From Miltoncostaeaceae bacterium (GTDB lineage: Bacteria; Actinomycetota; Thermoleophilia; Miltoncostaeales; Miltoncostaeaceae), in contig CAVORO010000003.1 in NCBI GenBank assembly GCA_963698665.1, positions 1,311,831-1,375,830 of the forward strand: a DNA stretch of 64,000 bases. The letters are read 5' to 3'. This document shows positions 1 through 64,000 of the stretch, piece after piece. How positions within the stretch are numbered: the first letter of the stretch is position 1; each line of letters begins with the position of its first letter. The notes beneath the pieces were generated by a model that saw only the letters and a list, made by a program, of their open reading frames with translations, searched no databases and was not told the origin of the DNA. Both the position numbers and the translations under genes were made by a program.

Positions 1-301
1 CGCCGCGACGACGACCACCAGCACCCCCCACCACGGGCCGAACAGGAATCCGGCCGCGACGGTGAGGACCGCCGCCGAGAACAAGAGCAGCGGGCGGACG
101 AGGTAGACCGCGATGAAGACGAGCGCGCCCGCATGTGCTGCCCTTGATCGCATCGACCAGGTCCGTCGCGGCCTCCGCCGGCGTGACGCCGCGCGCGAGC
201 GCCCAGGCCTGGAACGCGCCGACGATGACAAGCCACACACCGGCGACGGCGAAGCGCTGCCACCTGCGTCGCCGGGCGCGGGCGCGCTCGGCGTCGATCA
301 C
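1..301 (-). CDS. TVP38/TMEM64 (DedA-related) family membrane protein, 5' part only (runs off the left edge); apparent 1-nt frame break near 137-142
   Basis: My minus-strand translation from GTG 301 reads VIDAERARARRRRWQRFAVAGVWLVIVGAFQAWALARGVTPAEAATDLVDAIKG. It continues sensibly only in the adjacent frame: AGALVFIAVYLVRPLLLFSAAVLTVAAGFLFGPWWGVLVVVVAA (family-typical G-x-LFGP core). The gene is edge-truncated, so it is absent from the ORF track. Confidence 0.45.
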   Translation of the reverse strand, partial: MIDAERARARRRRWQRFAVAGVWLVIVGAFQAWALARGVTPAEAATDLVDAIKGSTCGRARLHRGLPRPPAALVLGGGPHRRGRIPVRPVVGGAGGRRRG

Positions 302-318
302 GGCCGCCTCGCCCCCGA

Positions 319-939
319 TCACGACGCGCCCCGCAGCTCGCGGGTCGCCCAGTGCGCTCGCTGCGCGGCCGAGACCGCCACGAGCGCCGCCATCACCGGG
401 ACGATCACGATCGCCCAGTCCGGAACGGCCAGGATCAGCGCGAAGAGAAGGATCGTCTCGGCGCCCTCGATCAGGCCCCGTGGCATCGTCACGGCCGTCT
501 GCTCGCCGCGCGCGCTCGCGCCGCGCCCGCGTCGCTCGAGCAGCGCCGACAGGTAGGTCCACGACACGGCGTTCACGTAGAACGCGCCCAGGAGGAGCGC
601 CGTCGCCGCCCAGATGCCCTCGCCGCCGACGTTGATCGCGACGCCGAGGGGGATCGCGGTGTAGACGACGACGTCGAGCAAGAAGTCGAGGTAGCCGCCG
701 AGATCGGATGCCGTGTCGTCTCGACGGGCGAGCGCCCCATCCATTCCGTCCAGCACCCGGCTGCCCAGCCAGAGGGCGAGGGCCGCGAGCACCCACCCGC
801 CCGCCGCGGCGCCGGCCGCGCCGAGTCCCACGACGGCCGCGCACGCGGTGATCGCGAGCGGCGGCACTCCGGCGGGGACCACCGCCACGAGCGGCCGCAG
901 GACGGCATCCTTTGCGGGGCGAAGCACATGGTCGATCAC
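319..939 (-). CDS. CDP-alcohol phosphatidyltransferase family protein
   Basis: The C-terminal ~206 aa of ORF 319..1368 carry the family signature DGxxAR..G...D...D (DGMDGALARRDDTASDLGGYLDFLLDVVVY) and several TM helices. The upstream part of the ORF is Arg/Pro-rich shadow sequence, so I set the start at GTG 939 (VIDHVLRP...). The start is uncertain. Confidence 0.8.
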   Translation of the reverse strand: MIDHVLRPAKDAVLRPLVAVVPAGVPPLAITACAAVVGLGAAGAAAGGWVLAALALWLGSRVLDGMDGALARRDDTASDLGGYLDFLLDVVVYTAIPLGVAINVGGEGIWAATALLLGAFYVNAVSWTYLSALLERRGRGASARGEQTAVTMPRGLIEGAETILLFALILAVPDWAIVIVPVMAALVAVSAAQRAHWATRELRGAS

Positions 940-1074
940 CGAGAGCGAGGATGGCACGTGCCGTGTGCCGGACGCGCGTCCGACGCCGGGTCGGCGGGGA
1001 GGTTTAAGCGTGTCGCAAGAGACGCCCCGCCTCGCCGTGTCCGATGCCCTGATCACCGTTTTCGACGAAAGCAG

Positions 1075-1115
1075 TCTCCGGTCATCGATGACCGGAGAGT
1101 GTTCGTGCGCGAACA
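1075..1115. promoter_or_regulatory. Two adjacent palindromes in a divergent intergenic region: the 24-bp perfect palindrome TCTCCGGTCATCGATGACCGGAGA (1075-1098) and TGTTCG-N4-CGAACA (1100-1115)
   Basis: Read directly, with both arms checked base by base. The site lies ~100 bp upstream of ATG 1199 and ~135 bp upstream of the divergent GTG 939. No gene ends here and there is no T-tract, so an operator is more likely than a terminator. Confidence 0.5.
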
Positions 1116-1198
1116 TACGCCGAGGTGGGGTTCGGACGTCGGCGTACGGTCGTCCGGCGGGAGCGCCCGCGCGGCGACGGTGAAGGGGAGGCGCGATC

Positions 1199-1432
1199 AT
1201 GACGAGACCCGACGGTTGGGCCGGTGGGCGGCGTCCGGTCGAGGAGGGGTGCGCACGCGACGCGGCGGGTGTGACGAAGGCGCCCGCGCCGCTGGCGGTC
1301 GCGACGAGCGATCCGGTCGCCTGCCGCGGATGTGGCGCGACCTTCGGCCGCGGCGCCGACGCCGGCACGGTGTGCCCGTACTGCGGCGGATCGTTGGCGC
1401 GGGTCGCGCCCGGCGGCGGAGGGGGGTCGTGA
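1199..1432 (+). CDS. Small zinc-ribbon protein (77 aa), unknown function
   Basis: An AAGGGGAGG Shine-Dalgarno sits ~8 nt before ATG 1199. The protein has a four-Cys signature, CRGC-x13-CPYC. Its stop TGA 1430-1432 overlaps GTG 1429 of the next gene (GTGA). Confidence 0.55.
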   Translation: MTRPDGWAGGRRPVEEGCARDAAGVTKAPAPLAVATSDPVACRGCGATFGRGADAGTVCPYCGGSLARVAPGGGGGS

Positions 1433-2166
1433 GCAGACGGGGTGTCGTGGCCGGGCGCCTGGGGGCCACGGATCTGCTGGCCGGGCTCTCAGCGCTCGAG
1501 CGCCACGGTGCGATGGCCGTGCTCATGCGCGGCCCCATGGCGAAGTGGGTCGCGGGCTCCTCGGGTCCGCTCCACACCGGCTCGGCCGGGCTGTCGCTCG
1601 TCAAGTCGGGGCTCGTCGAGATGGTCGCGACGACCGAGGACGGCCGTGAGGTCGTCCTCGCCGAGGCCGCCGACGGCGAGGTCCTGACCTGTCCGCCCGG
1701 CGGGCTGGAGGAGGACGCGGTCGTGATGCACGCCGTCCACGATTCATGGGTCTGTCCGCTCGATCACTCCCACCTGCGGGAACTGGTCCGCTATCCGTCG
1801 GTGCTGGCGGGGCTGCTGGAGCAGAGCGTGCGTCGCGTCGAGGAGGCCCAGGCGGCGGCGCTCCGCCTGGCCCACCGGCGCGTCGAGGACCGTGTGCTGC
1901 TGGCGCTCCGGGCACTCGCCGCGCGTGACGGCCGTGTGACCACGGACGGTGTGCGCATCGGCCCGGTGCGCCACCGCGACCTCGCCCGTGTCGCGAGCGT
2001 CACGCGGCCCGGGGCCACGCAGGCCCTGGCCCACCTGGAGCGCGAGGGGCACGTGCTCCGCCGCGACGACGGATCGCTCGTCCTGGTCGGAGGGGTCGGC
2101 GCGGAGACGAGTTGCCGGCGCGCGTCCCAGGTGCCGGCCGCGCTCGCCCGGGTCGTGAAGGGATGA
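1429..2166 (+). CDS. Crp/Fnr family transcriptional regulator
   Basis: This is the C-terminal 245 aa of ORF 352..2166. It has a cNMP-binding-like N-domain and a C-terminal HTH (RDLARVASVTRPGATQALAHLEREGHV). GGAGGGGGG lies just upstream of GTG 1429. Confidence 0.8.
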   Translation: MSRRGVVAGRLGATDLLAGLSALERHGAMAVLMRGPMAKWVAGSSGPLHTGSAGLSLVKSGLVEMVATTEDGREVVLAEAADGEVLTCPPGGLEEDAVVMHAVHDSWVCPLDHSHLRELVRYPSVLAGLLEQSVRRVEEAQAAALRLAHRRVEDRVLLALRALAARDGRVTTDGVRIGPVRHRDLARVASVTRPGATQALAHLEREGHVLRRDDGSLVLVGGVGAETSCRRASQVPAALARVVKG

Positions 2167-3593
2167 GCGCCGGCGATCCTCCGCCGCGGGACCGACCGCG
2201 GACCGAGGGCCGACGGCCGCGCCACGACACCGATCTGATCGTCATCGGGGCGGGCATGGCCGGTATGAACGCCGCCGCGCGCGCGGTCGCCGCCGGTCGG
2301 CGCGTCACCCTGATCGAGCGCGGGCGCGTCGGCGGCACCTGCCCGACGCGCGGCTGCATACCGACGAAGGCGCTCATCCGGAGCGCCGAGGTCGCGCACG
2401 AGGCGCGGCGCGCCGGCGAGTTCGGCATCCGCGTGGGCGAGGTCGAGGTCGACTTCGCCGCGGTCATGGATCGGGTCCGCGGCATCATCGACCGGGGCTC
2501 GGCGGGTGCCCGGGCATACCTGGAGTCGCTCGAGGGCCTCGAGCTGGTGCTGGGCGAGGCGTCCTTCGAGGACGGGCGCACCGTGCGCGTCGACGGCCGC
2601 GTCGTCTCGGCGCCCGCGGTGATCGTGGCGACGGGCGCGGAGCCCGCGCGCGTCCCGGTCCCGGGACTCGACTCGACGCCGCACATGACGAGCGACGACG
2701 TCCTGGCGAGCTCCGAGCTTCCCGCGAGGCTGCTCGTGATCGGGGCGGGCCCGATCGCGCTCGAGCTCGGTCAGGCGCTCGGCCGACTGGGCGCGTCGGT
2801 GACCCTCGTCGAGGTCGCGCCGCGGCTCATGCCCGACGTCGACGGGGAGCTGACGGACGGACTCGGTGAGCTTCTGGCCGAGGAGGGAATCGAGATCCTC
2901 ACGGGTGTGCGAATCGAGCTCGTCGAGCCCGCGGGCGACGGGGTGCGGATGCGGATCGTCGCGGCGGACGGCGAACGGGTGCTGGAGGGCGACGCGCTCC
3001 TGGTCGCGACCGGCCGGTCCGCGGCGGTCGACGCCCTCGGGCTCGACGCCGCCGGCGTCGCCGGCGACGAGCGGGGCGTGCACGTCGACGCCCGGCTCGC
3101 CACAACCGCGCCCACGGTCTGGGCGGCGGGCGACGTGCTCGGTCCCAACTGGGGTCAGTTCACCCACATCGCACGCCGTCAGGGGGTGAGCGTCGCCCAG
3201 AACGCGCTCGGCGTCGACGTCCACGACGTTCCGCGCGACCTCGGCCCGCGGGCGGTGTTCACCGATCCGGAGCTCGTCACGATCGGGAGCACGGAGGCCG
3301 CGGCACGAGCGGCGGGACACGACGTCGTGGTCGGCCGGGGCACGTTCTCGGGCGGGAAGGCGCGGGCATGGGGCGAGGAGCGGGGCATGGTCAAGATCGT
3401 GGCCGACCGGGCGACGGGACGGCTGCTGGGCGCGGGTGTGCTCGCGTACCACGGCGCCGATCTCATCCATCCGGTGGCGGTCGCGATGGAGGCGGGGGAC
3501 GGGACCGGCGACCCCGTCGCGCGGGCCCTGCACGTGCACCCCACGCTCGGGGAGGTGGTCAAGTCCGCCGTGGAGGCCGCGGGGCGGGGGTGA
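2163..3593 (+). CDS. Class I pyridine nucleotide-disulfide oxidoreductase (dihydrolipoamide dehydrogenase / mycothione-reductase-like)
   Basis: FAD motif DLIVIGAGMAGMNAA, redox-active disulfide GGTCPTRGCIPTK, NAD motif LLVIGAGPIALE, and a C-terminal dimerisation region ending HVHPTLGEV. ATG 2163 overlaps the Crp stop (ATGA). Confidence 0.85.
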   Translation: MSAGDPPPRDRPRTEGRRPRHDTDLIVIGAGMAGMNAAARAVAAGRRVTLIERGRVGGTCPTRGCIPTKALIRSAEVAHEARRAGEFGIRVGEVEVDFAAVMDRVRGIIDRGSAGARAYLESLEGLELVLGEASFEDGRTVRVDGRVVSAPAVIVATGAEPARVPVPGLDSTPHMTSDDVLASSELPARLLVIGAGPIALELGQALGRLGASVTLVEVAPRLMPDVDGELTDGLGELLAEEGIEILTGVRIELVEPAGDGVRMRIVAADGERVLEGDALLVATGRSAAVDALGLDAAGVAGDERGVHVDARLATTAPTVWAAGDVLGPNWGQFTHIARRQGVSVAQNALGVDVHDVPRDLGPRAVFTDPELVTIGSTEAAARAAGHDVVVGRGTFSGGKARAWGEERGMVKIVADRATGRLLGAGVLAYHGADLIHPVAVAMEAGDGTGDPVARALHVHPTLGEVVKSAVEAAGRG

Positions 3594-3611
3594 CGCCGCC
3601 GCCGCCGGCCC

Positions 3612-3860
3612 TCAGTCGATCCGGGTGACCGCGGTCCGCCGGGCGGCGATGTAGCCGAGGCTCGAGACGACCCACGGCACCGCGTAGTTGGCGGCGATCC
3701 GTCCCAGCGTGAGCGTGTCGACGTCTCCCGCCGACAGTCTGTCGCCCAGGTTGATCAGCGTGAGCAGTGTCCCGACGACGAGGGCGATCGTGACCGTCCG
3801 CCGCATCGCCCATCGGTCGCGTACGTGCTCGACGCACGACCTCGCGACCGATGGGCTCAT
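3612..3860 (-). CDS. Small two-TM membrane protein, NrtS-like (weak family call)
   Basis: 82 aa from ATG 3860: MSPSVARSCVEHVRDRWAMRRTVTIALVVGTLLTLINLGD...ANYAVPWVVSSLGYIAA. The family assignment is from memory only. Confidence 0.5.
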   Translation of the reverse strand: MSPSVARSCVEHVRDRWAMRRTVTIALVVGTLLTLINLGDRLSAGDVDTLTLGRIAANYAVPWVVSSLGYIAARRTAVTRID

Positions 3861-4041
3861 GCCCTGACACCTGTCGTCCGGGGGGTGCGCGGGGGTGGGG
3901 TCGATCGCATGTGCACCCTTGTACACCCTCGCCGGGCCCGCCCGGTTTCCCCCGCGCCGTGCGCGGACCACGACCCGGCCGCGGGCGCACGGCGACCCCG
4001 GGTGCCGGTACACTCACGGCCGTGAGGTTGCGGGGACGCCG

Positions 4042-5685
4042 GTGACAGACACCACGACGCGCTACGTCTTCGTGACGGGAGGCGTCGTCTCCAGCCTCGG
4101 CAAGGGGATCTCCGCCGCATCCCTTGGCACGTTGCTGAAGGCGCGCGGCGTCTCGGTGACGCTCCAGAAGTGCGATCCCTACCTCAACGTGGACCCGGGC
4201 ACGATGAGCCCGTACCAGCACGGCGAGGTCTACGTCACCGACGACGGGGCCGAGACCGACCTCGACCTGGGCCACTACGAGCGGTTCACCGACGAGCGGC
4301 TGACGCGCATCAGCAACGTCACGACCGGCTCCGTCTACGACTCGGTGATCAAGAAGGAGCGCCGGGGCGACTTCCTCGGGGCGACCATCCAGGTCATCCC
4401 GCACGTCACGGACGAGATCAAGGCGCGCATCCGTCAGGTGGCGGCGACGAGCGGCGCCCAGGTCGTGATCGTCGAGATCGGGGGGACCGTCGGCGACATC
4501 GAGTCGTTGCCCTTCCTCGAGGCGATCCGCCAGATGCGCAACGACGTCGGCCGCGAGCACGTCGCGTTCGTGCACGTCACGCTCGTGCCCTATCTCGACT
4601 CGGTCGGCGAGCTGAAGACCAAGACGACCCAGCACTCGGTCAACGAGCTGCGTCGCATCGGCATCGAGCCCGACATCCTGGTGCTTCGCTCGAACCGTCC
4701 ATTGACGCAGGACGTGCGCAAGAAGATCGCCCTCTACGGCGGCGTGCCCGAGGACGCGGTGATCTCGGCGACCGACGCCGACGACATCTACGAGGTGCCG
4801 CTCCGGCTGGACCAGGAGGGCTTCGACCGCGTCGTCTGCCGTCGCCTCGGCCTCTCGCCGGCGCCCTCCGACCTGGCCGACTGGCGCCGGCTCGTCGACC
4901 GCATCCACGGTCTCGACGGCAGGGTCCGGATCGCGCTGGTCGGCAAGTACGTCGCCCTCCGCGACGCCTACCTCTCCGTGGCCGAGGCGCTCAAGCACGC
5001 CGGCATCCACCTTGGCGTCGAGGTCGAGATCGACTGGCTCGACGCGGAGGAGGCCGGGCTCGAGGGCGCGCTCGAGCGCGCGGACGGCATCCTCGTCCCT
5101 GGCGGCTTCGGCGGTCGCGGCATCGAGGGCAAGATCACGGCGGCCCGCTTCGCGCGCGAGAACGGCGTCCCCTACCTGGGGATCTGCCTCGGGATGCAGA
5201 TCGCCGTCGTGGAGTTCGCGCGCAACGTGTGCGGGATGGAGGGCGCGAACTCCTCCGAGTTCGATCCGGAGACGCCGTATCCGGTGATCGACCTCCTTCC
5301 CGAGCAGCGTCAGATCGAGGACCGAGGGGGCACGATGCGGCTCGGGAGCGGCCCCGTGCACTTGGTCGAGGGCACGCGCGCCCACGCGGCCTACGGAGGG
5401 GCGCCGGTCGTCTACGAGCGGCACCGGCACCGGTACGAGGTCAACCCGTCGCTGCGCCCGACGCTCGAGGAGGCCGGCCTGCTGGTCTCGGGCCGCTCGC
5501 ACGACACACGGCTGGTCGAGGTGATCGAGCTGCCGACGCACCCCTTCTTCGTCGCATCCCAGTTCCACCCCGAGTTCACCAGCCGCCCGACGCGTCCGGG
5601 CCCGCTGTTCCGCGAGTTCGTGGGCGCCGCAGCCGCCGCGCTGGGCCTCGAGACCGGCATCGCGACGGCGACCGGGGGGTCGTGA
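4042..5685 (+). CDS. pyrG: CTP synthase
   Basis: [24 protein letters not shown] at the N-terminus and a GATase domain with GICLGMQ. Start set at GTG 4042 within ORF 3895..5685. Confidence 0.95.
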
Positions 5686-6815
5686 GCGCCGCCGGCCTGC
5701 CCGGCGACCTCCCGTCGGTCGCACGTCTCGCGGCGCGCCTGTGCGAGATCCCCTCTCCGTCGCGCGACGAGGGTGACATCGCGCGCGTCGTGCGCGACGA
5801 GGTGGCGGCCCTCGGCGCCGAGGTCAGCGAGGACGATGCCGCCGCCAGGATCGGCGCCGGGTGCGGGAACATCGTCGCGCGCTGGCCCGCGACCGCGGCG
5901 GGCGGTACGCCGGTCGCGTTCATCACCCACCTCGACACCGTGCCGAACGTCGGCCCCATCGAGGTCGAGCTCGTCGACGGGCACCTGACCAACCGCCACC
6001 CGACGATCCTCGGCGGCGACGACAAGGCCGCGGTCGCCGCCGTCATCACGGCGATGGACCGAGTGCGCGCGGAGGGCCGTCCCCATGCCGGGGTCGAGTT
6101 GGTCTTCACCCCCTGTGAGGAGATCGGGCTCAGGGGGGCGGCCGCGTTCGACCCGGCGGTGCTGCGGGCCGAGGTCGGCTTCGTCTACGACCACACCGGC
6201 CGCATCGGCGACATCGTCGAGGCCGCGCCCACCCTGTCGAGCCTCGAGGCGACGTTCGTCGGCCGGGCCGCCCACGCCGGCATCGCGCCGGAGCGGGGCC
6301 GAAGCGCCATCACCGCCGCGGCGCGGGCGATCGCCCGGATGCCGCTCGGACGCATCGACCCGGTGACGACCGCCAACATCGGCACGGTCACCGGCGGAAC
6401 CGCCACGAACGTCGTGGCGGATCGGTGCACCGTCACGGCCGAGGCGCGCAGCGTCGACGAGGCGCGACACGCGGCGCAGCTCACGGCGATGATGGACGCG
6501 CTCACGTGGGCGGCGAGCGAGTCGGAGGTCGATCTCGAGACCCGCGTCGACCGTCACTTCGTCGGCTACCGCCTCGGGCGCCGCGACCGCCAGGTGGTCA
6601 TGGCCTGGGACGCCCTCGACGCCCTCGGTCTCGCGCCCGCCTTCGTCGTGAGCGGCGGTGGATCCGACGTGAACGCGCTCCTCGTCAACGGGTTCCCGGC
6701 GGTGAACCTGTGCAACGCCATGGAGGCGGTGCACACGCCCGACGAGCGCATCGCGGTGGAGGCGCTCGAGCGCATGGTCGACGTCACCCTGGCCATCCTG
6801 GAGCGCGCCCGCTGA
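5682..6815 (+). CDS. M20 family metallopeptidase (peptidase T / tripeptidase-like)
   Basis: C-terminal 377 aa of ORF 4170..6815. Motifs: [31 protein letters not shown] 5682 overlaps the pyrG stop (GTGA). Confidence 0.85.
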
Positions 6816-6817
6816 GC

Positions 6818-7369
6818 GTGGACCCGCCGCCAGAGGGCGCGCTCGACCCCCCGGTCGAGACCGAGCGCATCTTCGATGGCGAGGTCGTCCGGCTGCGCGT
6901 CTCGCGCTACCGGCGGCCGTCGGGCGCCGTCGTGCGCCGTGAGGTCATGGACCACGACGGCGCGGTCGTGATGATCCCGGTGGAGGGCGCGCACGTGCTC
7001 ATGGTCCGCCAGCCGCGCGAGGCGGTCGAGCGGAACATGCTCGAGCTGCCGGCCGGAAAGCTGGACGTCCCCGGCGAGGACCCCCTCGAGTGCGCGCGCC
7101 GCGAACTCGCCGAGGAGGTGGGCCGGGCGGCGGACACCTGGCGCTCCCTGGGGGGCTTCTACACCGCCCCGGGGCTCCTGACCGAGTTCATCCATTGCTA
7201 CCTGGCCACCGACCTGCGGCCGATCGCGCACGAGCCGATCCCCGAGGAGGAGATCGAGATCGTCCCCTGGCCGCTGGCGGACCTCGATGCGCTGATCGCG
7301 CGCGTCGAGGACGCCAAGACCCTGATCGGCCTGCTGCGGCTCGCCCGCGAGGTGGACCGCCCCGGCTGA
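6818..7369 (+). CDS. NUDIX hydrolase (ADP-ribose pyrophosphatase-like)
   Basis: Nudix box GKLDVPGEDPLECARRELAEEVG. GTG 6818 lies 2 nt after the preceding stop. Confidence 0.85.
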   Translation: MDPPPEGALDPPVETERIFDGEVVRLRVSRYRRPSGAVVRREVMDHDGAVVMIPVEGAHVLMVRQPREAVERNMLELPAGKLDVPGEDPLECARRELAEEVGRAADTWRSLGGFYTAPGLLTEFIHCYLATDLRPIAHEPIPEEEIEIVPWPLADLDALIARVEDAKTLIGLLRLAREVDRPG

Positions 7370-7422
7370 TCGCCACGATCGTTTCAGCCGACGGCGTCGT
7401 CGGCCGATGTGGCCGTGCAACC

Positions 7423-8235
7423 ATGTCTCGCATGCCCGACACCGGCCTTCTCATGATCGACGGCGCCGTCGTCGATCCGGCGGACGCCGTCCTTCGCCTC
7501 GACGACGGCCTCGTGCGCGGCGACGCCGTGTTCGAGGGGCTCCGCGCCTACGCGGGGCGCGTCCGGACGCCCGGGCGCCATCTGGACCGCCTTGCGCGCT
7601 CCGCCGCCGCCATCGGCATGGACCTCGATCGCGTGGCGGTCGAGGCCGATCTCGCAACCGTCGAGGCGCGACTCGGCGACGTCGACGTGGGGGTGCGCAT
7701 CATCGTCACCCGCGGCGGGCAGCGCGTCCTGCGCGACGAGCCGTTGCCCGCGACCGGCGCCCCCTGGACGCTCGCGCCCGTCGCCCATCGGATCACCCCC
7801 CTGCTGTCGGCGAGCAAGACGGTCTCCTACGCGGCCAACATGCAGGCGAACCGCGTCGCCGCGGCCGCCGGTGCCGATCAGGCGCTCCTCGTACGGGCGG
7901 ACGACGACGCCGTGCTGGAGGGGCCGACGTTCTCGGTCGGCTGGGTCGTGGGAGAGGAGTTGCGCTTCCCGCCGCTGGCGCACGGGATCCTCGACTCGAT
8001 CACGCGCCGCCTCGTGTTCGAGTGCGTCGAGGGCGTGCGCGAGGTCGACGCGCGCGTCGGCGACCTGGCCGAGGTCGACGGGCTGCTCGTGGTCTCGACG
8101 GTGACCGAGTCCGTCCCGGTCGCGGCGCTCGTCGGGGTCGGCGCCTACGACCCCGAGGGCAGGCGGATCCGGGAGATCCGAGCCGCGCTCGCCGAGCGCG
8201 TCCGTTCCGACGTCGGCCTCGCAGGGGTCGCGTGA
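7423..8235 (+). CDS. Class IV aminotransferase (branched-chain amino acid aminotransferase / ADC lyase family)
   Basis: C-terminal 270 aa of ORF 7090..8235 from ATG 7423. Family-like blocks: RGDAVFEGLRAY, HLDRLARSA, SKTVSYAANM, EGPTFSV. Confidence 0.8.
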   Translation: MSRMPDTGLLMIDGAVVDPADAVLRLDDGLVRGDAVFEGLRAYAGRVRTPGRHLDRLARSAAAIGMDLDRVAVEADLATVEARLGDVDVGVRIIVTRGGQRVLRDEPLPATGAPWTLAPVAHRITPLLSASKTVSYAANMQANRVAAAAGADQALLVRADDDAVLEGPTFSVGWVVGEELRFPPLAHGILDSITRRLVFECVEGVREVDARVGDLAEVDGLLVVSTVTESVPVAALVGVGAYDPEGRRIREIRAALAERVRSDVGLAGVA

Positions 8236-8281
8236 GGGCGTCGTCAGTGCCGTCCGAGCCGCCCCGTAGGCTGCCCGACCC

Positions 8282-8944
8282 ATGAGCCCAACAGCAATCA
8301 TCGGCGAGACCTGGGACCTCTACAAGCGGTTCTTCGGTCACTTCGCAAGCGTCGGACTGACGGTCTACGTCGTCGTGGCGGTCATCGTCCTCGTCCTCTC
8401 GTTCCTCGGCCTCTTCGGCCTGCTCCTCGGCCAGATCGTGGTGATCGTCGGCAGCTTCCTGCTGACCGGCGCGCTCGTCACCGCGGTCGGCGACGTCCGC
8501 GACGGCCGCGTCGACCTGAGCGTCGGCGAGACCCTCTCCGCGGCGGTGCCGTTCCTCGGCGCCCTGCTCGTGGCCGGGATCCTCGCCGGCATCGCCATCG
8601 GGATCGGCCTGCTGATCCTGATCGTGCCCGGCGTCATCCTCGCGACGATCTGGTACGTCATCGCTCCTGCGATCGTGCTCGAGCGAACCGGTTGGTCGGC
8701 CAGCTTCGGCCGCAGCATGGCGTTGGTGAAGGGGTACTTCCTGCCGGTCCTCGGCGTCCTGGTGCTGACGATCCTGATCGTCATCGCCGCGGGGATCGTG
8801 ATCGGCCTCATCCTCGCTCCGTTGCCCGACTGGCTCGCCAGCTTCATCGCGACGATCGTGCAGGGCGCCGTGTTCGCGCCCTTCGCCGCGGTCGCCGTCA
8901 CGCTGACCTACTACCGGCTGAAGGAGCTCGAGGGCGGGGCGTGA
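8282..8944 (+). CDS. Integral membrane protein (about 5-6 TM), unknown function
   Basis: Clean 220-aa ORF with strongly hydrophobic segments and high third-position GC. No family recognised with confidence. Confidence 0.7.
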   Translation: MSPTAIIGETWDLYKRFFGHFASVGLTVYVVVAVIVLVLSFLGLFGLLLGQIVVIVGSFLLTGALVTAVGDVRDGRVDLSVGETLSAAVPFLGALLVAGILAGIAIGIGLLILIVPGVILATIWYVIAPAIVLERTGWSASFGRSMALVKGYFLPVLGVLVLTILIVIAAGIVIGLILAPLPDWLASFIATIVQGAVFAPFAAVAVTLTYYRLKELEGGA

Positions 8945-9060
8945 GCCCACGGGTCGGCACGGCGAGGTGACGCCACCGGGCTACCCGCGGTGGCAGTCCG
9001 CGCCGGCCACCCTGCCCCACATCGAGCGCCAGAAGGCAAGTCGCGACGCCACATCCCCCC

Positions 9061-11040
9061 GTGATCCGCTCGCCGCGGATCCGGGCGGGCGGCGCGTCTA
9101 CGCGCTCCGGCCCCGGGCGGGCCGCACCGGGCGTCTCGGCCCGGCTGGCGGAGCTCCTCGACCCCGAGCAACGGGCGGCGGTCGAGGCGCTCGGCGGTCG
9201 CACCCTCGTGCTGGCCGCCGCCGGCTCCGGGAAGACGCGGACGATCGTCGGCGCCATCGCGCATCTGATCGAGTCCGGGACGCCACCCGGCCATGTCGCG
9301 CTGATGACCTTCACGCGCCGCGCCGCGCGGCAGATGCGAACGCGCGCCCAGCAGATCGCCGCGAGCGACCTCTCGGACATGACGGCCGGGACCTTCCACT
9401 CCGTCTGTCAGCGCCTCCTCGTCCGCCACGGCGCGGCGATCGGCCTGCCGTCACCGTTCACCGTGCTGGACGGCGAGGACCAGGCCGATCTCGTGGCGCT
9501 CGCCCGCGACCACGTGCTGCGCGGGCGGGCCACGCGTCCCTCGCTGCCGCGCCCCGGTGAGCTCGCCGGGTTCATCCAGCGCTCGGCGGAACGGGACGCC
9601 CCGCTCGCCGAGGTGGTCGTGGAGCGCAACGGCCGGCTCGTCGACCGGGTGGCGGAGATCGAGGAGATCGCCGCGGAGTACGCGCGCCGAAAGCGGGCCC
9701 TCGCGGCCCTGGACTACGCCGACCTGCTGGTCGAGGGCCGGCGCCTCCTGCGCGAGGCGGGCCCGCGCGCGCGCGGCGCGATCCGGTGGGTGTTCGTCGA
9801 CGAGCTCCACGACGTGAACCCGATCCAGGCGGAGCTGGCCGAGCTCCTCGCCGGAGCCGACGGAGGGCTGTTCGTGGTGGGGGACCCCGACCAGGCGATC
9901 TACGCATGGCGCGGCGCCGACCCCGACGTGGTCGATCGTTTCGCCAGGGATCCCGCCACGCGGGTGGTCAAGCTGGAGCGCAACTACCGATCACGGCCGG
10001 AGGTGGTGGCGCTGGCGCAGCGCATGCTGCCGGGCGGCAACCGGTACGAGCGCCGCCTGCGCGCGGTCCGGCCCCATGGCGGGCCGCCGCCGGTGGTCGC
10101 GCACCTCGCCGACGCACACGACGAGGCGGCGTTCGTGGCGCAGCGGATCGCCGACCTCATGAACGACGGGCGGGCCGCCGGCGATGTCGCCGTGCTCTAC
10201 CGCGCGCACCATCACTCGGTGGATCTGCAGCTGGCGCTGGCCGAGGCCGGGGTGGAGTTCGAGCTGTTCTCGGGTGCGAGATTCGTCGAGAGCGCCCACG
10301 TCAAGGACGGCCTCGCGGCGTGCCGTGTCCGGCACAACCTGCGCGACGGGCTGGCCTGGGTGCGCGTGTTGCGGCTCCTGCCGGGGGTCGGCGACGCCTC
10401 GGCGGCGCGCGCCGCCGAGCTCGCCGTCGGCGCGGCCGGCATCGAGGACGTCGCCGCACGGCTGCGGGCGGCCGGGACGAGGCCGTTGGCGCGCGCGGCC
10501 GGCCTGGTCGACCTGCTCGCCGGACTCGAGCGCCCCGAGGAGCTCATCCTCACGCTCGCCCGGAGCGAGTGGTACAGGGACTCGCTGGTCTCCCGGTATC
10601 CGAATTGGCAGGATCGCGAGGCGGACCTCGCGCGCCTGGCCGAGCTCGCGGCGCGCGCGAGCGACCTCGACGGCTTCCTGGCCGACATGCACCTGGCCGA
10701 GCGCGTCGAGGCCGACGAGGACGTGTCGGGCCCGGCCCGGCGCGTCGCGCTCTCCACGGTGCACCAGGCCAAGGGCCTCGAATGGCCGGTCGTGTTCGTC
10801 CTGCAGGTCGAGTCGGGCGCGTTCCCGTCGGGCTGGGCGGTCAGTGAGGGGAACCTGGACGAGGAGGAGCGCCTGTTCTACGTCGCGCTGACCCGGGCTG
10901 CCGACGAGCTCTACCTGTGCCGCCCGATCGCCGCCCGCCGGGCATGGGACACCGGCCCCGACGCGGTGGCGATCAACTCGGGGCAGGGGTTCCTGGACGT
11001 CGACCTGGAGGGGCTGGTCGAGGAGTGGTCCGTCCGATGA
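9061..11040 (+). CDS. UvrD/PcrA-type ATP-dependent DNA helicase
   Basis: Helicase motifs AAAGSGKTRT, FTRRAARQM, VFVDELHDVNP, VVGDPDQAIYAWRGA, LERNYRSRPEVV, STVHQAKGLEWPVVFV, FYVALTRAADELYL. Confidence 0.9.
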   Translation: MIRSPRIRAGGASTRSGPGRAAPGVSARLAELLDPEQRAAVEALGGRTLVLAAAGSGKTRTIVGAIAHLIESGTPPGHVALMTFTRRAARQMRTRAQQIAASDLSDMTAGTFHSVCQRLLVRHGAAIGLPSPFTVLDGEDQADLVALARDHVLRGRATRPSLPRPGELAGFIQRSAERDAPLAEVVVERNGRLVDRVAEIEEIAAEYARRKRALAALDYADLLVEGRRLLREAGPRARGAIRWVFVDELHDVNPIQAELAELLAGADGGLFVVGDPDQAIYAWRGADPDVVDRFARDPATRVVKLERNYRSRPEVVALAQRMLPGGNRYERRLRAVRPHGGPPPVVAHLADAHDEAAFVAQRIADLMNDGRAAGDVAVLYRAHHHSVDLQLALAEAGVEFELFSGARFVESAHVKDGLAACRVRHNLRDGLAWVRVLRLLPGVGDASAARAAELAVGAAGIEDVAARLRAAGTRPLARAAGLVDLLAGLERPEELILTLARSEWYRDSLVSRYPNWQDREADLARLAELAARASDLDGFLADMHLAERVEADEDVSGPARRVALSTVHQAKGLEWPVVFVLQVESGAFPSGWAVSEGNLDEEERLFYVALTRAADELYLCRPIAARRAWDTGPDAVAINSGQGFLDVDLEGLVEEWSVR

Positions 11041-11300
11041 GCGGTGGCGTCGATCCGGACTTCGGGCCCCTGCGCGCGGTGGTGCCGGACGCGGTGGCGG
11101 CGGGGTTCGCGTACGTGGGGCTGGTCGCGGACGTCCGCGTCTACCGCAACCTGGACAACGGCCGGGAACTCGCGCTCGATCCGCGGGGGGTCGCGCACGA
11201 CGTGCTGGGCGGCGCGTACTGGCCGGTTCCGAGGGTCGCCGCGCTCCACTACGCCCTGGGCGAGACCGATCGGCGTCCCATGCCCGGGCGGGACGGCTGA
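11037..11300 (+). CDS. Hypothetical protein (87 aa)
   Basis: ATG 11037 overlaps the helicase stop (ATGA). The sequence MSGGVDPDFGPLRAVVPDAVAAGFAYVGLVADVRVYRNLDNGRELALDPRG... has high GC3. No family recognised. Confidence 0.45.
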   Translation: MSGGVDPDFGPLRAVVPDAVAAGFAYVGLVADVRVYRNLDNGRELALDPRGVAHDVLGGAYWPVPRVAALHYALGETDRRPMPGRDG

Positions 11301-11322
11301 GGCCACCGGATACGCTCCCGGC

Positions 11323-12105
11323 ATGATCGTCTCGTCCCGACCCGAGGGGTTGGTGCTGGTCCGTCAGGTGGACCATCAGGCCCAGTGCGCGGAGATGGCG
11401 TCACAATGGGGCAACGAGGTGTTCGCGCGGCCCGCCCCCTGGGGCCCGATCGCCGCCGCCGCCGCCTGGCACGACGAGGGGTGGCGATCGTGGGAGGCCG
11501 CACCGGGGGTGGACTCGTCCGGGCGGCCGATCGACTTCGTGGACATCGATCGCGAGACGCACGTCGGGTTGTACGACGACGGGATCGCGACCTGCGTGCG
11601 CCGCGATCCCCTGGCCGGCCTGCTGGTCAGCCTGCACGGGCGTGGCCTGTACGAGCGACGGCTCGGAATCGACGGGCCACGACCGGACCCCGGCTCGCGT
11701 CCCCCCGGCGTCGTCGCCTTCCTCGCGGCGCAAGGGCGGCTGCAGGACGACCTTCGCGAGCGACTCCGCCCGGACCCCGACTGGGAGTGGGCCGCCTATC
11801 GCCTTCTCCAGGCGTTCGACCTGCTCAGTCTCTACCTGGTGTGGCGCGCGCACCCCGCGGGCCGCGAGGGGGCGCTCGCCCGCGTGCCCAGGTGGCCGGG
11901 CGACGAGGGGGTCACGATCACGCTCCGCCGCACCGGGCCATGGCGCGCGTCGGCGGACCCCTATCCGTTCGCGCCCGACGAGGTGTCGCTCGCGGTCGCT
12001 GCGCGCGTGATCCCCGACAGGCGCCACACCGGCCCTGACGACCTGTCAGCGGCCATCGCGGCAGCGCCGCCGGTCACGCTGGCGTACGTCGTCCATCGCC
12101 CCTGA
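11323..12105 (+). CDS. DUF3891 family protein
   Basis: From ATG 11323: MIVSSRPEGLVLVRQVDHQAQCAEMASQWGN..., which resembles the conserved DUF3891 N-terminus as I remember it. Confidence 0.65.
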   Translation: MIVSSRPEGLVLVRQVDHQAQCAEMASQWGNEVFARPAPWGPIAAAAAWHDEGWRSWEAAPGVDSSGRPIDFVDIDRETHVGLYDDGIATCVRRDPLAGLLVSLHGRGLYERRLGIDGPRPDPGSRPPGVVAFLAAQGRLQDDLRERLRPDPDWEWAAYRLLQAFDLLSLYLVWRAHPAGREGALARVPRWPGDEGVTITLRRTGPWRASADPYPFAPDEVSLAVAARVIPDRRHTGPDDLSAAIAAAPPVTLAYVVHRP

Positions 12106-12164
12106 CCATCCGTGGGCGCCGGCATCGTCGCCCGGCGCCCACGGATCCACACCGTTCGAGCGGG

Positions 12165-12374
12165 CTAGTCCTCGTACTTGAACGAGAGCTGCAGGCGGGC
12201 CCGGTAGAGCTCGACCTTGCCGCCCTCACCGACCGTCACGTCGAGCTTGGAGACCTCCGCGACCCTGAGGTCGCGAAGGCTCTTCCCGGCGGTCGCGAGG
12301 GCGTCGGCCGTGGCCGCCTCCCAGCTGTCGGGGCTGGTGCCGATGACGTCGATGATCCGGTAGACGCTTCCCAT
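12165..12374 (-). CDS. Dodecin (flavin-binding) family protein
   Basis: 69 aa, MGSVYRIIDVIGTSPDSWEAATADALATAGKSLRDLRVAEVSKLDVTVGEGGKVELYRARLQLSFKYED, closely resembling dodecins. GGAGGA sits ~6 nt upstream of ATG 12374. Confidence 0.85.
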   Translation of the reverse strand: MGSVYRIIDVIGTSPDSWEAATADALATAGKSLRDLRVAEVSKLDVTVGEGGKVELYRARLQLSFKYED

Positions 12375-12484
12375 CGCGATCCTCCTTGTCGGCCGCCCCA
12401 CGGATCGCGCCGTGGGGGGCGAATGACCGAAACGGCCATGATCATCGCCCCCCGGGAGCGTGTGGGCAAGGCACTGACCGACGG

Positions 12485-13279
12485 TCAGATCCCGGTCAGC
12501 CCCTCGGAGCGGAGGCGCGCGAGGTTGACGGCGGCCCGCATCCGCATGGCGCGGTCGGCCGCGAGGAGGACCTCGCCCCGCTCGGGTGCCCCCAGACGCA
12601 GGGCGCGCGCCGGATCTTCGGCACGGAGCGCGGTGTAGGCGCAGATCACGGCGTCGAGCACGGCGGCGTCGTCGATCGCCTCCCAGTCGTCGGCGTCCGC
12701 CCGCGGCGCCCAGCCCCCGAGGTCCACGGCGCGCGCGACGATGGCCGCCGCCGCCAGGGTGCCCGACGGACGCGCCCTGCCCTCGCCCTTCGGCCGGTAG
12801 CGCGGCGCGCGAAGCCCGAGCCATGCGCGTCGGTACTCGGCGAACTCCATCGTGGAGGCGTCGACGCGGCCCGACTCGAGCATGATCTGGCGGAGCGTCG
12901 CGTCGGGCACGGCCTCGACGACGTCCCCCGCCCGCGTCGCCAGACCCTCGCGAAGGTCCTCGCCCCGGAGGCCACCGTGGAGTGCCGCGAGACGCCTGCG
13001 CGAGCTGGGGAGCATGGGGATGTCGAGCCACGCGAGCAGCCGCTCGACGTCGCGCGCGCCCTCCTCGTTCGCGACGACCAGCGGCGCGTCCACGCACACC
13101 CGCGTACAGGTCGGGACCGCCGCGAGCACCTCCGCGTCGCCGTCGGCGCGGCGGATGTCGAGCAGCGACGCGTCGGCGCCGACGAGCGCGACCACCGACG
13201 GGCGACCCGTGCCGATGAGCGCGGCCCGCTGCTGGAGATGCACCCCGACGGCCGCCGGGGAATCGTGGTGCTCGCTCAT
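12485..13279 (-). CDS. Hypothetical protein, possibly DUF429-like (RNase H-fold)
   Basis: Clean 264-aa ORF with high GC3. The family call is weak and from memory. Confidence 0.6.
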   Translation of the reverse strand: MSEHHDSPAAVGVHLQQRAALIGTGRPSVVALVGADASLLDIRRADGDAEVLAAVPTCTRVCVDAPLVVANEEGARDVERLLAWLDIPMLPSSRRRLAALHGGLRGEDLREGLATRAGDVVEAVPDATLRQIMLESGRVDASTMEFAEYRRAWLGLRAPRYRPKGEGRARPSGTLAAAAIVARAVDLGGWAPRADADDWEAIDDAAVLDAVICAYTALRAEDPARALRLGAPERGEVLLAADRAMRMRAAVNLARLRSEGLTGI

Positions 13280-13341
13280 CGGAGGAGTCCGCGCAGCTTG
13301 CCAGTTCCGCCGGTCGGGCTTAGGCTCCGGTTGGCCGCCGC

Positions 13342-13677
13342 GTGGGCGGCCTCGCCGGGGGGAAGAGGTTGAGCGGACTGCTCCTGTTGTTGATCGGTCT
13401 CGTGTCGCCGTGGGTGGTGCATCTCGCCCCCCCGCGCCAGCGGCCGCTCGCGCTCGTCGGAGTCGTCGCGGTCCTCTTGTTGTTCGCCATCTTCGCGACG
13501 AACCCCATCCTGGCCTGGCAGATGTGGGCGGGCCTCGCCGCGGGCGTCGTGTCGATCCTCGCGGTGACGGCGATGTCGGGCGGCGGCGGACTGCACCTCG
13601 GCCGCGGTGGCGGGTCGCGCCGCCGCCCGAGCACGCGCCCGCGGCGCGACCACGAGGACCTGACCGGCGAGGTCTAG
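13342..13677 (+). CDS. Small membrane protein (3 TM), unknown function
   Basis: LSGLLLLLIGLVSPWVVHL..., LALVGVVAVLLLFAIFA and WAGLAAGVVSILAVTAM, followed by a basic tail. The start is uncertain (GTG 13342 or TTG 13369). Confidence 0.4.
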   Translation: MGGLAGGKRLSGLLLLLIGLVSPWVVHLAPPRQRPLALVGVVAVLLLFAIFATNPILAWQMWAGLAAGVVSILAVTAMSGGGGLHLGRGGGSRRRPSTRPRRDHEDLTGEV

Positions 13678-13841
13678 TCGGTCCGGGGGCGCGACGTCCG
13701 CGTCCCCACGGACCACGGCCGCCCGGCCGCGTCGCCCCGGCTGTCCCAGGTGTCCGGGAGCCCGCGTGGGACGGCCGGCCGAGTCGTCGGCGCCCGGCGC
13801 AGGCCTTCGGCGGCCGATGCCCCGCCCACGGGCCCGTCCTG

Positions 13842-15197
13842 CTACGGGTCGGTCGGGTCCAGGTGCTCTTCGATCAGCGGCGTCGCCCGCTCGTTGTCGT
13901 CGAGGAGCAGCAGGCCGGTCCGGAGCGCCTTGATGCCGGGGCCGCGCTGGCCCTTGGCCAGCAACGCGATCCCGAGGGGGATGTGGGCGTCGGCGTATCG
14001 ACGGTCGAGCTTGACCGCGGCGGTCGCCGCGGCGACGGCGTCGTCCGTGCGCTCCGCCCGGGACAGCACGTAGCTGCGAAACGCGGGCGCGGCGGCGTCC
14101 TTCGGATCCAGGCGGGCGGCGCGGGCGAACTCGACGGCGGCGCGCTGCGGCTGCTTGAGTCCGGCCAGGGCCACGCCCCGCCCGAACCACGCCTCGGCCA
14201 TCGTGGCGTCGCGCTTGCGCGCGCGCGAGTTCGACGCGAGGGCCTTCTTGTGCTCGTCTCGCGCCTGGTGGATGTCACCTCTGAGGAGCTCGCCCGGCGC
14301 GGTCCTGCGCCATGCGCGCGGCCACCCGTCGAGCAGTTCCTCGGCCTCGTCGAGCTCGCCGGCGTCGATCCGCTCGCGAACCTGGGCGACCGCCCATGCG
14401 AGCACCTTCCCCTGGCGCTTGCGCGCGACCTCGAGCGTCCGCGCGAAGTCGGCGGGGGTCTCCCAGTCGGGCTTGGGCTTGATCACGCCGAGGCGCGCCT
14501 CGGCCTTGCGGGTGAACTCGACCCGCGCCGGCCGGTCCGCCGGGAGGCCGCGAAGGGCCGTCTTGAGCGCGCCCGGCGTCGCCGTCTCGACACCGTTGAG
14601 CTTCGTGATGACGTCGCCGCGCCGGAGCCCGGCCTGCACGGCCGCTCCCTTGGGCGCGACGGAGGCGACGAGCTGCCCGCTACCAGGCGCGATCCCGAGC
14701 GGGCGCGCCACGGCGCGCCAGGTCGGGATGGTCACCGCGTCGAGCTGGCCGCGGGCCCGCGTCAGCTTCAGCGTGAAGTCACCGCTGACCGGCTGGGAGA
14801 CGTCGTTCGCGGCGTCGGTCGCCTGCACGCGCACCTTGTAGCTGCCGCCGCCGAGCTGGAACCCGCGGTCGTCGACCGCGTCGACGAGCAGGTAGGCCCG
14901 GCCGGCCTTGCGGGTCTCGTCGGCGTTGACCGTCAGCACCGGCCGCCCGTCACGGTTGGAGCTCACGATCACCGTGAGCTTGGCCGGCTCGGAGATCCGC
15001 ACGCCGACGAGGAACCGCGCATGGCCGCGCTGGGCGGTCACGACCTTGGCGAGCTTCAGGGAGCTCACGGTCGGGGCGCCTGGCTGCGCGCCGCCGGCGG
15101 GCCCCTGTGCGAGCGCGGGTGCGGCGATCGTCAGGGTGGCGGCGCCGATCGCCGCGGTCACCGTGGTGCGCAGTGAGATTCGTCGAGGTCCGGACAC
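13842..15197 (-). CDS. Secreted PDZ-domain and TPR-repeat protein
   Basis: C-terminal 451 aa of ORF 13842..16466 from GTG 15197. Signal peptide ...AAIGAATLTIAAPALAQG, PDZ core GLRRGDVITKLNG, and TPR-like repeats at the C-terminus. The upstream part of the ORF is antisense to the next gene. Confidence 0.75.
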   Translation of the reverse strand: MSGPRRISLRTTVTAAIGAATLTIAAPALAQGPAGGAQPGAPTVSSLKLAKVVTAQRGHARFLVGVRISEPAKLTVIVSSNRDGRPVLTVNADETRKAGRAYLLVDAVDDRGFQLGGGSYKVRVQATDAANDVSQPVSGDFTLKLTRARGQLDAVTIPTWRAVARPLGIAPGSGQLVASVAPKGAAVQAGLRRGDVITKLNGVETATPGALKTALRGLPADRPARVEFTRKAEARLGVIKPKPDWETPADFARTLEVARKRQGKVLAWAVAQVRERIDAGELDEAEELLDGWPRAWRRTAPGELLRGDIHQARDEHKKALASNSRARKRDATMAEAWFGRGVALAGLKQPQRAAVEFARAARLDPKDAAAPAFRSYVLSRAERTDDAVAAATAAVKLDRRYADAHIPLGIALLAKGQRGPGIKALRTGLLLLDDNERATPLIEEHLDPTDP

Positions 15198-15284
15198 GGC
15201 GGCGACCCTACCAGCGGCCCGCGTGCCCACCACGCGGGTGTGTCGAGCCGTCACCTCGCCCGGGGCTCGACTAACGTCCGCCCT

Positions 15285-16541
15285 GTGCGAGTTCCCCGCG
15301 CCCCTGTCGAGATCCTCGAGCACGCGGCGGGCGGTTCGCCGGTCGCGTCCGACGACGTGGTCGACGTGGTCCGCGCCTGGCTCGACGGCGGCGCCGACGA
15401 CGCCCAGATGGCCGCGCTCTCGGTCGTCGGCTGGGCGCCGACGGTGACGCCGGCGATCGTCGATCTGCTGCTGGCCGCGGGCGACCGGCTCGAGCTCGCC
15501 AGGCTGGAGGCGACGGGGGGCTTCGTCAGCACGGGCGCCGTCGGTGATCCGGCCGAGCTCGCGGTCGCACCGGTGGCGGCGGCACTGGGCGTGCGCGTCG
15601 CCGTCCTGGCCTCGGCAGCCGCGGGCGCGGTGATCGGCGGCCAGGACAAGCTCGGGTGCATCCCGGGCCTGCGCGTCGGCCGGTCGGCCGAGGATCTCGC
15701 GAGGGGCGCCCGGGACGCGGGGATCGTGGTCGGGGCGCCGGTCGGGCGTCTCGCCGAGGGCATGCGCCGGATGGCGCGCCTCGCCGAGGGGGTCGGGGTG
15801 TCGCGCCTTGCGCGGATCCTCGCGCCGTTGACGGCTGCCCGCGCCCTCGTGCCGGGCACGGCCGCGGTGGTCGTGGACGTGCCGACCGGGTCGGGCGGGG
15901 CGCTGTCCGGCGACGCCATACGGGTCGCCGACGCCGTCCGCGAGGCCCTCGTCGGGGCGGGGCGCGCCGCCCACGTCGCGACCTCGGCCGCCGATGCGCC
16001 GATCGCCAACGCGATCGGGACCGCGCTCGAGGTCGCCGTGGTCCGCGCGCTGCTGGTCGGCGAGGGCGACGCGCGGCTTCGCGACCGCGTCGCAGACCTC
16101 GCCGGGCGCCTCGCCGAGCTCGCCGGCGTGCAGGAGGGTGGCGCAGGTCGCGCCGCGGCCCTCGGCGCGCTCGAGTCTGGGACCGCGCTCGCCGCCGCGG
16201 AGCGGTGGGTCGAGTCGCAGGGCGGGCATCCCGAGGTGTGGACCGACGACGCGCTGCTGGCCCGCGCCCCCACGCAACGCGCATGCACGGCGTCGCGGGA
16301 CGGGGTGGTCGGCTCGCTCGACGTCGGCGCGCTGGCGGAGCTGGCGCGCTGGCTCGGCGCGGGCCGGATGCATCCGGCGCAGGCGATCGACTTCGCGGCC
16401 GGTGTCGAGATCCTCGTGCATGCCGGCGAACCGGTCTCGCGCGACCAGCCGTTGCTCGTCCTCCACGGGCGTGACCAGGCGATGGTGGAAGTCGCACGCG
16501 CTCGCGCGGGCGCCGCCGTGCCGTTGCTCGGGGGCGACTGA
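15285..16541 (+). CDS. Thymidine/pyrimidine-nucleoside phosphorylase-like protein with a degenerate active-site region
   Basis: The overall family layout is present: an N-terminal helical domain, a central domain with ..STGAVGDP.. and QDKLGCIPGL, and a C-terminal PYNP_C-like block SLDVGALAELARWLGAGR..IDFAAGVEI. Start is either GTG 15285 or GTG 15240. Confidence 0.7.
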   Translation: MRVPRAPVEILEHAAGGSPVASDDVVDVVRAWLDGGADDAQMAALSVVGWAPTVTPAIVDLLLAAGDRLELARLEATGGFVSTGAVGDPAELAVAPVAAALGVRVAVLASAAAGAVIGGQDKLGCIPGLRVGRSAEDLARGARDAGIVVGAPVGRLAEGMRRMARLAEGVGVSRLARILAPLTAARALVPGTAAVVVDVPTGSGGALSGDAIRVADAVREALVGAGRAAHVATSAADAPIANAIGTALEVAVVRALLVGEGDARLRDRVADLAGRLAELAGVQEGGAGRAAALGALESGTALAAAERWVESQGGHPEVWTDDALLARAPTQRACTASRDGVVGSLDVGALAELARWLGAGRMHPAQAIDFAAGVEILVHAGEPVSRDQPLLVLHGRDQAMVEVARARAGAAVPLLGGD

Positions 16542-17359
16542 TGCCCGAGTTGCCCGAGGTCGAGACCATTCGCCGCCAGCTCGCCCGGCGGCTTCCGGGT
16601 CGCCGGATCGTCGCCGTGTCGGTGAACGATCCGCTCTTGGTCGCGCCGCTGACCCCGCCGGACGTCGCGGCGGACCTCGAGGGACGCACGATCGTCCGGG
16701 TCCACCGTCGCGGCAAGTACCTCCTGCTCCGTCTCGACGACGGCGATGATCTCGCGGTCCACCTGCGGATGACGGGGAGACTCCATCACTCGGATGCGGC
16801 GCCGGTGGACGAGCGTTTCCGGCGGGCGGTGATCGGCCTGGACGACGGAAGCCACCTCACGTTCAGCGATCAGCGTCGGTTCGGGCGCCTGTGGCGCGTG
16901 CCTGCCGGTCCGGCCCACTGGCGCGGCCGTGTCGGCGTCGAGCCGCTCGGCGGGGCGTTCACCGCGGCCCGCCTCGGGGAGCTGCTCGAGGGTCGCAGGG
17001 CGCCGGTGAAGGCGTCGCTCCTGGACCAGCGGCTGATCGCGGGCATCGGGAACATCTACGCTGACGAGGCGTTGTTCACGGCCCGCATCCATCCGCGCCG
17101 GACCGGCGGCAGCCTGTCTCCGCAGGAGGTCCGTCGCCTGCACCGTGCCATTCGCGCAAGCCTCCGCGCCGGGATCGCGGCCGGCGGGGCATCGATCGAC
17201 TCCTACCGGGACACGCTCGGACGCCGCGGCACGATGCAGGACGCGCTCCGAGTCCACCTGCACGCCGGGGAGCCATGCCGGCGGTGCCGGGCGCCGATCC
17301 TGAAGATCAGGGTCGCCCAGCGCGGGACGTACGTCTGTCCACGATGCCAGCCGGCGTGA
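16541..17359 (+). CDS. mutM: Formamidopyrimidine-DNA glycosylase
   Basis: MPELPEVETIRRQL N-terminus and a C-terminal zinc finger CRRC...CPRCQ. The ATG shares 1 nt with the preceding TGA. Confidence 0.93.
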   Translation: MPELPEVETIRRQLARRLPGRRIVAVSVNDPLLVAPLTPPDVAADLEGRTIVRVHRRGKYLLLRLDDGDDLAVHLRMTGRLHHSDAAPVDERFRRAVIGLDDGSHLTFSDQRRFGRLWRVPAGPAHWRGRVGVEPLGGAFTAARLGELLEGRRAPVKASLLDQRLIAGIGNIYADEALFTARIHPRRTGGSLSPQEVRRLHRAIRASLRAGIAAGGASIDSYRDTLGRRGTMQDALRVHLHAGEPCRRCRAPILKIRVAQRGTYVCPRCQPA

Positions 17360-18351
17360 GCGTCACGACCACGATCGGCGTCGGCGACGTCGCGGGTGTC
17401 CGGGTCGGGCACTGGACCGATGCCGTCGCGGGGACGGGGTGCACCGTGGTGATCCCGCCCGCCGGGACCGTCGGCGGCGTCGACGTCCGAGGCGGCGGTC
17501 CGAGCACGCGCGAGCTCGCGCTGCTGGAGCCGCTCGCCGGGCCGGCCGGACCGACGGCGGTGATCCTGACCGGGGGCAGCGCCTTCGGGTTGGCCGCCGC
17601 GGACGGCGTCGCCCACTGGTGCGAGGGGGAAGGGCTCGGCCACGAGGTCCCCGGCATCGCCCGGGTGCCCATCGTGAGCGCCGCGGTCATCTTCGACCTG
17701 GGCCTGGCGGCCGAGGGGCGGCGACCCGGACCCGCCGAGGGCGAGGCCGCGTGTCGCGTCGCGGTGGAGGGTCCGCACGCGCGCGGGAGCGTCGGCGCGG
17801 GGACCGGCGCGACGGTCGGGAAGATGCTTCGCCACGAGGGGTGGTGCAAGGGGGGGCTCGGCGGCGCAGGCGTGGTCACCGCCGACGGATGCACGGTCGC
17901 CGCGTTGGCGGTTGCCAACTGCTACGGCGACGTGCTGGCGCGCGACGGCGGCATCCTCTCGGGGTGCTGGATGCCGGGTGAGGGGATGGCCGGGACGGCG
18001 GCCCGCATGCTCACCGACCCGCCGCCGGACGCTCGTCTCGCCACGACCGGGAACACGACGCTCTGCGTCGTCGTGACCGACGCCGCGCTCGACCCGGCCG
18101 GTGCGGCCTCGGTGGCCCGCATGGCCTCGTCCGGTCTCGCGCGCGCGGTGTCGCCCGTCGGCACCCGCGTGGACGGCGACGTCGTCATCTGCCTGGCGAC
18201 CGGACGCCGCCCGGGCAACGTCATGATCTGCGGCGTGGCCGGCGCCGAGGCCGCGGCCGAGGCGGTGAGGGACGCGGTGCGCACCGCGACGGCCGTCCGG
18301 GGGGTGCCGACGGCGGCGGACCGCCGCGCCGGCCGGACGCGCGAGGTCTAG
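17344..18351 (+). CDS. P1 (S58, DmpA/L-aminopeptidase) family peptidase
   Basis: Motifs VGHWTD..TGCTVV, VDVRGGGPSTRE, LTGGSAFGL, GAGTGATVGK. Start is ATG 17344 or GTG 17356; the latter overlaps the mutM stop as GTGA. Confidence 0.8.
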   Translation: MPAGVSVTTTIGVGDVAGVRVGHWTDAVAGTGCTVVIPPAGTVGGVDVRGGGPSTRELALLEPLAGPAGPTAVILTGGSAFGLAAADGVAHWCEGEGLGHEVPGIARVPIVSAAVIFDLGLAAEGRRPGPAEGEAACRVAVEGPHARGSVGAGTGATVGKMLRHEGWCKGGLGGAGVVTADGCTVAALAVANCYGDVLARDGGILSGCWMPGEGMAGTAARMLTDPPPDARLATTGNTTLCVVVTDAALDPAGAASVARMASSGLARAVSPVGTRVDGDVVICLATGRRPGNVMICGVAGAEAAAEAVRDAVRTATAVRGVPTAADRRAGRTREV

Positions 18352-18611
18352 GCGCCGACCCCGAGGATCGCGTCGAGCCTGCCGGCGTCGTCGAGGGCCT
18401 TGATGTCGTCGTACCCGCCCAGCGGGCGATCGTCGACGATGATCTGCGGGACCGTGCGGCGCCCGGTCAGCTCGACGAGCCGCACGCGGGCCTCGCCGTC
18501 CCACAGGGAGAGGTGGATCTGCTCGTACTCGACGCCCTTGGCGTCGAGGAGCCGCTTCGCCCGGATGCAGAACGGGCAGGCGTCTGAGGTGTACATCGTG
18601 ATCTCGGGCAT
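18348..18611 (-). CDS. Glutaredoxin (CPFC active site)
   Basis: 87 aa: MPEITMYTSDACPFCIRAKRLLDAKGVEYEQI...TVPQIIVDDRPLGGYDD. Confidence 0.9.
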   Translation of the reverse strand: MPEITMYTSDACPFCIRAKRLLDAKGVEYEQIHLSLWDGEARVRLVELTGRRTVPQIIVDDRPLGGYDDIKALDDAGRLDAILGVGA

Positions 18612-18661
18612 GACTTCAAAGTGTATAGCAGTGCGACGGGTGACTCTCCGCGAGCGTGCGA

Positions 18662-19582
18662 CTACCCGAGCAGCCCTCGCGAGCGCAGGTGGTCGTGCAC
18701 GCCCGCGGCGATCGTGGATGCCACGAGCCCGGTGCGCGTGAGGAACTCGTCATCGACGCCGGCGGCACCGGCCTCGACCACGACGCGCGCGTCCGCGCCG
18801 GTGCGAAAGAAGCCGTAGTACTCGCGCAGATCTCGCGGTGCCGCGCGCCCGGCCGGTGCGGCGAGCTCGCCGTCCGCTCCGTTGTCGGGGCCGTGGACGG
18901 CGGCGTAGCGGCGATGGAGCGACAGGGCCAGTTCGCGGGACCGTGCCTCAACCGCGTCGCCGACCTTCGTCGGTGGGCGCCGTCCCGGCCGGCGCACGGG
19001 CCGCTCGCCCGGGCGCGTCGCCCAGACGATCGCCGCCCGGCCACCGGGCGCGTCGTGGTGGATGCTCACGAACGCGGCGCCCGGCGCGGCACGCGGCGTG
19101 ACGCGGCCGGGTGTCAGGCGGGCGTCGGCGCCCCAGGCGCGCAACTGGCGCACGACGCGTCGCGCGACCGGCACCGTGAACGCCGCCTCGGTCTCGAAGG
19201 GGCCGCCCACCGCGCCGGTCCCCCCCTCGTCGCCGGGCTCTCGGGGAGCGGCGTGACCCGCCTGCACCCACACGACCGGTCGCCCGGCGGGCCGCTCGGC
19301 GGATTCCTCGGCCACGACGCCCGTCCCGCCGGCCGATGTTCCGGATGACCCACCCGACGCCGCGTCGGGGGTGCCGCTCGCGGCCATGACCGCGGCCGCC
19401 GCAAGCGCGGCCGCGGTCAGCGCGACCGTTCCGGTCGCGACCAGCGCACGGACCCGCCGGCGCCGTCGCCGGGCCGCCTCCTCGCGGCCCGCGGCCCATG
19501 CCGACCAGGCGGCGGGGCTCACCCGATCCGAGTGTCGCTCCATCGGGACGTCTCTCGGCGGGGCCTCGCGGGGCTGGATCAC
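18662..19582 (-). CDS. Membrane-anchored N-acetylmuramoyl-L-alanine amidase-like protein (weak call)
   Basis: An N-terminal TM segment (ALVATGTVALTAAALAAAAVMAA), then VWVQAGH...E...FVSIHHDA, which resembles Amidase_3 metal-site blocks. Start is 19582 or ATG 19543. Confidence 0.5.
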   Translation of the reverse strand: MIQPREAPPRDVPMERHSDRVSPAAWSAWAAGREEAARRRRRRVRALVATGTVALTAAALAAAAVMAASGTPDAASGGSSGTSAGGTGVVAEESAERPAGRPVVWVQAGHAAPREPGDEGGTGAVGGPFETEAAFTVPVARRVVRQLRAWGADARLTPGRVTPRAAPGAAFVSIHHDAPGGRAAIVWATRPGERPVRRPGRRPPTKVGDAVEARSRELALSLHRRYAAVHGPDNGADGELAAPAGRAAPRDLREYYGFFRTGADARVVVEAGAAGVDDEFLTRTGLVASTIAAGVHDHLRSRGLLG

Positions 19583-19625
19583 TTCCGGCCGCCCGGCGGT
19601 CCGCAGCGGGTGTCACCATCAGCGG

Positions 19626-20360
19626 GTGGCGACGTTCGAGACCGATGCGCTCGTGCTCCGGGGGATCCGGTTCGGGGAGGCCGACACCGTGCTGTCGGTG
19701 CTGACGCCCGATCAGGGCCGGCTGTCGGCGATCGCGAAGGGCGCCCGGCGCCCGAAGAGCCGCCTCGGGGGCCGGCTGCAGCCGGGCGTCCGCGTGCGCC
19801 TGACGCTCCACCAGGGGCGTGGCGACATGGCCACGGTCCGGACCGCCGGCGTGCTGGAGGCCAATGCGGGACTGTGGGCGGAGGGGTATCGCCTCCTCGC
19901 CGCAGGCTCCGTGCTCGAGGGCGCGCTCCGCACGCTGCCGGAGGGCCAGCCCGACCCCGGGGCCTACCATCTGGTGTGCCGGGGACTCTCGTTGCTCGCA
20001 CGCGCCCCCTCGCTCGACTCGCCCCCCCGGCTCGATCCGATCGTGCTCGGGGTGCACGCCAAGCTGCTCGTCGTCGCGGGCCTCGTGCCGCGCCTCGACC
20101 CGTGCGCCGACTGCGCACCGGGGGCGGCGATGGTGGCCTATTCCCCGGCGACCGGCGGCGCCGTGTGCCGCTCGTGCGCGGCCGGAGCCGACCCGACGAC
20201 GCCGGCGGCCCTCGGCGCGCTGCGTGGGCTGCTCACCCGTCCGCTCTCCGAGGCGGCCGAGGTGCTCCCGCCCGGACGTGCGTTCGAGGTGGAGCGGCTG
20301 CTCTCGCTGACGCTGCGCGAGCACCTCGGGGTGGAGCTCAAGAGCGCGACCGGCCTGTGA
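19626..20360 (+). CDS. recO: DNA repair protein RecO
   Basis: From GTG 19626: VATFETDALVLRGIRFGEADTVLSVLTPDQGRLSAIAKGARRPKSR..., with the zinc motif CADC...CRSC. Confidence 0.9.
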   Translation: MATFETDALVLRGIRFGEADTVLSVLTPDQGRLSAIAKGARRPKSRLGGRLQPGVRVRLTLHQGRGDMATVRTAGVLEANAGLWAEGYRLLAAGSVLEGALRTLPEGQPDPGAYHLVCRGLSLLARAPSLDSPPRLDPIVLGVHAKLLVVAGLVPRLDPCADCAPGAAMVAYSPATGGAVCRSCAAGADPTTPAALGALRGLLTRPLSEAAEVLPPGRAFEVERLLSLTLREHLGVELKSATGL

Positions 20361-20642
20361 CGGGGGGCGCGACGGCGGGCGTGTCCCGGCGCATCGGCGC
20401 CGGAGCGTCGCGGCCGCCGAGGGCCGGAGGGGGTGCAGGCACGGAGGTGGATCCGCGTTCGAGCCCGCAGGCGACCGCATGCCGGGCCGCTCCCGCCCGG
20501 CGGCCGCTCCTCGAGGATCGGCTCGGCGATGGGCCGGCTGGGCCGGCCGGCTGCACGACACCCGTCATCGCCCGCCCCTCGGCACACGCACGCCTCGGTC
20601 CCTCCGGGCTGTCGCGAGGAGCGCCTCGACCCCGGCCACGAG

Positions 20643-21384
20643 GTGGTGCCCCCGATCCTGAGCCAGGCGATCGGCGGCATCCTCCCCCTCGGAGTGGGTG
20701 TCGCGCTGAGCCCGTTTCCCGTCATCGGTGTCGTGCTCGTCCTGGGGACCGTCCGCGCGAGGGCGAACGGACCCGCCTTCGCCCTGGGCTGGGTCACCGG
20801 GCTCGTGGCGGTGGGCGCCGTGGTCCTCGTGATCGTCGGCGATCCCGATGCGGAGACCTCGACCGCCGTCGACTTGGGTCAGGATCGCGCTCGGCGTCCT
20901 GTTCCTGTTCTGGGCGCTCAAGGAATGGCGCGGGCGCCCAGCGGCCGGGGAGACGGGAACGCTTCCGGCATGGATGGCGTCGGTCGAGTCGATCGGGCCG
21001 GTCGCATCGCTCGGGCTCGGCGCAACGCTGTCGGCCGCCGACCCGAAGACGATCGCCCTGACCGCCGCCGCCGCGGCCTCGGTCGCGCAGGCGGACCTCT
21101 CGCGTCGCGACGGCGCCCTCGCCATGGCGGTGTTCGTGGCAATCGGCTCGCTCACGGTCGTCGGCCCCGTTGTCGTCGCCCTCGCGGCCCCCGAGCGCGC
21201 CGCCGGGCCGCTCGACGCGACGAAGCGGTTCATGTCGGAGCACCGTGCCGTCGTCATGGTCGTGGTGCTCGTGCTCCTCGGCGCGAGACTGGTCGGCGAC
21301 GGCCTCGCGGGGCTGGGGGGCCGACGGGAACGCCGACGTCTCCGATCCCCCATGGGCCGGGGCCGGGCGGGCGGCCTCGACTAA
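20643..21384 (+). pseudogene. GAP (Sap/sulfolipid-addressing-like) family membrane protein with one frame break near 20843-20872
   Basis: The N-half is in the frame of ORF 20433 (VVPPILSQAIGGILPLGVGVALSPFPVIGVVLVLGTVRARANGPAFALGWVTGLVAVGAVV). The C-half is in the frame of ORF 20848 (STWVRIALGVLFLFWALKEWRGRP...[17 protein letters not shown]...). The span is 742 nt, which is not a multiple of 3. Confidence 0.6.
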
Positions 21385-21397
21385 CATCCCGGGTCGC

Positions 21398-22279
21398 GTG
21401 GCCGTCCTCACCTTCCAAGACATGATCGCCCGCCTCGGCGCCTACTGGGCGGAGCGCGGGTGCGCGCTCATGACGCCGTACCACACCGAGGTCGGGGCGG
21501 GCACGTTCAACCCCGCGACGTTCCTCCGAAGCCTCGGCGCGGAACCCTGGCGGGCGGCCTACGTCGAGCCGTCGATCCGCCCCACCGACGGGCGCTACGG
21601 CGAGAACCCGTTTCGGCTCCAGCACTACTTCCAGTTCCAGGTGGTCCTCAAGCCCTCACCCGACGACGTGCAGGACCTCTACCTGGAGTCGCTCGCCGCG
21701 CTCGGCCTGCGTCCCGCCGAGCACGACGTCCGTTTCGTCGAGGACGACTGGGAGGGGCCGACGCTCGGTGCGTGGGGCCTCGGCTGGGAGGTGTGGCTCG
21801 ACGGCATGGAGATCACCCAGTTCACGTACTTCCAGCAGGTCGGCGGGCTCGATCTGGCCCCCGTCACGGTCGAGCTGACCTACGGGCTCGAGCGCATCGC
21901 CATGTACCTGCAGGGTGTGCGATCGGTCTACGACATCGCCTGGACCGACGACCTGACCTATGGGGACGTGTACCGCGACGCCGAACGCCAGTGGAGCGCC
22001 TACAACTTCGAGGTCGCCGACACCGACGCGCTCTTTCGCGCGTTCGCCACGCACGAGGCCGAGTGCGGGCGGGCACTCGAGGCCGGGCTCGTCCTGCCCG
22101 CGTACGACCAGGTCCTCAAATGCAGCCACGCCTTCAACCTCCTCGACGCGCGCGGCGTCGTCAGCGTGACCGAACGCGGGAGCTACATCCTGCGGGTCCG
22201 CGCCCTCGCGGCGCGGTGCGCCAGGGCGTGGGTGGACCGGGCTGCGCACGGCCGCCCGGAGGAGGGTCCGGTTGCCTGA
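21398..22279 (+). CDS. glyQ: Glycine--tRNA ligase alpha subunit
   Basis: From GTG 21398: [44 protein letters not shown]...[21 protein letters not shown]. Confidence 0.93.
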
Positions 22280-24356
22280 CCTCCTCGTCGAGGTGGGCTG
22301 CGAGGAGCTGCCCTCGAGCGCCTGCCGCGCCGTCCTCTCGCAGGCGCCCGCGCTCGTCGCGCGGGCGCTCGCCGACGCCGAACTGGTCAGCGACGGCGCA
22401 CCCACGGTCTGGGTCGCCCCCCGGCGGATCGCCGTGGTCGTCCCGGGCGTGCCGGAGGCGCGCCCGGGGCGATCGCGCTCCCTGCGCGGACCTGCGGCAT
22501 CGGCGGCCTTCGCCGACGGCGCGCCGACGCGCGCCGCGGAGGGCTTCGCCGCGCGCCACGGCCTTGTGCCGGCCGACCTGGCGGTGCGAGCGCAGGACGG
22601 ACGCGAGTTCGTGTTCGCGGACATCGAGGAGCCGAGCGTCCCCACCGAGGACCTGGTGCCGGCCCTCGTCGAGCGCCTCCTGACCGGTCTCCGGTTTCCC
22701 AAGAGCATGCGGTGGGGTGACGGCGAGGGCCTTCGCTTCTCGCGGCCGGTCCGCTGGCTGGTGGTGATGCTCGGCGAGCGCCCGCTGCCGGTCGAGGTCG
22801 CCGGACTGACGGCGACGCCCATGAGCGCCGGACACCGGTTCCTGGGCGGACCGGTGGTGATCCCCGGCGCCGCCGGGTACCGCGAGGCGCTCCGTGGCGT
22901 CGGCGCGTTGGTCGACCACGATGAGCGCCGGGCCGTGATCGTGGCGGGGCTCGACGCGGCCGCCGACGCCCTGGGGCACCGGTGGCGCGACCCGACGGGG
23001 AAGATGGACGAGGTCGTCCATCTGGTGGAGATGCCGAGCGTGATCGCCGGTCGCTTCGCCGAGGAGCACCTGCGGCTTCCCCCCGAGGTCCTCGTCGCCG
23101 CGATGCAGGGACATCAGCGCTACTTCCCGCTCGAGCTCCAGGACGGGAGCCTGGCCGCCGGCTTCCTCGCCGTCTCGAACGGCGACCCCGCGCACGCGAC
23201 GGTGATCGGCCGCGGGTACGAGGAGGTGCTCGAGGCCCGCCTCCAGGACGCCGCGTTCAGCTTCGACCGCGATCGGGAAGCGGGGCTGGGCGAGCTGGAC
23301 GCTCGCCTCGAGCGGATCGTGTTCGGCGCCAGGCTCGGCACCATGGCCGCGCGCCGCGACCGGCTGGTGGCGGGGACGGGGTCGATCGCGGCGTCGATCG
23401 GGCTGTCGGACGCCGACGCCGCGGCGGCCACTGAGGCGGCCCGCCTCGCCAAGGCCGACCAGGGCGCGGTGCTCGTCGCGGAGTTCAGCGAGCTCGAGGG
23501 CCTCGTGGGCGCCGAGTACGCCCGCCTCGAGGGCGCGCCCGAGCCAGTGTGGCGTGCGATCGCCGAGCAGTACCTGCCGCTCGGGCCGGGATCGCCGACT
23601 CCGAGCGGCCCCGTCGGCGCGGCGCTGGCGCTGGCCGACAAGCTCGACGCGCTGACCGGGTTCTTCCTGGCGGGCGAGGCGCCGACGGGGTCTCGCGATC
23701 CGCACGGGCTGCGCCGCGCCGCCGCGGGCGTCGTGCGCATCTGCCTCGAGCACGGCATCGATCTCGACGTCGGGGCGCGCATCGCGGACGTCGCGGGGGC
23801 CTACGCCGGGCAGACGGACGACCTTCGGCCCGATGCCGGGGTGCTCGCGGCGCTCGCGGGCTTCGTCGACGACCGGCTCGTGTTCCAGCTCGGCGAGGAG
23901 GGCGTGGGGGAGGAGGCCGCCCGGGCGGCGATCGGCGCGGAGCTGGGCGGCCTGGCATCGACGGCGCGGTGGGCTCGGTCGATCGAGACGGCGCGCGCCA
24001 CCGACGGATTCTGGCGCTGCTGGACCGCCGCGACGAGGACCGCCAAGCTCGCGGCGCGTGGCCCGGACGACCCCGGAGGTCCGGCGGTGGAGGACGCCGA
24101 GCTGGCGCTGGCCGGTGCGCTCGTGCCCGCGGCGGACGGCATCGCGGCCGCCCGGGTCGCGGGGTCGCTCCCGGAAGCGCTGGCCGCCGCGGATCCGCTC
24201 GCCACCGCCGTCGACGTCTTCCTGACCGAGGTGCTCGTCAACGCGGAGGACCCCGAGGCGCGCGCCCGCCGGTTCCGGCTGGTGCGCGAGGCGGCGGCGA
24301 CCCTGTCGCGGATCGCGGACTTCGCGCAGGTGAGCGAGCGGGCCGGCGAGCGGTGA
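22272..24356 (+). CDS. glyS: Glycine--tRNA ligase beta subunit
   Basis: (L/M)[16 protein letters not shown]-terminus and a 694-aa length typical of GlyS. TTG 22272 overlaps glyQ by 8 nt. Confidence 0.9.
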
Positions 24357-24449
24357 TCCACGCGGCCGCCCCGCGTCGCGACGAGCGATGACGGCGGATC
24401 CGGAGCGACGACGGGGCCGGGCGGCGGCGGACGCCGTGGCCGGGGCGGT

Positions 24450-25907
24450 GTGACGACCGGCGACGCGTCGGCCGCCCCTGGGGCGCCGACGCCGAGCGCG
24501 CGCGTCGCGTCGGTCGGGGTGGGCGCGCTCGCCGCCTTCGGCGCCGCGGCGCTCGGCGCCGGGCTGGGCCGGTCGATCCTCACCGCCTATCTGCCGCTCA
24601 TCCTCGAGGGCATCCGCGATTCTCCGCTGCTCATCGGGATCGTGATGACCGCGAACCCGATCACGGGCATCCTGGTGCCGCTGGCGGTGGGCGGACCGGC
24701 GGACCGGTTGCGCCGCCACGGTGGCGACGCCGCCCGCACCCTGGTCCTCGGCGGAGCGATCGTGGGCGCCGGGGGCATGCTCGCGGTCGCGACGCTGGTC
24801 TCGACCGGGTACCTCGAGCTCGCGCTGGCGGCGATCGTCGCCTACGCCGGGCTGGCGGCGGGGATGACGATGCACCGCTCGCTCGTTGCGGAGCGGTTCG
24901 CGCCACCGTTGTGGGCGCGCGCCACGGGCGCCCAGGAGATCGGGCTGTTCGTGGGCGCCATGGTGGGGCTCGGGGTCGGCGCGACGATCGTCGTGGCCGC
25001 GCCGCTTCCGTTCGTGATCGGCGCGGTGCTCGTGGTCCTGGTCGCGCTGCCCACGCTCGGGCACCCGCTGCTCGCCTCGCGCCGTGAGGTGTCGGTCACG
25101 GGTCGGCGGCCCACCCGACCGCGGCTCGGGGACTACCTCTCGATCCTCACGAGGCCGGGCGCCCGCGTGGTGATCATGGTGGAGGCGCTCTGGGTCTTCG
25201 GCTATGCGGCGCTGCCGGCCTTCTTCCTGCTCTACAGCGACGCCGTGCTCGGCCTGCGCCCGGTGACGGCCTCGGGGCTCCTGCTCGGGTTCGCGGTGCT
25301 GGCGGGCGTCGCCACGGTGGTCGCCGGCAACGCGCGCACGCTGGAGCACCGCCGCCGCGCCGCGCTCGCGAGCGCACTCGCACTCGCACTCGGGCTCGCA
25401 TGGGTGGCCGTCGGCACGACGCCCCTCGCCGTCGCGCCCGGCCTGCTGGTCGCGGCGATCGGTTTCGGGGTGATCTCGGCGCTCGGCTTTCCGCTGTTCT
25501 CGGCATTCGCCGGACGGGACGAGACCGGCACGATCACGGCGGTGTTCTTCGCGACCCGCTCGCTGGCCGCGGCCATGGCCCTCGTGGCCTCCGGGGCCCT
25601 GATCGCCCTGGTGGACGACTACCGGGCCGTCTTCGCGATGGGCGTCGTGCCCGTGCTCGCGAGCGTCGCGCTCCTCGTCGTCCTCCGCGCGCCGCCGGTG
25701 CGGCAGCGGCTGACGCTCAGCCTCGGTCGGCGGCCGGGGCCGGGGCGTCGCTCGCGACGGGCTCGTCGGTACGCGCCCCGCGATCGAGCGAGGACGGCCA
25801 CCAGACCCTCGACCCGATGTCGAGCACGAGCGCGGGGACGAGGACCGATCGCACGAGGAACGTGTCCAGCAGGACCCCGAAGGCGACCACGAACCCGATC
25901 TGCGTGA
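24450..25907 (+). CDS. MFS transporter; 3' end doubtful
   Basis: About 12 hydrophobic segments. The last ~65 codons are Arg-rich and antisense to the MMPL gene. A neighbouring frame stops at 25709-25711. Confidence 0.7.
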   Translation: MTTGDASAAPGAPTPSARVASVGVGALAAFGAAALGAGLGRSILTAYLPLILEGIRDSPLLIGIVMTANPITGILVPLAVGGPADRLRRHGGDAARTLVLGGAIVGAGGMLAVATLVSTGYLELALAAIVAYAGLAAGMTMHRSLVAERFAPPLWARATGAQEIGLFVGAMVGLGVGATIVVAAPLPFVIGAVLVVLVALPTLGHPLLASRREVSVTGRRPTRPRLGDYLSILTRPGARVVIMVEALWVFGYAALPAFFLLYSDAVLGLRPVTASGLLLGFAVLAGVATVVAGNARTLEHRRRAALASALALALGLAWVAVGTTPLAVAPGLLVAAIGFGVISALGFPLFSAFAGRDETGTITAVFFATRSLAAAMALVASGALIALVDDYRAVFAMGVVPVLASVALLVVLRAPPVRQRLTLSLGRRPGPGRRSRRARRYAPRDRARTATRPSTRCRARARGRGPIARGTCPAGPRRRPRTRSA

Positions 25908-27834
25908 GGGCGACGAGGGGGAGGACGGCGAGCACGCTGAAGGTGCCCGCCAGCACGATGCCGGCCGCGGTGATGACCGACCCGGTCGCCGCGAGGGCCC
26001 GGACGGTGCCGACCCGCGTGCCGTGTTCGGCCGTCTCCTCGCGCACCCTCGCCATCAGGAAGATGTTGTAGTCGACGCCCAGGGCGACGAGGAACACGAA
26101 CGCGAACAGGGCGAGCCCCGGGCTCTCTCCCGGAAAGCCGAAGATGTAGTCGAACACCAGGGACGAGACCCCGAGCGCCGCCCCGAAGCTCAGAACGACC
26201 GTCGCGACCAGGAGGAGTGGCGCGACCACCGCCCGGAGCAAGAGGGCCAGGATCGCCGCCACGACCACGAGGACGAGCGGGATGATCACGAGGTTGTCGC
26301 GCGCGCTCGCGGTCCGGAGATCGGCCTCCTCGGCGGTCGGCCCGCCGATGAAGGCGGCATCCCCGGACGCCTCGTCGGCCACGTCGCGCAGACCCGGTAT
26401 CGCGTCGAACGACGACTGGTCGTACGGGGGGGTCGTGAGGGTGAGGTCGAACTTGACGCCGGGCGGGCCCACCTCGGTCGGTCCGAGCCCGGCAACCCTC
26501 GGGTCCGCCTCGAGGGCACGCCGCACGTCGGCCTCGCGCGTCGGGTCGACGACGACCACGGTCGTCGGGGCGACGGCCCCGGCGGGGAAGGCGGCGGCGA
26601 GGATGTCCTGTCCCTCGACCGACTCGACGTCGTTGCGGAAGTCGTCGGCCTGGGTCAGGTCGGTGTCCAGGGTCACGAGGCCGACGCACATGATCACCAG
26701 CACGGCGCCGGCGCCGATCCAGACCCGGCGGGGTCCCCGCGAGATCCCGTCGCCGAGACGCCGGAAGACCCCGCGCTGTTCGACGACTTCGCTCCCGTAG
26801 CGGGGGATGAAGGGCCAGAACGCCCGCCGCCCGGCGATCGTGAGAAGCGCCGGGAGCGCCGTGAGGATGGCCACCATCGCCACCGCGATCCCCATGGCGC
26901 CGACGGGCCCGAGCCCCTGCGTGCCGTTGACCTCCGCCACGACCAGGCACAGGAGCGCGGCGATGTTGGTCCCGGCCGAGGCGACGATCGCCGGACCCGA
27001 GCGTCGCAGCGCGAACGCCATGGCGTCGTGGCGGTCCTCGTGCTGTCGGAGCTCCTCGCGATAGCGGGACACGAGGAGCAGGGCGTAGTCGGTCCCCGCG
27101 CCGAAGACGAGCACCAGGAGGATGCCCGACGTCTGGCCATTGACGACCACCCCCGACGACGCGATGCCGTAGCCGAGAGCACGCACGACGAACTCGGCGA
27201 ACAGCACGGCCGCGAGGGGCAGGACCCAGAAGATCGGCGACCGGTAGATCAGGATCAGGAGAACGAAGACGATTCCGATGGTCGCCAGGAGCAGCGTGCC
27301 GTTGATCGTGTCGAAGATCTTGACGGCGTCCGTCGTGAACCCGGCCGGTCCGGTGACCGCGACCTCGATCCCGTCGCCCCCGGTGCCGACGACGTCCCGG
27401 ATCGCGTCGACGTTGTCGATGAGGAGCTCGGAGTCCCCCCCGGCCGTGATCGGGACCGCGACGATCGCCGCGGTCCCGTCCGCGGAGATGCTGGTCGGCC
27501 CGGTGGGCGCGGCACCCTCGAGCGCGCGCGCGTCGATCTCTGCGCGATCGGCGGCGATCGTCGCCCGGTCGGCGGGGGTGAGGCCGCCGTCACGGCGGTA
27601 GACGATGATCGCCGGCGACACCTCCCCGGACGGGAACTCCTCCGTCAGCTGGAGGGTCTCGACCGACTCGGCGCCTCCGGGAAGAAAGCTCGACGGGCGA
27701 TTCTCCTGTGCGCTCTCGAACCGGGCCGCGAACGGCGCCGACACCGCGAGGAGGAGGATCCAGATCCCCAGCGCGACCCACTTCCCGCGGCGGCTCGCTG
27801 GGAACGCGGCGAGGCGCGTCAGCCGCTCGCGCAT
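25717..27834 (-). CDS. MMPL family (RND-superfamily) transporter
   Basis: 705 aa from ATG 27834 (MRERLTRLAAFPASRRGKWVALGIWILLL...). Two 6-TM bundles with extracytoplasmic loops, typical MMPL architecture. Confidence 0.85.
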   Translation of the reverse strand: MRERLTRLAAFPASRRGKWVALGIWILLLAVSAPFAARFESAQENRPSSFLPGGAESVETLQLTEEFPSGEVSPAIIVYRRDGGLTPADRATIAADRAEIDARALEGAAPTGPTSISADGTAAIVAVPITAGGDSELLIDNVDAIRDVVGTGGDGIEVAVTGPAGFTTDAVKIFDTINGTLLLATIGIVFVLLILIYRSPIFWVLPLAAVLFAEFVVRALGYGIASSGVVVNGQTSGILLVLVFGAGTDYALLLVSRYREELRQHEDRHDAMAFALRRSGPAIVASAGTNIAALLCLVVAEVNGTQGLGPVGAMGIAVAMVAILTALPALLTIAGRRAFWPFIPRYGSEVVEQRGVFRRLGDGISRGPRRVWIGAGAVLVIMCVGLVTLDTDLTQADDFRNDVESVEGQDILAAAFPAGAVAPTTVVVVDPTREADVRRALEADPRVAGLGPTEVGPPGVKFDLTLTTPPYDQSSFDAIPGLRDVADEASGDAAFIGGPTAEEADLRTASARDNLVIIPLVLVVVAAILALLLRAVVAPLLLVATVVLSFGAALGVSSLVFDYIFGFPGESPGLALFAFVFLVALGVDYNIFLMARVREETAEHGTRVGTVRALAATGSVITAAGIVLAGTFSVLAVLPLVALTQIGFVVAFGVLLDTFLVRSVLVPALVLDIGSRVWWPSSLDRGARTDEPVASDAPAPAADRG

Positions 27835-27880
27835 GCCCGATCCATCACCCGGCGCGCGCGCCGGCGAACCACCCACGTGT

Positions 27881-28363
27881 TCAGGCCGCCGCGCTCGGGC
27901 TGGTCGCCCGGACCGCGCACACGCCGGTGCCGGCGCAGGCCTCGCACTCCTCCGCGCGACCCTCGACGTGCGCCAGGCAGTGCTCGACGCGCGCGTTGAC
28001 GACCTGCGCCATCAGGGGATGCAGGCCGAGCGGCGCCGTGACCAGGAATCGCACGTCGGGGTGCGCGGCGGCCGCCTCCTGGGCGAGCGCGGGGATGTCC
28101 TCGGTCCAGTGCTTGCCCGGGAGCAGGAAGTACGGGCTCACGACCACCATCGTCGCGCCCTGCGCCACGCAGGCGTCGAACGCGGTGGCGATCGACGGCT
28201 CGGCCAACTCCATGTGCGCGGGCTCCACCACCGGGTAGGGGACGACCTCCCGGATCATCTCCACCATCTGCTCGAGCATGGCGTTCGACGCCGCCCGCCG
28301 GGACCCGTGGTCCACGACGATCAGGCCCGTGCGCTCGGCATCCGTGGCGAGTTCTGAATCCAC
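27881..28363 (-). CDS. cbiX: Sirohydrochlorin chelatase, CbiX(S)-type, with a Cys-rich C-terminal tail
   Basis: GLIVVDHGSRR...VEPAHMELAEPSI...VVVSPYFLLPGKHW...VTAPLGLHP, followed by the tail CLAHVEGRAEECEACAGTGVC. Confidence 0.8.
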   Translation of the reverse strand: MDSELATDAERTGLIVVDHGSRRAASNAMLEQMVEMIREVVPYPVVEPAHMELAEPSIATAFDACVAQGATMVVVSPYFLLPGKHWTEDIPALAQEAAAAHPDVRFLVTAPLGLHPLMAQVVNARVEHCLAHVEGRAEECEACAGTGVCAVRATSPSAAA

Positions 28364-28471
28364 GCGCCGATTCTACACTCGGGCACGTTACGATCGGCGG
28401 CGACCGGACCGGCTGGGGAGGCGGGAATCGTACGCGGGGACAGACATCAACTTGCGAGCCTGGGCGACCTC

Positions 28472-29155
28472 ATGGAGTTGGTCGTCGACGGCTGGCGGAT
28501 CGACGGGATGCACTACGCGGACCGTTCCGGGCAGGGCGGGTCGGACGGGGCGCCGGGTGCCTTCTTCGATCTGACGCGCGGTCCGGACGAGCGCCTTCGC
28601 GTCTGCATACCCGACGACGGGCGCGCGCTCTCGCACCACAGCCTCGTCGGGATGTTCCGCGAGCGCCCGCGCATCTGGAAGTACCGCGCGCCGGGCAGCA
28701 TCCCGGTCCCGAGCGACGACGAGCTTCGGCCGGTCGAGGAGTGGGGTCCCGTGCGCGAGCCGTTCCCGGCGGCCCTCGACACCGGCCCGGGGGCGGTGCG
28801 CGACGTGCTCGCGGTCCGCCAGATCCAGACGATCGATGCGGCCACCGTGGCCTTGACGAGCCTCGAGCGGTACGAGTGCGGGGCGGTCGCGCGGCTTCTG
28901 GTCGGGGGTCCCGGGCCCGACACGGCCGTGGTCGACGATCTGCTCGTGGTCGACGACGGGGGGCGGATCTACCGCACCGCGCCGCTCGAGCCGCGCCACC
29001 TGGCGACGTCGCTCGACGCCTCGGTCGCGATCGGGCCGGCCATCCCGGCGGACGCCCGCTCGGTGACGGTCACGGTCGGGACGCTCCGCGACGCCGACGG
29101 CGCGCGACACCCCGGGCCGTGGGTCTTCCCGATCTCGCTGGCGGTCGCGGGGTGA
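28472..29155 (+). CDS. Hypothetical protein (227 aa)
   Basis: Clean ORF with high GC3 and no recognisable family. Its stop overlaps the GTG of dgt (GTGA at 29152-29155). Confidence 0.55.
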   Translation: MELVVDGWRIDGMHYADRSGQGGSDGAPGAFFDLTRGPDERLRVCIPDDGRALSHHSLVGMFRERPRIWKYRAPGSIPVPSDDELRPVEEWGPVREPFPAALDTGPGAVRDVLAVRQIQTIDAATVALTSLERYECGAVARLLVGGPGPDTAVVDDLLVVDDGGRIYRTAPLEPRHLATSLDASVAIGPAIPADARSVTVTVGTLRDADGARHPGPWVFPISLAVAG

Positions 29156-30132
29156 GCCGCGCGGCGTCGCTCGGTGCACTCGCCGAGCTCGCCGCCGTGG
29201 CGGAGGACGCCGAGCGCGAGCAGCCGGAGGATCCGGATCCGCTTCGCAACGCCTTCCAGCGCGATCGGGACCGCATTCTCCGCTCCCGGTCGTTTCGGCG
29301 GCTCAAGCACAAGACCCAGGTGTTCGTCGCACCGCGTGGCGACCACTATCGGACCCGCCTCACCCACACGCTCGAGGTGTCGGCGCTCGCCCGGACGGTC
29401 GCGCGCGCGCTCGGCCTCCACGAGGACCTGACCGAGGCGATCGCGCTCGGCCACGACCTCGGTCACGCGCCGTTCGGCCACGCGGGGGAGGAGGCGCTCG
29501 ACGCGGCCTCGCGCGCGGCCGGGGGTTCCGGCTTTCGCCACAACGTCCAGAGCAGGCGGGTGGTCGAGGTGCTCGAGCGCGAGGGCCGGGGGCTCAACCT
29601 GACGCCCGCCGTCCGCGACGGGATCGAGCACCACACCGGCCCCGGCGCTCCGTCCACGCTCGAGGGGGCGGTCGTCCGGGTCGTCGACCGGATCGCCTAC
29701 GTCAACCACGACATCGAGGACGCCGTGCGCGCGGGTGTCATCGGCGACGGCGACCTCCCCGCGGAGGAGATCGCGGTGCTCGGCGTGACGAGCGCGGCGC
29801 GGCTCTCGCGGCTGACCGCGGACCTGGTGGCGACGAGCGCCGCCGCCGGCGCCGTCGCCCTCTCCGATGAGACCGGCGCCGCGTTCGCGTCGCTTCGGCG
29901 CTTCATGTTCACGCGGGTCTACCTCGTGCCGCCGGCCAGCGAGGAGGCGGTGCGCGGTGCGCGCGTCGTGCGCGCGCTGGTCGACTGGTACCTCGACGAT
30001 CCGGCGCGGGTCCCGTCCGGGCCGACGGGGGACCCCGTGGTTCGTGTGGTCGACTTCGTCTCCGGCATGACCGACCGGTATGCCCTCCGGGCCTACGAGG
30101 ACGCGCTGATGCCACGCTCGGTGCGGGCCTAG
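29152..30132 (+). CDS. dgt: dGTP triphosphohydrolase-like HD-domain protein
   Basis: FQRDRDRILRSRSFRRLKHKTQVF...RLTHTLEVSALART...LGHDLGHAPFGHAGE...DRIAYVNHDIEDA. Confidence 0.88.
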   Translation: MSRAASLGALAELAAVAEDAEREQPEDPDPLRNAFQRDRDRILRSRSFRRLKHKTQVFVAPRGDHYRTRLTHTLEVSALARTVARALGLHEDLTEAIALGHDLGHAPFGHAGEEALDAASRAAGGSGFRHNVQSRRVVEVLEREGRGLNLTPAVRDGIEHHTGPGAPSTLEGAVVRVVDRIAYVNHDIEDAVRAGVIGDGDLPAEEIAVLGVTSAARLSRLTADLVATSAAAGAVALSDETGAAFASLRRFMFTRVYLVPPASEEAVRGARVVRALVDWYLDDPARVPSGPTGDPVVRVVDFVSGMTDRYALRAYEDALMPRSVRA

Positions 30133-30135
30133 TCG

Positions 30136-31851
30136 ATGCCGCGGATCAGCGAGCAGACGGTGCGCGCGGTGCGTGACGGGGCCGACCTCGTCGAGCTCGT
30201 CCGCGGCCGCGTGCAGCTCGCCCAGCGCGGGGGCCGGTGGACGGGGCGGTGCCCCTTCCACGACGAGAACACGCCCTCGTTCAGCCTGATCCCGCCCGAG
30301 AACACGCGCTACTACTGCTTCGGCTGCGGGGCCACCGGAGACGCCGTGACCTGGATGATCGAGCAGGAGGGCGCCGGCGGCTTCGCCGACGCGGTCGTCG
30401 GTCTCGCCGAGCGGTTCGGCATCGAGGTCGTCTACGACGACGATTCCCCGAGCTCGCGCGCCGAGCGCGCGGCCGCGAGCGCGCGCCGGGCACTCCTCGC
30501 CCGGGCCACCGCGTTCTTCGAGGAGTGCCTGTGGCGCTCGGAGGAGGCCGAGCAGGCGCGGGCCTACCTCGAGGAGCGGGGCTTCGGCGACGAACTCCTT
30601 CGCCGGTACCGGATCGGCTGGGCGCCGCGGGACGGCGCCGCCCTGACCCGTGGGGCGCTTCGAAACGACTTCCGGCGCGCGGACCTGGAGGGTGCGGGCC
30701 TGACCCGCGCCGGCGGAGGTGACTTCTTCGTCGGGCGGATCATGTTCCCGATCGCCGACCAGCGAGGTGAGGTCAAGGGCTTCGGCGGCCGCACGCTCGA
30801 CCCCAACGAGCGCGCCAAGTACGTCAACAGCCCCGAGGGGCCGCACTTCCACAAGCGCGAGCAGGTGTTCGGGCTCGACGTGGTGCGGGCCGACGCCGCG
30901 CGCCGGGGCTGGCTCGTGGTCACCGAGGGCTACACGGACGTGTTCGGGGTCGATCTGGCCGAGGCGGGCCCGGCGATCGCGTGCATGGGCACGGCCCTGA
31001 CGCCCGCGCAGCTACGAAGGCTCGCCGCGGTGGTCGACGAGGTCGCGCTCTGCTTCGACTCGGACCCGGCGGGCGAGCGGGCGGCCGCCCGGACCGTCGA
31101 GGCGGCCGAGGGGGTGCGCAAGCTGCGCCTGATGGCCGTCGAGCTTCCACCGGGGAGCGATCCGGGCGAACTCGCCGGGACGGAGGAGGGGAGAGCGACG
31201 CTGCGCGCCGCGGTGGAGGGCCGGACGCCGCTCGTGCCCTGGCTCGTCCGCATCCGGGCCCGCCGGGCGAGGTCCGCCGGTGAGCGCGAGGAGGCGCTGG
31301 GCGAGACCACCGACCTCCTCCGGCGGGTTCCGGACTCGGTCGACAAGGACGAGGCGGTGCGGCTCGCTGGCTCGCTGCTCGGGCTCTCGCGCGGGCTGGA
31401 GGAGCGGCTGTGGGCCGAGAGTCGCGCGGGCGGCCGCATCGAGGGGCGCGGCGCGTCGAGGGCCGGTCCTCCCAGCAAGTGGAGCCGTCGTGAGAACCGG
31501 CTGATCGGGCTGGCGGTGGCGCTCCCCGAGGCCGCGCGGCGACACCTCGCGGACCTCGTCCCCGGGACGATCACCGATCCGCGCGTCGCGCGGGCGCTGG
31601 CGCTCGCCCTCGAGGGCGACTCGCCCGATGACTGGCCCGAGGAGCTCTCGGCGGTGGGCGTGGCGGCGCGGGCCGAGGCGAGCATCCAGCCACCGGAGGA
31701 GGCGGAGCTGCGCGAGCTTGCGTACCGGCTGCAGATGGAGGCGCTCGACCGGCGGCTCGCCGAACTTCGCGCGTCCGGCGACGAGGATGCGCTCCTCGCG
31801 ACGATCGACCTGCGCCATCGGATGCACGAGACGCTCCGCGAGAGCGCATGA
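30136..31851 (+). CDS. dnaG: DNA primase
   Basis: Zinc-binding [11 protein letters not shown]...[11 protein letters not shown] and a TOPRIM region (VVTEGYTDV...[12 protein letters not shown]). Confidence 0.95.
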
Positions 31852-32909
31852 GCGCCCCGTCGCTGTCCGGCATGGACGAGGTTCGCGCCCTGGTGGACGA
31901 GGGACGCGACGGCGGTGTGCTGGCCGTGGGCCGGATCGCCGAGGTGATCGAGGCCGCAGAGCTCTCCGACGAGCAGCAGGAGCGCCTCCTGCAATTGCTC
32001 GCCGAGCTGGAGATCGACATCGTGGCCGATCCGGTCACACCCCAGGAGCGACCGAGGCTCGACCTGACCGTCAAGGCGCCCTCCTCCGACCCGGTTCGGA
32101 TGTACCTGCGTGAGATCGGGAAGGTCAAGCTGCTGACCGGCGCGGAGGAGGTCTCGCTCGCCAAGCGCATCGAGCGCAACGACACGGGCGCCAAGGCGGC
32201 GCTGATCGAGGCGAACCTGCGCCTCGTGGTCTCGGTCGCCAAGCGCTACGTCGGTCGCGGGCTGTCCTTCCTCGATCTGATCCAGGAGGGCAACCTCGGA
32301 CTGATCCGGGCCGTCGAGAAGTTCGACTACCGCAAGGGCTACAAGTTCTCGACCTACGCGACATGGTGGATCCGCCAGGCCATCACCCGTGCCATCGCCG
32401 ATCAGGCGCGCACCATCAGGGTGCCGGTCCACATGGTCGAGACCATCAACCGCCTCTCGCGCGTCCAGCGCCAACTCGTCCAGGACCTCGGCCGCGAGCC
32501 GACGGTCGACGAGCTCGCCAAGGAACTGGAGACGACCGCAGAGCGCGTCCGCGAGATCCGGAAGGTCGCACAGGAGCCGGTGTCGCTCGAGACGCCCGTC
32601 GGCGAGGACGAGGACTCCGAGTTGGGAGACCTGCTGGAGGACGAGCGCGTCGTCGGGCCCGGCGACGCCGTGGCCGGACGCCTTCGCCACGAGGAGCTCG
32701 AGCGGCTGCTCGACTCCCTGAGCGGCCGGGAGCGCAAGATCATCGAGCTCCGCTTCGGCCTGAACGGCGAGGAGCCCCGCACGCTGGAGGAGGTGGGGCA
32801 ACGCTTCGGCGTCACCCGGGAGCGCATCCGCCAGATCGAGGCCAAGACCCTCGCAAAGCTGCAGGCGGACGGCGAGAGCGAGCGGCTCCGGGGCTTCCTG
32901 GACGAGTGA
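31848..32909 (+). CDS. rpoD: Primary-like RNA polymerase sigma-70 factor
   Basis: [85 protein letters not shown], and the region 4 HTH. The ATG overlaps the dnaG stop (ATGA). Confidence 0.95.
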
Positions 32910-32912
32910 CGT

Positions 32913-33395
32913 TCAGCCGGCGGGGCGCTCGATGACCGCCATGGCCGCGGCCTTGGCGGTCGCGCCGTCGACGGCGAGCCTGCAGGTCGCCGTGATGGAC
33001 GCCTGCCCGTCGGCACGCTCAGGTGCGCGGGCCGGCGGACCGATCCACACCACCCGGGGTGGCGCGCCCAGGAGCGCCGCCCGCTCCGCCCAGACCAGCA
33101 GGCGCGCGATCGCGAGTCCTCCGGCGCTGACCGCGTCCGGCCGCCCGCGTCCCGTGGCGTAGGAGCGGTGGGCGGCGATGCACGCGACGAGCGAGAGGGG
33201 GTCGGGCGCGCCCTCGCGCTCCAGGTCGAGCGCCTCGAGGACCGGTGATCCCGTTTCGCCGTCGTCCGCGAGGCGGGGGCGCAGTCGCTCGAGGTGCCCG
33301 AGCGCCGCGAGACCCATGGCCTCGGCCGCGGGCCGGAGATCAGGCTCGGCCCGGGCGAGCAACGCCTCGAAATCGTCGGACAGTCTCAGCGCCAC
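32913..33395 (-). CDS. Hypothetical protein (about 160 aa)
   Basis: ORF 32913..33497 with high GC3. I prefer GTG 33395 (VALRLSDDFEALL..., GGAGGGG ~9 nt upstream) because the longer model would overlap the small upstream gene. Confidence 0.5.
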   Translation of the reverse strand: MALRLSDDFEALLARAEPDLRPAAEAMGLAALGHLERLRPRLADDGETGSPVLEALDLEREGAPDPLSLVACIAAHRSYATGRGRPDAVSAGGLAIARLLVWAERAALLGAPPRVVWIGPPARAPERADGQASITATCRLAVDGATAKAAAMAVIERPAG

Positions 33396-33444
33396 GCGCC
33401 CCGCCCCTCCGGACCGGGGGCGCCGGTCCGGGGCACCCGCCGGG

Positions 33445-33612
33445 TCAGCCGGCCGGGGGCGCCTCGGGGGGCGCGTCGTCGACGGTTCCCTCGACATCTC
33501 CGACCGGCGGCGCCTCAGTGAAGACGAACTCGTCGGGCTCTCCGCCCAGGCGAGACTTCACGAGCCAGAACGCCAGCGCTGCGATGCCGATCAGGACCAG
33601 GATCTTCTTCAT
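33445..33612 (-). CDS. Small membrane protein (55 aa), below the ORF-track length cutoff
   Basis: My translation: MKKILVLIGIAALAFWLVKSRLGGEPDEFVFTEAPPVGDVEGTVDDAPPEAPPAG*. AAGGA lies ~9 nt upstream of the ATG, and about 87% of third positions are G/C. Confidence 0.5.
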   Translation of the reverse strand: MKKILVLIGIAALAFWLVKSRLGGEPDEFVFTEAPPVGDVEGTVDDAPPEAPPAG

Positions 33613-34330
33613 TGAGTGCTGTCCTTGCTCGGGTGCGTCCGGGCCGGAAAGGTATCACCGCGCCCGGCGTGCACGCGCGGCCACCCCGCCATGTGTCGTC
33701 CGCCCGGGGGGCGGACGGGCCGGTACATGCGCACCGTGCGGGGGTTTCGTCGTGTGCGACGTCGCGGTGGAACCCCCGCCGGGATGTCAGTGCGGCGGGG
33801 GTGACCGGAGCGTGGCGAGGCCTCGGGGCCGTGGTCGTGCTCGTCGAGCGGTTTACGCCGCGTCCCTGTCGGGACCGCAGGCCGTCACGGAGCTTTGGAA
33901 TCGCGATCGATCCTCCCCATCGCGGTCGCGCCCGTGGTCATGTGGGCGGGCAGAGGGGCGTCCAAGGTCCGGGTGTCGGCCGACGGCCGTCCCCGGGCCG
34001 GCATGTCCATGGACGTCGTGATCTCGGAGGGCGTGGTGGTGCGTGGTCTTGGTCCGGCGCTTCTTGGACGGGGCGGCCTGCGAGTCCTCGATCGCGCTGC
34101 GGGTGGCGGGGTTCTCGGGGCCTGCCCGGCCACGTGGCGAGAAACGGCTCGGGTCAATCCCACTCGTTGCGGATCCTCGGCTCAGGCGTCCGGCGCGAGG
34201 CGCCGCACCCCTTCGCCTCGGGTGGGATTGCCCCAAAACCGGACGGTCCACGGGGACGCGACGGATGCTGGTCTCGTTCGTCGCTCGGTCCCTCCGCGTC
34301 CCGGTGGCTGCGTCCTCTCGGCCTGATTCC

Positions 34331-34370
34331 GCTCGAACGTCCTCCGCTGACGCGGAGGACGTTCTGTGCG
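34331..34370. repeat. 40-nt hairpin element, copy 1
   Basis: GCTCGAACGTCCTCCGCTGACGCGGAGGACGTTCTGTGCG. It has a 13-bp perfect stem, GAACGTCCTCCGC/GCGGAGGACGTTC (34335-34364), with loop TGAC. Confidence 0.7.
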
Positions 34371-34420
34371 GGGCCTCACGGTCGCATGGGGAGTCGGCGT
34401 GGCGTTGTTTTCGCCGGTGC

Positions 34421-34460
34421 GCTCGAACGTCGCTCCGCTCATCGCGGAGGACGTGCTGCG
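34421..34460. repeat. 40-nt hairpin element, copy 2 (imperfect)
   Basis: GCTCGAACGTCGCTCCGCTCATCGCGGAGGACGTGCTGCG. It shares the same flanks and arms as copy 1 but has a 1-nt bulge and a different loop. It lies 11 nt from the qor stop. Confidence 0.65.
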
Positions 34461-34471
34461 CGCGCGCTCAC

Positions 34472-35452
34472 TCACAGTGTGAGGACGATCTTCCCGGTGT
34501 TGGCGTTGGATTCCATGAGGCGGTGCGCGTCGGCCACGTCGTCGATGGCCATGACCCGGTCGACGCTCGGCGCCAGCTCGCCCGCGGCGAAGCGGGGGCC
34601 GGCCCACCGCTGCGAACTCCGCCACCAGATCGGACTTCTCGTCGACGCCTCGCGCCCGCAGGGTGCTGAAGGCGACGGTCGCCTGGCGCCGCATGAGCGC
34701 GCCCGAGCTCGACCGTGGCCGACGACCCTCCGAGGAGACCGATCACCGACACGCGCGCGCCGGGTGCCAGCGCGGCGACGGTCTCGTCCCAGTACGCGGC
34801 CCCGACCATGTCGAGCACCACGTCCGCGCCGTGGCCCCCGGTCGCATCGCGGACGGCGTCGGCGAATCGTCCGTCCGGGCCGATCACGATCGGCGTCACG
34901 CCGACGTCCGCGACCGCTCCGGCCTTGCCCGGGGTTCGGATCGTGCCCGACGGTCGTCGCCCCGAGCGCGCCGGCGATCTGGCCGGCGGCGAGCCCGACG
35001 CCGCTCGCCGCGGCGTGGATCAGGAGCGATTCGCCGGCGGTGAGCGAGGTGAGGCGCCGGAGCGAGAGCCAGGCCGTCAGGAAGGCCTCTGGGATGGCGG
35101 CCGCGTCGGTCATGGACATGCCGTCCGGCACCGGCATGACCTGGCCCCCGGGGACCGCGACGCGCTCCGCGTAGCCACCGCCGGCGAGGAGCGCCATCAC
35201 GCCGGTCCCGACGGGCGGACCCGCCGCGTCGGGTCCGAGGTCGGCGACCACTCCGGCGGCCTCCAGACCGAGGATCCGGCTCGCCCCCGGCGGGGGCGGG
35301 TAGCCGCCGGCGCGCTGCAGCAGGTCGGCCCGGTTGACCCCGGTCGCGCGCACGTCGATCAGGATCTCGCCGGCGCCCGGCGCCGGGTCGTCCACCACCC
35401 CCACGTGAAGCACCTCGGGGCCACCGGGCCGGGCGACCGTGACCGCCCTCAT
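34472..35452 (-). pseudogene. NADPH:quinone oxidoreductase (zeta-crystallin/MDR family) with three frame breaks
   Basis: The N-terminal and C-terminal parts are in the frame of ORF 34472..35452 (MRAVTVARPGGPEVL...[13 protein letters not shown] and ...[36 protein letters not shown]). The middle part is in the frame of ORF 34468..34899 ([65 protein letters not shown]). The next segment is in the frame of ORF 34182..34694 ([31 protein letters not shown]). Breaks fall at about 34945, 34700 and 34600. Confidence 0.75.
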
Positions 35453-35928
35453 CGGGGCGGCGACGCCGACTCGAGCGCGGCCTTCGTCCGCTCGTGCCGG
35501 ATCCGGAAGGTCCGCGCGAGCATGCGACGCAGGACCAAGCGGTCACCGAGACGTCCGAGCGCCCCGAGCGGCGGGCGGTAGGTGACCAGATCGGTCATGA
35601 GCGTGCGCTCCGGGCCGAGCGTCATGAAGCGGTGCTCGTGGCGCCACTCGGTGAAGGGCGAGCGCTCGGCGACGTCGACCATGCGGGTGGGCGCCTCGAG
35701 CGTCTCGACGCGGACCCGCCACTCCTGGGCGGGCGCGCCCGGCGCGGGCCGCATGCGCATCGTGACCACCGCACCCTGCGTGAGCGGGAACTCGCCCGTG
35801 ACGTCGAGCATGCGCGCCTCGGGCGGCGCGACGGTCGCCGCGTTGCGCGTGTCCAGGTGGAACGCGAACACCTCGGCGATCGGCGCCGCGATCTCGACGG
35901 ATCGCTCGAAGACGGATGGGTCCGGCAC
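35449..35928 (-). CDS. SRPBCC (START/polyketide-cyclase-like) family protein
   Basis: From GTG 35928: VPDPSVFERSVEIAAPIAEVFAFHLDTRNAATV...FTEWRHEHRF. GGGAG lies upstream. Its stop overlaps the qor ATG (ATGA at 35449-35452). Confidence 0.75.
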   Translation of the reverse strand: MPDPSVFERSVEIAAPIAEVFAFHLDTRNAATVAPPEARMLDVTGEFPLTQGAVVTMRMRPAPGAPAQEWRVRVETLEAPTRMVDVAERSPFTEWRHEHRFMTLGPERTLMTDLVTYRPPLGALGRLGDRLVLRRMLARTFRIRHERTKAALESASPPR

Positions 35929-36120
35929 GATCGCTCCCGGGGGACGCGATCCGCACGGGCCCGAGGGCCCGTGCGGAACGTGTGCAGCCCCGGAATCCTG
36001 ACACGCCGAGCGACTCCTGCGGGTGCCAACCGGGCGTCCCCACCCCGGCGTGCTCGAGGTGGGCGGGCTGGGGGGCGCCGCCGCCACTACGCTGCTCCCG
36101 TTCACGCCTGGAGGAGCGAC

Positions 36121-36294
36121 ATGCCTGACGGACTCGAGGTCGAGATCGAGGATGCGCGCCGCGCGTTGCTGGAGGCGATCGCCAGGACCGCCCGCGAGGG
36201 GTCCTCGAACGTCGTCCTGCGGTTGGCCGAGGCCTACGCCTGGGTCACGGAGCCCGACCAGCCCCATGGGGGCTCCGCGGCCGGGGAGAAGTGA
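36121..36294 (+). CDS. Small hypothetical protein (57 aa)
   Basis: A strong GGAGGAG sits 6 nt before ATG 36121. MPDGLEVEIEDARRALLEAIARTAREGSSNVVLRLAEAYAWVTEPDQPHGGSAAGEK has very high GC3. It overlaps the 3' end of the convergent kinase gene by 50 nt. Confidence 0.55.
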   Translation: MPDGLEVEIEDARRALLEAIARTAREGSSNVVLRLAEAYAWVTEPDQPHGGSAAGEK

Positions 36295-37771
36295 TCACCG
36301 CGAGCGCCGCGCGCACGGCCTCCGCGGGGTCGCCGGTGGTGTAGAGCGGCGACGACTCGGGCCAGGGGTCGCGCCGTGCGCGGAGTGCGGCCGCGGTGCG
36401 GGGGGTCGCGTCGGAGGGCGAGCGGCCCAGGCGTCGTCGCGCGACGATCCGCGCGTCCGCGACGCCGTCGGGCGCGCGGCATTCGATCTCGATCAGGTCG
36501 GCTCCCTCGCGCGCGGCCTGCTCGCGGGCGCGTGCCCGCTCGGCGGCGCTGGTCCAGGACGCGTCGAGGATGCTGGAGCGACCCTGCCGCGCCAGGGCCC
36601 CCGCGCGATCGAGCATCTCCCGGTACACGCGTGCCGACGTGCCGGCCGAGTACAGCTCCTCGTCGAGTCCCGGCGGACGACCGAGGGGTGCGCTCGGGAG
36701 CCCGACCAGGTCCTTGCGCACGGCGTCCGACTGAATCCACGTGGCGCCGAGCGCCGCCGCGACCGCCTCGGCGAGGGTCGACTTGCCCACGCCGGGACCA
36801 CCTCCGATCAGGACGATCCGAAGCCGGGCCCGCTCGAGGCGGCGCAGGCAAAGGGCCAGGAGCCGCCTCGCCTCCGCGTGTGCGTCCGGGTCGTGGGGGG
36901 CGCGATAGCACGCGACCTTGGCCCGCACGCTCGCCCGGTAGGCCACCCAGTGGTCCGCGAGCGACGTCGGTGCCCGGTCGCCGGACACCGCCGCGTGCTC
37001 GTCGAGCAGCGCGGCCGCGAGCGCCGGGTGCCCGAGCCGCTCGAGGTCCATCGCGAGGAAGGCGACGTCGGCGATCACGTCGCCCATGCGAAGCCGGTCG
37101 GAGAACGCCAGGCAGTCGAGGACACGCGGCCCGTCCTCGAGGCAGAAGACGTCGTCGGCGAGCAGGTCCCCGTGGCCGTCGACCGCGAGGCCCTCCTCGA
37201 TGCGTGCCCGCATGAGGTCCTCGTGGCCGTCGACGTACTCCATCGCCAGGGCCTCGACGGTGGCGAGTTCCTCGTCCGGGAGGACGCCCGCGGCGACGGC
37301 CCGCAGCTCGTCGAGGTTCTCGCGCCAGAGCCGTCTGACGGCGTCGGGCGTGGCCGCGGCCGCCGCGGCCGCCGGGCGCTCCGCCTCGCGATGGAAGGCT
37401 GCGAGCACGCGTGCGACCCGCCGCACCTCGATCTCCGCCTCGGGACGCTCCAGCAGGCCACTGAGGCGCCGGTCCGCCGGCATCCGTCGCATGACCACGA
37501 CGGCCTCGGGCGGATCGCCCGGGAGCCCGAAGTCCGCGAGCCCCAGGTAGACGTCGGGCGCCAGGCGGCGGTTGAGCTCCACCTCGCGCAGGCCGGCGGC
37601 GCGCCGCACGGCCGGGTCACGGTGGTCGAGGAAGCCGGTCTCGACGGGCTTCAGCGTCTTGTAGGCACGATCGCCGACGAACACGACGACCGAGATGTGG
37701 GTCTCCACGGCCGACGGGGGCTCCCGCCAACTCGTCGGCATGGCGATCGCCGCCGGCGTTGGATCCGGCAT
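36245..37771 (-). CDS. Bifunctional aminoglycoside-phosphotransferase-fold / P-loop kinase protein
   Basis: The N-half is APH/choline-kinase-like (ETHISVVVFVGDRAYKTLKP..., HGDLLADDVF). The C-half has a Walker A motif, LIGGGPGVGKSTLA. Start is uncertain (ATG 37771, 37741 or 37828). Confidence 0.75.
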   Translation of the reverse strand: MPDPTPAAIAMPTSWREPPSAVETHISVVVFVGDRAYKTLKPVETGFLDHRDPAVRRAAGLREVELNRRLAPDVYLGLADFGLPGDPPEAVVVMRRMPADRRLSGLLERPEAEIEVRRVARVLAAFHREAERPAAAAAAATPDAVRRLWRENLDELRAVAAGVLPDEELATVEALAMEYVDGHEDLMRARIEEGLAVDGHGDLLADDVFCLEDGPRVLDCLAFSDRLRMGDVIADVAFLAMDLERLGHPALAAALLDEHAAVSGDRAPTSLADHWVAYRASVRAKVACYRAPHDPDAHAEARRLLALCLRRLERARLRIVLIGGGPGVGKSTLAEAVAAALGATWIQSDAVRKDLVGLPSAPLGRPPGLDEELYSAGTSARVYREMLDRAGALARQGRSSILDASWTSAAERARAREQAAREGADLIEIECRAPDGVADARIVARRRLGRSPSDATPRTAAALRARRDPWPESSPLYTTGDPAEAVRAALAVITSPRPRSPHGAGRAP

Positions 37772-37908
37772 CGGTTCCCCCCGATCGTTCCCGTCGGCCA
37801 CCACGCTATCCGAGCGCCGGTGCCGCACGCCGATGCGCGGCGGGGTTCATGCGAGCCGCCCCCGTGCCGATCCCGGTGACGATCGATGGTTCTGGGCGGG
37901 AGGTCTCC

Positions 37909-39051
37909 ATGCGAGTGCTCATCGTGGGTGGCGGGATCGCCGGCCTCGCCCTGGCGGGGCTGCTCCGCCGCCAGGGGCGGGCGCCGGTGGTGGTCGAGCG
38001 GCTGACCGAATACGGCGAGGCCGGGTACAGCCTCGGTCTCAACCCCTGGGGCTCGTGCGTCCTCCATGCCCTCGGCGCGTTCGACGAGTTCATCGACCGG
38101 GGCCGCCCGATCGCGCGCTACGAGATGGTCGACCACGCTGGGGTGACCGTGCAGTCGATCGACATGGACGCGCTCATCGGACGACGTCACGCGATGGTCT
38201 GCATCAGCCGGACCGACCTCGTGGACCTCCTGCGGACAGCCTGCGACGACCTGCCGGTCCGGATGGGGACCACCGTGACCGACGTCGAGCAGGTCGCCGA
38301 CGAGGTGCGCGTGACACTGAGCGACGGGAGCCGCGACGCATACGACCTGCTGGTCGCCTGCGACGGCATCCACTCGGACATCAGGACCCGCGTCCTCGGG
38401 GACGTGCCCCCCGCGGACACGGGTTGGACCGCGTGGAGCTGGTGGGGTCCCGCCGGCCGGCTCCCCCCCGACGTGATCACCGAGTACTGGGGGCGCGGCG
38501 TGCTCGTCGGCCACTACCCGGTCCGCGACCGCTCGAGCTACGTCGCGGCGATGCCCACCGCGGCCCTCCCGCCGGAGGGAGCCGGCGCCGACGACGTCCT
38601 CGACGTCCTCCGCCGCGGGGCAGGGGAGCTCGTCGCGTCGGCGCCGGTCGTCGGGACGATCCTCGACGAGGCGCGAGCGCCGTTTCGCTGGCCGATGCGC
38701 GACGTGCGCGCCCCCGCCTGGTCATCGGGCCGGGTCGTCTTCTGCGGTGACTCCGGCACCGCGTTCCTCCCGACAGCGGGCGTCGGAGCGGCGAATGCGC
38801 TCCGGTGCGCGGCGGTGCTGGCCGACGAGCTGTCGCGTGCGGACGCGGCCCTCGTCCCGCTCGCGATCGAGCTCTACGTCGCGCGGAGCGGGTCCACTGT
38901 GCACGACAACCAGGACGCCTCCCGGCGACTCGCGCACGCGATGTTCGTGGAGGGGCGCGTCCGGGGGAGGGTTCGCGACGAGATCATGCGCCACTACCCG
39001 GTCGAGCGCATCGTCAAGCCGATCGTGGACGCCCTGCACCGGCCGATGTGA
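37909..39051 (+). CDS. FAD-dependent monooxygenase (UbiH/salicylate-hydroxylase-like)
   Basis: MRVLIVGGGIAGLALAGLL..., DLLVACDGIHSDIR, GRVVFCGDSGTAFLPTAGVGAANAL. GGGAGG lies upstream of ATG 37909. Confidence 0.85.
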   Translation: MRVLIVGGGIAGLALAGLLRRQGRAPVVVERLTEYGEAGYSLGLNPWGSCVLHALGAFDEFIDRGRPIARYEMVDHAGVTVQSIDMDALIGRRHAMVCISRTDLVDLLRTACDDLPVRMGTTVTDVEQVADEVRVTLSDGSRDAYDLLVACDGIHSDIRTRVLGDVPPADTGWTAWSWWGPAGRLPPDVITEYWGRGVLVGHYPVRDRSSYVAAMPTAALPPEGAGADDVLDVLRRGAGELVASAPVVGTILDEARAPFRWPMRDVRAPAWSSGRVVFCGDSGTAFLPTAGVGAANALRCAAVLADELSRADAALVPLAIELYVARSGSTVHDNQDASRRLAHAMFVEGRVRGRVRDEIMRHYPVERIVKPIVDALHRPM

Positions 39052-39115
39052 CCGTGCCCCTCCGACGTCCGCGCCGCTGCGGCGCAGGCGCAGGCGCAGC
39101 GAGTACGCTCGGCCG

Positions 39116-39508
39116 GTGGGCGACGCGCGGCAATGGGGTGTCCGGTTCGAGAACGGGACCGGCGCGCCCGCACCCGATCAGGTCGCGGGCTCGTTGGCCG
39201 ACGCGATCCTCCAGGCCACGCACCACCTGGCGGGAAACCCCGGTCGGGTCGGCTGGGTGGTCGAGCGGGCCGCGGGGGCGGTGGTCCGTGAGCACCCGGT
39301 CTGGCGCCCCGACGTCCACATCGACCCGATCCCGTGGGCGGCGTTGGTCCACCTGGAGTGGTCGGGGGTCGACGTCACGGTGACGGCGACCGCCGCCGGC
39401 GCGGTGGTCGCGCTGCGTGGGCCGGATCGGGCGGCCACCGGGACCGGCGCGACGGGGACCGCCGCGGCCGAGGATGCGCTGCGCGCCTGGGCGACCGGCA
39501 CCGACTGA
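39116..39508 (+). CDS. Hypothetical protein (130 aa)
   Basis: High GC3 throughout from GTG 39116 (VGDARQWGVRFENGTGAPAPDQVAGSLADAILQATHHLAG...). No family recognised. Confidence 0.5.
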   Translation: MGDARQWGVRFENGTGAPAPDQVAGSLADAILQATHHLAGNPGRVGWVVERAAGAVVREHPVWRPDVHIDPIPWAALVHLEWSGVDVTVTATAAGAVVALRGPDRAATGTGATGTAAAEDALRAWATGTD

Positions 39509-39529
39509 CGCCCGCCACCGCGCACCCGC

Positions 39530-40580
39530 TCACTCCTCGTCGGCGGTCCGGGTCGTGAGCAGGACCGCGACCCGATCCTGGAGCGCACGAGCGGTGCCGT
39601 GCGACACACCGTTGTGGAGGACGGCGAACGTCAGCATCCGGTTCGGTCCGCCCGCCGTGCCCTTCGGGACGACGTAGCCCGCGAGCGTCGACACCGCCGG
39701 TGTGAAGAGCGTCCCGGTCTTCGCCCGGACGCGACCGGCGGCGGCCGTCCCGACCATCCGTCCGCTCAGCGTGCCCGTGCGTCCCGCCACGGGGAGCCCG
39801 TTGCGAAGCTGCCGGAAGTAGGTCTGCTCACGGAGCGCCACCAGCAGGTCGGCGACCTCGCCCGCGCTCGCCCTGTTGGCGGGCGACAGGCCGGACCCGT
39901 CCGCAAGGCGCGCACGCGCGCCGAGCTCGGCCGCGTACCTGCGCGCCCGGGCGGTGCCGGCCGCGTTCGAGCCGCCCCCGAGGCGGTTCATCAGGACCTG
40001 GGCGCGGAAGTTGTCCGAGGGCCCGAGGATGCCGCCCGCGCTCACGGCCTCGGGCACGTACCTGAGACCGGCGGCGACGGTGAAGACCTTGGTGACCGAC
40101 GCGAGGACCAGCGGGCGCGTGGTGCCCTCGGAAAAGAGCGTCCGTCCGAAGGCGTCGCGGACCTCGATCGCGCTCGAACGCCCGCTGCGCGTCGCGATGT
40201 CGGCGAGTTCCTCCTCGAGGCTCGGTGGCAGGAGCTCGAGCTCGGGCACGCCCCGGAGCGACTCCGTCGGGACGTAGCCGCGGCGGCCGCGGGGGTAGCG
40301 AAGGCGCGCCCACCAGCCGTCCGCGGCCCTCGACGACGCCCTCGAGTTCGGCCGCGCGCTGGACACCCGGCACCGTCCCCCGCACGGGGGCCGCCGACCG
40401 GGGTGCGGTGCGCATCTCGAGCGCCGGATCGACGGATCGGACCCAGAACTCGTCCGCGATCGCCGGCTCGCCGGACGGCACCGGCGCCGCCGCCGCCCCG
40501 AGCGAGGGTGTGAGGACGAGTCCGAGCGCCGCGGCGGACACCGCGAGCGCCCGCTGGGCGGAGCGAGGCACGGGCGGCAT
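39530..40580 (-). pseudogene. PBP4-family D-Ala-D-Ala carboxypeptidase/endopeptidase with signal peptide and N-terminal SH3b-like domain; one frame break near 40320-40330
   Basis: The catalytic part is in the frame of ORF 39530..40690 (SVTKVF = SxxK, GPSDN = SxN, KTGTL = KTG). The signal peptide and first half of the SH3b-like domain are in the frame of ORF 39828..40580 (MPPVPRSAQRALAVSAAALGLVLTPSLGAAAAP...VRSVDPALEMRTAPRSAAPVRGTVPGVQRAAELEGVVEG). This continues as DGWWARLRYPRGRRGYVPTESL in the other frame. The span is 1051 nt. Confidence 0.7.
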
Positions 40581-41386
40581 CCTATGCGCTGGTCACGGCC
40601 ACGGCCGCCTGCTCGAGGCGGTTGCAGCACCGCCGACCGCAGCGGAGGTGGTCCGGGCGCCGCCGCGTATCCCGAGGGGGACGTCGTCACGCCGAACGGG
40701 AGCGGCCCGGTGCCGATGCGTCATTCGCCTCGAGTCGGAGCGGCATCCGTCGCGGTCCTGGCCGCTGCCGCGGCGGCGACCGCGTTGCTCGCCGATCCGC
40801 CCTCGGGCAGCGCCGCGGCTCCTGCCCACGCGTGGAGCCAACTCGCGCCGGCCGCCGCCGGCGTTCCCACCCCTCGCCGCCCCGGACGTCGGCTCGGGTC
40901 CCGAGGTGGTTCCCTACCCGCAGCCGTCCTCGGCGACGGACGTCAACGCCTTCGGCTTCGGGATCCTGCGGCCCAGGCCGCGCGGCGGGTGGCGGGTCGA
41001 CGCGCGCGGCGTCGACGGACGGGTCCAGGCCCGGTGCGCCACGACTCCCGCCTCGGTGAGGTGCGCGCGACAGAGGTGAGCGACCGGCGTCGAGCACCCC
41101 GAGTCGGCGAGGCGTCGCGAACGAGTACCCTGGTCGACGCATCGGAGCTTCACCTCCGCTGCCACGGGGTCGGTCGCTCGCACGGCGCGACCCCAATTCT
41201 CTGCCTGGGGGCCGCGCCTCGGGGCGATCGCGTCGCGGAGCGGTGCGTGCGGGGACCCGGTCGTCTCGGGCGCCGACGATGCCGACTCGGTCGAGCGCGC
41301 GCACCTCGAGGCGCTCCCGAAGGAGGACGGTCCCGCCCGCCCATGCCCGTCGGCGGGTGCCGCGCGCACGGCCCCGGGCGGAGCCA

Positions 41387-41469
41387 TGGGGACGGTGGGA
41401 GTCGAACCCACACCACCTCTCGGTGAGCGGATTTTGAGTCCGCCGCGTCTGCCGTTCCGCCACGTCCCC
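41387..41469 (-). tRNA. tRNA-Leu (anticodon CAA), CCA not encoded
   Basis: Reverse complement: GGGGACGTGGCGGAACGGCAGACGCGGCGGACTCAAAATCCGCTCACCGAGAGGTGGTGTGGGTTCGACTCCCACCGTCCCCA. 7-bp acceptor stem, anticodon loop CTCAAAA, long variable arm, and T-arm GTGGGTTCGACTCCCAC. Confidence 0.9.
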
Positions 41470-41512
41470 GGCGCGGCAGGAGTGTAGCCCCGGACGGGTC
41501 GTCGCAGGCGAC

Positions 41513-41902
41513 TCAGCGCGTCCCCGTCGCGTGCCCGTCGGCCTGGGCGGCCGCGACCATCCGCGACAGCTCCAAGACCAGCGCCCGCGACGGCGCCGCC
41601 TGCGGATTCGTTCCCGTCCAGCCGGCGATCACCGATCTGCGCGACACTCCGTCGAGATCGGTGCGCCACTCGCACGAGGGGCCGTCGCGCAGCGCCGCGG
41701 GGGCGTCGACGTTCGGCGGAAGCGCGGTGATCCCGGCGGCACGGGTCCGCTCCGCGAGCAGCGTGCGCGTGGGCGCGTCGAGGGACGCGATCCGGCGCCA
41801 GCGCTCGTGGGCCACGCTCACGTCGACCGCGCCGTCCAGCGCCACGCGCATGCCGCTGCCCCCGGGCCGGCACACGTAGCCGACGATGAGCCCGTCGCTC
41901 AC
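41513..41902 (-). CDS. Hypothetical protein (129 aa), translationally coupled to the upstream multidomain protein
   Basis: GTG 41902 overlaps the upstream TGA (GTGA). VSDGLIVGYVCRPGGSGMRVALDGAVDVSVAHERWRRIASLDAPTRTLLAERTRAAGITALPP... has high GC3. No family recognised. Confidence 0.6.
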   Translation of the reverse strand: MSDGLIVGYVCRPGGSGMRVALDGAVDVSVAHERWRRIASLDAPTRTLLAERTRAAGITALPPNVDAPAALRDGPSCEWRTDLDGVSRRSVIAGWTGTNPQAAPSRALVLELSRMVAAAQADGHATGTR

Positions 41903-43416
41903 GGGAGGGACGCGCTCGTTCCGGCGTTCTCGACGCCGGTGTCGATGGAGAACGCGGGCGGCGTGCCGGTGCCGCCGTAGGAGAAGGACTCGGGGGAGAT
42001 CGAGTTGAGCGCCTCGAGGAAGGTCACGTAGTGCTGCGGCGCAACGACGTTGCCCACGGACATGATGTTGTCGTTGTTCTCGACCACGGGCGGCGCGACA
42101 CCGCCGCCCATCGCCGGCAGGGCGGCGTGGTCGGGCGCCGCGCCGATCACGCCGGGGCTGCCCGCCCCCGGGGCCATGCCGCCGGCCGGGGCGGCGTACT
42201 CGTCGTCGAGCCCGAACAGATGCCCCGTCTCGTGGAGCGCCTTGATCTGCTCCTCGCCGCCGCCGATCCGGATGTCGACCCGCTGCCAGGAGGCGTCCGC
42301 ACCCGCGCCCTCCTCGCCTTCGGCGACCACGGTGATCCGGGCTCGGTCGATCCCGTTGGCCGCGAGATGGTCCGCGACCCCCTGCGCGCGCCTGCGCGAG
42401 AGGCGAAGGTTGTCGCGCGCATCGCCCGCGGTCGAGGCGTGGCCCGTGACGGTGATCGGCGCGCCGCCGCCGGGCGTGCCGGGCGCTTGATCGACGATCA
42501 GCTTGTCGAGGTGCATGTCCCCTGGGTCGCCGGCGACCTCCTTGCTCGTCGACACCGACGCGTAGAGGTCGTCCGACCCCTCCTGGTACTCGAGCGAGTA
42601 GTTGAGCCATTCCTCGGTGACCCCCATGTGCGCGCTGCTCATCTCGAGGGTCGCGCCGGTCGCACCCGCGCCCGAGGTCATGCCCGCGCCCATGGACTGG
42701 TCACCGGGCGGGGCCTTGTACACCGTCGCCTTGCAGTGGTCGTCGGGCAGGTGCCCCTGATGGACGTCCACCTCGACCGACACCCCGGCGTAGAGATCCG
42801 GCCAGCGGTCGGAGACGAAGTAGTGCTGGTCGCCCCACGCGTCGCGCACCATGGTCGCGTAGTCGGCCGCGAGCGTCGCACGCTCACCGGCGCTCCAGCG
42901 CCAGTTGGTGCGGATCTCGTTGCGGCGCGCGCCCGCGCTCGGGAAGCGCGCGTTGACGTCGGCGGCCGCGGCCGCGAAGTCGGGCGTGAGAGGGATCGCC
43001 ATGTGCCGCCGGTCGACGCCGAGGGACGGCAGGAACTCGAATCCCACGCGCAGGCGCACGCGCAGGATCTGCGCGTGCGGGTCATAGACCACCTCGAACC
43101 CGCCTCTCCCGGTTGCCGACTGGAAGTCGACGCCCGCCGGCGTCGGCATGAGCCCACGGGCGACGAAGGCGTCGCGCGCGGGGTCGCCGGCCCGCGCGAG
43201 CGCCCGGAGGTGCCGCGCGACATGCGCGTTCCCCGCCCCTTGCTGGAGCGCCAGCACCGCATCGGGCCGTGGATCGCGCGCGAGCCGGGGGGGCGGTTGG
43301 AGGCGCACGCCGAGGTCGTCGCCAGGCGCGGGCGGTTCGCCCCTTCGGCCCTCGACACGCGTTCGTGCGCGGGACACGCGGCGATGCTCGTCGGTGCGCG
43401 GGCGGCGGTCAAGCAC
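41899..43416 (-). CDS. Multidomain protein: N-terminal LQxxAGNxxV motif, unknown central region, OmpA/MotB-like peptidoglycan-binding domain, HExxHxxGxxD zinc-metallopeptidase motif
   Basis: 505-aa ORF with very high GC3. aa 55-70: LALQQGAGNAHVARHL. aa ~321-369: ITVTGHASTAGDARDNLRLSRRRAQGVADHLAANGIDRARITVVAEGE. aa 392-406: ALHETGHLFGLDDEY. No signal peptide. The start (GTG 43416) is uncertain. Confidence 0.8.
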   Translation of the reverse strand: MLDRRPRTDEHRRVSRARTRVEGRRGEPPAPGDDLGVRLQPPPRLARDPRPDAVLALQQGAGNAHVARHLRALARAGDPARDAFVARGLMPTPAGVDFQSATGRGGFEVVYDPHAQILRVRLRVGFEFLPSLGVDRRHMAIPLTPDFAAAAADVNARFPSAGARRNEIRTNWRWSAGERATLAADYATMVRDAWGDQHYFVSDRWPDLYAGVSVEVDVHQGHLPDDHCKATVYKAPPGDQSMGAGMTSGAGATGATLEMSSAHMGVTEEWLNYSLEYQEGSDDLYASVSTSKEVAGDPGDMHLDKLIVDQAPGTPGGGAPITVTGHASTAGDARDNLRLSRRRAQGVADHLAANGIDRARITVVAEGEEGAGADASWQRVDIRIGGGEEQIKALHETGHLFGLDDEYAAPAGGMAPGAGSPGVIGAAPDHAALPAMGGGVAPPVVENNDNIMSVGNVVAPQHYVTFLEALNSISPESFSYGGTGTPPAFSIDTGVENAGTSASLP

Positions 43417-43464
43417 ACGGCGCGCGCGGCCGCCGTGTTTCGGCGGGTCCGTGTCCGGAGGCCC

Positions 43465-44829
43465 TCAGCCCACTTCGGCGTCCGCGGCGCGCGGTGCCTG
43501 CGCGGCCACGATGCCCGTGAGCGCCCGCAGCACCGTCGGGTCGAACGCCCCGGCGCCGAGCACCCGCAACCGCTCGAGCGCCGCGGCCGCGCCCGACGAT
43601 GCGTCGCGGACGTCGAGGAAGGCGATCGTGCATGCGACGACCCGGGACTCCGCGGGGATGTTCGCGCCGACGAGGCCGTCGGGCACCCCCGTCCCGTCCC
43701 AGCGTTCGTGGCGGTGCAGGGCGATCGGCACCACGGCGCGCAGCACCGGCGAGCGCGCGAGCACGCGCGCATCGGCCCGCGCGCACTCCGCACGGGCCCG
43801 GCGCTCGATCTCGTCGTGCCCCGCCCATCCGAGCCGCGACCCGGGGGTGCCCAGTCCGACGTCGGCCGCGAGCGCTGCGACGCGGCTTCGCGCCACCTGC
43901 CCTGGGTCGAGCCCCGCTCGTGCCGCGACGAGCCCGCTGAGCCGGGCGGCCTCCAGGGCGCGGGCGACCCGCGCGGCGTCGCCGCCGCCGGCACGCTCGA
44001 CGAGCGCGAGCGCCTCGGCCTCGCCGTCGCCGTCGCGATCGCCGTCGGGCGCATCACGGCCGAGCGCCCACGCGCCGACCGTGCGTCCACCGCCGCCGGC
44101 GCGGGCATCCGCCAGCGCCCGTTCGGCGGCATCGACGAGGGCGGCCGGCGACGGGACCGCCGGGCCACCCAGCGCCACCCCGATCGACACGGGGATCGGC
44201 GCCGCGCCGTCCTCGGTGCCGGCCGGTCCCCGCGCGGCGGTCCGGAGCTTCTCGCAGACGCGCTCCGCCGCGGCCACGTCCGGGACGTCGACGGCGAGGG
44301 CCGCGACCCGCCCGCCGTGCCAGCGGACGACCTCGTCGCTCGCCCGGAGCGATGCGCGCATGCGACCCGCGAGCGCGTCGGTGAGCGCCGCCCCCGCGGT
44401 GGGGCCGAGGGCGGCCGTCCGCGCGTCCAGCTCGTCGGGATGGACCACGAGGAGGGCCGGGGTCGTCCCCCGTCGCGCGAGCTCGCGCCGGAGCGCCGCG
44501 AGCAGGTCGCTCGCGGCCCCCGTCCCGGCGCGCTCGGCCACCGTCCCGGCACCGGCCGCGGCCCCGACCAGGGCGGCGAGCTCGTCGAGGGCCGCGACGT
44601 CCTCGTCCGTCCACCCCCCGGACGCCCGGCCGAGCACCGCGATGCGCCCGAGCTCCGCGCCGTCGCGCCCGCGGATCGGCACGCCGAGCGCGCGACGCAG
44701 GCCGCGCCCCAGGACGTCGAGGCCCGACCCGCCACTCGCGGGCCGCCCGGTGTGGTCGGTCAGCACCACGAGGCCGGTCGGCGCGCCGGCGGCGCGCGCG
44801 GCGGTACGCGCGAGTCGATCGAGGTCCAT
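43465..44829 (-). CDS. GAF / degenerate GGDEF / HD-GYP signalling protein (c-di-GMP phosphodiesterase-type)
   Basis: From ATG 44829: a GAF-like N-domain, then a GGDEF-like domain with a degenerate signature (RWHGGRVAAL in place of GGDEF), then the HD-GYP motif HRHERWDGTGVPDGL. Confidence 0.8.
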   Translation of the reverse strand: MDLDRLARTAARAAGAPTGLVVLTDHTGRPASGGSGLDVLGRGLRRALGVPIRGRDGAELGRIAVLGRASGGWTDEDVAALDELAALVGAAAGAGTVAERAGTGAASDLLAALRRELARRGTTPALLVVHPDELDARTAALGPTAGAALTDALAGRMRASLRASDEVVRWHGGRVAALAVDVPDVAAAERVCEKLRTAARGPAGTEDGAAPIPVSIGVALGGPAVPSPAALVDAAERALADARAGGGGRTVGAWALGRDAPDGDRDGDGEAEALALVERAGGGDAARVARALEAARLSGLVAARAGLDPGQVARSRVAALAADVGLGTPGSRLGWAGHDEIERRARAECARADARVLARSPVLRAVVPIALHRHERWDGTGVPDGLVGANIPAESRVVACTIAFLDVRDASSGAAAALERLRVLGAGAFDPTVLRALTGIVAAQAPRAADAEVG

Positions 44830-44934
44830 GGGCGGTGGCGCTCGGGGACGGGGTGTCGGGCGCGGCGGGCACACCGCGCTCTCGGACTTCATCGACCTCC
44901 GCCAGGGCCGGCGTGAGCCGCGCCCCGTCGGTGG

Positions 44935-46377
44935 CTACACCGGCGCGAGCGCCTCGGTCTCGGTCGGCGTCCGCCGGGCGAGCCCCTCGCTCGACGCCAC
45001 CTCGATGACCTTCGCGGCGACGGCCGGGGCGACCCGCCGGTTGAACACGCTCGGGATGATGTAGTCGGGGTTCAGCTCGTCCTCGGGGATGCAGTCGGCG
45101 ATCGCCTCGGCGGCCGCGACCTTCATGGCCTCGCTGATCTGCGTCGCCCGGCAGTCGAGCGCCCCGCGGAAGATGCCCGGGAACGCCAGCACGTTGTTGA
45201 TCTGGTTCGGGTAGTCGCTCCGGCCCGTCGCCATGACCGCGACGTGCGGCGCGGCGAGCTCGGGCATGATCTCGGGAACCGGGTTCGCCATCGCGAACAC
45301 GATCGGGTCCGGCGCCATCGAGCGCAGCTGCTCGACCGAGAAGGTCCCGGGCCCCGAGAGCCCCAGGAACAGGTTCGCGCCGCGGATCGCCTCGGAGAGA
45401 TCGCCCCGCACGCCTTCGGGGTTGGTGTGCTCGGCGTACCACTCCTTCATGAAGTTCATGTTCTCGGTGCGCCCGCCGTAGATCGCGCCGCGCGTGTCGC
45501 AGCCGATGATGTTGCGCACGCCGGCGTTCATGAGGATCTTCGAGCAGGCGACTCCCGAGGCCCCGATCCCGTTGACCACCACCTTGAGGTCCTCCATGCG
45601 GCCGCCCGTGAGCTTGAGGGCGTTGATCAGGGCGGCGAGCACCACGATCGCCGTGCCGTGCTGGTCGTCGTGGAAGACCGGGATGTCGAGCATCTCCTTG
45701 AGCCGGTCCTCGACCTCGAAGCAGACCGGGGCGGCGATGTCCTCGAGGTTGATCCCGCCCCACACCGGGGCGATCGCCGCGATCGTCTCGACGAGCTCGT
45801 CGGCGTCCTCGGAGTCGATGCAGATGGGATAGGAGTCGACCCCGCCGAACTCCTTGAAGAGCATCGACTTGCCCTCCATCACGGGCATGCCGGCGATCGC
45901 ACCGATGTTCCCGAGGCCGAGGACCGCGGTGCCGTTGGTGATCACCGCGACCATGTTGCGCTTCATGGTGAGGTCGAACGCGAGCGAGGGATCGTCGTGG
46001 ATCGCCCGGCACACCCGCGCGACGCCGGGCATGTAGGCGATCGAGAGGTCGTCGCGCGACTCCAGCGGGAGGCGCGTCTCCATCTCGATCTTCCCGCCCT
46101 GGTGCATGCGGAACGTGCGGTCGTCCGAGGAGTGGACCTCGACGCCGTCGACGGAACCCGCGGCGGCGACGATCGCCGCGGCGTGATCCAGGTCGGAGGC
46201 GTCGACGACCAGTTCGCGGACCACCTTCGTCGTGGTGGCCTCCACGACGTCGATCGCGCCGATGTCGCCCCCGACGGCGCCGATGGCCCCCGCCAGCTCC
46301 CCGAGCAGGCCCGGCCGGCCGGCATCGATGGCGACCCTGATCGTGACGCTGTACTGCGCGCTCGGCGTGACGGCCAC
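44935..46377 (-). CDS. NAD(P)-dependent malic enzyme with an N-terminal ACT-like domain
   Basis: From GTG 46377: an ACT-like [37 protein letters not shown]. Malic enzyme blocks follow: [70 protein letters not shown]. Confidence 0.9.
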
Positions 46378-46457
46378 GCATGCCCCCTGAAGACGACGCC
46401 TCGACTGCGGCGGGCAGCATATCCGGGCGCTCGGGCGCGCGGGGTAGACTCCCGCCC

Positions 46458-49088
46458 GTGGCAGCCACCGCCTCCGGCCCGGAGCGCCCGGAGGGCGCCG
46501 AACCCGTCGTCGCGACCGGCGAGGCGGCGGACCGGCCACTGCTTCTGGTGGACGGCAACAGCCTGGCCTACCGGGCCTTCTTCGCCCTCCCCGAGACGAT
46601 CACGACGTCCGAGGGCTTTCCGACCAACGCCCTCTACGGGCTCGCGGCGATGATGGTCAAGGTGCTCTCGGAGGAGCATCCCGGCCGCGTCGTCGTGGCG
46701 TGGGATCCGGCCGGGGGCACGTTCCGCAACGACCTGTACGACGAATACAAGGCCGGCCGGCGCGAGACCCCGGATCTCCTTCGTGAGCAGAAGCGGCTCT
46801 TCCGGCCGCTGATGGAGGCGTTCGGGTTCGTCAACGCCGAGCTCACCGGCTACGAGGCCGACGACGTGATCGGGACGCTCGCCCGCAGGGCGGCCGAGTC
46901 CGGCGAGCGGGTGATGATCCTCACCGGCGATCGCGATGCGCTGCAGCTCGTGGACGAGCGCGTGACGGTCCTGGCGACCGGTCGGGGGGTCACCGACGTG
47001 ACGCGCTACACGCCGGAGGCCGTGCGCGAGCGCTACGGGGTCGGCCCCGAGCTGATGGTCGACTTCCGCGGACTCGTCGGGGATCCGAGCGACAACCTGC
47101 CGGGCGTGCCCGGGATCGGCGAGAAGGGCGCCGCCCAGCTGATCGCCAAGTACGGCGGCCTGGAGGAGGTCCTCGCCCACGCCGGCGAGCAGAGCCCCAA
47201 GCGGCGCGAGAACCTCACGGCGCACGCCGACGACGCGCGTCTGACCGCCCGCCTGGCGGCGATCGCGACCGACGCGCCCGTCGATGTGGACCTCGCGGAG
47301 GTGCCGCCGCTCGATCTCGGCCCGGCCCGCACCGCCGAGCTCGGCGCCATGTTCGACCGGTTGGAGTTCCAGAGCCTTCGGCGCCGCATCGCCGACATCG
47401 CCGGCGGTCCCGCGCCGGAGGCCGCGGTGACCAGCTCGTTGCGCGTGGTGCTCCGGCCCACGGCGCCCGGGGGCGTGCCCGACCCGCCGGCCGGGCCGGG
47501 TCCCGTGGCGCTCGCGGTGGACGACGGCGAGGTCGCGCTCGCGGGACCCGGCGGTGACGTCGCGCTCGGGGTGATCGGCATCGACGAGGGGCACGGGATC
47601 GCGGCCGCCCTCGGTGACCGCGAGCTCGCCTGTCACGACGTGAAGGGGCTCCCGGCCGCGCTCCGGGACGCGGTCCTCGTGCGCGGGCACGACGTCATGA
47701 TCGCCGCCTACCTCCTCGAGCCGCGCCGTCGCCGCGACGCGCTGGACGAGCTCATCGAGGACGCCGGCATCGGGTTCACCGGCGACGAGGCGCCCCTGGC
47801 ACGGGCCGCCTGCGGCATCCACGAGCTCATGGTGCGCCAGGCGCCGCTGATCGCCTCCGAGGGCCTCGAGTCGCTCTTTCGGGACGTCGAGATGCCGGTC
47901 GCCGGCGTCCTCGGGGAGATGGAGCGCGTGGGCATCGGCCTCGACGTCCCCCGGCTGGGCGAGATCGCCGCCCGAGTGCGCGACAACGCGGACGAGCTCC
48001 GCGACCGGATCTGGGAGCTGGCCGGGGGCGAGTTCGTGATCGAGTCGCCCAAGCAGCTCGGAGAGGTCCTGTTCGGGCGACTCGGCCTGCCGACCTTCCG
48101 GCGCGGCAAGACCGGCTGGTCCACCGACCGGCAGGTGCTGCGCCTGCTCGAGGACAAGCACGAGATCGTCCCCCTGATCGGGCGCTACCGCGAGCTGACC
48201 AAGCTCGACAACACGTATCTGACGGCGCTCCCGGAACTGGTCGACCCGCGCGACGGGCGCCTTCACACGACCTTCAAGCAGACGGTCGCCGAGACCGGAC
48301 GGCTCTCGTCGACCAACCCGAATCTCCAGAACATCCCCGTGCGGACCGCAATCGGCCGCGAGATCCGGGACGCGTTCGTGCCCGTTCGCGGGTGGCGGCT
48401 CGTGAGCTTGGACTACAGCCAGGTCGAGCTGCGGATCCTGGCCCACGTCTCCGGGGAGCCGGCGCTCCGCGACGCGTTCGCGCGCGGCGAGGACGTGCAC
48501 CGGGCGACGGCCGGCGAGGTGTTCGGCATCCCTCCCGACGAGGTCGACCGGGAGACGCGCGACCGCGCGAAGGCGGTCAACTTCGGGATCGTCTACGGGA
48601 TCTCGGACTTCGGCCTGGCCGATCAGCTCGCGATCCCGCGCGCCGACGCGGGCCGCTACATCGCGACCTACCTCGATCGGTATCCGCGGGTGCGGAGCTT
48701 CATCGACACCACCATCGCGAGCGCGACCCAGGACGGGTTCGTGACGACGCTGCTCGGGCGGCGACGGCCGATCCCGGAGCTCGCGGGGCGCACGCGCCAG
48801 CAGCGCCAACTCGGCGAGCGGCTGGCCGTCAACACCGTGATCCAGGGGTCCGCGGCGGACATCATCAAGGTCGCGATGGTGGCCGCCCATCGCGCCCTCG
48901 CGGATCGGGGGCTGTCGGCACGGCTCGTGCTCCAGATCCACGACGAGCTGCTTCTCGAGGCGCCCGCCGACGAGGTGGAGGCGGCGATCGACGTCGTCCG
49001 GGCGGCCATGGTCGGCGCCTATGCGCTCGATCCGCCGCTCGAGGTGGACGCGGGCGTGGGGGAGACCTGGTTGGAGGCCAAGGCGTGA
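46458..49088 (+). CDS. polA: DNA polymerase I
   Basis: 5'-nuclease domain (LLLVDGNSLAYRAFFAL, LTGDRDALQL) and polymerase motifs (DYSQVELRILAH, RRRAKAVNFGIVYG-like RDRAKAVNFGIVYGISD, QIHDELLLE). Start is GTG 46458 or 46380. Confidence 0.93.
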   Translation: MAATASGPERPEGAEPVVATGEAADRPLLLVDGNSLAYRAFFALPETITTSEGFPTNALYGLAAMMVKVLSEEHPGRVVVAWDPAGGTFRNDLYDEYKAGRRETPDLLREQKRLFRPLMEAFGFVNAELTGYEADDVIGTLARRAAESGERVMILTGDRDALQLVDERVTVLATGRGVTDVTRYTPEAVRERYGVGPELMVDFRGLVGDPSDNLPGVPGIGEKGAAQLIAKYGGLEEVLAHAGEQSPKRRENLTAHADDARLTARLAAIATDAPVDVDLAEVPPLDLGPARTAELGAMFDRLEFQSLRRRIADIAGGPAPEAAVTSSLRVVLRPTAPGGVPDPPAGPGPVALAVDDGEVALAGPGGDVALGVIGIDEGHGIAAALGDRELACHDVKGLPAALRDAVLVRGHDVMIAAYLLEPRRRRDALDELIEDAGIGFTGDEAPLARAACGIHELMVRQAPLIASEGLESLFRDVEMPVAGVLGEMERVGIGLDVPRLGEIAARVRDNADELRDRIWELAGGEFVIESPKQLGEVLFGRLGLPTFRRGKTGWSTDRQVLRLLEDKHEIVPLIGRYRELTKLDNTYLTALPELVDPRDGRLHTTFKQTVAETGRLSSTNPNLQNIPVRTAIGREIRDAFVPVRGWRLVSLDYSQVELRILAHVSGEPALRDAFARGEDVHRATAGEVFGIPPDEVDRETRDRAKAVNFGIVYGISDFGLADQLAIPRADAGRYIATYLDRYPRVRSFIDTTIASATQDGFVTTLLGRRRPIPELAGRTRQQRQLGERLAVNTVIQGSAADIIKVAMVAAHRALADRGLSARLVLQIHDELLLEAPADEVEAAIDVVRAAMVGAYALDPPLEVDAGVGETWLEAKA

Positions 49089-49294
49089 GAGTGCCGGGCG
49101 ACGACGATCATCACCGGACGCTCCAGGTCCATCCCGAGGCCTGCCCCGAGGTGATCGACGCGGCCTACGCCGCCCTTCGCGAGATCGTGCTCCGCGACGA
49201 GTCCGACGACGCGCCCCGACGGCTCGCGGCGCTCATGCGGGCCCACCGTGCGCTGATCCTCGCCGCCCGAGGGGTGCCGCCGGGGCCCTCGTGA
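49085..49294 (+). CDS. Small protein (69 aa) with a J-domain-like N-terminal helix pattern (weak)
   Basis: GTG 49085 overlaps the polA stop (GTGA). VRVPGDDDHHRTLQVHPEACPEVIDAAYAALREIVLRDES... has high GC3. Confidence 0.45.
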   Translation: MRVPGDDDHHRTLQVHPEACPEVIDAAYAALREIVLRDESDDAPRRLAALMRAHRALILAARGVPPGPS

Positions 49295-49692
49295 GCCCCC
49301 CGGCGCACCCGCAGCGCCCGCTCCAGCCGCGGCTGGCGGGCGCGGTGGTCGCCGTGATGGCCTTCGAGTCGCTGCTGGTCGCCAGCCCCGCCGCGCTCGG
49401 CGCCGCGGCGCTCTTTGCGGCCGTCGACGTCCTCGGCGCGCGGTCGCCGTACGCCCTCGCGGCGGCGTGGCTCGCGCCCGCCGCGCCGCCGCGTGTCCCG
49501 GGCGGTCCCGGCCGCGTGGCCGCGATCGCCCGCGCGGTGGTCCTCGCTGGGGCGACGGCGCTTCTCGCCCGGGACGCGACCGTCGCCGCGGCGGTCCTCG
49601 CAGGGATCGTGGTGACCGAGGGGCTCCTCGCCGCGATCCTCGGCCGCAGCCTCCTCGGTGGACGGCCGTTCGTCCAACGGCGTGGCGACTGA
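49291..49692 (+). CDS. Small membrane protein (133 aa), unknown function
   Basis: GTG 49291 overlaps the previous stop (GTGA). It has 3-4 Ala/Leu-rich hydrophobic segments. Confidence 0.5.
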   Translation: MSPPAHPQRPLQPRLAGAVVAVMAFESLLVASPAALGAAALFAAVDVLGARSPYALAAAWLAPAAPPRVPGGPGRVAAIARAVVLAGATALLARDATVAAAVLAGIVVTEGLLAAILGRSLLGGRPFVQRRGD

Positions 49693-49905
49693 TGCGGTGC
49701 CCGTGCCGGCGGTCGCGTCGCCTGCCCGGCCGCTGATCCCGCGGGGTGGACGGGCCCCGGGCGTGGCGACCGGGTGTCCTCGCCGATGGCCGTCCGCCGC
49801 GCCGACGGGGGACGAGTCCAAGTTGTCAGGAATTGGTGTGCGGGGCGTTCAAGAACGCGTCGCCCCCTGCAGGAGTCGGCTGGGCGCGTCGATAGGTTGC
49901 GCGTG

Positions 49906-50865
49906 ATGGCGCCCCCGCCCGAAGGTCCAGCCCGCGCCGCCCCACGTGTCGCCGCCGCGCTCGGAGTGGTCGCGGCGGCCGTGCTCGCGGCGGCGCTCCC
50001 CCAGAGCGCCGACGCCAAGCGCGTCGAGCTGGGGGTCTACGAGGACGCGCCGCTGGTGAGCGTGCCACGGCTCGCCAAGACCGTCGGGCCACGAGGGACC
50101 AAGGTCATCTCGGTCTACGTGACGGCCGGCGCCAGCCTCGACCCGCGCATCGTGCGCCTCGCGCGCCAGCGCAAGGCGCGCCTCATGGTGAGCTGGATGC
50201 CGGACTCCGGCCGCGACGGGGCGAAGGGGGCGCGGTTCCGGCTGCGCGCCGTGAGCGGCGGTCGCTACGACGCCTCGCTTCGCAGGCTCGTGCGCCAGAT
50301 CGGCGGCCTTCGTCCGGCCGCGATCCTGCGCCCCATGCCCGAGCCGAACACGCCGTGGTACGCGTGGTCGGGCACGACCAAGGGCAACTCCGCCAAGGCC
50401 TATGTCAAGGCCTGGAACCGGGTGCGGACGGTCTCCAAGCGGGCGAACCGGCGGGTGCAGCTGCTCTGGGCGCCGTATGCCCGGAGCGTCCCCGAGCGCC
50501 CGGGCAACGCCATCGAGGACTACTTCCCCGGCGCCGCGAAGGTCGATCTCGTCGGGGCGAGCGCCTACAACTTCGGGAAGAAGCGCGGCCTGGCGTGGAC
50601 CGATCCCGAGCCGCTGTTCGAGGACGCCTACCGGACGGTGTCGGCCCTTTCGGCCAAACCGTTCTGGATCGCGGAGACTGGATCGACGTCCAAGGGCGGC
50701 GACAAGGCTGCGTGGATCAGGGCGCTCTCGCGCCTCGACGACGACATGCCCCGCCTGCAGGGCATGGTCTGGTACGACGTCCGCGACCGCACCGGCGATT
50801 TCCGGATCCGCCAGAGCGCGAAGACCACGCGGGCGTTCCGGGCGCTCGCGAGGGTGTCCAAGTGA
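49906..50865 (+). CDS. Secreted glycoside hydrolase, GH26-like
   Basis: From ATG 49906: signal peptide AAALGVVAAAVLAAALPQSADA. Blocks LMVSWMP...GGRYDASLRRL...ILRPMPEPNTPWYAW (acid/base Glu context) and FWIAETG (nucleophile context). The family call is from memory. Confidence 0.65.
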   Translation: MAPPPEGPARAAPRVAAALGVVAAAVLAAALPQSADAKRVELGVYEDAPLVSVPRLAKTVGPRGTKVISVYVTAGASLDPRIVRLARQRKARLMVSWMPDSGRDGAKGARFRLRAVSGGRYDASLRRLVRQIGGLRPAAILRPMPEPNTPWYAWSGTTKGNSAKAYVKAWNRVRTVSKRANRRVQLLWAPYARSVPERPGNAIEDYFPGAAKVDLVGASAYNFGKKRGLAWTDPEPLFEDAYRTVSALSAKPFWIAETGSTSKGGDKAAWIRALSRLDDDMPRLQGMVWYDVRDRTGDFRIRQSAKTTRAFRALARVSK

Positions 50866-52274
50866 GCGCACGGGCGCCCGCGCGTCGCCGTCACCGGCTG
50901 CGCCGCCCGAGCCCCGGCGGGGCGCAGCAGGCGATGACCGACGCAATGGTGGACCGGCTCATGTGGCGCACGGGCTTCGGCCCGACCGCCCGCGACCGAA
51001 AGCGCTTTCGCGGACGCGGTCTGCACCAGGCCGTCGACATGCTCATGCGGGCGCCCCAGGGGCGTCTGGTCGGCCCGATCCCGACGGTCCGCGACGTTCC
51101 GCTCGACCCCAACGAGGACGACCGGCACCTCGTGCTCGCATGGCTCGATCGCATGATCCGCACCCAGAACCCCCTCGTCGAACGCCTGACGCTCATGTGG
51201 CACAACCATTTCGCCACGAGCCGTGCCGAGGTCTCCCCGCCGCAGCTCATGACCCGCCAGAACGAGCTGCTTCGCCGCTACTCCGATCTGGCCGCCTACC
51301 CGACGTCGAACTTCCGGGCGCTCATCCGGGACGTCGGGCTCGACCCGGCGATGATGCGGTTCCTCAACAACGAGGACAACACGGCCGAGGAGATCAACGA
51401 GAACTACGGCCGCGAGCTGATGGAGCTCTTCGGCCTGGGCGTGCTCGACGCGACGGGGAAACCGCACTACTCCGAGGACGACGTACGCGAGGTCTCCAAG
51501 TCGCTCACCGGCTGGGTCCTCGACGACGACGACCCCGAGAACCCGAAGGTCGAGTTCGACGGCTCACGCTACTTCGACGGCACGAAGACCGTCTTCGGGC
51601 AGCCCGCAAACTACGACTACGCCGGCGTCAACGAGAAGGTGCTCGCGCATCCGAGCCACGCGCGGTTCATCGTGACCACGCTCTGGTCGGAGTTCATCCC
51701 GACGCCGCCGGACGAGGTCACCGTGAAGGAGCTGGTGCGCCTCTACAAGCGCACCAAGATGCGATTCCGGCCGGTCCTCACGCGAATCCTGACCCATCCC
51801 GACATGGTCGCCTCGCTCCGCGAGCCGAACATGATCAAGTCGCCGGTCGTCTACGGCGTCGGGATGATGCGGACGCTGGGGCTCGGGATCACCGACGAGA
51901 CCCTCCACTACTCCCTTCGGGACATGGGCCAGCTCCCGTACTTCCCGCCGACCGTGGCCGGCTGGGAGGGGGGCGACGCGTGGCTGAACACGAACACCGC
52001 CATCGAGCGTTTCCGGCTCGCCGACCGCCTGCTCCAAAAGACCTACGAGCCCCTTCCCGACAAGGAGCCCGAGGACGTCGCGACGGAGACCTCGAGCGAG
52101 GCCTTCATGCGCGCCTGGAGCGCCGTCGGGCGGCCCTGGGTCTCGCGCGGCTCGCGAAGCGCGCTGCTCTATTTCAGCCGAACGGCCAAGAGCAAGGACA
52201 AGTGGCAGCGCGTGGCCCGTCAGCGGGCGCTTCGCGCGTTCCTCCTCGGTGGCCCCGACGCCCAGGTGATGTGA
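50862..52274 (+). CDS. DUF1800 family protein
   Basis: RLMWRTGFGPT, LTLMWHNHFATS, MMRFLNNEDN, NENYGRELMELFGLGV, SKSLTGW, PPTVAGW. GTG 50862 overlaps the previous stop (GTGA). The alternative start is ATG 50934. Confidence 0.8.
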   Translation: MSARAPARRRHRLRRPSPGGAQQAMTDAMVDRLMWRTGFGPTARDRKRFRGRGLHQAVDMLMRAPQGRLVGPIPTVRDVPLDPNEDDRHLVLAWLDRMIRTQNPLVERLTLMWHNHFATSRAEVSPPQLMTRQNELLRRYSDLAAYPTSNFRALIRDVGLDPAMMRFLNNEDNTAEEINENYGRELMELFGLGVLDATGKPHYSEDDVREVSKSLTGWVLDDDDPENPKVEFDGSRYFDGTKTVFGQPANYDYAGVNEKVLAHPSHARFIVTTLWSEFIPTPPDEVTVKELVRLYKRTKMRFRPVLTRILTHPDMVASLREPNMIKSPVVYGVGMMRTLGLGITDETLHYSLRDMGQLPYFPPTVAGWEGGDAWLNTNTAIERFRLADRLLQKTYEPLPDKEPEDVATETSSEAFMRAWSAVGRPWVSRGSRSALLYFSRTAKSKDKWQRVARQRALRAFLLGGPDAQVM

Positions 52275-53785
52275 TGAGCGACGAGATCCAGCCCCCCGAG
52301 GGCCCCGGTCCGGACCCGGGCATGGGCGATGCGGTGATCTGCGCCGACTGCGCCGCGAGCGACAGCGCGGCGCGTGACGTCGACCCGGTCGACCGGATGC
52401 CGATCCCCGGCGAGGCGCTGGCCGGGTTCCCCGACGGCGTGCCGCAGGGGGCGCGGGGGTGGCGCCGAGCGGAGTTCCTTCGCAACGCCGCGCTCGGCAC
52501 GGCCGCCGTCTACGCCGCCACGCGCATCGACTGGACCCGTGCCTTCGAGGCCGCCGCGGCCGAGCCCCAGCCCGAGCGAAAGCTCGTGATGATCTTCCTC
52601 AACGGCGGCAACGACGGCCTCAACACCATCGTGCCGGTCGGCGAGTACGACGCGTACAAGAAGGCGCGCGAGCGCCTGGCGCGCGAGCGCGACCCCGTCG
52701 CCGCGGCGGCCGACGGGGGGCCCGGATCCAACGTCGGCTCCATCCCGATGCCGGGCACCAACGGGGGCCATGCCTGGGCTCAGGTCTGCGTCGGCGGGCA
52801 GTCGAACAACGGCTTCGACCGCGGCTTCGACACGCTGTGGGGCGACGGCGGCGGGGGGCCGGGATCCGACCTGGCGGTCTTCCCGGCGGCCGACTACACA
52901 CCGCCCAACCGAAGCCACTTCGACAGCCGCGACTATTGGTTCTCGGGCAACACCGAGAAGATGGACACCGGATGGCTCGGCCGTTGGCTCGATCTCTACG
53001 GCTCGAAGGAGAACCCGCTCCAGGCCGTCTCGCTCGACTCGAACATCTCCAAGCAGCTTCGTGCGACCGCCGCGCCGGTGAGCGCGGTGACCGGGCTGAA
53101 CGGGGTCCAGTTCCGCGTCAACGGCGTCTGGGACGGCCTGATCGACACCACGGAACAGATGGCGCCGCTCTCGGCGGTGCCGACCGGCCAGGGCAACGAG
53201 GCGCTCGCCCTGGCTCGCCAGGTCTACGGCCAGACGGTCCAGGTCTCACGTTCGCTTCGCAGCCTGGCCGGTGCTCCCGGTGGCGCGGGATACCCCAACT
53301 CGCAGATCTCACAGCGGCTGCAGTTGGCGGCGACGCTCCTCGCGGCCGACCTCGGCACGCGCGTCGTCACCATCGACTGGGGCTCGTTCGACACGCACGG
53401 CAACCAGCTGGGAAGCCAGGATCCGCAGCTGCGCGTGCTCTCGGCCGCGCTCGCGGCCTTCCGGGACGACCTCTCGGCCCGCGGCGTCGGCGACAAGGTC
53501 GTGACGTGCGTGTTCAGCGAGTTCGGTCGCCGGGTGGAGAGCAACGGGCCGGGAACCGACCACGGCGCGGGCGGGCTCATGATGCTGATGGGCCCCAGGG
53601 TCCGGGGCGGGTTTCGGGGTGAGTTCCCGGGGCTCACGTCGCTCGACCGGGGCGACCTCCGGGTCACCACGGACTTCAGGAGCGTGTACGGCTCGCTCAT
53701 CGCCGACTGGCTCGGCGGTGACCCGGGCGCGGTGATCCCCGCGGGGTCGTTCGGCACGACCCTCGGGACACCGATCCTCAAGTGA
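52274..53785 (+). CDS. DUF1501 family protein (sulfatase-like fold) with a twin-arginine motif
   Basis: WRRAEFLRNAALGTAAVYAA (Tat-like), LVMIFLNGGNDGLN, DWGSFDTHGNQ, SEFGRRVESNGPGTDHG. ATG 52274 shares 1 nt with the DUF1800 TGA. The alternative start is ATG 52397. Confidence 0.85.
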   Translation: MSDEIQPPEGPGPDPGMGDAVICADCAASDSAARDVDPVDRMPIPGEALAGFPDGVPQGARGWRRAEFLRNAALGTAAVYAATRIDWTRAFEAAAAEPQPERKLVMIFLNGGNDGLNTIVPVGEYDAYKKARERLARERDPVAAAADGGPGSNVGSIPMPGTNGGHAWAQVCVGGQSNNGFDRGFDTLWGDGGGGPGSDLAVFPAADYTPPNRSHFDSRDYWFSGNTEKMDTGWLGRWLDLYGSKENPLQAVSLDSNISKQLRATAAPVSAVTGLNGVQFRVNGVWDGLIDTTEQMAPLSAVPTGQGNEALALARQVYGQTVQVSRSLRSLAGAPGGAGYPNSQISQRLQLAATLLAADLGTRVVTIDWGSFDTHGNQLGSQDPQLRVLSAALAAFRDDLSARGVGDKVVTCVFSEFGRRVESNGPGTDHGAGGLMMLMGPRVRGGFRGEFPGLTSLDRGDLRVTTDFRSVYGSLIADWLGGDPGAVIPAGSFGTTLGTPILK

Positions 53786-54246
53786 GCCGCACCGCCAGGG
53801 TCGGCTTCGTGCTCGTGTGCGTGGCGCTCGTCGGCGCGGCGTCCACCCTGGCCACGGCGCGCATCCACCGCCTGCAACTGCCTCCTCCGCCGCCGCTTCC
53901 GACCGCGACGGCCGTCGACGAGACGGAGTGGTCGGTCCGCCCGGCGCAGCGGGTGCTTGCGGCGGGGGACGTGCGGCTGCGCGTCTACAACCGCGGCGAG
54001 GACGACCACGACCTCGTGCTGGTCGACTCGGACGGCCTCACGCACAAGGTCGACCTGGCTCCCGGCGAGACGCAGACCATCCGGGCACGTCTGGCGCCGG
54101 GCACGCACCGGCTCTACTGCTCGCTGTTCGCCGGCACGCCCGAGTCCCACGAGGCCAGGGGGATGTGGGCCGACATCCGCGCGGTCCGCGACCCCGCCCG
54201 CGCGCCGATCGAGACCCTGACGAGGCAGCTCAGCCGGGCCTGGTGA
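53782..54246 (+). CDS. Cupredoxin-like (type-1 copper site-like) exported protein
   Basis: N-terminal hydrophobic anchor/signal VGFVLVCVALVGAASTLATA. Candidate copper ligands are in DDHDLVL and YCSLFAGTPESHEARGM (Cys...His...Met). GTG 53782 overlaps the DUF1501 stop (GTGA). Confidence 0.65.
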   Translation: MSRTARVGFVLVCVALVGAASTLATARIHRLQLPPPPPLPTATAVDETEWSVRPAQRVLAAGDVRLRVYNRGEDDHDLVLVDSDGLTHKVDLAPGETQTIRARLAPGTHRLYCSLFAGTPESHEARGMWADIRAVRDPARAPIETLTRQLSRAW

Positions 54247-54391
54247 GGCGCGCCGCGCGGTCGCGACGTCCGCCGGTCGCGCCCGACCCGCGCGCCGCCG
54301 CGCGCACCGTGCGCGGGGGCTATACTCAGTCGTTCCGGGCGCCGGTGGGTGACCCGTGCCCGTCCACTGTCGACGAAGGACCTCCACCCGC

Positions 54392-55853
54392 ATGACCACC
54401 GAATTCGCGCAAGAGCCCGTCTTCACCCTCGATGGACCCGAGTACATCGAGGTCGACGGAGAGCTCGTCCCGAACTACGACCTGACCATGCCCGACTTCG
54501 ACGAGGGCAGCGTCGTCAACGGTCGGGTGGTGCGCATCGACAAGGACGAGGTCCTGATCGACGTGGGCTACAAGAGCGAGGGCGTGATCCCGCTCCCGGA
54601 GCTCTCGATCCGCAAGTCGGTCAAGCCCGAGGAGGAGGTCGAGCTCGGGGAGATGGTCGACGCCCTGGTCATGCAGATGGAAGACCAGGACGGGCGACTC
54701 GTGCTCTCCAAGAAGCGCGCGCGCTTCGAGAAGGCGTGGAAGCGCATCGAGGCCGCCGCAGCCGCCGGTGAGAACGTCGAGGGCAACGTGATCGAGGTCG
54801 TCAAGGGTGGGCTCATCCTCGACCTGGGCGTCCGCGGGTTCCTGCCCGCGTCGCTGGTCGACATCCGCCGCGTCCAGGATCTGGACGAGTACCTGGGTCG
54901 CCGCCTCGAGTGCCGGGTCATCGAGCTCAACCGGAACCGCAACAACGTCGTCCTGTCCCGCCGCGCCGTGCTCGAGGACGAGCGCCGCGAGGTGCGCCAG
55001 AAGATCCTCGACGAGCTCCAGCCCGGCCAGGTGGTCGAGGGCGTGATCTCCAACATCGTCGACTTCGGGGCCTTCGTCGACCTCGACGGGATCGACGGCC
55101 TGATCCACATCTCCGAGCTCTCGTGGAGTCACGTCAACCACCCGTCCGAGGTCCTGGAGATCGGGCAGAAGGTCAAGGTCAAGGTGCTCGACATCGACCG
55201 CGACCGCCAGCGGATCTCGCTCGGCCTCAAGCAGACCCAGGCCGACCCCTGGCAGAGCGTCATCGACGCGTACGAGGTCAACGACGTCGTCGAGGGCAAG
55301 GTCACCAAGGTGGTCACGTTCGGCGCCTTCGTCGAGATCCACGCCGGGGTCGAGGGGCTGGTGCACATCTCCGAGCTCGCCACCCATCACGTCGAGAACC
55401 CGCGTGAGATCGTCAATCAGGGCGATGTGCTGGCGGTGCGCATCATCGAGATCGACGCCGACCGCCGCCGCCTCTCGCTGAGCCTCAAGCGCGTCGCCGA
55501 CGGCGACGCGGTCCAGCACCGGCTCGAGGGTCCCGGCGGGACGCCGATCGGCGTCGGTGACGACGGCCTCGACGTCGAGGTCGTCGAGGCACACGTCGGC
55601 CCGGACGGCGAGATCGACGAGATCGAGGTCGTCGAGGACAGGGGTACGAGGCGTCGAGGCCCACGTCGGCCCGGACGGCGAGATCGACGAGATCGAGGTC
55701 GTCGAGGCACACGTCGGCCCGGACGGCGAGATCGACGAGATCGAGGTCGTCGAGGCACACGTCGGCCCGGACGGCGAGATCGACGAGGTCGTCGAGATCG
55801 ATGCGCAGATCGAGCCCGACGCCGACGCGGACGCCGGAGACGACGCCCAGTAG
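54392..55853 (+). CDS. rpsA: 30S ribosomal protein S1 with an acidic tandem-repeat tail; frame break inside the repeat (raw ORF runs to 56119)
   Basis: Four S1 domains (GSVVNGRVVRIDKDEVLIDVGYKSEGVIP..., VEGNVIEVVKGGLILDLG.., VVEGVISNIVDFGAFVDL.., VVEGKVTKVVTFGAFVEI..). Beyond 55640 the raw ORF becomes Arg-rich shadow sequence. The frame carrying the remaining repeat copies ends ...DADADAGDDAQ* at 55853. Confidence 0.85.
55577..55799 (+). repeat. 48-nt (16-codon) tandem repeat, about 4.5 copies, within the rpsA 3' end
   Basis: The unit is GAGGTCGTCGAGGCACACGTCGGCCCGGACGGCGAGATCGACGAGATC (EVVEAHVGPDGEIDEI). Copies lie at 55577-55624, 55695-55742 and 55743-55787. A 70-nt disrupted copy lies at 55625-55694. 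Confidence 0.9.
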
Positions 55854-56475
55854 CGACACGCCGCGGGGGGCGCCGCCGGCGCCCCCCCTGCTCGGCCTCA
55901 CCGGGGGGATCGGCGCGGGCAAGTCGGCCGCGCTCGCGGCCTTCGCGGCCCACGGGGCGGCGACCCTGTCCGCCGACGAGGTCATCCACCGCCTCTATGC
56001 GGAGCCCGGTGTGCGCGACGCCGTCGCCGCCCGCTTCGGGCCGGGCGTGCTGGACGCCGACGGCGGGATCGACCGCGCCGCCCTCGGCGGCTCGGTCTTC
56101 GGGGACCCGGACGGGATGACGTTCCTCGAGGAGCTGTTGCATCCTCGGGTCGGCGCCGAGCGCAGGCGCTGGGTGGCCGCGGCGCGCCGCCGCCGGCCGG
56201 CGCCGCCGGTGATCGTCTGCGAGGTGCCCCTCCTGTTCGAGGTCGGGGCCGAGGGGGAGTTCGACGCGGTGGTGGTGGTGAGCGCACCGGACGCGATCCG
56301 CAGGGCGCGCGTGGCGGCCCGCGGCCAGGACTTCGCGGCCCGGGCGGCGCGGCAACTGCCCGAGGCCGCCAAGCTGGCGCGGGCCGACGAGTCCTACGTC
56401 AACGACGGGACGCTCGATGACCTGGACGCGTGGGTGGCCGACGTCGTCGAACGACGCGGGAACGGCGGCGCGTGA
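55801..56475 (+). CDS. coaE: Dephospho-CoA kinase
   Basis: P-loop LGLTGGIGAGKSA, then EVPLLFE, and a typical length. ATG 55801 is the only canonical in-frame start upstream of the P-loop, and it overlaps the S1 tail by 53 nt. The start is uncertain. Confidence 0.8.
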   Translation: MRRSSPTPTRTPETTPSSDTPRGAPPAPPLLGLTGGIGAGKSAALAAFAAHGAATLSADEVIHRLYAEPGVRDAVAARFGPGVLDADGGIDRAALGGSVFGDPDGMTFLEELLHPRVGAERRRWVAAARRRRPAPPVIVCEVPLLFEVGAEGEFDAVVVVSAPDAIRRARVAARGQDFAARAARQLPEAAKLARADESYVNDGTLDDLDAWVADVVERRGNGGA

Positions 56476-57095
56476 GCGCCGCGGACGCCGCCGCCGGGCG
56501 CCCGCGCCGGCGCGTCGGCGCGCTGGTCGTGTGGCTGTTGCTGGCGAGCGTCGCGGTCGGCGGCGTCCTCGTCGTGCACGCCACGATGCCCGGGTGGTAC
56601 GCCCGCATGTGGTATCCGCTCGAGCACGAGGAGACGATCCGAGCCGAGGCCGCCCGCAGCGATCTTCCGCCGGAGCTCGTGGCGGCCGTGATCTACGCCG
56701 AGTCGGGCTTCGTCCCGGATTCGCGGTCGCCGAAGGGGGCGGTCGGGCTGATGCAGGTGCTTCCGTCGACCGCCGCGTGGATGGCCTCGCGGCCGACCCG
56801 CCCCAGCCCCGCCCCCGGCGATCTCGAGGACCCCGAGGTCAACATCGCCTACGGCGCGCACCTGCTCGGCGAGCACCGGCGCGAGTTCGGGTCGGTGCCG
56901 GCCGCGTTGGTCGCCTACAACGCCGGGCACGAGGCGCTTCGGCGGTGGCGACGCGACGCGCGGGCCCGGGGTGAGGCGCTCCGCATCCCCGAGGACGTCC
57001 CCTACGCCGAGACCCGCGCCTACGTCGGTCGCGTGCTCGAGATGGAGACGGTCTACCGGCGCGCCTACGGCGGCGACCTCGGGGCGTCCGGTTGA
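56472..57095 (+). CDS. Membrane-anchored lytic transglycosylase (SLT domain)
   Basis: GTG 56472 overlaps the coaE stop (GTGA). TM segment VGALVVWLLLASVAVGGVLVV, catalytic block AVIYAESGFVPDSRSPKGAVGLMQVLPSTA, and AYNAG. Confidence 0.8.
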   Translation: MSAADAAAGRPRRRVGALVVWLLLASVAVGGVLVVHATMPGWYARMWYPLEHEETIRAEAARSDLPPELVAAVIYAESGFVPDSRSPKGAVGLMQVLPSTAAWMASRPTRPSPAPGDLEDPEVNIAYGAHLLGEHRREFGSVPAALVAYNAGHEALRRWRRDARARGEALRIPEDVPYAETRAYVGRVLEMETVYRRAYGGDLGASG

Positions 57096-57448
57096 CCCTG
57101 CGGCTGGACCACGTCGCCCTGACGGTGGCGGACCCGGCCCGGAGCCGGGAGTTCTACGCACGGTGGTTCGGGGTCGACGAGGTCGTGCACCGGGATGGGG
57201 ACCTCACGATCGTGCGCCCGCCGGGCGGCGGGCTGCTGGCCTTCCATCGCGGGGACGCCGGAGCGCCGGCGCCCGCGCGAAGCCACTTCGGGTTCCATGT
57301 CGTCGGCGTCGACGACGTGCTCGGCTTTCGCGCGAGGGCGCACGACGGGGGGCTCGAGGAGGTCGCCTTCCAGCACGCGGGGGGCTTCGCCTACTGCCGT
57401 GTGCTCGACCCGGATGGCCACGCGGTCGAGGTGTACGCAGTGGGATGA
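57092..57448 (+). CDS. VOC (glyoxalase/bleomycin-resistance/dioxygenase) family protein
   Basis: (L/M)TLRLDHVALTVADPARSREFYARWFG...HFGFHV...DPDGHAVEV. TTG 57092 overlaps the previous TGA. Confidence 0.75.
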   Translation: MTLRLDHVALTVADPARSREFYARWFGVDEVVHRDGDLTIVRPPGGGLLAFHRGDAGAPAPARSHFGFHVVGVDDVLGFRARAHDGGLEEVAFQHAGGFAYCRVLDPDGHAVEVYAVG

Positions 57449-57693
57449 GGGGGTGGGGCGCCCGCGGGTTCCCCGGACCGAGTGGAGGCGGGGAAGTGCG
57501 TGCTGATCCGCCTCGCACAAAGGCGCGAGGCCCCGGAGCGGTGCGGGCGCGCCTGGGGCGCGGAAGATCCGAACCACCCGACCGGGGCAGCCCGGATGCG
57601 CCCACGACGGGTCATCACGAGAGTCCTGCTGTGCTCGGGCGCAAGCGCCTGAGGGCTCCCGAGGGACTTCGTCGCGAACCCGGAGGCGACAGG

Positions 57694-58428
57694 ATGGGCT
57701 CCGAGGCCACAAGCCGTCCCGCGCTGGCAGCCGATGAGGTGCTCGCAACCACGCGGTCCGTTCGGAGGGGCCTCGACCTGTCTCGCCCGGTGGGGCGGGA
57801 ACTCGTCGAGGAGTGCATCGAGCTGGCGCTCCAGGCGCCGAGCGGTTCCAACATCCAGAACGCCCACTTCGTCGTGGTGACCGACCCCGACCAGCGCGCG
57901 GCGCTGGGGGAGGTGTACCGGCGCGGCTGGCAGGCGTACGTCGAGTCCCCCTTCTTCTACGGAAAGCTCGCGTACGACGACTATCGCCAGCGCCCCGGCG
58001 AGGCCGAGCGGTTCCAGGAGTGGGCGCAGATGGCCGGGCAGCAGGCGGACTGGCTCGTCGAGCACATCCACGAGGTGCCGGCGCTCGTCGTCCCGTGCGT
58101 CGCCTTCGGCGAGGGGGTCGCCCGCGTCTACGCCGAGTCCGGCGTGACGCGCGACGTGCCCCTTCCGTCGGTCATCGAGGCCGCTACATACGGCAACATC
58201 CTCCCGGCCGCGCAGCAGTTCCGGCTCGCGGCGCGCGCTCGCGGGCTCGGGTCCTGCTGGACGGTCGTCCACCTGTTCTTCGAGGAGGACGCCGCGTCGG
58301 TGCTCGGCGTGCCCTACGAGACCGTTCAGCAGGCGGCCCTGATCCCGGTCGCGCACGCGAGCGACGACGAGTTCCACGTCGCGCAGCGCCCGCCGCTGTC
58401 GGACGTGGTGCACTGGGACGCCTGGTAG
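57694..58428 (+). CDS. Nitroreductase family protein
   Basis: From ATG 57694 (GGAGG 7 nt upstream): TTRSVRRGLDLSRPVGRELVEECIELALQAPSGSNIQNAHFVVV... Confidence 0.85.
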   Translation: MGSEATSRPALAADEVLATTRSVRRGLDLSRPVGRELVEECIELALQAPSGSNIQNAHFVVVTDPDQRAALGEVYRRGWQAYVESPFFYGKLAYDDYRQRPGEAERFQEWAQMAGQQADWLVEHIHEVPALVVPCVAFGEGVARVYAESGVTRDVPLPSVIEAATYGNILPAAQQFRLAARARGLGSCWTVVHLFFEEDAASVLGVPYETVQQAALIPVAHASDDEFHVAQRPPLSDVVHWDAW

Positions 58429-58471
58429 GGGGCCGACCGAGGCAATGGGGGGCGCTCGATGAGCGCCCTCG

Positions 58472-58640
58472 GTCCACACCGGCACTCACACGGGCGCATG
58501 GAACAAGCTCACGCCGCAGGGCGAGCACATCGAGTTCTCGGGCGTCGCGGTCTACAAGGTCACCGAAGGGAAGATCACGGAGGAGCGCCTCTACTTCGAC
58601 CCGAACCTGCTCATCCGGGAGTGGGCTGTTCCGCTCGGCA
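58472..58640 (+). pseudogene. Remnant of an SnoaL-like / ester-cyclase (NTF2-fold) gene: C-terminal part only, with no start codon
   Basis: My translation, VHTGTHTGAWNKLTPQGEHIEFSGVAVYKVTEGKITEERLYFDPNLLIREW, has ~100% GC3. An in-frame TGA sits at 58460-58462 and there is no ATG/GTG/TTG until 58646. Downstream, the frame runs on without a stop as antisense of gloA. Confidence 0.5.
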
Positions 58641-58918
58641 CCCTGATGGGCGTCGGCATGACGACGTGGAAGCAGGGTCGCGCGACGAAGAAGGCCCGCA
58701 AGGCGGCTGAATCGGCCCTAGGAGCGGTCCGGGCGTCCGGGTCGTGCCGCTGGGTTCGGGGGGCGGGCGTTGACCTCGGGGGGCGACGGCGAGGCGGCGG
58801 GCGAGTGTGCCCCGCCGGTCAGCGCGGCGAGGTGTCCGAGCGCGCTGAGCCGTGGGTGCCGGCCGGGGCGCTTGCCCCACGGCCCCGCCGGGCTCGCGAC
58901 GGCAGGACGCCCGCGCCG

Positions 58919-59302
58919 CTACGTGCGCTCGATGATCTCGATCCGATAGCCGTCGGGGTCGCGGACGAAGCAGATCCTCGACCCGCCCGGGTAGGCGGCG
59001 TAGGGCGGCTTCTCCGGCAGGATGCCGAGCGCCTCGAGCCGCGCGAGCTCCGCGTCCAGGTCGCCGGTGGTGATCGCGATGTGGCCGTAGGCCTCACCCA
59101 TCTCGTACGGCTCGGTGCGGCCGTCGTTGAGCGTGAGCTCGAGCTCGTTGTCGTCGCCCGGGAGGCCGAGCATGATGATCGTCGCGGTGTCCCCGCCGAC
59201 GCGGTTGCGCCGCCGCTCCTGGAATCCGAGCGCGTCGTAGAACGCGATCGAGCGGTCCTCGTCGAGCACCCGGATCATGGTGTGGATCAGCTTGTCGGCC
59301 AT
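58919..59302 (-). CDS. gloA: Lactoylglutathione lyase (glyoxalase I)
   Basis: MADKLIHTMIRVLDEDRSIAFYDALGF...ELELTLNDG...YGHIAI...FVRDPDGYRIEIIE. Confidence 0.9.
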   Translation of the reverse strand: MADKLIHTMIRVLDEDRSIAFYDALGFQERRRNRVGGDTATIIMLGLPGDDNELELTLNDGRTEPYEMGEAYGHIAITTGDLDAELARLEALGILPEKPPYAAYPGGSRICFVRDPDGYRIEIIERT

Positions 59303-59687
59303 CGTGCCTCCCTCGGTGTCGGGCCGAGGGTAGCGCCCTCACGAATGCCGATGTCGGCGACGCCCGAGGACGCCGCCGACACCGGTGTTCGAAGCCCCAC
59401 GTCCCGGTCGCGGGGCCATGCGCCCGACGTGCGCCGTCAGCCCTGGACGGCCCACGCCGTGTGCCGGGGCGCGCGCGTGCGTGTCGAGACACGCACGCCG
59501 CGCCACGGACACGTCACGACGCTCCCGGGGCAACGGGGGCGTCGTGCGCCGACGACTCGCGAGGGGGCGTTTCGCTGATCGAGCGGCGTCATGGGAGGAG
59601 ACTAGGTCCGCCCGGGCGCGGTCGCGTTGGCCCGCGCGAGCAAATCCGGGGCGTCGCGTTTGGCCCCCGGGCGTGGCGGCGGTCGTC

Positions 59688-60517
59688 TCATCGCCCGCCG
59701 GCCACGACGACGACACCGACGACGATCGCGGCCGCGCCGATCGCCTGCGCGCGTCCCAGTCGCTCTCCGAGCGTCGCCTGGGCCAGCCCGGCCGTGACGG
59801 CCGGGTAGAGCGCCGCGAGGGCCGCCGCCAGCGCCAGATCGCCCGCCGCGGCCGCGATCGCGAAGGCGGCGCGCCGAGGACGTCGACGACGCCGGCGACC
59901 ACCGCGACGGATGCCGCCCGCGGACCCGGCCGTTCGCCGCGTCGGGTCGCGCTCGCGACGAACACCCCGACCACGAGCACCGACGACACGACCCGCGCGA
60001 TCGCGACGCTCCAGAGGGCGGTGCCGTCGGGCGCGCTGCCGATCATGGTCCAGTAGGCGCCGAATCCGACCGCCGCGAGACCGGCGCTGACGATCCCGGC
60101 GCGCGCCCCGCTCGCGCCGGCAGTGGAGACGAGGATCATCCCTGCGAGCGCGGCGAGGGCCCCGGCCGCGACGATCCAGCCCGGGCGTTCGCCCGAGCGC
60201 ACGCCGACCGCGATCGGAAGGAGCGCCCCCGCAGCGCTGATCGGCGCCGCGAGGCTCATGGCGCCCTGCACCAGCGCCCGGTAGAGGGCCGCGACGCCCA
60301 GCGCCTGGGCGACGCCCGCGAGCCCCGCGACCACGAGTGCCGCCCCGACCGGGACATCGGCTGCGACGGACGCGAGCGGCACGATCACCGCCAGACCGGC
60401 GACCTGCGAGATCGCCACCGCCGTGACGAAACCCATCCGTCGCGACGCCCGTCCGCCCAGGTAGTCGGCCGAGCCCCACAGGAGCCCCGCCAGCGCACCC
60501 GCGACGACGCCGATCAT
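59688..60517 (-). pseudogene. EamA/DMT family transporter with one frame break near 59865-59880
   Basis: The first ~8 TM segments are in the frame of ORF 59339..60517 (MIGVVAGALAGLLWGSADYLGGRASRR...VAVVAGVVDVLG). The last two are in the frame of ORF 59688..60662 (AAFAIAAAAGDLALAAALAALYPAVTAGLAQATLGERLGRAQAIGAAAIVVGVVVVAGGR*). The span is 830 nt. Confidence 0.7.
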
Positions 60518-60601
60518 GCTTTGGGCGGAAGCGGTCCGCGAAGGCGCCTGCCGGCCACGTCGAGCGCGAGCGCGATCCGCGCCGGCTCGTCCGCGAGGTG
60601 A

Positions 60602-61546
60602 TCAGGAGGGTGCGGCGGGATCCCGGAAATGCCGCGGGCCGCGCATGTACGCCCCGATCCACCAGCTGAAAAAGGCATGGCGGAGCGCGGCGCCCGGATC
60701 GGCGCCGTAGGCGCCGGCGCTCACCAGCTCGTCCAGAGCCGCGGCCTCGTCGTCGTTCAGCCGCACCTCGACCTCGGCCCCGCCGAGGGGCACGTTCGTG
60801 AACTCCGGCGTGTAGTCGGGGTCCGCGCGGAGCGGGCGGTCGGTCTTGATCCGCGAGTGCCGAAAGCGCGTGGGGTCGCGCTGGCTACGCGGGTACGCAC
60901 GCGCTTCCGGCACGAGGTGGACGAGGTCGGCCTCCCCGCCGTCGAACACCTGCACGAGCAGTGGCTTCAGCGCGAAGTTGCTCGTCTGGAACATGTCCGC
61001 ACCGCAGACGTTCGGGACGGCCAGGACGTCGATCTGAGCGAGCAGGTCGACGTGGTCGTCGGCTCCGGCCACGTTGCGCATGATGAACGGCCGGCCGTCG
61101 GCGTCGATCCCGGTGTTCATGAACATGTTGAACGAGTCGTGCACGTCGTCGGGGGTCAGCCCGAACTCCCGTTGGGCCTCCGCCTGGATGTCGTGGCAGT
61201 TGGTGTGCGGCGCGACACCGAAGTGCAGGTCGAACAGGAGTGCCGAACAGCGCGGGTAGAGCACGTCGTTGGTGCCGCACGTGTCCTCGACGATGGTCAT
61301 GATCGGCCGGTCGCGCGGCGGCGCCGACCACAGGTGGTCGCCGGTCGTGGGGTGCATGCCGTGCATGTGCCGCGTCCGCCCGGTGTGGAAGAACTCCTTG
61401 TAGTCGTGCAGGTTGAAGGCGTTGAAGTCGGCGCACTGCTCGCCGTCGACCTGGCTGACCCGGATCACCTGGCCGCGCAGGACCGGGAAGGCCCGGCCGG
61501 TGCCGGGCTGCATCAGGTGCTCCGTCCGGAGGGCGCGCCCGCTCAC
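60602..61546 (-). CDS. DUF1989 (urea-carboxylase-associated) family protein
   Basis: LMQPGTGRAFPVLRGQVIRVSQVDGEQCADFNAFNLHDYKEFFH...TNCHDIQ...; clean 314-aa ORF. Confidence 0.8.
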   Translation of the reverse strand: MSGRALRTEHLMQPGTGRAFPVLRGQVIRVSQVDGEQCADFNAFNLHDYKEFFHTGRTRHMHGMHPTTGDHLWSAPPRDRPIMTIVEDTCGTNDVLYPRCSALLFDLHFGVAPHTNCHDIQAEAQREFGLTPDDVHDSFNMFMNTGIDADGRPFIMRNVAGADDHVDLLAQIDVLAVPNVCGADMFQTSNFALKPLLVQVFDGGEADLVHLVPEARAYPRSQRDPTRFRHSRIKTDRPLRADPDYTPEFTNVPLGGAEVEVRLNDDEAAALDELVSAGAYGADPGAALRHAFFSWWIGAYMRGPRHFRDPAAPS

Positions 61547-61677
61547 CGGCGCACCTGTGCGAGGGCCTCGACGGTCTGACGCAGGCCATGGCGGAGCGCA
61601 TCGGCGCGGTCCGCGAACCCCTCCTCGCGGACCAGCGCGTCGAGCAGCTCGAGCTGCTGGGCGTTCAGTCGGACCAT
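61543..61677 (-). CDS. Very small protein (44 aa), possibly ribbon-helix-helix-like
   Basis: MVRLNAQQLELLDALVREEGFADRADALRHGLRQTVEALAQVRR*. GGAGGG lies ~10 nt upstream of ATG 61677. Its stop overlaps the GTG of the DUF1989 gene (GTGA at 61543-61546). Confidence 0.4.
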   Translation of the reverse strand: MVRLNAQQLELLDALVREEGFADRADALRHGLRQTVEALAQVRR

Positions 61678-61906
61678 GACCACGCGGCCCTCCGGATCGT
61701 CGTCCACGGCATCCTCCTCAGGCGTCGGGGCGGCAACGCTAGCCGCGCGGTGACCGCTCGGGCGCTGGCCGCGCGCTCGAAGTTGCGCCCGCGATGTTTG
61801 GACCTCGGGCCAGGAGCCCGGCATCCGATTCTGGGGTCGGGGAGGTGTCGGGAGCGGGGCCGGGATGCGAGGGTCGGCGACGCCGTCACCCGACGAGGAG
61901 CATCGG

Positions 61907-62559
61907 ATGGATCGACCTCCCGCCACGCTGATCCGCCGACCCGCGGTCGTGACGATCGACCTGCACCGCGGACACCTCGACCCCGAGGTCGCCACCATGC
62001 CGCTCGACGGCGCGGCCGCGGCCGCCCTGCTCGAGGTCGTCGTGCCGGCGCTCGCGCGCCTGCGCGACGTGGGCGTTCCGATCGTGCACGTCGTGACCTC
62101 CTACAGGGACGCGTCCGAGATCACCTCGAACCCGCTACTGGTCGATCGCAGGCTGCGGAGGGCACGGGGCCGCGGGCGAGGGTGGCGGCGCACAACCTCG
62201 ACGACGGGCCAGGGGTCGAGTTGATGCCGGGGGTGCGCGCGGACGGCGACGTCGTAGTCGCAACGAAGAAGCGCTACGACTGCTTCGTCGCCACCGACCT
62301 CGACCTGGTGCTGCGTGCGGGTGGCCACGACGCCGTCATGCTCATGGGGGTCAACACGAACTCGTGCGTCCTGGCGACGGCCGTGTCGGCGTCCGTGCGG
62401 GACCTCGCGGTGGTCGTGGTCCGCGACTGCGTCGACTCGATGATGGGCGTGGCCGCCCACGAGGCGGCGCTCGCGATCCTCGCTGGCTCGTTCGGGTGGG
62501 TGATGGGCTCGGAGGACGCGCTCGCGCTCGTGTCGGAGGCGGCGGCAGTCCCCGGGTGA
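61907..62559 (+). pseudogene. Isochorismatase-family cysteine hydrolase with one frame break near 62130-62175
   Basis: The N-part is in the frame of ORF 61865 (MDRPPATLIRRPAVVTIDLHRGHLDP...[20 protein letters not shown]). The C-part is in the frame of ORF 61588 ([69 protein letters not shown]...). GAGGAG lies upstream of ATG 61907. The span is 653 nt. Confidence 0.7.
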
Positions 62560-62609
62560 GCGCCGCGTCCCGGGCGTCGCCGACGGGGGCGGGCGCTACC
62601 CTGGGTCCG

Positions 62610-64000
62610 GTGAGCGTCGTCAGCCCCTACCGCCTGGCGGAGGCCTACGCGCCGACCGGCGACCAGCCCCAGGCGATCGCCGAGATCACGGAGCGCCTCG
62701 AGGCCGGCGAGCGGTTCCAGACGCTGCTCGGCGTGACCGGCAGCGGCAAGACCTTCACGATGGCCAACATCATCGCGCGCACCGGCCGCCCGGCGCTCGT
62801 GATCGCCCACAACAAGACGCTCGCGGCCCAGCTGTGCAACGAGTTCCGGGAGTTCCTGCCCGACGCCGCGGTCGAGTACTTCGTGAGCTACTACGACTAC
62901 TACCAGCCCGAGGCCTACATCTCGGCCTCGGACACCTACATCGAGAAGGACGCGTCGATCAACGACGAGATCGACCGGCTGCGCCACGCCGCCACGGCCG
63001 CGCTTCTGGCGCGCCGGGACGTCGTGATCGTGGCGTCGGTCAGCTGCATCTACGGCATCGGCTCGCCCGAGGTCTACCGCGACCGGATGGTGCTGCTGAC
63101 CGTCGGGGAGGAGTACCCGCGCGAGCGCCTCTTCCGTCGGCTCGTGGAGATCCAGTACCAGCGCAACGACATGGTGCTCGAGCGCGGGCGCTTCCGCGTC
63201 AAGGGCGACACGATCGAGATCCAGCCGGCCTTCGCGGAGACCGCCTACCGCATCTCCACCTTCGGGGACGAGGTCGAGGGCATCATCGAGTTCGATCCGC
63301 TCACCGGCGAGGTGCACGGCGAGCTCGGGCACCTCGCCGTCTACCCGGCGACCCACTACGTGACCCCGCCGGACACGATCGAGCGGTCGGTGGAGGAGAT
63401 CCGCGCCGAGCTCGACGGCGCAGCTCGGGCGCTTCGAGGCCCAGGGGAAGATGGTGGAGGCGCACCGGCTGCGCCAGCGCACCGAGTACGACCTCGAGAT
63501 GATCCGGGAGCTCGGCTACTGCTCGGGGATCGAGAACTACTCGCGCATCCTCGACGGCCGCGCCCCGGGGGAGGCGCCGCATGCGCTGCTCGACTTCTTC
63601 CCCGACGACTTCCTGTGCTTCATCGACGAGTCGCACAACACGATGGGCCAGCTCCGCGGCATGTACGAGGGCGACCGTTCGCGCAAGCTGTCGCTGATCG
63701 ACCACGGCTTCCGCCTCCCGTCGGCGCTCGACAACCGCCCGCTCCAGCTGCCCGAGTTCCTGGACCGCGTGAACCAGGTCGTCTTCGTCTCGGCCACGCC
63801 GGGCGAGTTCGAGCGTGCGAGCTCCGGGCACGTCGTCGAGCAGATCATCCGGCCGACGGGCCTGGTCGATCCCGAGGTCGAGGTGCGTCCGACGCGCAAC
63901 CAGATCGACGACCTCATGCGTGAGCTCCGCGAGCGCGCCGAGCGCGACCAGCGCGCCCTCGTGACCACGCTGACCAAGCGCATGGCCGAGGACCTCACCG
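62610..64000 (+). CDS. uvrB: Excinuclease ABC subunit B, partial (runs off the right edge), with a frame break near 63410-63425
   Basis: From GTG 62610: [42 protein letters not shown]...[14 protein letters not shown]... Sequence is good up to ...[11 protein letters not shown]. It continues only in another frame as [43 protein letters not shown]...FIDESH...DNRPL...VSATPG... Confidence 0.9.

Follow-up and report, generated by a model that had tools for sequence, protein, structure and literature searches.

Organisation of the locus

The window, that is, the whole 64-kb stretch of DNA that was analysed, carries on its reverse strand a gene for a 505-aa protein followed by a gene for a 129-aa protein, the two overlapping by a shared start/stop sequence (Table 1). 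The stop of the 129-aa ORF is separated by 43 nt from tRNA-Leu(CAA). An earlier note made from the sequence alone had reported this arrangement, and its coordinates, motifs, GTGA overlap and tRNA proximity were all recovered by ORF analysis, ARAGORN and direct reading of the sequence. A gene-calling artefact was ruled out by a GC3 of 0.94, family conservation and the confident predicted folds. A scan of the cassette for a promoter and a terminator gave no match.

Table 1. Features of the two-gene cassette and its tRNA neighbour, with positions counted from the first nucleotide of the window.
Feature	Position	Strand	Basis or remark
505-aa putative toxin (cargo) gene	41899..43416	(-)	ORF from first GTG
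GTGA start/stop overlap of both genes	41899..41902	(-)	Read in sequence
Disordered leader, aa 1-45	43282..43416	(-)	Arg-rich, hydrophilic; pLDDT <50; coding status uncertain
Tag LALQQGAGNAHVARHL, aa 55-70	43207..43254	(-)	Family conservation; candidate CIS loading signal
Alpha/beta domain without recognised fold, aa 96-270	42607..43131	(-)	pLDDT >94; in toxin module
OmpA-like (peptidoglycan-binding type) domain, aa ~271-385	42262..42606	(-)	Pfam, Foldseek, profile against PDB sequences
Snapalysin-like zinc-peptidase segment, aa 386-485	41962..42261	(-)	Invariant residues; Peptidase_M7 at family level
Zinc motif HETGHLFGLDDEY	42196-42234	(-)	Within snapalysin-like segment
NIMSVG, candidate Met-turn, aa 450-455	42052-42069	(-)	M452, S453 invariant
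129-aa partner gene, proposed immunity/inhibitor	41513..41902	(-)	GTG start inside GTGA overlap
tRNA-Leu(CAA), bounds cassette; no part in its function	41387..41469	(-)	ARAGORN

Homologues of the 505-aa protein were collected as 44 close homologues and as 261 clusters at 50% identity (E<=1e-30). Invariance and conservation were counted over 41 homologues, in which G62, H395, E396, H399, D405, Y407, M452 and S453 are invariant. A public model of identical sequence (P0275) is 452 aa long and starts at V54 (position 43257), immediately ahead of the tag, and GC3 is 0.77 in codons 1-53 versus 0.94 in the remainder of the ORF. A leader of 30-90 aa is present in all homologues of the 505-aa protein, and comparison of codons 1-53 with a 95-98% identical relative gave three synonymous differences, one non-synonymous difference and a change of the start codon from GTG to TTG. 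The leaders of the homologues and the mostly synonymous differences make the longer, 505-aa model plausible. The sequence and length of the leader (aa 1-45) vary among homologues. The AF2 model of the 505-aa protein has a pLDDT of 87 and a pTM of 0.81. In agreement with the earlier note, the product has no Sec or Tat hydrophobic core, and none of 101 toxin-family representatives has a hydrophobic N-terminus.

An N-terminal tag shared with other proteins of CIS loci

The N-terminus had been likened to the tag of DUF4157-type proteins encoded next to extracellular contractile injection systems (eCIS). DUF4157 itself (PF13699, now eCIS_core) gave no match to the 505-aa protein at E<=1, is not carried by the neighbours of its gene either, and is represented by a Pfam model that does not extend over the tag; the resemblance of the tag, by contrast, held. 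The tag is a conserved LQQxxGNAxVAR helix in a helix-break-helix arrangement (aa 51-61 and 63-75), with N63 conserved in at least 90% of the homologues beside the invariant G62. The pattern LQxxxGNxxV recurs in the leaders of stand-alone DUF4157 proteins and of other unannotated ORFs at loci of contractile injection systems (CIS), with 32 occurrences observed against 0.18 expected from shuffles. Seven other tag-bearing ORFs of CIS loci have no Pfam domains. Leader profile against leader profile, hhalign gave a probability of 93.5% (E=2.2e-7), a value that is partly circular, the sequences having been picked beforehand by the motif.

Members of the toxin family mostly have either the tag or DUF4157. 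In 31 of the 34 long family members, a genuine Pfam eCIS_core/DUF4157 domain (E down to 1e-33) lies N-terminal to the same OmpA-peptidase module, and this fusion ahead of the module occurs in ~30% of representative family members. DUF4157 is a marker of eCIS toxins (PMC8213781), and disordered N-terminal leaders serve cargo loading via an AAA+ ATPase (bioRxiv 10.64898/2026.05.27.728243). Judged from its sequence, the tag may likewise steer loading of the toxin into a CIS. A literature search with the motif in several spellings returned no description of the tag.

Domain composition of the putative payload

The middle of the protein, in which the earlier note had recognised no domain, indeed matched nothing in Pfam, NCBIfam, PDB or BFVD over aa 96-270. 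The segment contains invariant W174, W194, W205 and H227 and accompanies the OmpA-like and peptidase regions in the DUF4157 fusions. An OmpA/MotB-like segment had been placed at aa ~321-369. The match of PF00691 to aa 320-370 (E=5.9e-11; 43 bits, above the gathering score of 27.2) bears this out as to the domain; as to its limits, the true extent is wider, about aa 271-385. Foldseek retrieved Pal and OmpA C-terminal domains for it (TM up to 0.78, E ~1e-5), and a profile search against PDB sequences gave E ~1e-7. The diaminopimelate (DAP)-binding Asp and Arg of OmpA in A. baumannii are presumably D271 and R286. The canonical Arg of the present domain (R343, within LSxRRA) is invariant, and the position of the canonical DAP-binding Asp is occupied by Ser in nearly all members (GHAS versus GYTD), a substitution that makes peptidoglycan binding doubtful.

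The segment that follows contains the zinc motif HETGHxxGLxDEY; residues 393-407 read ALHETGHLFGLDDEY, and HETGHLFGLDDEY aligns to HETGHVLGLPDHY of snapalysin. For the 505-aa protein alone, Peptidase_M7 matched aa 393-423, ~30 residues, below its gathering score (E=0.027; 15 bits against a cut-off of 25), and the NCBIfam snapalysin model scored 17.7 against a cut-off of 300. At the family level Peptidase_M7 matched 34 of 41 members (best E=1.7e-6), and the family profile reached snapalysin itself (1c7k and 4hx3) with E=4e-4. The HExxHxxGxxD motif of snapalysin/M7 type that the earlier note had read is thus upheld, both by its invariance and by the similarity of the family to M7. NIMSVG, previously suggested as a possible Met-turn, resembles ELMSGG of snapalysin and lies ~38 residues further from the Asp than in that enzyme; with M452 and S453 invariant, it is retained as a candidate. 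Foldseek searches of PDB and BFVD with the full toxin model returned only OmpA-like structures and no metallopeptidase among the 50 matches listed.

The similarity of the family to snapalysin (MEROPS M7; 1c7k, 4hx3) is real but local. Both share HETGHxxGLxDxY with Asp as the third ligand, followed by a Met-turn-like (L/I)MSxG motif. Snapalysin is a secreted enzyme of 132 aa with a signal peptide and a propeptide, whereas the 505-aa protein lacks an export signal, carries an OmpA-like domain upstream of the active-site helix, and can be aligned with snapalysin over ~30 residues. We found no description in the literature of CIS effectors that combine OmpA and metallopeptidase domains.

The partner protein

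A homologue of the 129-aa protein lies directly downstream of the toxin gene in more than 30 loci, with no further matches in those loci, and the pairing was also found in a reverse look-up that began from the partner. The supposition that this ORF is conserved with its partner was therefore borne out. In most relatives the genes overlap as well (-1 to -16 nt), and translation of toxin and partner may be coupled. A profile database search found 80 members of the partner family, all annotated as 'hypothetical' and without a Pfam domain, and Pfam and NCBIfam searches with the 129-aa ORF gave no match. Its AF2 model has a pLDDT of 92.8. The best fold in the PDB is Mago nashi, at TM 0.55-0.59 and a borderline E of ~1e-3, and Foldseek gave no match to known immunity proteins or protease inhibitors. 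Kinship with sermetstatin/SSI, the snapalysin inhibitors, was rejected, these having only a non-significant Foldseek rank.

In 12 loci, mostly of diderm phyla, the partner carries a Sec or lipoprotein signal while the toxin has none; the window copy and its relatives in Actinomycetota and Chloroflexota have no signal peptide on the partner. Toxin-partner pairs form tandem arrays in one locus (L012), and the partner domain is duplicated in three others (L013, L014 and L017). A signal-less effector with an exported immunity protein is the pattern of envelope-acting T6SS effector-immunity pairs. The exported partners in the 12 loci thus favour an immunity protein or inhibitor over a loading chaperone, and by sequence comparison the 129-aa protein probably protects against the toxin. 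The effector-partner layout proposed by the earlier note accordingly stands with respect to obligate pairing and recurrent overlap, and its chaperone option has become the less favoured one.

If the 505-aa protein is cargo, the 129-aa protein could nonetheless be a cytoplasmic chaperone or loading adaptor, which keeps the toxin unfolded or bridges it to the CIS, and not an immunity protein. Partners without a signal peptide, here and in the Actinomycetota and Chloroflexota, would suit such a role, but the 12 exported partners and their signal-less toxins would be in different compartments when loading takes place. The gene overlap suggests stoichiometric co-production, and a Mago-like flat sheet with two helices would make a protein-binding platform; on the other hand, toxin-partner pairs repeated in tandem and duplication of the partner domain are what immunity genes typically show. 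Precedent exists in that many eCIS toxins are without immunity genes and that the DUF4157 protein Sle2 binds the effector Sle1 (PMC8213781, PMC13277306). Altogether we consider a chaperone or adaptor unlikely.

Genomic context of the family

No CIS genes were detected when the 64-kb window was searched by phmmer for sheath, tube, ATPase, Pvc16, eCIS_core and VgrG, in line with the earlier note, which had likewise seen none and read the pair as an orphan cargo locus, and the large ORFs of the window are housekeeping genes. Among the relatives, CIS genes (sheath, tube, AAA ATPase, Pvc16 and eCIS_core/DUF4157; phmmer) were found within 10 kb in 16 of ~40 loci, distributed over Actinomycetota, Chloroflexota, Deinococcales, Cyanobacteria, Gemmatimonadota and Bacteroidota. 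Together with the eCIS_core fusions, these loci tie the family to injection systems. In a Chloroflexota MAG (L005), a 47%-identical pair is located between a CIS AAA ATPase gene and genes for eCIS_core, Pvc16_N, sheath, tube, DUF6760 and VgrG. L005 is the exception in the close subfamily, the other seven of its eight loci having no CIS gene within 10 kb, and the neighbours of the orphan copies differ in each. Carriers of orphan pairs include Solirubrobacter taibaiensis KCTC 29222, S. soli DSM 22325 and S. phytolaccae KCTC 29190. GTDB relatives among the matches listed show at most 41% identity.

The adjacency to tRNA-Leu(CAA) is common to the window and the 95-98% identical relative (L001) only. 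Other members lie in unrelated contexts, and the tRNA neighbourhood is thus not a trait of the family. The GC content of the cassette (72-75%, against 67-82% in the flanks) gives no island signature. A tRNA-linked genomic island was rejected, the tRNA context being shared only by the near-identical relative.

The CIS-free, housekeeping surroundings of the window and of seven of the eight close-subfamily loci would also fit a domesticated module that acts independently of any CIS. The pair would then be a cytoplasmic zinc peptidase and its inhibitor, serving in the manner of a toxin-antitoxin system, in regulated autolysis or in wall-precursor turnover, and the leader would have survived as a relic or taken on another role. 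A cytoplasmic partner agrees with such a module, as does the idea that OmpA-like domains may bind cytoplasmic stem-peptide precursors (PMC3482391). The tag has nevertheless been kept in this subfamily of mostly orphan copies, with G62 invariant and N63 conserved in at least 90%, and is portable, being common to unrelated proteins of CIS loci; the close-subfamily copy of L005 is surrounded by CIS genes, and the differing neighbours of the orphan copies fit a mobile cassette better than a conserved pathway. We regard domestication as distinctly unlikely. That Sec, Tat or T7SS exports the large protein to act as a protease anchored in the wall, with the small protein unrelated, is very improbable: the N-terminus is Arg-rich and OmpA-like domains are usually extracytoplasmic, but neither the 505-aa protein nor the 101 representatives have a hydrophobic N-terminal segment, no features of WXG, LXG or YxxxD/E type were seen when the sequence was read by eye, and the small ORF is strictly co-conserved with the toxin.

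Comparison with known systems

The closest published kind is the 'Tox-OmpA' class of PVC-type polymorphic toxins, predicted computationally and defined by OmpA-type toxin domains (Zhang, de Souza, Anantharaman, Iyer, Aravind 2012; PMC3482391). Both are signal-less and have an OmpA-superfamily domain at the toxin position, PVC/eCIS machines are the predicted means of delivery for both, and ~30% of the present family consists of a PVC-metallopeptidase (DUF4157) followed by the OmpA module. Judged from the published description, the present family is probably the Tox-OmpA family. As published, Tox-OmpA toxins are non-catalytic and end C-terminally in OmpA, and no immunity protein is listed for them; here a conserved domain of 175 aa flanks the OmpA-like domain, a snapalysin-like zinc site comes after it, and a partner is strictly co-conserved. 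The window protein also differs in having a short tag only and no DUF4157.

Similarly to eCIS-associated toxins (EATs) with DUF4157/eCIS_core (Geller 2021, PMC8213781; Danov 2024, PMC11297309), the present proteins have a hydrophilic disordered N-terminus without a Sec signal and are genetically associated with CIS clusters and DUF4157. Some EATs have neighbouring immunity genes, and EAT10 acts on peptidoglycan from the periplasm (PMC8213781; PMC11297309). Unlike these, the window copy lacks both a neighbouring CIS and a DUF4157 domain. No conserved sequence is ascribed to eCIS leaders in published work, whereas a defined motif is common to the present family and the proteins encoded near it in its loci. 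The AlgoCIS cargo proteins Cgo1/Cgo2 and the PVC payloads undergo leader-dependent loading via an AAA+ ATPase (bioRxiv 10.64898/2026.05.27.728243; PMC11495950); compared by architecture, they have in common with the present family a disordered N-terminal loading region (here predicted), an optional DUF4157 and a variable effector domain. Envelope-targeting T6SS pairs such as Tae/Tai and Tge/Tgi, whose effectors are delivered by a contractile machine, likewise combine a signal-less effector with an adjacent small immunity gene whose product is exported or lipidated in diderms, but they use a different machine, another toxin chemistry and a differently folded partner, and many partners of the present family are cytoplasmic.

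Proposed mechanism and implications

We favour, with moderate confidence, the interpretation that the two genes make up an orphan cassette encoding cargo for a CIS (an eCIS/PVC-type, phage-tail-like machine), composed of a tagged zinc-protease toxin and a neutralising partner. The leader and the LQQxxGNAxVAR helix would guide the toxin to the loading apparatus, namely the AAA+ ATPase and/or spike-tube components of a CIS presumably encoded elsewhere in the genome. The payload would comprise the alpha/beta and OmpA-like domains together with a zinc endopeptidase centre of snapalysin type, with H395, H399 and D405 as putative zinc ligands, E396 as the catalytic base, Y407, and M452 in the Met-turn. 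After delivery, the OmpA-like domain may dock the payload on peptidoglycan or on the stem peptide of the target envelope, where the docked peptidase would cut an envelope substrate. The 129-aa protein, as a flat platform of a beta-sheet and two helices, would bind and neutralise the toxin, in the cytoplasm in this monoderm-type lineage and as an exported protein in diderm lineages.

A cytoplasmic protector is not obviously needed against a toxin that acts on extracellular peptidoglycan, a counterpoint to this explanation.

More tentatively, the three elements may be taken together as a portable LQxxxGNxxV loading signal, a catalytic payload and an immunity family of Mago fold, a combination that we regard as possible and hold with low confidence. 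The tag would then be the loading signal of a CIS lineage widespread in Actinomycetota, Chloroflexota and others, replacing a fused DUF4157; cargo encoded anywhere could be loaded in trans, and orphan cargo would be findable by the motif alone. As payload, a snapalysin-like protease docked on peptidoglycan, of a kind not recognised before, would take the place of a non-catalytic 'Tox-OmpA'. The partner would belong to a new family of immunity proteins with a Mago fold, placed in one cellular compartment or another according to the kind of envelope that the host has.

CIS/eCIS machines are under engineering for protein delivery, and recent papers describe cargo leaders as having no conserved sequence in common. 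A tag common to many unrelated cargo-like proteins would be a testable recognition element and would also allow cargo encoded away from the machine to be listed. If the pair is independent of a CIS, it would merely be an uncharacterised peptidase-inhibitor cassette. As CIS cargo, the toxin would allow the 'Tox-OmpA' class to be read as catalytic. Candidate immunity proteins against eCIS toxins are few; the partner family would be one of them, and would as such support an antibacterial role of these systems in soil Actinomycetota and Chloroflexota.

Layout of the cassette and architecture of the putative toxin

Two coupled genes encode a small partner and a signal-less multidomain protein, the putative toxin, that combines a conserved N-terminal tag (LQxxxGNxxV) with an OmpA-like fold and a zinc motif of the snapalysin type. 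The partner GTG start overlaps the TGA stop of the upstream toxin ORF as GTGA, with tRNA-Leu(CAA) nearby, both as the earlier note had read; cassette GC content is unremarkable. The position of the toxin start codon is uncertain, because V54 is the start in a public gene model of exactly the same sequence (P0275, 452 aa) and GC3 is 0.77 in codons 1-53 versus 0.94 downstream. The long 505-aa model is favoured, since every toxin homologue has a variable leader of 30-90 aa and codons 1-53 show few, mostly synonymous differences from a 95-98% identical relative, with the start codon retained (GTG to TTG).

Coordinates of the cassette and nearby or otherwise mentioned genes in the window
Feature	Position	Strand	Remark
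Toxin ORF, 505 aa	41899-43416	-	ORF call
Partner ORF, 129 aa	41513-41902	-	ORF call
tRNA-Leu(CAA)	41387-41469		43 nt past partner ORF
Peptidase_S13 (D-Ala-D-Ala carboxypeptidase/PBP4-like) gene	~39530-40690	-	near cassette; also in L001
GGDEF + HD-GYP-type HD_5 gene	43465-44892	-	48 nt upstream of cassette, same strand
Glycyl-tRNA synthetase beta subunit	22170-24356	+	heterotetrameric GlyQS type; genome ~75% GC; possibly of taxonomic value

The motifs LALQQGAGNAHVARHL (aa 55-70), ALHETGHLFGLDDEY (aa 393-407) and NIMSVG (aa 450-455) lie where they had been placed. Pfam matched OmpA (aa 320-370, E=5.9e-11) and gave no match to PF13699 (eCIS_core, formerly DUF4157) in the window toxin. Peptidase_M7 matched aa 393-423 below threshold (E=0.027). 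NCBIfam agreed and added weak snapalysin and M6 matches; the 129-aa partner ORF matched nothing in either database. A word-indexed search recovered 44 toxin homologues of ~500 aa, nearly all metagenomic and alignable from the LQQ..GN motif through the C-terminus. Searching 1.84 billion representatives exhaustively with an HMM yielded 261 clusters at E<=1e-30. G62, H395, E396, H399, G402, L403, D405, E406, Y407, M452, S453, H462 and Y463 are invariant in 41 sequences, and N63 is conserved in >=90%.

The AlphaFold2 model was confident (pLDDT 87, pTM 0.81), with aa 1-45 disordered, helices at aa 51-61, 63-75 and 79-86, and a globular body at aa 96-485; the tag falls at the break separating the first helix from the second. 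Among the matches listed, Foldseek recognised only the OmpA-like domain (Pal and OmpA C-terminal domains, TM up to 0.78). Against PDB sequences the family profile matched OmpA-like domains (E ~1e-7) and snapalysin (1c7k, 4hx3; E=4e-4), and Peptidase_M7 was matched by 34 of the 41 family members (best E=1.7e-6). Pairwise alignment set toxin HETGHLFGLDDEY against snapalysin HETGHVLGLPDHY, whose (E)LMS(G)G resembles the family's invariant (N)IMS(V)G. The predicted zinc centre is snapalysin-like locally only: the toxin falls below the Pfam threshold and no whole-domain match was obtained. Of the canonical residues of the OmpA-like domain, Arg (R343) is invariant but Asp is replaced by Ser (GHAS aligned to GYTD), so peptidoglycan binding is putative.

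Association with contractile injection systems

At the family level, the toxin is associated with contractile injection system (CIS) clusters and with DUF4157. A Chloroflexota MAG (L005) carries a 47%-identical toxin homologue and small partner inside a CIS gene cluster, flanked by a CIS-type AAA ATPase on one side and eCIS_core, Pvc16_N, sheath, tube, DUF6760, tube, eCIS_core and VgrG on the other. At least 33 more distant toxin loci came from GTDB species genomes and span eight or more phylum-level groups. A phmmer search with the CIS proteins of L005 located CIS genes within 10 kb in 16 of the loci listed, and none in the 64-kb window, where their absence had already been remarked. Deinococcales, Bacteroidota and cyanobacterial relatives carry the homologous module fused C-terminally to a DUF4157 domain; the DUF4157 HExxHxxQ signature occurs in 31 of 101 long representatives, and Pfam confirmed eCIS_core in 31 of 34 members >600 aa (E down to 1e-33). 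DUF4157 is a published marker for extracellular CIS (eCIS) toxins (PMC8213781). Its first description, as the 'PVC-metallopeptidase' in PVC-type polymorphic toxins, is in a paper (PMC3482391) that also lists a 'Tox-OmpA' class, the nearest published kind. The L005 cluster also encodes a 223-aa Cys-rich protein (9132-9803) between ATPase and toxin; a homologue immediately follows the toxin homologue in the Bacteroidota locus L031 (10528-11157), which yielded no partner-family gene.

In the six-frame ORFs of all loci covered (1.1 million residues), the strict pattern [LM]Q...GN..V occurred 32 times, versus 0.18 in shuffled sequences. Matches fall in the N-terminal regions of toxin homologues, of small stand-alone DUF4157 proteins (e.g., L005 11901-12623, LQQERGNAYV) and of other unannotated ORFs beside CIS genes without Pfam domains. 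Profile-profile comparison of toxin leaders with unrelated tag-bearing leaders gave 93.5% probability (E=2.2e-7, 28 columns). The result is partly circular, the motif itself having been used to choose the second set. Within the toxin family the tag and DUF4157 are, for the most part, alternatives. Published accounts describe eCIS leaders as disordered and lacking sequence conservation (PMC11297309; bioRxiv 10.64898/2026.05.27.728243), and our literature search found no prior description of the tag. Tagged ORFs without Pfam domains at L027 5005-9042, L023 3292-6078, L018 5817-7076, L032 5470-7137 and L035 10360-11745 are candidates for further cargo; one, of 1346 aa with a weak apolipoprotein-like coiled-coil match, may be a tape-measure-like effector.

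An obligate partner, exported in many diderms

An HMM built iteratively from the small ORFs placed a partner homologue immediately after the toxin gene in >30 loci, often overlapping it by 1-16 nt, and matched nothing else in those loci. The family comprises 80 members in a database profile search, all 'hypothetical' and without a Pfam domain. Conversely, the gene upstream of a partner (P0080) encodes a tagged toxin homologue (hhalign E=1.8e-35). AF2 models the partner (pLDDT 92.8) as an antiparallel sheet with two helices behind it; its sole fold match, Mago nashi (TM 0.55-0.59, E ~1e-3), we take to suggest a protein-binding platform, not homology.

Lipoprotein or Sec signals were found on partners in 12 loci with signal-less toxins, from Cyanobacteria, Gemmatimonadota, Proteobacteria, Oligoflexia, Deinococcales, one Anaerolineales and one Solirubrobacteraceae; partners of Actinomycetota, window included, and of most Chloroflexota have none. 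An Anaerolineales CIS locus (L012 9497-13790) holds two tandem toxin-partner pairs, with a lipoprotein signal on the first partner and none on the second. The partner domain is duplicated in three Deinococcales loci (L013 11468-, L014 11486-, L017 4394-5341), each a single protein with a Sec signal and two tandem domains. A chaperone or adaptor role for the partner is doubtful: export of partners whose toxins are signal-less, tandem pairs and duplicated domains better fit immunity or inhibition. The cytoplasmic partner versions agree less readily with a wall-acting toxin.

A mobile, mostly orphan cassette

The window cassette lies among housekeeping genes (CTP synthase, UvrD, GlyS beta subunit, MMPL, DnaG, PolA, ribosomal protein S1 and similar), and L001, the relative of 95-98% identity, is collinear with it. 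Other close-subfamily copies (L002, L003, L004, L043, L006, L007, L041, L042) occupy unrelated housekeeping neighbourhoods that lack CIS genes; the pair thus travels as a cassette, with orphans in the majority among close copies. That the pair is a CIS-independent domesticated module is nevertheless improbable in our judgement: the tag is conserved although most close copies are orphan, which argues that it is still in use.

Relative to the window cassette, L001 (10001-11742) has a 1-nt deletion in the HETGH codons and a partner indel that split both genes, reflecting either pseudogenisation or a long-read assembly error. About 1.08 kb of its metallophosphoesterase (Metallophos) gene (12408-13488) is absent from the window (40845-40860), an indel between close relatives ~0.5 kb from tRNA-Leu. 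A Peptidase_S13 gene also immediately follows the pair in L002 (11862-12641), an unrelated context, perhaps by coincidence or as a recurring cell-wall neighbour. A GAF-GGDEF gene lies near the pair in L042 (7255-9303).

Proposed function

None of the toxin homologues checked has a hydrophobic N-terminus, bearing out the reported lack of an export signal; use of another export route is very improbable. A CIS cargo toxin with a protective partner is the probable reading, and the earlier note's proposal of injection-system cargo is supported by the relatives' CIS context, the DUF4157 fusions, the shared tag and the co-conserved partner. Leader and tag would serve as recognition signals for CIS loading components whose genes lie elsewhere, and the toxin would be packed and then injected. 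The OmpA-like domain would dock onto either peptidoglycan or stem peptide, cleavage of an envelope substrate would fall to the zinc centre, and the partner would bind and block the toxin. eCIS/PVC-type toxins, including the predicted Tox-OmpA class, are already known. Judging by the literature that could be searched, the putative catalytic snapalysin-like centre in the toxin module, the strictly co-conserved partner family with its lineage-dependent predicted compartment, the short shared leader motif apparently in place of a fused DUF4157, and the orphan-cassette arrangement would be new. The toxin-partner cassette is a real feature, and its interpretation as cargo is supported.

Follow-up and report, generated by a model that had tools for sequence, protein, structure and literature searches.

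A conserved four-gene cassette of Thermoleophilia joins the DUF1800/DUF1501 pair to a predicted cupredoxin and a GH26-like glycoside hydrolase

The DUF1800 and DUF1501 families rank with the more widespread bacterial proteins to which no function has been assigned, and Planctomycetes have dozens of DUF1501 copies. In the window (the whole stretch of 64,000 nucleotides from a Miltoncostaeaceae bacterium that was analysed), direct reading of positions 49906-54246 revealed four co-directional genes encoding a GH26-like hydrolase, a DUF1800 protein, a DUF1501 protein and a cupredoxin. The question raised by this locus is what the pair does in such company. Our preferred reading, to which we give a probability of a little under one half (about 0.45), is an operon complete in itself, whose four proteins would form an extracytoplasmic unit that processes an extracellular or cell-envelope glycan with a redox step.

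All features described here are on the forward (+) strand. The four open reading frames and the three overlaps between them, as given in the first-pass annotation, were all found in place: a GTGA start/stop overlap between the GH26-like and DUF1800 genes (50862..50865), a TGATG stop/start overlap between the DUF1800 and DUF1501 genes (52272..52276) and a GTGA start/stop overlap between the DUF1501 and cupredoxin genes (53782..53785), each seen directly. Comparison with related loci revealed a 4-nt overlap in 38 of 57 scorable loci at the first junction, 42 of 56 at the second and 30 of 32 at the third; start choice was biased toward overlaps in these counts, yet each pick requires a real start codon at the exact position. 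Since the 4-nt overlap is repeated across related loci of the 80-locus set, the overlaps exceed chance. Upstream of the first gene lies a non-coding gap of 213 nt (49693..49905), where GC is even over the codon positions (0.76/0.73/0.75), compared with a coding reference of 0.92-0.94 for third-position GC in the cassette genes. This gap is the probable promoter region of the cassette; searches of it for a sigma-70 consensus and against Rfam gave no match.

Synteny in relatives, on which the first-pass annotation had made its proposal of a common unit depend, was found. About 75 of 80 species-level genomes have the order GH26-DUF1800-DUF1501-cupredoxin, in most cases together with the same overlaps; each genome is one species representative and all were gathered via the cupredoxin, so the survey shows that this cupredoxin is always found with the pair and does not show the reverse. 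The cassette-bearing genomes belong to Miltoncostaeaceae, Solirubrobacteraceae and Gaiellales (Thermoleophilia), and two more metagenome contigs with independent gene calls (L089 and L090) have the same four-gene order. The tight coupling of the four genes, together with this synteny, supports the single translationally coupled unit that had been proposed. The cassette is bordered by polA and rpsA in the window and by glyA and other genes, including DUF2254 or acetyltransferase genes, at other loci. Its order is unchanged although the flanking genes are of at least five different kinds, and it therefore moves as a unit. A paralogous cupredoxin-DUF1800-DUF1501 module without GH26 is present on a Miltoncostaea oceani plasmid, and one locus (L061) has an extra DUF1800-DUF1501-cupredoxin copy. 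Most loci come from one class, where shared ancestry adds to synteny, and the four genes might on that ground be taken as neighbours by descent only, with unrelated functions. We hold this to be very improbable, since gene order persists at protein identities of 45-70% in spite of the changing flanks, the junctions remain overlapped and the cupredoxin has joined the pair anew, in another order, on a plasmid. The association of the four genes appears to be unpublished.

The cupredoxin (154 aa; 53782..54246) begins with a signal or anchor helix (aa 1-26) and an RIHRLQLPP motif (aa 27-35; 53860-53886). Its Pfam Cupredoxin_1 score was 23.6 bits, below the cut-off of 27, and its AlphaFold2 model (pLDDT 89.6) gave 267 Foldseek matches in the PDB at E<=1e-3, all of them cupredoxins. 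The top matches were auracyanin (6kol), AcoP (7z3f), the Cupredoxin_1 protein of B. anthracis (4hcf; TM 0.81 on the target) and CuA domains; auracyanin, AcoP, plastocyanin and the ba3 oxidase CuA domain share the fold at a Foldseek probability of 1.0. In the predicted model the cupredoxin fold is thus unambiguous. Candidate copper ligands are His76 (54007-54009), Cys113 (54118-54120), His123 (54148-54150) and Met128 (54163-54165), and all four are conserved in every readable orthologue across the 80 loci. His76 opens strand 76-81, Cys113 closes strand 107-113, and His123 and Met128 lie in the loop before strand 129-135, as in type-1 cupredoxins, where a His is found on an inner strand, the Cys ends the penultimate strand and His and Met occupy the next loop. 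The first-pass annotation's protein with residues arranged like a type-1 copper site is therefore a predicted cupredoxin with a conserved His/Cys/His/Met set at the canonical topological positions. Its copper ligands are putative, and it differs from type-1 cupredoxins in a longer Cys-His loop (C-x9-H-x4-M); its paralogue has the classical C-x4-H-x4-M loop. The nearest relatives outside its family are tandem plastocyanin/azurin-type and sulfocyanin-type proteins.

The unusually long C-x9-H loop also suits another role, in which the cupredoxin is a copper handler (chaperone, buffer or metallation factor) for the exported DUF1800/DUF1501, or the whole cassette serves copper homeostasis. The best family-level matches, to Cupredoxin_1 and the EfeO N-terminal domain, are in keeping with this, as is the presence among the top structural matches of a copper- or zinc-loaded Cupredoxin_1 protein with no assigned role (4hcf/4hcg). 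However, the full ligand set in every readable orthologue and the azurin-like spacing of the paralogue are signatures of electron transfer and not of a chaperone. Several Met and His residues of DUF1800 are invariant inside the clade, as copper handling would lead one to expect, but across phyla only Met164 is kept, and a conserved Cys/Met/His cluster of the kind seen at Cu(I) sites is absent from the mature domain of DUF1501. We regard copper handling as unlikely, and the redox role of the preferred reading is retained for the cupredoxin.

The GH26-like protein (319 aa; 49906..50865) has a predicted Sec signal (aa 1-37, ...PQSADA|KR), and its start at ATG 49906 is backed by a fall of third-position GC to 0.73 upstream. 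Its Pfam GH26 (PF02156) score of 18.7 bits is below the cut-off of 20.2; the L089 and L090 orthologues have precomputed PF02156 matches at E<=1e-5. A phmmer search of the PDB aligned about 200 residues with the C. thermocellum GH26 lichenase CtLic26A (CelH, PDB 2bv9) at E 2.8e-16. In this alignment, Glu146 and Glu257 correspond to the catalytic Glu109 and Glu222 of CtLic26A, and both are invariant among 25 orthologues. With the Sec signal present and both catalytic glutamates kept, the earlier call of an exported glycoside-hydrolase-like protein stands. Unlike CtLic26A, to which its identity is low, the cassette protein is without a carbohydrate-binding module or dockerin, and its Pfam score remains sub-threshold. 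The N- and C-terminal cysteines are gained or lost jointly among orthologues, which fits an extracytoplasmic disulfide.

The DUF1501 protein (503 aa; 52274..53785) matched PF07394 with 96.2 bits (cut-off 27; E 3e-27) over profile positions 121-338 only, which marks it as a divergent member. Its N-terminus has three parts. A conserved pre-signal extension (aa 1-62; 52274-52459) contains C-A-D-C at aa 23-26 (52340-52351) and is followed by the twin-arginine motif RRAEFLR (aa 64-70; 52463-52483), recognised by pattern, and then by a weakly hydrophobic h-region, up to about aa 100, with an Ala-rich c-region. The extension of about 60 aa is conserved in 28 orthologues, with CxDC invariant and C-A-D-C in nearly all; R65 is invariant and R64 nearly so. 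Comparison of the alternative starts backed ATG 52274 over 52397, on the conservation of the residues before the arginines and a third-position GC of 0.94. From this start the arginines are residues 64 and 65, in agreement with the twin-arginine signal placed earlier at about 60 aa. Distant homologues align only from residue 101 or so onwards, and in this part Asp114, Ser214-His215, Asp373/His375 and Asp429-His430 do not vary even between phyla. As a residue pattern, D114 / S214-H215 / D373-x-H375 / D429-H430 fits the alkaline-phosphatase superfamily, in whose clan, as we understand it, Pfam places DUF1501. This superfamily comprises sulfatases, phosphodiesterases and phosphomutases with an alpha/beta fold, a Ser/Thr/formylglycine nucleophile and Asp/His metal ligands. 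Sequence searches of the PDB revealed no link of DUF1501 to solved members, and hhalign against one sulfatase-domain protein recovered none.

An esterase of this kind next to a glycanase is also what foraging would call for: a secreted DUF1501 phospho- or sulfo-esterase and the GH26 enzyme would release nutrients by breaking down polymers of foreign origin, for example beta-glycans of plants or algae, and would have no role in the cell's own envelope. The one point on which this departs from the preferred reading is where the substrate comes from. Typical members of GH26 are mannanases, lichenases and beta-1,3-xylanases that act on foreign polysaccharides, and DUF1501 is strongly expanded in polysaccharide-degrading Planctomycetes and Verrucomicrobia (PMC3542564). 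However, the occurrence in 80 single-species representatives and the polA/rpsA setting give the cassette the look of a core rather than a niche function, it has no conserved transporter or regulator gene as a neighbour, and in 33 loci it is flanked by, and coupled to, a large Gly-rich secreted protein of surface type. Foraging is accordingly considered doubtful, and the preferred reading continues to include the cell envelope.

The DUF1800 protein (470 aa; 50862..52274) covers profile positions 1-416 of 419 of PF08811 (282.3 bits, cut-off 26.1; E 1e-83). Its AlphaFold2 model is mostly helical (pLDDT 86.9, pTM 0.87), and comparison of the model with the PDB found no structural counterpart (best E 1.7, TM at most 0.14), which suggests a fold absent from the PDB. 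The N-terminus contains a basic motif, RRHRLRRP (aa 9-16; 50886-50909), and DUF1800 and the cupredoxin have an RxHRLxLPP N-terminal motif in common. Among about 60 orthologues with a readable N-terminus no signal peptide was found, the N-termini being basic and never hydrophobic; the lack of a signal noted in the first-pass annotation therefore holds throughout. Analysis of 11 other lineages, read on plasmids and megaplasmids, revealed an own Sec or lipoprotein signal in six DUF1800 proteins and none in five, and one distant DUF1800 has a long N-terminal region of extracellular type fused to it. In all 12 distant DUF1501 proteins read, an RR motif is present near the N-terminus, mostly within the first 10-12 residues. 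The signals on six of the 11 distant proteins indicate that the DUF1800 family works outside the cytoplasm, which makes Tat hitch-hiking in the cassette plausible.

In Tat hitch-hiker pairs, such as the hydrogenase small and large subunits and DmsAB, a subunit without a signal leaves the cytoplasm in complex with one that has a Tat signal. The cassette resembles them in having one partner with RR and one signal-less partner, translationally coupled, from a family that is extracytoplasmic in other lineages. Unlike those pairs, no redox cofactor needing cytoplasmic assembly is known to us for DUF1800 or DUF1501. The hitch-hiking offered as speculation in the earlier annotation is strengthened by the distant signal pattern and falls short of proof. 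The same absence of a signal from all clade members could mean that DUF1800 is a cytoplasmic chaperone like TorD, DmsD or NapD, which binds the N-terminal extension of DUF1501 and is left behind at export. The 60-aa CxDC stretch before RR, unusual for a signal peptide, could be its binding site, and the 1:1 translational coupling of the two genes would suit it. We consider a chaperone quite improbable, as the distant signals and the extracellular-type fusion mark an extracytoplasmic family, and as the length (470 aa) and the numerous polar residues that never vary (E180, N181, R184, E185 and Q357 among them) give DUF1800 the look of an enzyme or substrate-binding subunit. Export together with DUF1501 remains part of the preferred reading.

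Inspection of 12 distant pairs with their flanks revealed no adjacent cupredoxin or GH26 gene, annotated or recognisable, the check being weak for the four records that are unannotated. Judged by the sequences compared, it is in this clade only that the pair has GH26 and cupredoxin partners. The neighbourhood association put forward in the first-pass annotation is thus upheld beside the pair within the clade and at none of the distant pairs, and electron transfer may not be intrinsic to DUF1800/DUF1501. Among the distant pairs, one on an Ensifer plasmid adjoins a 'periplasmic heavy metal sensor' and an ECF sigma factor, and one in Sphingomonas sits within a cytochrome c oxidase assembly cluster; these two settings count toward copper handling. 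Others adjoin TonB receptors, sugar porters, phosphoesterases or a sialidase-family gene, which counts toward foraging.

Two known systems invite comparison. DUF1800/DUF1501 pairs travel with bacterial chitin-synthase operons (PMC5122149), and these have DUF1800 upstream, DUF1501 downstream, tight coupling, a twin-arginine signal on DUF1501 and a link to a polysaccharide enzyme, as in the cassette. Features that set the cassette apart are the GH26-like and dedicated cupredoxin flanks, the clade-specific CxDC extension of DUF1501 and the likewise clade-specific basic RRHRLxLPP N-terminus of DUF1800; none of them occurs in the 12 distant pairs. In Planctomycetes and Verrucomicrobia, the partners of DUF1501 bear cytochrome c and carbohydrate-binding domains (PMC3542564). 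These DUF1501-PSCyt1/PSCyt2/PSD1 modules, also known from Lentisphaerae, resemble the cassette in a 1:1 arrangement of Tat-signal DUF1501 with a second exported protein and in an attached electron-transfer module, and their carbohydrate link consists of binding domains where the cassette has a glycoside hydrolase. In contrast, the cassette partner is DUF1800, and electron transfer would fall to a separate, predicted blue-copper protein, where those partners carry a fused cytochrome c domain. No similarity of DUF1800 to PSCyt1, PSCyt2 or PSD1 was detected, the cassette partner matching DUF1800 only. The cassette is an analogue, not a member, of the PVC-type DUF1501-PSCyt/PSD1 module.

Overall, in the preferred reading the core would be the widespread DUF1800/DUF1501 pair, with DUF1501 as the catalytic subunit, exported folded through the Tat pathway. 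Its Asp/Ser-His/Asp-x-His/Asp-His set would hold metal ions and the nucleophile, as in esterases of the alkaline-phosphatase superfamily, and the helical DUF1800 would most likely bind DUF1501 in the cytoplasm and exit by hitch-hiking. Two proteins would have been added in this clade, the type-1 copper cupredoxin and the GH26-family endo-beta-glycanase. The Sec-exported cupredoxin may exchange single electrons with the DUF1800/DUF1501 complex, and the glycanase, predicted to be catalytically intact, may cut the backbone of the substrate on which that complex acts. We infer complex formation, hitch-hiking, electron transfer and the glycan substrate alike; we know of no alkaline-phosphatase-superfamily member that needs an electron carrier. 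A bolder proposal, which we think has a small chance of being right, is that DUF1800/DUF1501 constitute a new class of two-subunit extracytoplasmic enzyme for redox-coupled glycan chemistry and are not plain hydrolases. Its alkaline-phosphatase-like and helical subunits would assemble in the cytoplasm and leave by Tat hitch-hiking, and in Thermoleophilia they would have a dedicated blue-copper feed, with the RxHRLxLPP peptides as docking arms on a common partner and the CxDC extension as an assembly checkpoint.

Newly described in this study are the DUF1501 extension of about 60 aa with CxDC before RR and the RxHRLxLPP motif common to DUF1800 and the cupredoxin, and the signal pattern makes the two DUF proteins a candidate new Tat hitch-hiker pair. 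The cassette ties this pair to a predicted blue-copper protein and a glycan hydrolase. Permanent linkage of the pair, within one clade, to a predicted type-1 copper protein and a glycoside hydrolase with its catalytic residues intact offers two handles on the function of the pair, electron transfer and a beta-glycan substrate, and cultured relatives exist for testing, such as Miltoncostaea with its plasmid-borne cupredoxin-DUF1800-DUF1501.

Analysis of the cassette at 49906-54246 of the forward strand showed that the four same-strand open reading frames, encoding a GH26-like protein, a DUF1800 protein, a DUF1501 protein and a cupredoxin, lie at the positions given in the first-pass annotation, and the overlapping junctions described there were confirmed exactly (GTGA at 50862-50865, TGATG at 52272-52276 and GTGA at 53782-53785). 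In a window of about 72% GC, each of the four genes has a third-position GC (GC3) of 0.92-0.94, against about 0.75 in the 213-nt gap upstream of the cassette; in the 110-nt gap downstream the value is about 0.83 and shows no codon-position pattern. A search for promoter, terminator, riboswitch and operator signals for the cassette found none above background. Among sequencing runs, the region turned up in DNA metagenomes only. The neighbouring genes in the window are polA and two small genes upstream and rpsA downstream. A 133-aa membrane protein upstream of the cassette (49291-49692) is chained to polA and has a weak DUF4395 match (20.2 bits, below cut-off); no match was found for the 69-aa open reading frame preceding it.

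A scan with the cupredoxin alignment, taking one genome per species, recovered 80 related loci (L001-L080) from Miltoncostaeaceae, Solirubrobacteraceae, Gaiellales and unclassified Thermoleophilia. The closest public relative is L001, a metagenome-assembled Thermoleophilia genome with 97% protein identity across the region. Synteny of the four genes in related genomes was borne out: the order GH26, DUF1800, DUF1501, cupredoxin was found in about 75 of the 80 loci at 45-70% identity (tblastn with the window proteins), and the exceptions are short contigs or frame-broken loci. Start/stop overlaps recur at most junctions across these loci, and the same four genes occur on two further metagenome contigs (L089 and L090), according to independently called genes with precomputed Pfam matches. 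Only in L001 is the cassette flanked by polA and rpsA, and only there are the 133-aa membrane protein and the 69-aa frame kept; the remaining loci have other neighbours: glyA, SDR, upp and a WecA-like gene in some, a Gly-rich protein coupled to GH26 in others, and different genes again in the rest. With this order kept while the flanks change, the view that the four genes are merely syntenic is extremely improbable.

A Miltoncostaea oceani plasmid (L081, NZ_CP064357.1, 3919-7104) again links the cupredoxin to DUF1800 and DUF1501, in another arrangement that lacks GH26: a paralogous module, ordered cupredoxin, DUF1800, DUF1501, whose junctions also overlap. The DUF1501 paralogue of this module carries two twin-arginine (RR) motifs. 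A second, partly broken DUF1800, DUF1501, cupredoxin copy was observed in a Gaiellaceae locus (L061, 2298-4745, minus strand), head-to-head with the main cassette. We conclude firmly that wherever this cupredoxin family occurs, a DUF1800/DUF1501 pair is present with it; because the cupredoxin was the query by which the loci were found, the conclusion is limited to that direction.

Pairs on plasmids or megaplasmids from 12 distant lineages (Thermus, Sphingomonas, Vibrio, Ensifer, Azospirillum, Paracoccus, Agarilytica, Acidisarcina, Chondrinema, Persicobacter, Paraburkholderia and Ralstonia) keep the two-gene order in all 12 cases. No recognisable cupredoxin or GH26 gene was found beside these pairs, whose neighbours vary, the check being weaker in the four records that are unannotated. 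Both accessory genes are therefore taken as an innovation of this clade. On the Sphingomonas parapaucimobilis plasmid (L083, 1050-12275) the pair lies within a cytochrome c oxidase cluster in the order coxB, ctaD, DUF1800/DUF1501 pair, heme o synthase, assembly protein, cox3 and SURF1, which may be a coincidence or may reflect a link to copper or respiration. On the Ensifer adhaerens plasmid pC (L087, 7197-8629) the pair adjoins a divergent 'periplasmic heavy metal sensor' and an ECF-type sigma factor.

The GH26-like protein (319 aa) scores 18.7 bits against Pfam GH26, just under the cut-off of 20.2. Comparison with the Clostridium thermocellum GH26 lichenase CtLic26A aligned about 200 residues (E 2.8e-16) and placed Glu146 and Glu257 opposite Glu109 and Glu222 of the lichenase, which we take to be its acid/base and nucleophile, respectively. 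Both residues are invariant in 25 GH26-like orthologues. A Sec-type signal is present in every orthologue, and many have a cysteine directly after the signal together with another near the C-terminus; both are missing from the window protein. The pairing is consistent with a disulfide between the two ends of a protein that is exported. A lipoprotein reading was rejected on account of this co-variation and because the residues ahead of the first cysteine form a poor lipobox. In 33 loci (L009, L016-L022, L031-L035, L043-L053 and others; e.g. L035:3498-5957) the GH26 gene start is abutted directly upstream by a gene for a secreted Gly/Ala/Ser-rich protein of about 800 aa with G-G-x-G-type repeats; this protein has no Pfam match and is absent from the window.

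The cupredoxin (154 aa) scores 23.6 bits against Pfam Cupredoxin_1, below the cut-off of 27. Its predicted structure (pLDDT 89.6) gave 267 PDB matches at E<=1e-3, all of them cupredoxins, including auracyanin, AcoP, CuA domains and EfeO, and matched a copper-loaded Bacillus anthracis Cupredoxin_1 protein with a TM-score of 0.81 on the target. In the model, His76 is on an inner strand, Cys113 at the end of the penultimate strand, and His123 and Met128 in the loop before the last strand; these candidate ligands sit where type-1 copper ligands sit, and all four are kept in every readable orthologue across the 80 loci. The earlier proposal of a cupredoxin fold with copper-ligand candidates is thus upheld by the predicted structure and the conserved ligand set. 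An apparent loss of the copper cysteine in some family members was rejected, as the cysteine is present and the adjacent serine is what varies. The ligand spacing in the window protein is C-x9-H-x4-M, whereas the M. oceani plasmid paralogue has the classical C-x4-H-x4-M. A role in copper handling is an unlikely alternative use of such a site; in the reading we prefer, the cupredoxin would be a dedicated blue-copper electron carrier serving a DUF1800:DUF1501 complex.

Searching 1.84 billion representative proteins with a cupredoxin profile gave 3,895 matches, the best 150 of which were analyzed for domain content. Among these 150, the long matches are tandem plastocyanin/azurin-type and sulfocyanin-type proteins, and none is a fusion of cupredoxin to DUF1501 or DUF1800. 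The closest relatives outside the family within the same 150 (matched proteins P0174, P0179, P0189, P0197 and P0201) are large, with 4-10 tandem cupredoxin domains. Among the long matches, P0179 carries a CBM96 carbohydrate-binding module and P0243 a cytochrome c.

The DUF1501 protein (503 aa, Pfam 96 bits) has its twin arginines at residues 64-65, preceded by an extension of about 60 aa (window 52274-52459, residues 1-62) that is conserved in orthologues. Analysis of 28 orthologues revealed the pattern ...A-[IL]-[RK]-C-A-D-C-A-[RA]-S-D-S...P-[IL]-P-x-E-A-x-x-G-F-P-D-G-V-P..., in which C23, D25 and C26 are invariant (C-x-D-C, nearly always C-A-D-C). Because the extension is conserved as protein and has a coding-type GC3 of 0.94, the overlapping ATG at 52274 is the real start, and the alternative start at 52397 was rejected. 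In the distant DUF1501 proteins the alignment begins only at residue ~101, and the RR motif lies close to the N-terminus, in most cases among the first 10-12 residues; the extension is therefore specific to this clade. A weaker version of it occurs in the Miltoncostaea plasmid paralogue. The CxDC extension may act as a hook for metal, bind a partner or serve as a checkpoint in export. Across phyla D114, S214-H215, D373/H375, D429-H430, R419 and N424 are invariant, from which we infer a putative metal-and-nucleophile constellation of the alkaline-phosphatase superfamily. No relatives of DUF1501 were found in the PDB by single-sequence or profile search, Pfam scans of fragments gave no match at E<=10, and hhalign of DUF1501 against one neighbouring sulfatase-domain protein gave an uninformative probability of 0.2.

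The DUF1800 protein (470 aa, Pfam 282 bits) gave a confident, mainly helical AlphaFold2 model (pLDDT 86.9, pTM 0.87). Foldseek found no fold relatives in the PDB (best E 1.7, TM at most 0.14), single-sequence and profile searches found no sequence relatives there, and cytochrome c peroxidase was rejected as noise (E 3-9, TM about 0.1). The residues invariant across phyla (E180, N181, R184, E185 and Q357, plus M164) are polar and not typical metal ligands. None of about 60 orthologues with a readable N-terminus has a hydrophobic N-terminus; they begin with a basic stretch, P-R-R-H-R-L-x-L-P-P in consensus, followed by the first conserved helix, MVDRLxWRxGFGP.

RR signals were found in all distant DUF1501 proteins read. 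Among 11 distant DUF1800 N-termini (the disrupted Thermus gene lies outside this set), six carry their own lipoprotein or Sec signal (Sphingomonas, Vibrio, Agarilytica, Acidisarcina, Paraburkholderia and Ralstonia) and five carry no signal (Ensifer, Azospirillum, Paracoccus, Chondrinema and Persicobacter). The first-pass annotation had speculated that the signal-less DUF1800 protein is exported bound to its Tat partner by hitch-hiking. Apparent export of DUF1800 alone in half of the lineages, and its signal-less state beside a Tat substrate in the rest, is the pattern that hitch-hiking predicts and supports it, short of proof. A role for DUF1800 as a cytoplasmic signal-peptide chaperone is improbable, as its own export signal in six of the 11 proteins argues against it. 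The Acidisarcina polymorpha plasmid (L093, 246-4013) encodes a 1,256-aa DUF1800 protein that has a Sec signal and is extended by a long additional region at its N-terminus, suggesting added extracellular domains on this partner.

A basic motif, R-x-H-R-L-x-L-P-P, is common to the DUF1800 N-terminus (50886-50909 in the window) and to the cupredoxin just past its signal (53860-53886) in L001-L080. The pattern R-x-H-R-x-x-x-P occurs in 67 of 78 cupredoxins, nearly always at positions 25-35 directly after the A-x-A site of the signal, and in 29 of 64 DUF1800 proteins, at residues 9-32 in 28 of them; most of the remaining DUF1800 proteins have an RRRRL variant. It was never found in GH26-like or DUF1501 orthologues, translated flanks contain it at a background rate of 0.15 per 1,000 residues, and the plasmid paralogues of DUF1800 and cupredoxin both lack it. 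Thus, a single operon encodes two unrelated proteins that share, at their start, a basic peptide followed by proline; this peptide may serve for docking onto a common partner.

Overall, the proposed core of the system is a DUF1800:DUF1501 complex that would form in the cytoplasm and be carried out of it by Tat, one subunit being catalytic and of metallo-esterase type and the other having a novel fold. Together with the blue-copper carrier and the GH26 endo-glycanase, it would work on an extracellular or envelope glycan. We give this model as a whole a probability of about 45%. Foraging on foreign polymers, which would differ in the origin of the substrate only, is a doubtful rival. Two publications report cytochrome-c-bearing partners of DUF1501, often with carbohydrate-binding domains, in Planctomycetes and Verrucomicrobia (PMC3542564), and horizontally transferred chitin-synthase operons accompanied by DUF1800/DUF1501 pairs (PMC5122149); both observations fit the model. 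In the retrieved parts of the full-text literature naming either family, no function is described for DUF1501 or DUF1800, and no cupredoxin or GH26 partner. The M. oceani module comes from a cultured strain and is useful for experiments. The cassette gives no mechanism in itself; it makes the long-standing DUF1800/DUF1501 pair experimentally approachable.

Follow-up and report, generated by a model that had tools for sequence, protein, structure and literature searches.

The acidic tandem-repeat tail of ribosomal protein S1 in a Thermoleophilia bacterium, and a frame break within it that is probably a long-read consensus error

INTRODUCTION

Ribosomal protein S1 binds mRNA on the 30S subunit and unfolds it, using the basic faces of its OB-fold domains. 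The described form closest to the protein considered here is the four-domain actinobacterial bS1 (NF005911/PRK07899), exemplified by RpsA of Mycobacterium, the gene for which lies beside coaE.

A well-described acidic C-terminal extension on an RNA-binding protein is that of Hfq, the tip of which acts as a nucleic-acid mimic that competes with RNA and accelerates RNA release (PMC9037510, reviewing Santiago-Frangos et al. 2017). How strong the resulting autoinhibition is depends on linker length and on how densely the acidic residues are placed (PMC9037510). The MFD metagenome-assembled genomes (MAGs), one source of the loci compared below, were built from Nanopore reads only with Flye and one round of Medaka (PMC12313526).

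The rpsA gene described here was found in a 64-kb stretch of DNA (‘the window’) from a contig of 1,524,802 nt. It shares with actinobacterial bS1 the four S1 domains and the gene order rpsA–coaE, and differs from it at the C-terminus, which consists of an acidic tandem-repeat tail of about 115 residues. An earlier note on the same DNA had pointed to this tail as something out of the ordinary, and to a disrupted repeat copy that breaks the reading frame, which it ascribed to a single superfluous base beside a genuine variant insert. As set out below, a sequence error within a real and variable tail is upheld by our analysis, while the single-base form of that error and the singularity of the tail are not.

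RESULTS

The rpsA gene and its repeat array

The S1 ORF begins at ATG 54392, contains four stretches matching PF00575 (Pfam, E = 4.3e-75) and passes the NCBIfam equivalog model NF005208, ‘30S ribosomal protein S1’, at 420.7 bits against a cut-off of 368. The actinobacterial S1 model NF005911 was not passed (513 bits against a cut-off of 691); its profile was matched up to position 369 of 486 only, with its tail part unmatched, which indicates that the tail of the window's protein is not homologous to the usual actinobacterial S1 C-terminal region. The S1 body is identical in amino acid sequence to that of a close relative (locus L081, protein P0005), and coaE lies directly 3′ of rpsA in the window and in four relatives (L081–L084). 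We conclude that the gene is an ordinary and essential rpsA, that of an uncultured bacterium of the Thermoleophilia related to the Miltoncostaeaceae, encoding four S1 domains and an acidic C-terminal tail of ~110–117 residues. The features of the locus are collected in Table 1.

Table 1. Features of the rpsA–coaE locus (window coordinates)
Feature	Position	Strand	Basis
rpsA body: N-terminal segment, four S1 domains and linker (...RVADGDAVQHRLEGPGGTPIGVGDDGLDV) into the repeats	54392..55576	+	PF00575 (four stretches), NF005208
Repeat copy 1 (48 nt, EVVEAHVGPDGEIDEI), S1 frame	55577..55624	+	
Damaged stretch of 70 nt, remains of two units, frame lost; core 55638-55666	55625..55694	+	Alignment to L081
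Two clean 48-nt copies (55695-55742, 55743-55790), coding in the +1 frame only	55695..55790	+	Repeat listing, GC3-GC2
Conserved S1 C-terminal end (VVEIDAQIEPDADADAGDDAQ) and true stop TAG 55851-55853, +1 frame	55791..55853	+	Same ending in relatives
False extension of the raw S1 ORF as an Arg-rich shadow over coaE, non-coding in that frame	55854..56119	+	Frame signal, relatives
Hairpin of 10 bp, G+C (GGGGGGCGCC-GCC-GGCGCCCCCC), between S1 stop and coaE, CTG 55888 directly 3′	55865..55887	+	Centroid structure
coaE (dephospho-CoA kinase), likely start CTG 55888 (MLGLTGGIGAGKS...)	55888..56475	+	PF01121, TIGR00152

Tandem Repeats Finder returned a period of 48, 3.0 copies, 96% matches and a score of 269 for the S1 tail, far beyond chance. 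The second copy is 70 nt long and carries 22 extra nt (ACAGGGGTAC plus GAGG-CGTCGAGG), and a GGGG run is located at 55641–55644; these positions and lengths are as the earlier note had given them. Beyond this copy the raw ORF, annotated as 575 aa, runs in an Arg-rich frame across coaE (PF01121) to 56119, and the +1 frame holds the remaining copies and ends in ...IDAQIEPDADADAGDDAQ*, with its stop at 55851–55853. Re-reading of the frames and the difference between GC3 and GC2 (the window is 74% G+C) both confirmed this arrangement. The GC3-minus-GC2 signal leaves the S1 frame for the +1 frame at ~55640–55650, which is the strongest mid-ORF frame change within the 64-kb window. The other candidates raised by the GC3 scan corresponded to opposite-strand gene shadows or to gene boundaries, and no other convincing mid-gene frame switch was found over the whole window; the frame defect is thus tied to the repeat. 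Downstream of the break the +1 frame has a full coding signature, and the conserved end is undamaged. In the tail frame a weak match to the Pfam family TonB_C fell below its cut-off and was disregarded.

Comparison with close relatives

A scan of species-representative genomes yielded 80 orthologous S1 loci, all of Thermoleophilia type. One close relative, L081, shows 97.8% DNA identity to the window and encodes an S1 of 488 aa. An uncultured Thermoleophilia MAG that represents a separate genome (L001, protein P0006) is 95.3% identical at the nucleotide level over 7.1 kb, and its S1 is intact, with clean 48-nt copies and a C-terminal end like that of the window. Two further relatives, L082 (P0001) and L084 (P0004, a short-read k141 contig with ~90% DNA identity), fall together with P0005, P0006 and the window's raw ORF (P0003) into one 90% protein cluster; a second cluster is represented by L083 (P0002), which has a compensated double frameshift in copy 1. 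In L001, L081, L082 and L084 the gene is read straight through to ...AGDD[A/S]Q*, and in these four as well as in L083 the tail ends as in the +1 frame of the window, the ORF of the relatives stopping at the position equivalent to 55853. An alignment with S1 orthologues, which the earlier note had asked for, accordingly finds the acidic repeat tail in frame in close relatives; the tail is genuine and its proper frame is +1, as had been proposed.

Two GTDB loci titled ‘Bifidobacterium breve’ (L004, CAMAVU010000007.1; L008, CAMCOB010000003.1) encode S1 proteins with 82–85% protein identity to this Thermoleophilia S1, outranking most Thermoleophilia, and their titles are probably wrong. The L083 contig (ERZ25039603 contig_18487) is rich in errors: aligned with the window over 7.1 kb it opens 39 gaps, its DUF1501 and SLT genes are broken up, and its S1 copy 1 reads GSRRRGRRRGRTSA and not LDVEVVEAHVGP.

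Copy number differs between these close strains (two in L084; five in L001, L082 and L083; 39 + 4 × 48 nt, or ~4.8 copies, in L081), which bears out the suggestion that it varies from strain to strain. All natural variants of the array, comprising 2, 4.8 and 5 copies together with indels of 9 and 12 nt, are in frame. At ~55816–55827, within a GACGCC/GACGCG hexanucleotide run at the end of S1, there is an in-frame 12-nt (DADA) length polymorphism, L081 and one contig of run X7 lacking the 12 nt. The array does not behave as a phase-variable (on/off) contingency repeat would, given that the unit of 48 nt is divisible by three and that the known variants keep the frame.

Units resemble one another more within a genome than between genomes, GCC-type units forming the majority in L081 and GCA-type units doing so in L001, L082 and the window. 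Such a pattern suggests that slippage or unequal recombination continues to homogenise the array, and makes the earlier proposal of a recent expansion, or of continuing slippage or recombination, a reasonable one. The 48-nt unit is not shared beyond the window's clade, where it occurs in 2–5 copies, and an exact-pattern scan of JGI metagenome contigs did not find it; as far as the sequences compared here go, the EVVEAHVGPDGEIDEI unit is confined to this clade.

Origin of the frame break

At the site of the window's anomaly, L081 carries a 39-nt unit in frame, GAGGTCGTCGAGGCACATGTCGGCCCGGACGGGGATATC, which ends in GGGGATATC and is followed by a unit starting with GAGGCCGTCGAGGCCCAC. In a global alignment, window positions 55625–55694 equal these 87 nt of L081 (the 39-nt and 48-nt copies) minus five deletions of 1, 13, 1, 1 and 1 nt, 17 nt in all and clustered within ~30 nt, with 0 substitutions; the segment left by the deletions reads GAGGTCGTCGAGG-ACA-GGGG-TA-C GAGGC-GTCGAGGCCCAC. 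The fit to clean units of the L001 type is worse, requiring 26 nt in at least five gaps and two substitutions. The features GGGG...TA...C, GAGGC(C)GTC and GCC CAC are common to two independent assemblies, and we take them on that ground to be real features of a variant. By this alignment, closely spaced deletions are all that sets the window apart from an in-frame gene. L081, on which the comparison turns, is a long-read contig too. The true array most likely comprises five units, with a 39-nt variant and a 48-nt copy at the break, rather than four units and a 21-nt insert, and the corrected S1 would most likely be ~488–495 aa long, with its stop at 55851–55853.

The proposal of the earlier note was that a 21-nt in-frame variant insert (...EVVEDRVRGVEAH...) is real and that the sole error is an extra G in the run at 55641–55644. 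Homopolymer indels are indeed the classic long-read error, and removal of one base anywhere in 55638–55660 restores the frame. However, L081 carries GGGG in frame (GACGGGGATATC), so that the run appears authentic and removal of a single G would not produce the true sequence; the absence of any substitution across the 17 missing nt also speaks against this proposal, as does the observation that neither DRVRG nor a 7-residue insert occurs in any relative. We consider it very improbable in this form.

A programmed +1 ribosomal frameshift that joins the S1 body to the acidic tail might be imagined, given the G-rich, Shine-Dalgarno-like AGGGG and the two rare AGG codons at the break. The site is absent in every relative, however, including L081, all of which read straight through; there is no in-frame stop at 55637–55660, and the codons that precede the AGG codons, GAC and ACG, cannot re-pair in the +1 frame. 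A two-frame arrangement of S1 of the prfB or Ty1 type was found in none of the five close relatives and 133 wider orthologues, each of which is single-frame, and we give such a mechanism practically no credence.

When the S1 tails of 164 fetched loci were sorted by whether they reach an acidic end or an Arg-rich frame, Arg-frame tails were found in 7 of 42 complete long-read ‘contig_N’ loci (MFD/LOGT MAGs) and in none of 98 complete short-read loci (31 GTDB, 67 JGI; Fisher p = 1.5e-4). If these tails were real at the frequency seen in long-read loci, ~16 would be expected in the short-read set, and the finding of none there argues against real alleles. The loci with Arg-frame or frameshifted tails (L013, L041, L045, L046, L052, L066 and L080) come from Nanopore-only MFD MAGs, and several of the MAGs with frameshifted tails are GTDB species representatives. 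Two further loci (L030 and L076) have tails that are similar by eye and lie below the classification threshold. The shifted frame of L046 runs in frame into coaE and thereby creates a false S1–CoaE fusion ORF.

The length of the window's contig (1.52 Mb), for a sediment-type metagenome, points to a long-read MAG, and the platform of this assembly is inferred on that basis. Both L081 and the error-rich L083 derive from one sample (ERZ25039603); strains with different arrays therefore co-occur, which is a setting for consensus errors in repeats. Reads, possibly from co-occurring strains with unlike arrays, would not be unambiguously placeable within the repeat, and this is the likely cause of the erroneous consensus.

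Logan contigs of sequencing runs were also searched. A contig of 355 nt from run X1 matches window positions 55300–55580 with 0 mismatches, where L001 differs at 7 sites, and of the words sampled from the flanking 10 kb, 68% occur in this run; X1 is thus taken to contain the strain of the window. There is no X1 contig over 55629–55661 among the Logan contigs, which fragment in the 48-nt repeat, and X1 is not listed among the runs that hold any of 4 sampled 31-mers of 55606–55692. This gap over the junction, as negative evidence from fragmentary contigs, is suggestive rather than decisive. In the Logan contigs of runs X49, X51, X54 and X55 the region is without coverage.

The remaining explanation is a real and recent mutation, by which S1 would be left with 1.3 repeat units and an Arg-rich extension of ~150 residues across the coaE start, or its tail would have been lost in function. 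The assembly does record that sequence, the rest of the window looks clean, and the S1 tails of the class change very rapidly, the shortest having 17 residues, which suggests that some of the tail could be done without. Five deletions within ~30 nt are, moreover, many for an assembly with no other obvious flaws, and this counts against an artefact. The same five deletions would nonetheless have to be independent mutations, unaccompanied by any other change, in a gene whose downstream tail and conserved end are undamaged and keep their coding signature and whose close relatives are all in frame. Both translation over the coaE start in a different frame and the replacement of a polyanion by a polycation at the end of an RNA-binding protein would be expected to carry a cost; defects of this class are found in long-read assemblies only; and run X1 lacks the junction. 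We regard a real mutation as improbable. That the break is an artefact, with the single-base version of the error counted in, is by contrast highly likely.

The start of coaE

The coaE product matches TIGR00152 from profile position 2 (95.3 bits against a cut-off of 65.55). The sole canonical start in the window, ATG 55801, lies inside the S1 tail and corresponds to GAC in L001, L082 and L083; there appears to be no conserved canonical start codon for coaE, and CTG 55888 is its likely start. Gene callers disagree on the length of the product (220 aa or 154 aa). The hairpin at 55865–55887, a shorter form of which is present in L001, is no stronger than shuffled sequence (z = −1.0) in this 74% G+C DNA. 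Farther downstream, three single-base indels separate the window from L001 at 57460, 57529 and 57648, within 200 nt; they lie 3′ of a glyoxalase-family gene (57092–57448), probably in a non-coding or divergent region.

S1 tails across the Thermoleophilia

In 133 clean orthologues, the part of the protein C-terminal to the fourth S1 domain is 114 residues long at the median (range 17–259), with a median Asp+Glu content of 31%, and half of these tails have some short unit in three or more tandem copies. The repeats differ: EEAIV occurs ~17 times in L002, AEPAAEVE is found in L003 and EAAVP in L039. Two loci, L085 and L086, have S1 bodies 87–90% identical to P0001 and acidic tails unrelated to that of the window. 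Across these acidic extensions it is the composition that is conserved and not the sequence, even at ~90% identity of the bodies. A long, fast-evolving and often tandemly repeated acidic S1 tail is a class-wide feature of the Thermoleophilia, so that the tail first singled out in the window turns out to be the norm for S1 in the class. We found no mention of such acidic S1 tails in the S1 literature searched.

An AlphaFold2 model of the intact L082 protein, computed from an alignment of 60 sequences, shows four beta-barrels (pLDDT ~76–89), a disordered linker at residues 381–395 (pLDDT below 50) and, in the repeats, six regular beta-strands of 9–11 residues with a period of 16 and GPDG turns (pLDDT 61–72), the alignment being shallow in the tail. 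The model could be taken to mean that the unit forms a strand-turn (GPDG) beta-meander, and that in-frame gain and loss of copies (2–5) yields a polyanionic module of strain-specific size that tunes mRNA capture. We put this forward as a speculative reading, and hold it to be improbable; in spite of the model and of the homogenised units, the repeats may simply be disordered.

DISCUSSION

The best reading of the frame break is a local long-read consensus error, in which a real pair of variant units was rendered 17 nt too short and the tail is otherwise intact. We assign this a probability of roughly 0.85. That the break is a sequence error had been suggested before, and is favoured here by relatives that are in frame and by differences from L081 that consist of deletions only.

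The main value of the finding lies in quality control. The annotated 575-aa S1 of the window's MAG is wrong, and the wrong ORF masks the start of coaE. Errors of the same class affect about one in six S1 genes in Nanopore-only Thermoleophilia MAGs, species representatives included, and this will carry over to pipelines that take rpsA as a marker gene or tally pseudogenes.

The survey of tails across the Thermoleophilia offers in addition a modest lead on how the RNA binding of S1 might be tuned. In the window's species-level clade, the array of the 16-residue unit (EVVEAHVGPDGE[I/V]DE[I/V]), encoded by 48 nt, stays in frame, is probably homogenised through slippage or unequal recombination and ends in a conserved ...AGDDAQ. 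The tail would act as a tethered polyanion on the protein with which the ribosome captures mRNA; for short periods it would cover the basic surfaces with which the S1 domains bind RNA, in competition with RNA, and would thereby raise selectivity and speed the release of RNA, tuning the stringency of binding. A change in copy number would tune the effect. By analogy with Hfq, a tuning role of this general kind is probably what the tail has.

The likeness to the Hfq tail lies in an acidic C-terminal extension, variable between species in both length and sequence, on a protein with basic RNA-binding surfaces. Hfq is unlike S1 in being an Sm ring, an unrelated protein, with an acidic tip of a few residues, whereas the S1 tail is built from a 16-residue unit present two to five times. 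As to the frame break, the window resembles the indel errors described for Nanopore-only metagenome assemblies (Flye with Medaka; PMC12313526, PMC9262707) in that its differences are deletions only, that they sit on a megabase contig and that comparable defects are seen in long-read loci only. It departs from the classic Nanopore error, an indel in a long homopolymer, in that the deletions lie in a G+C-rich tandem repeat and that only one of the five falls in a homopolymer (CC).
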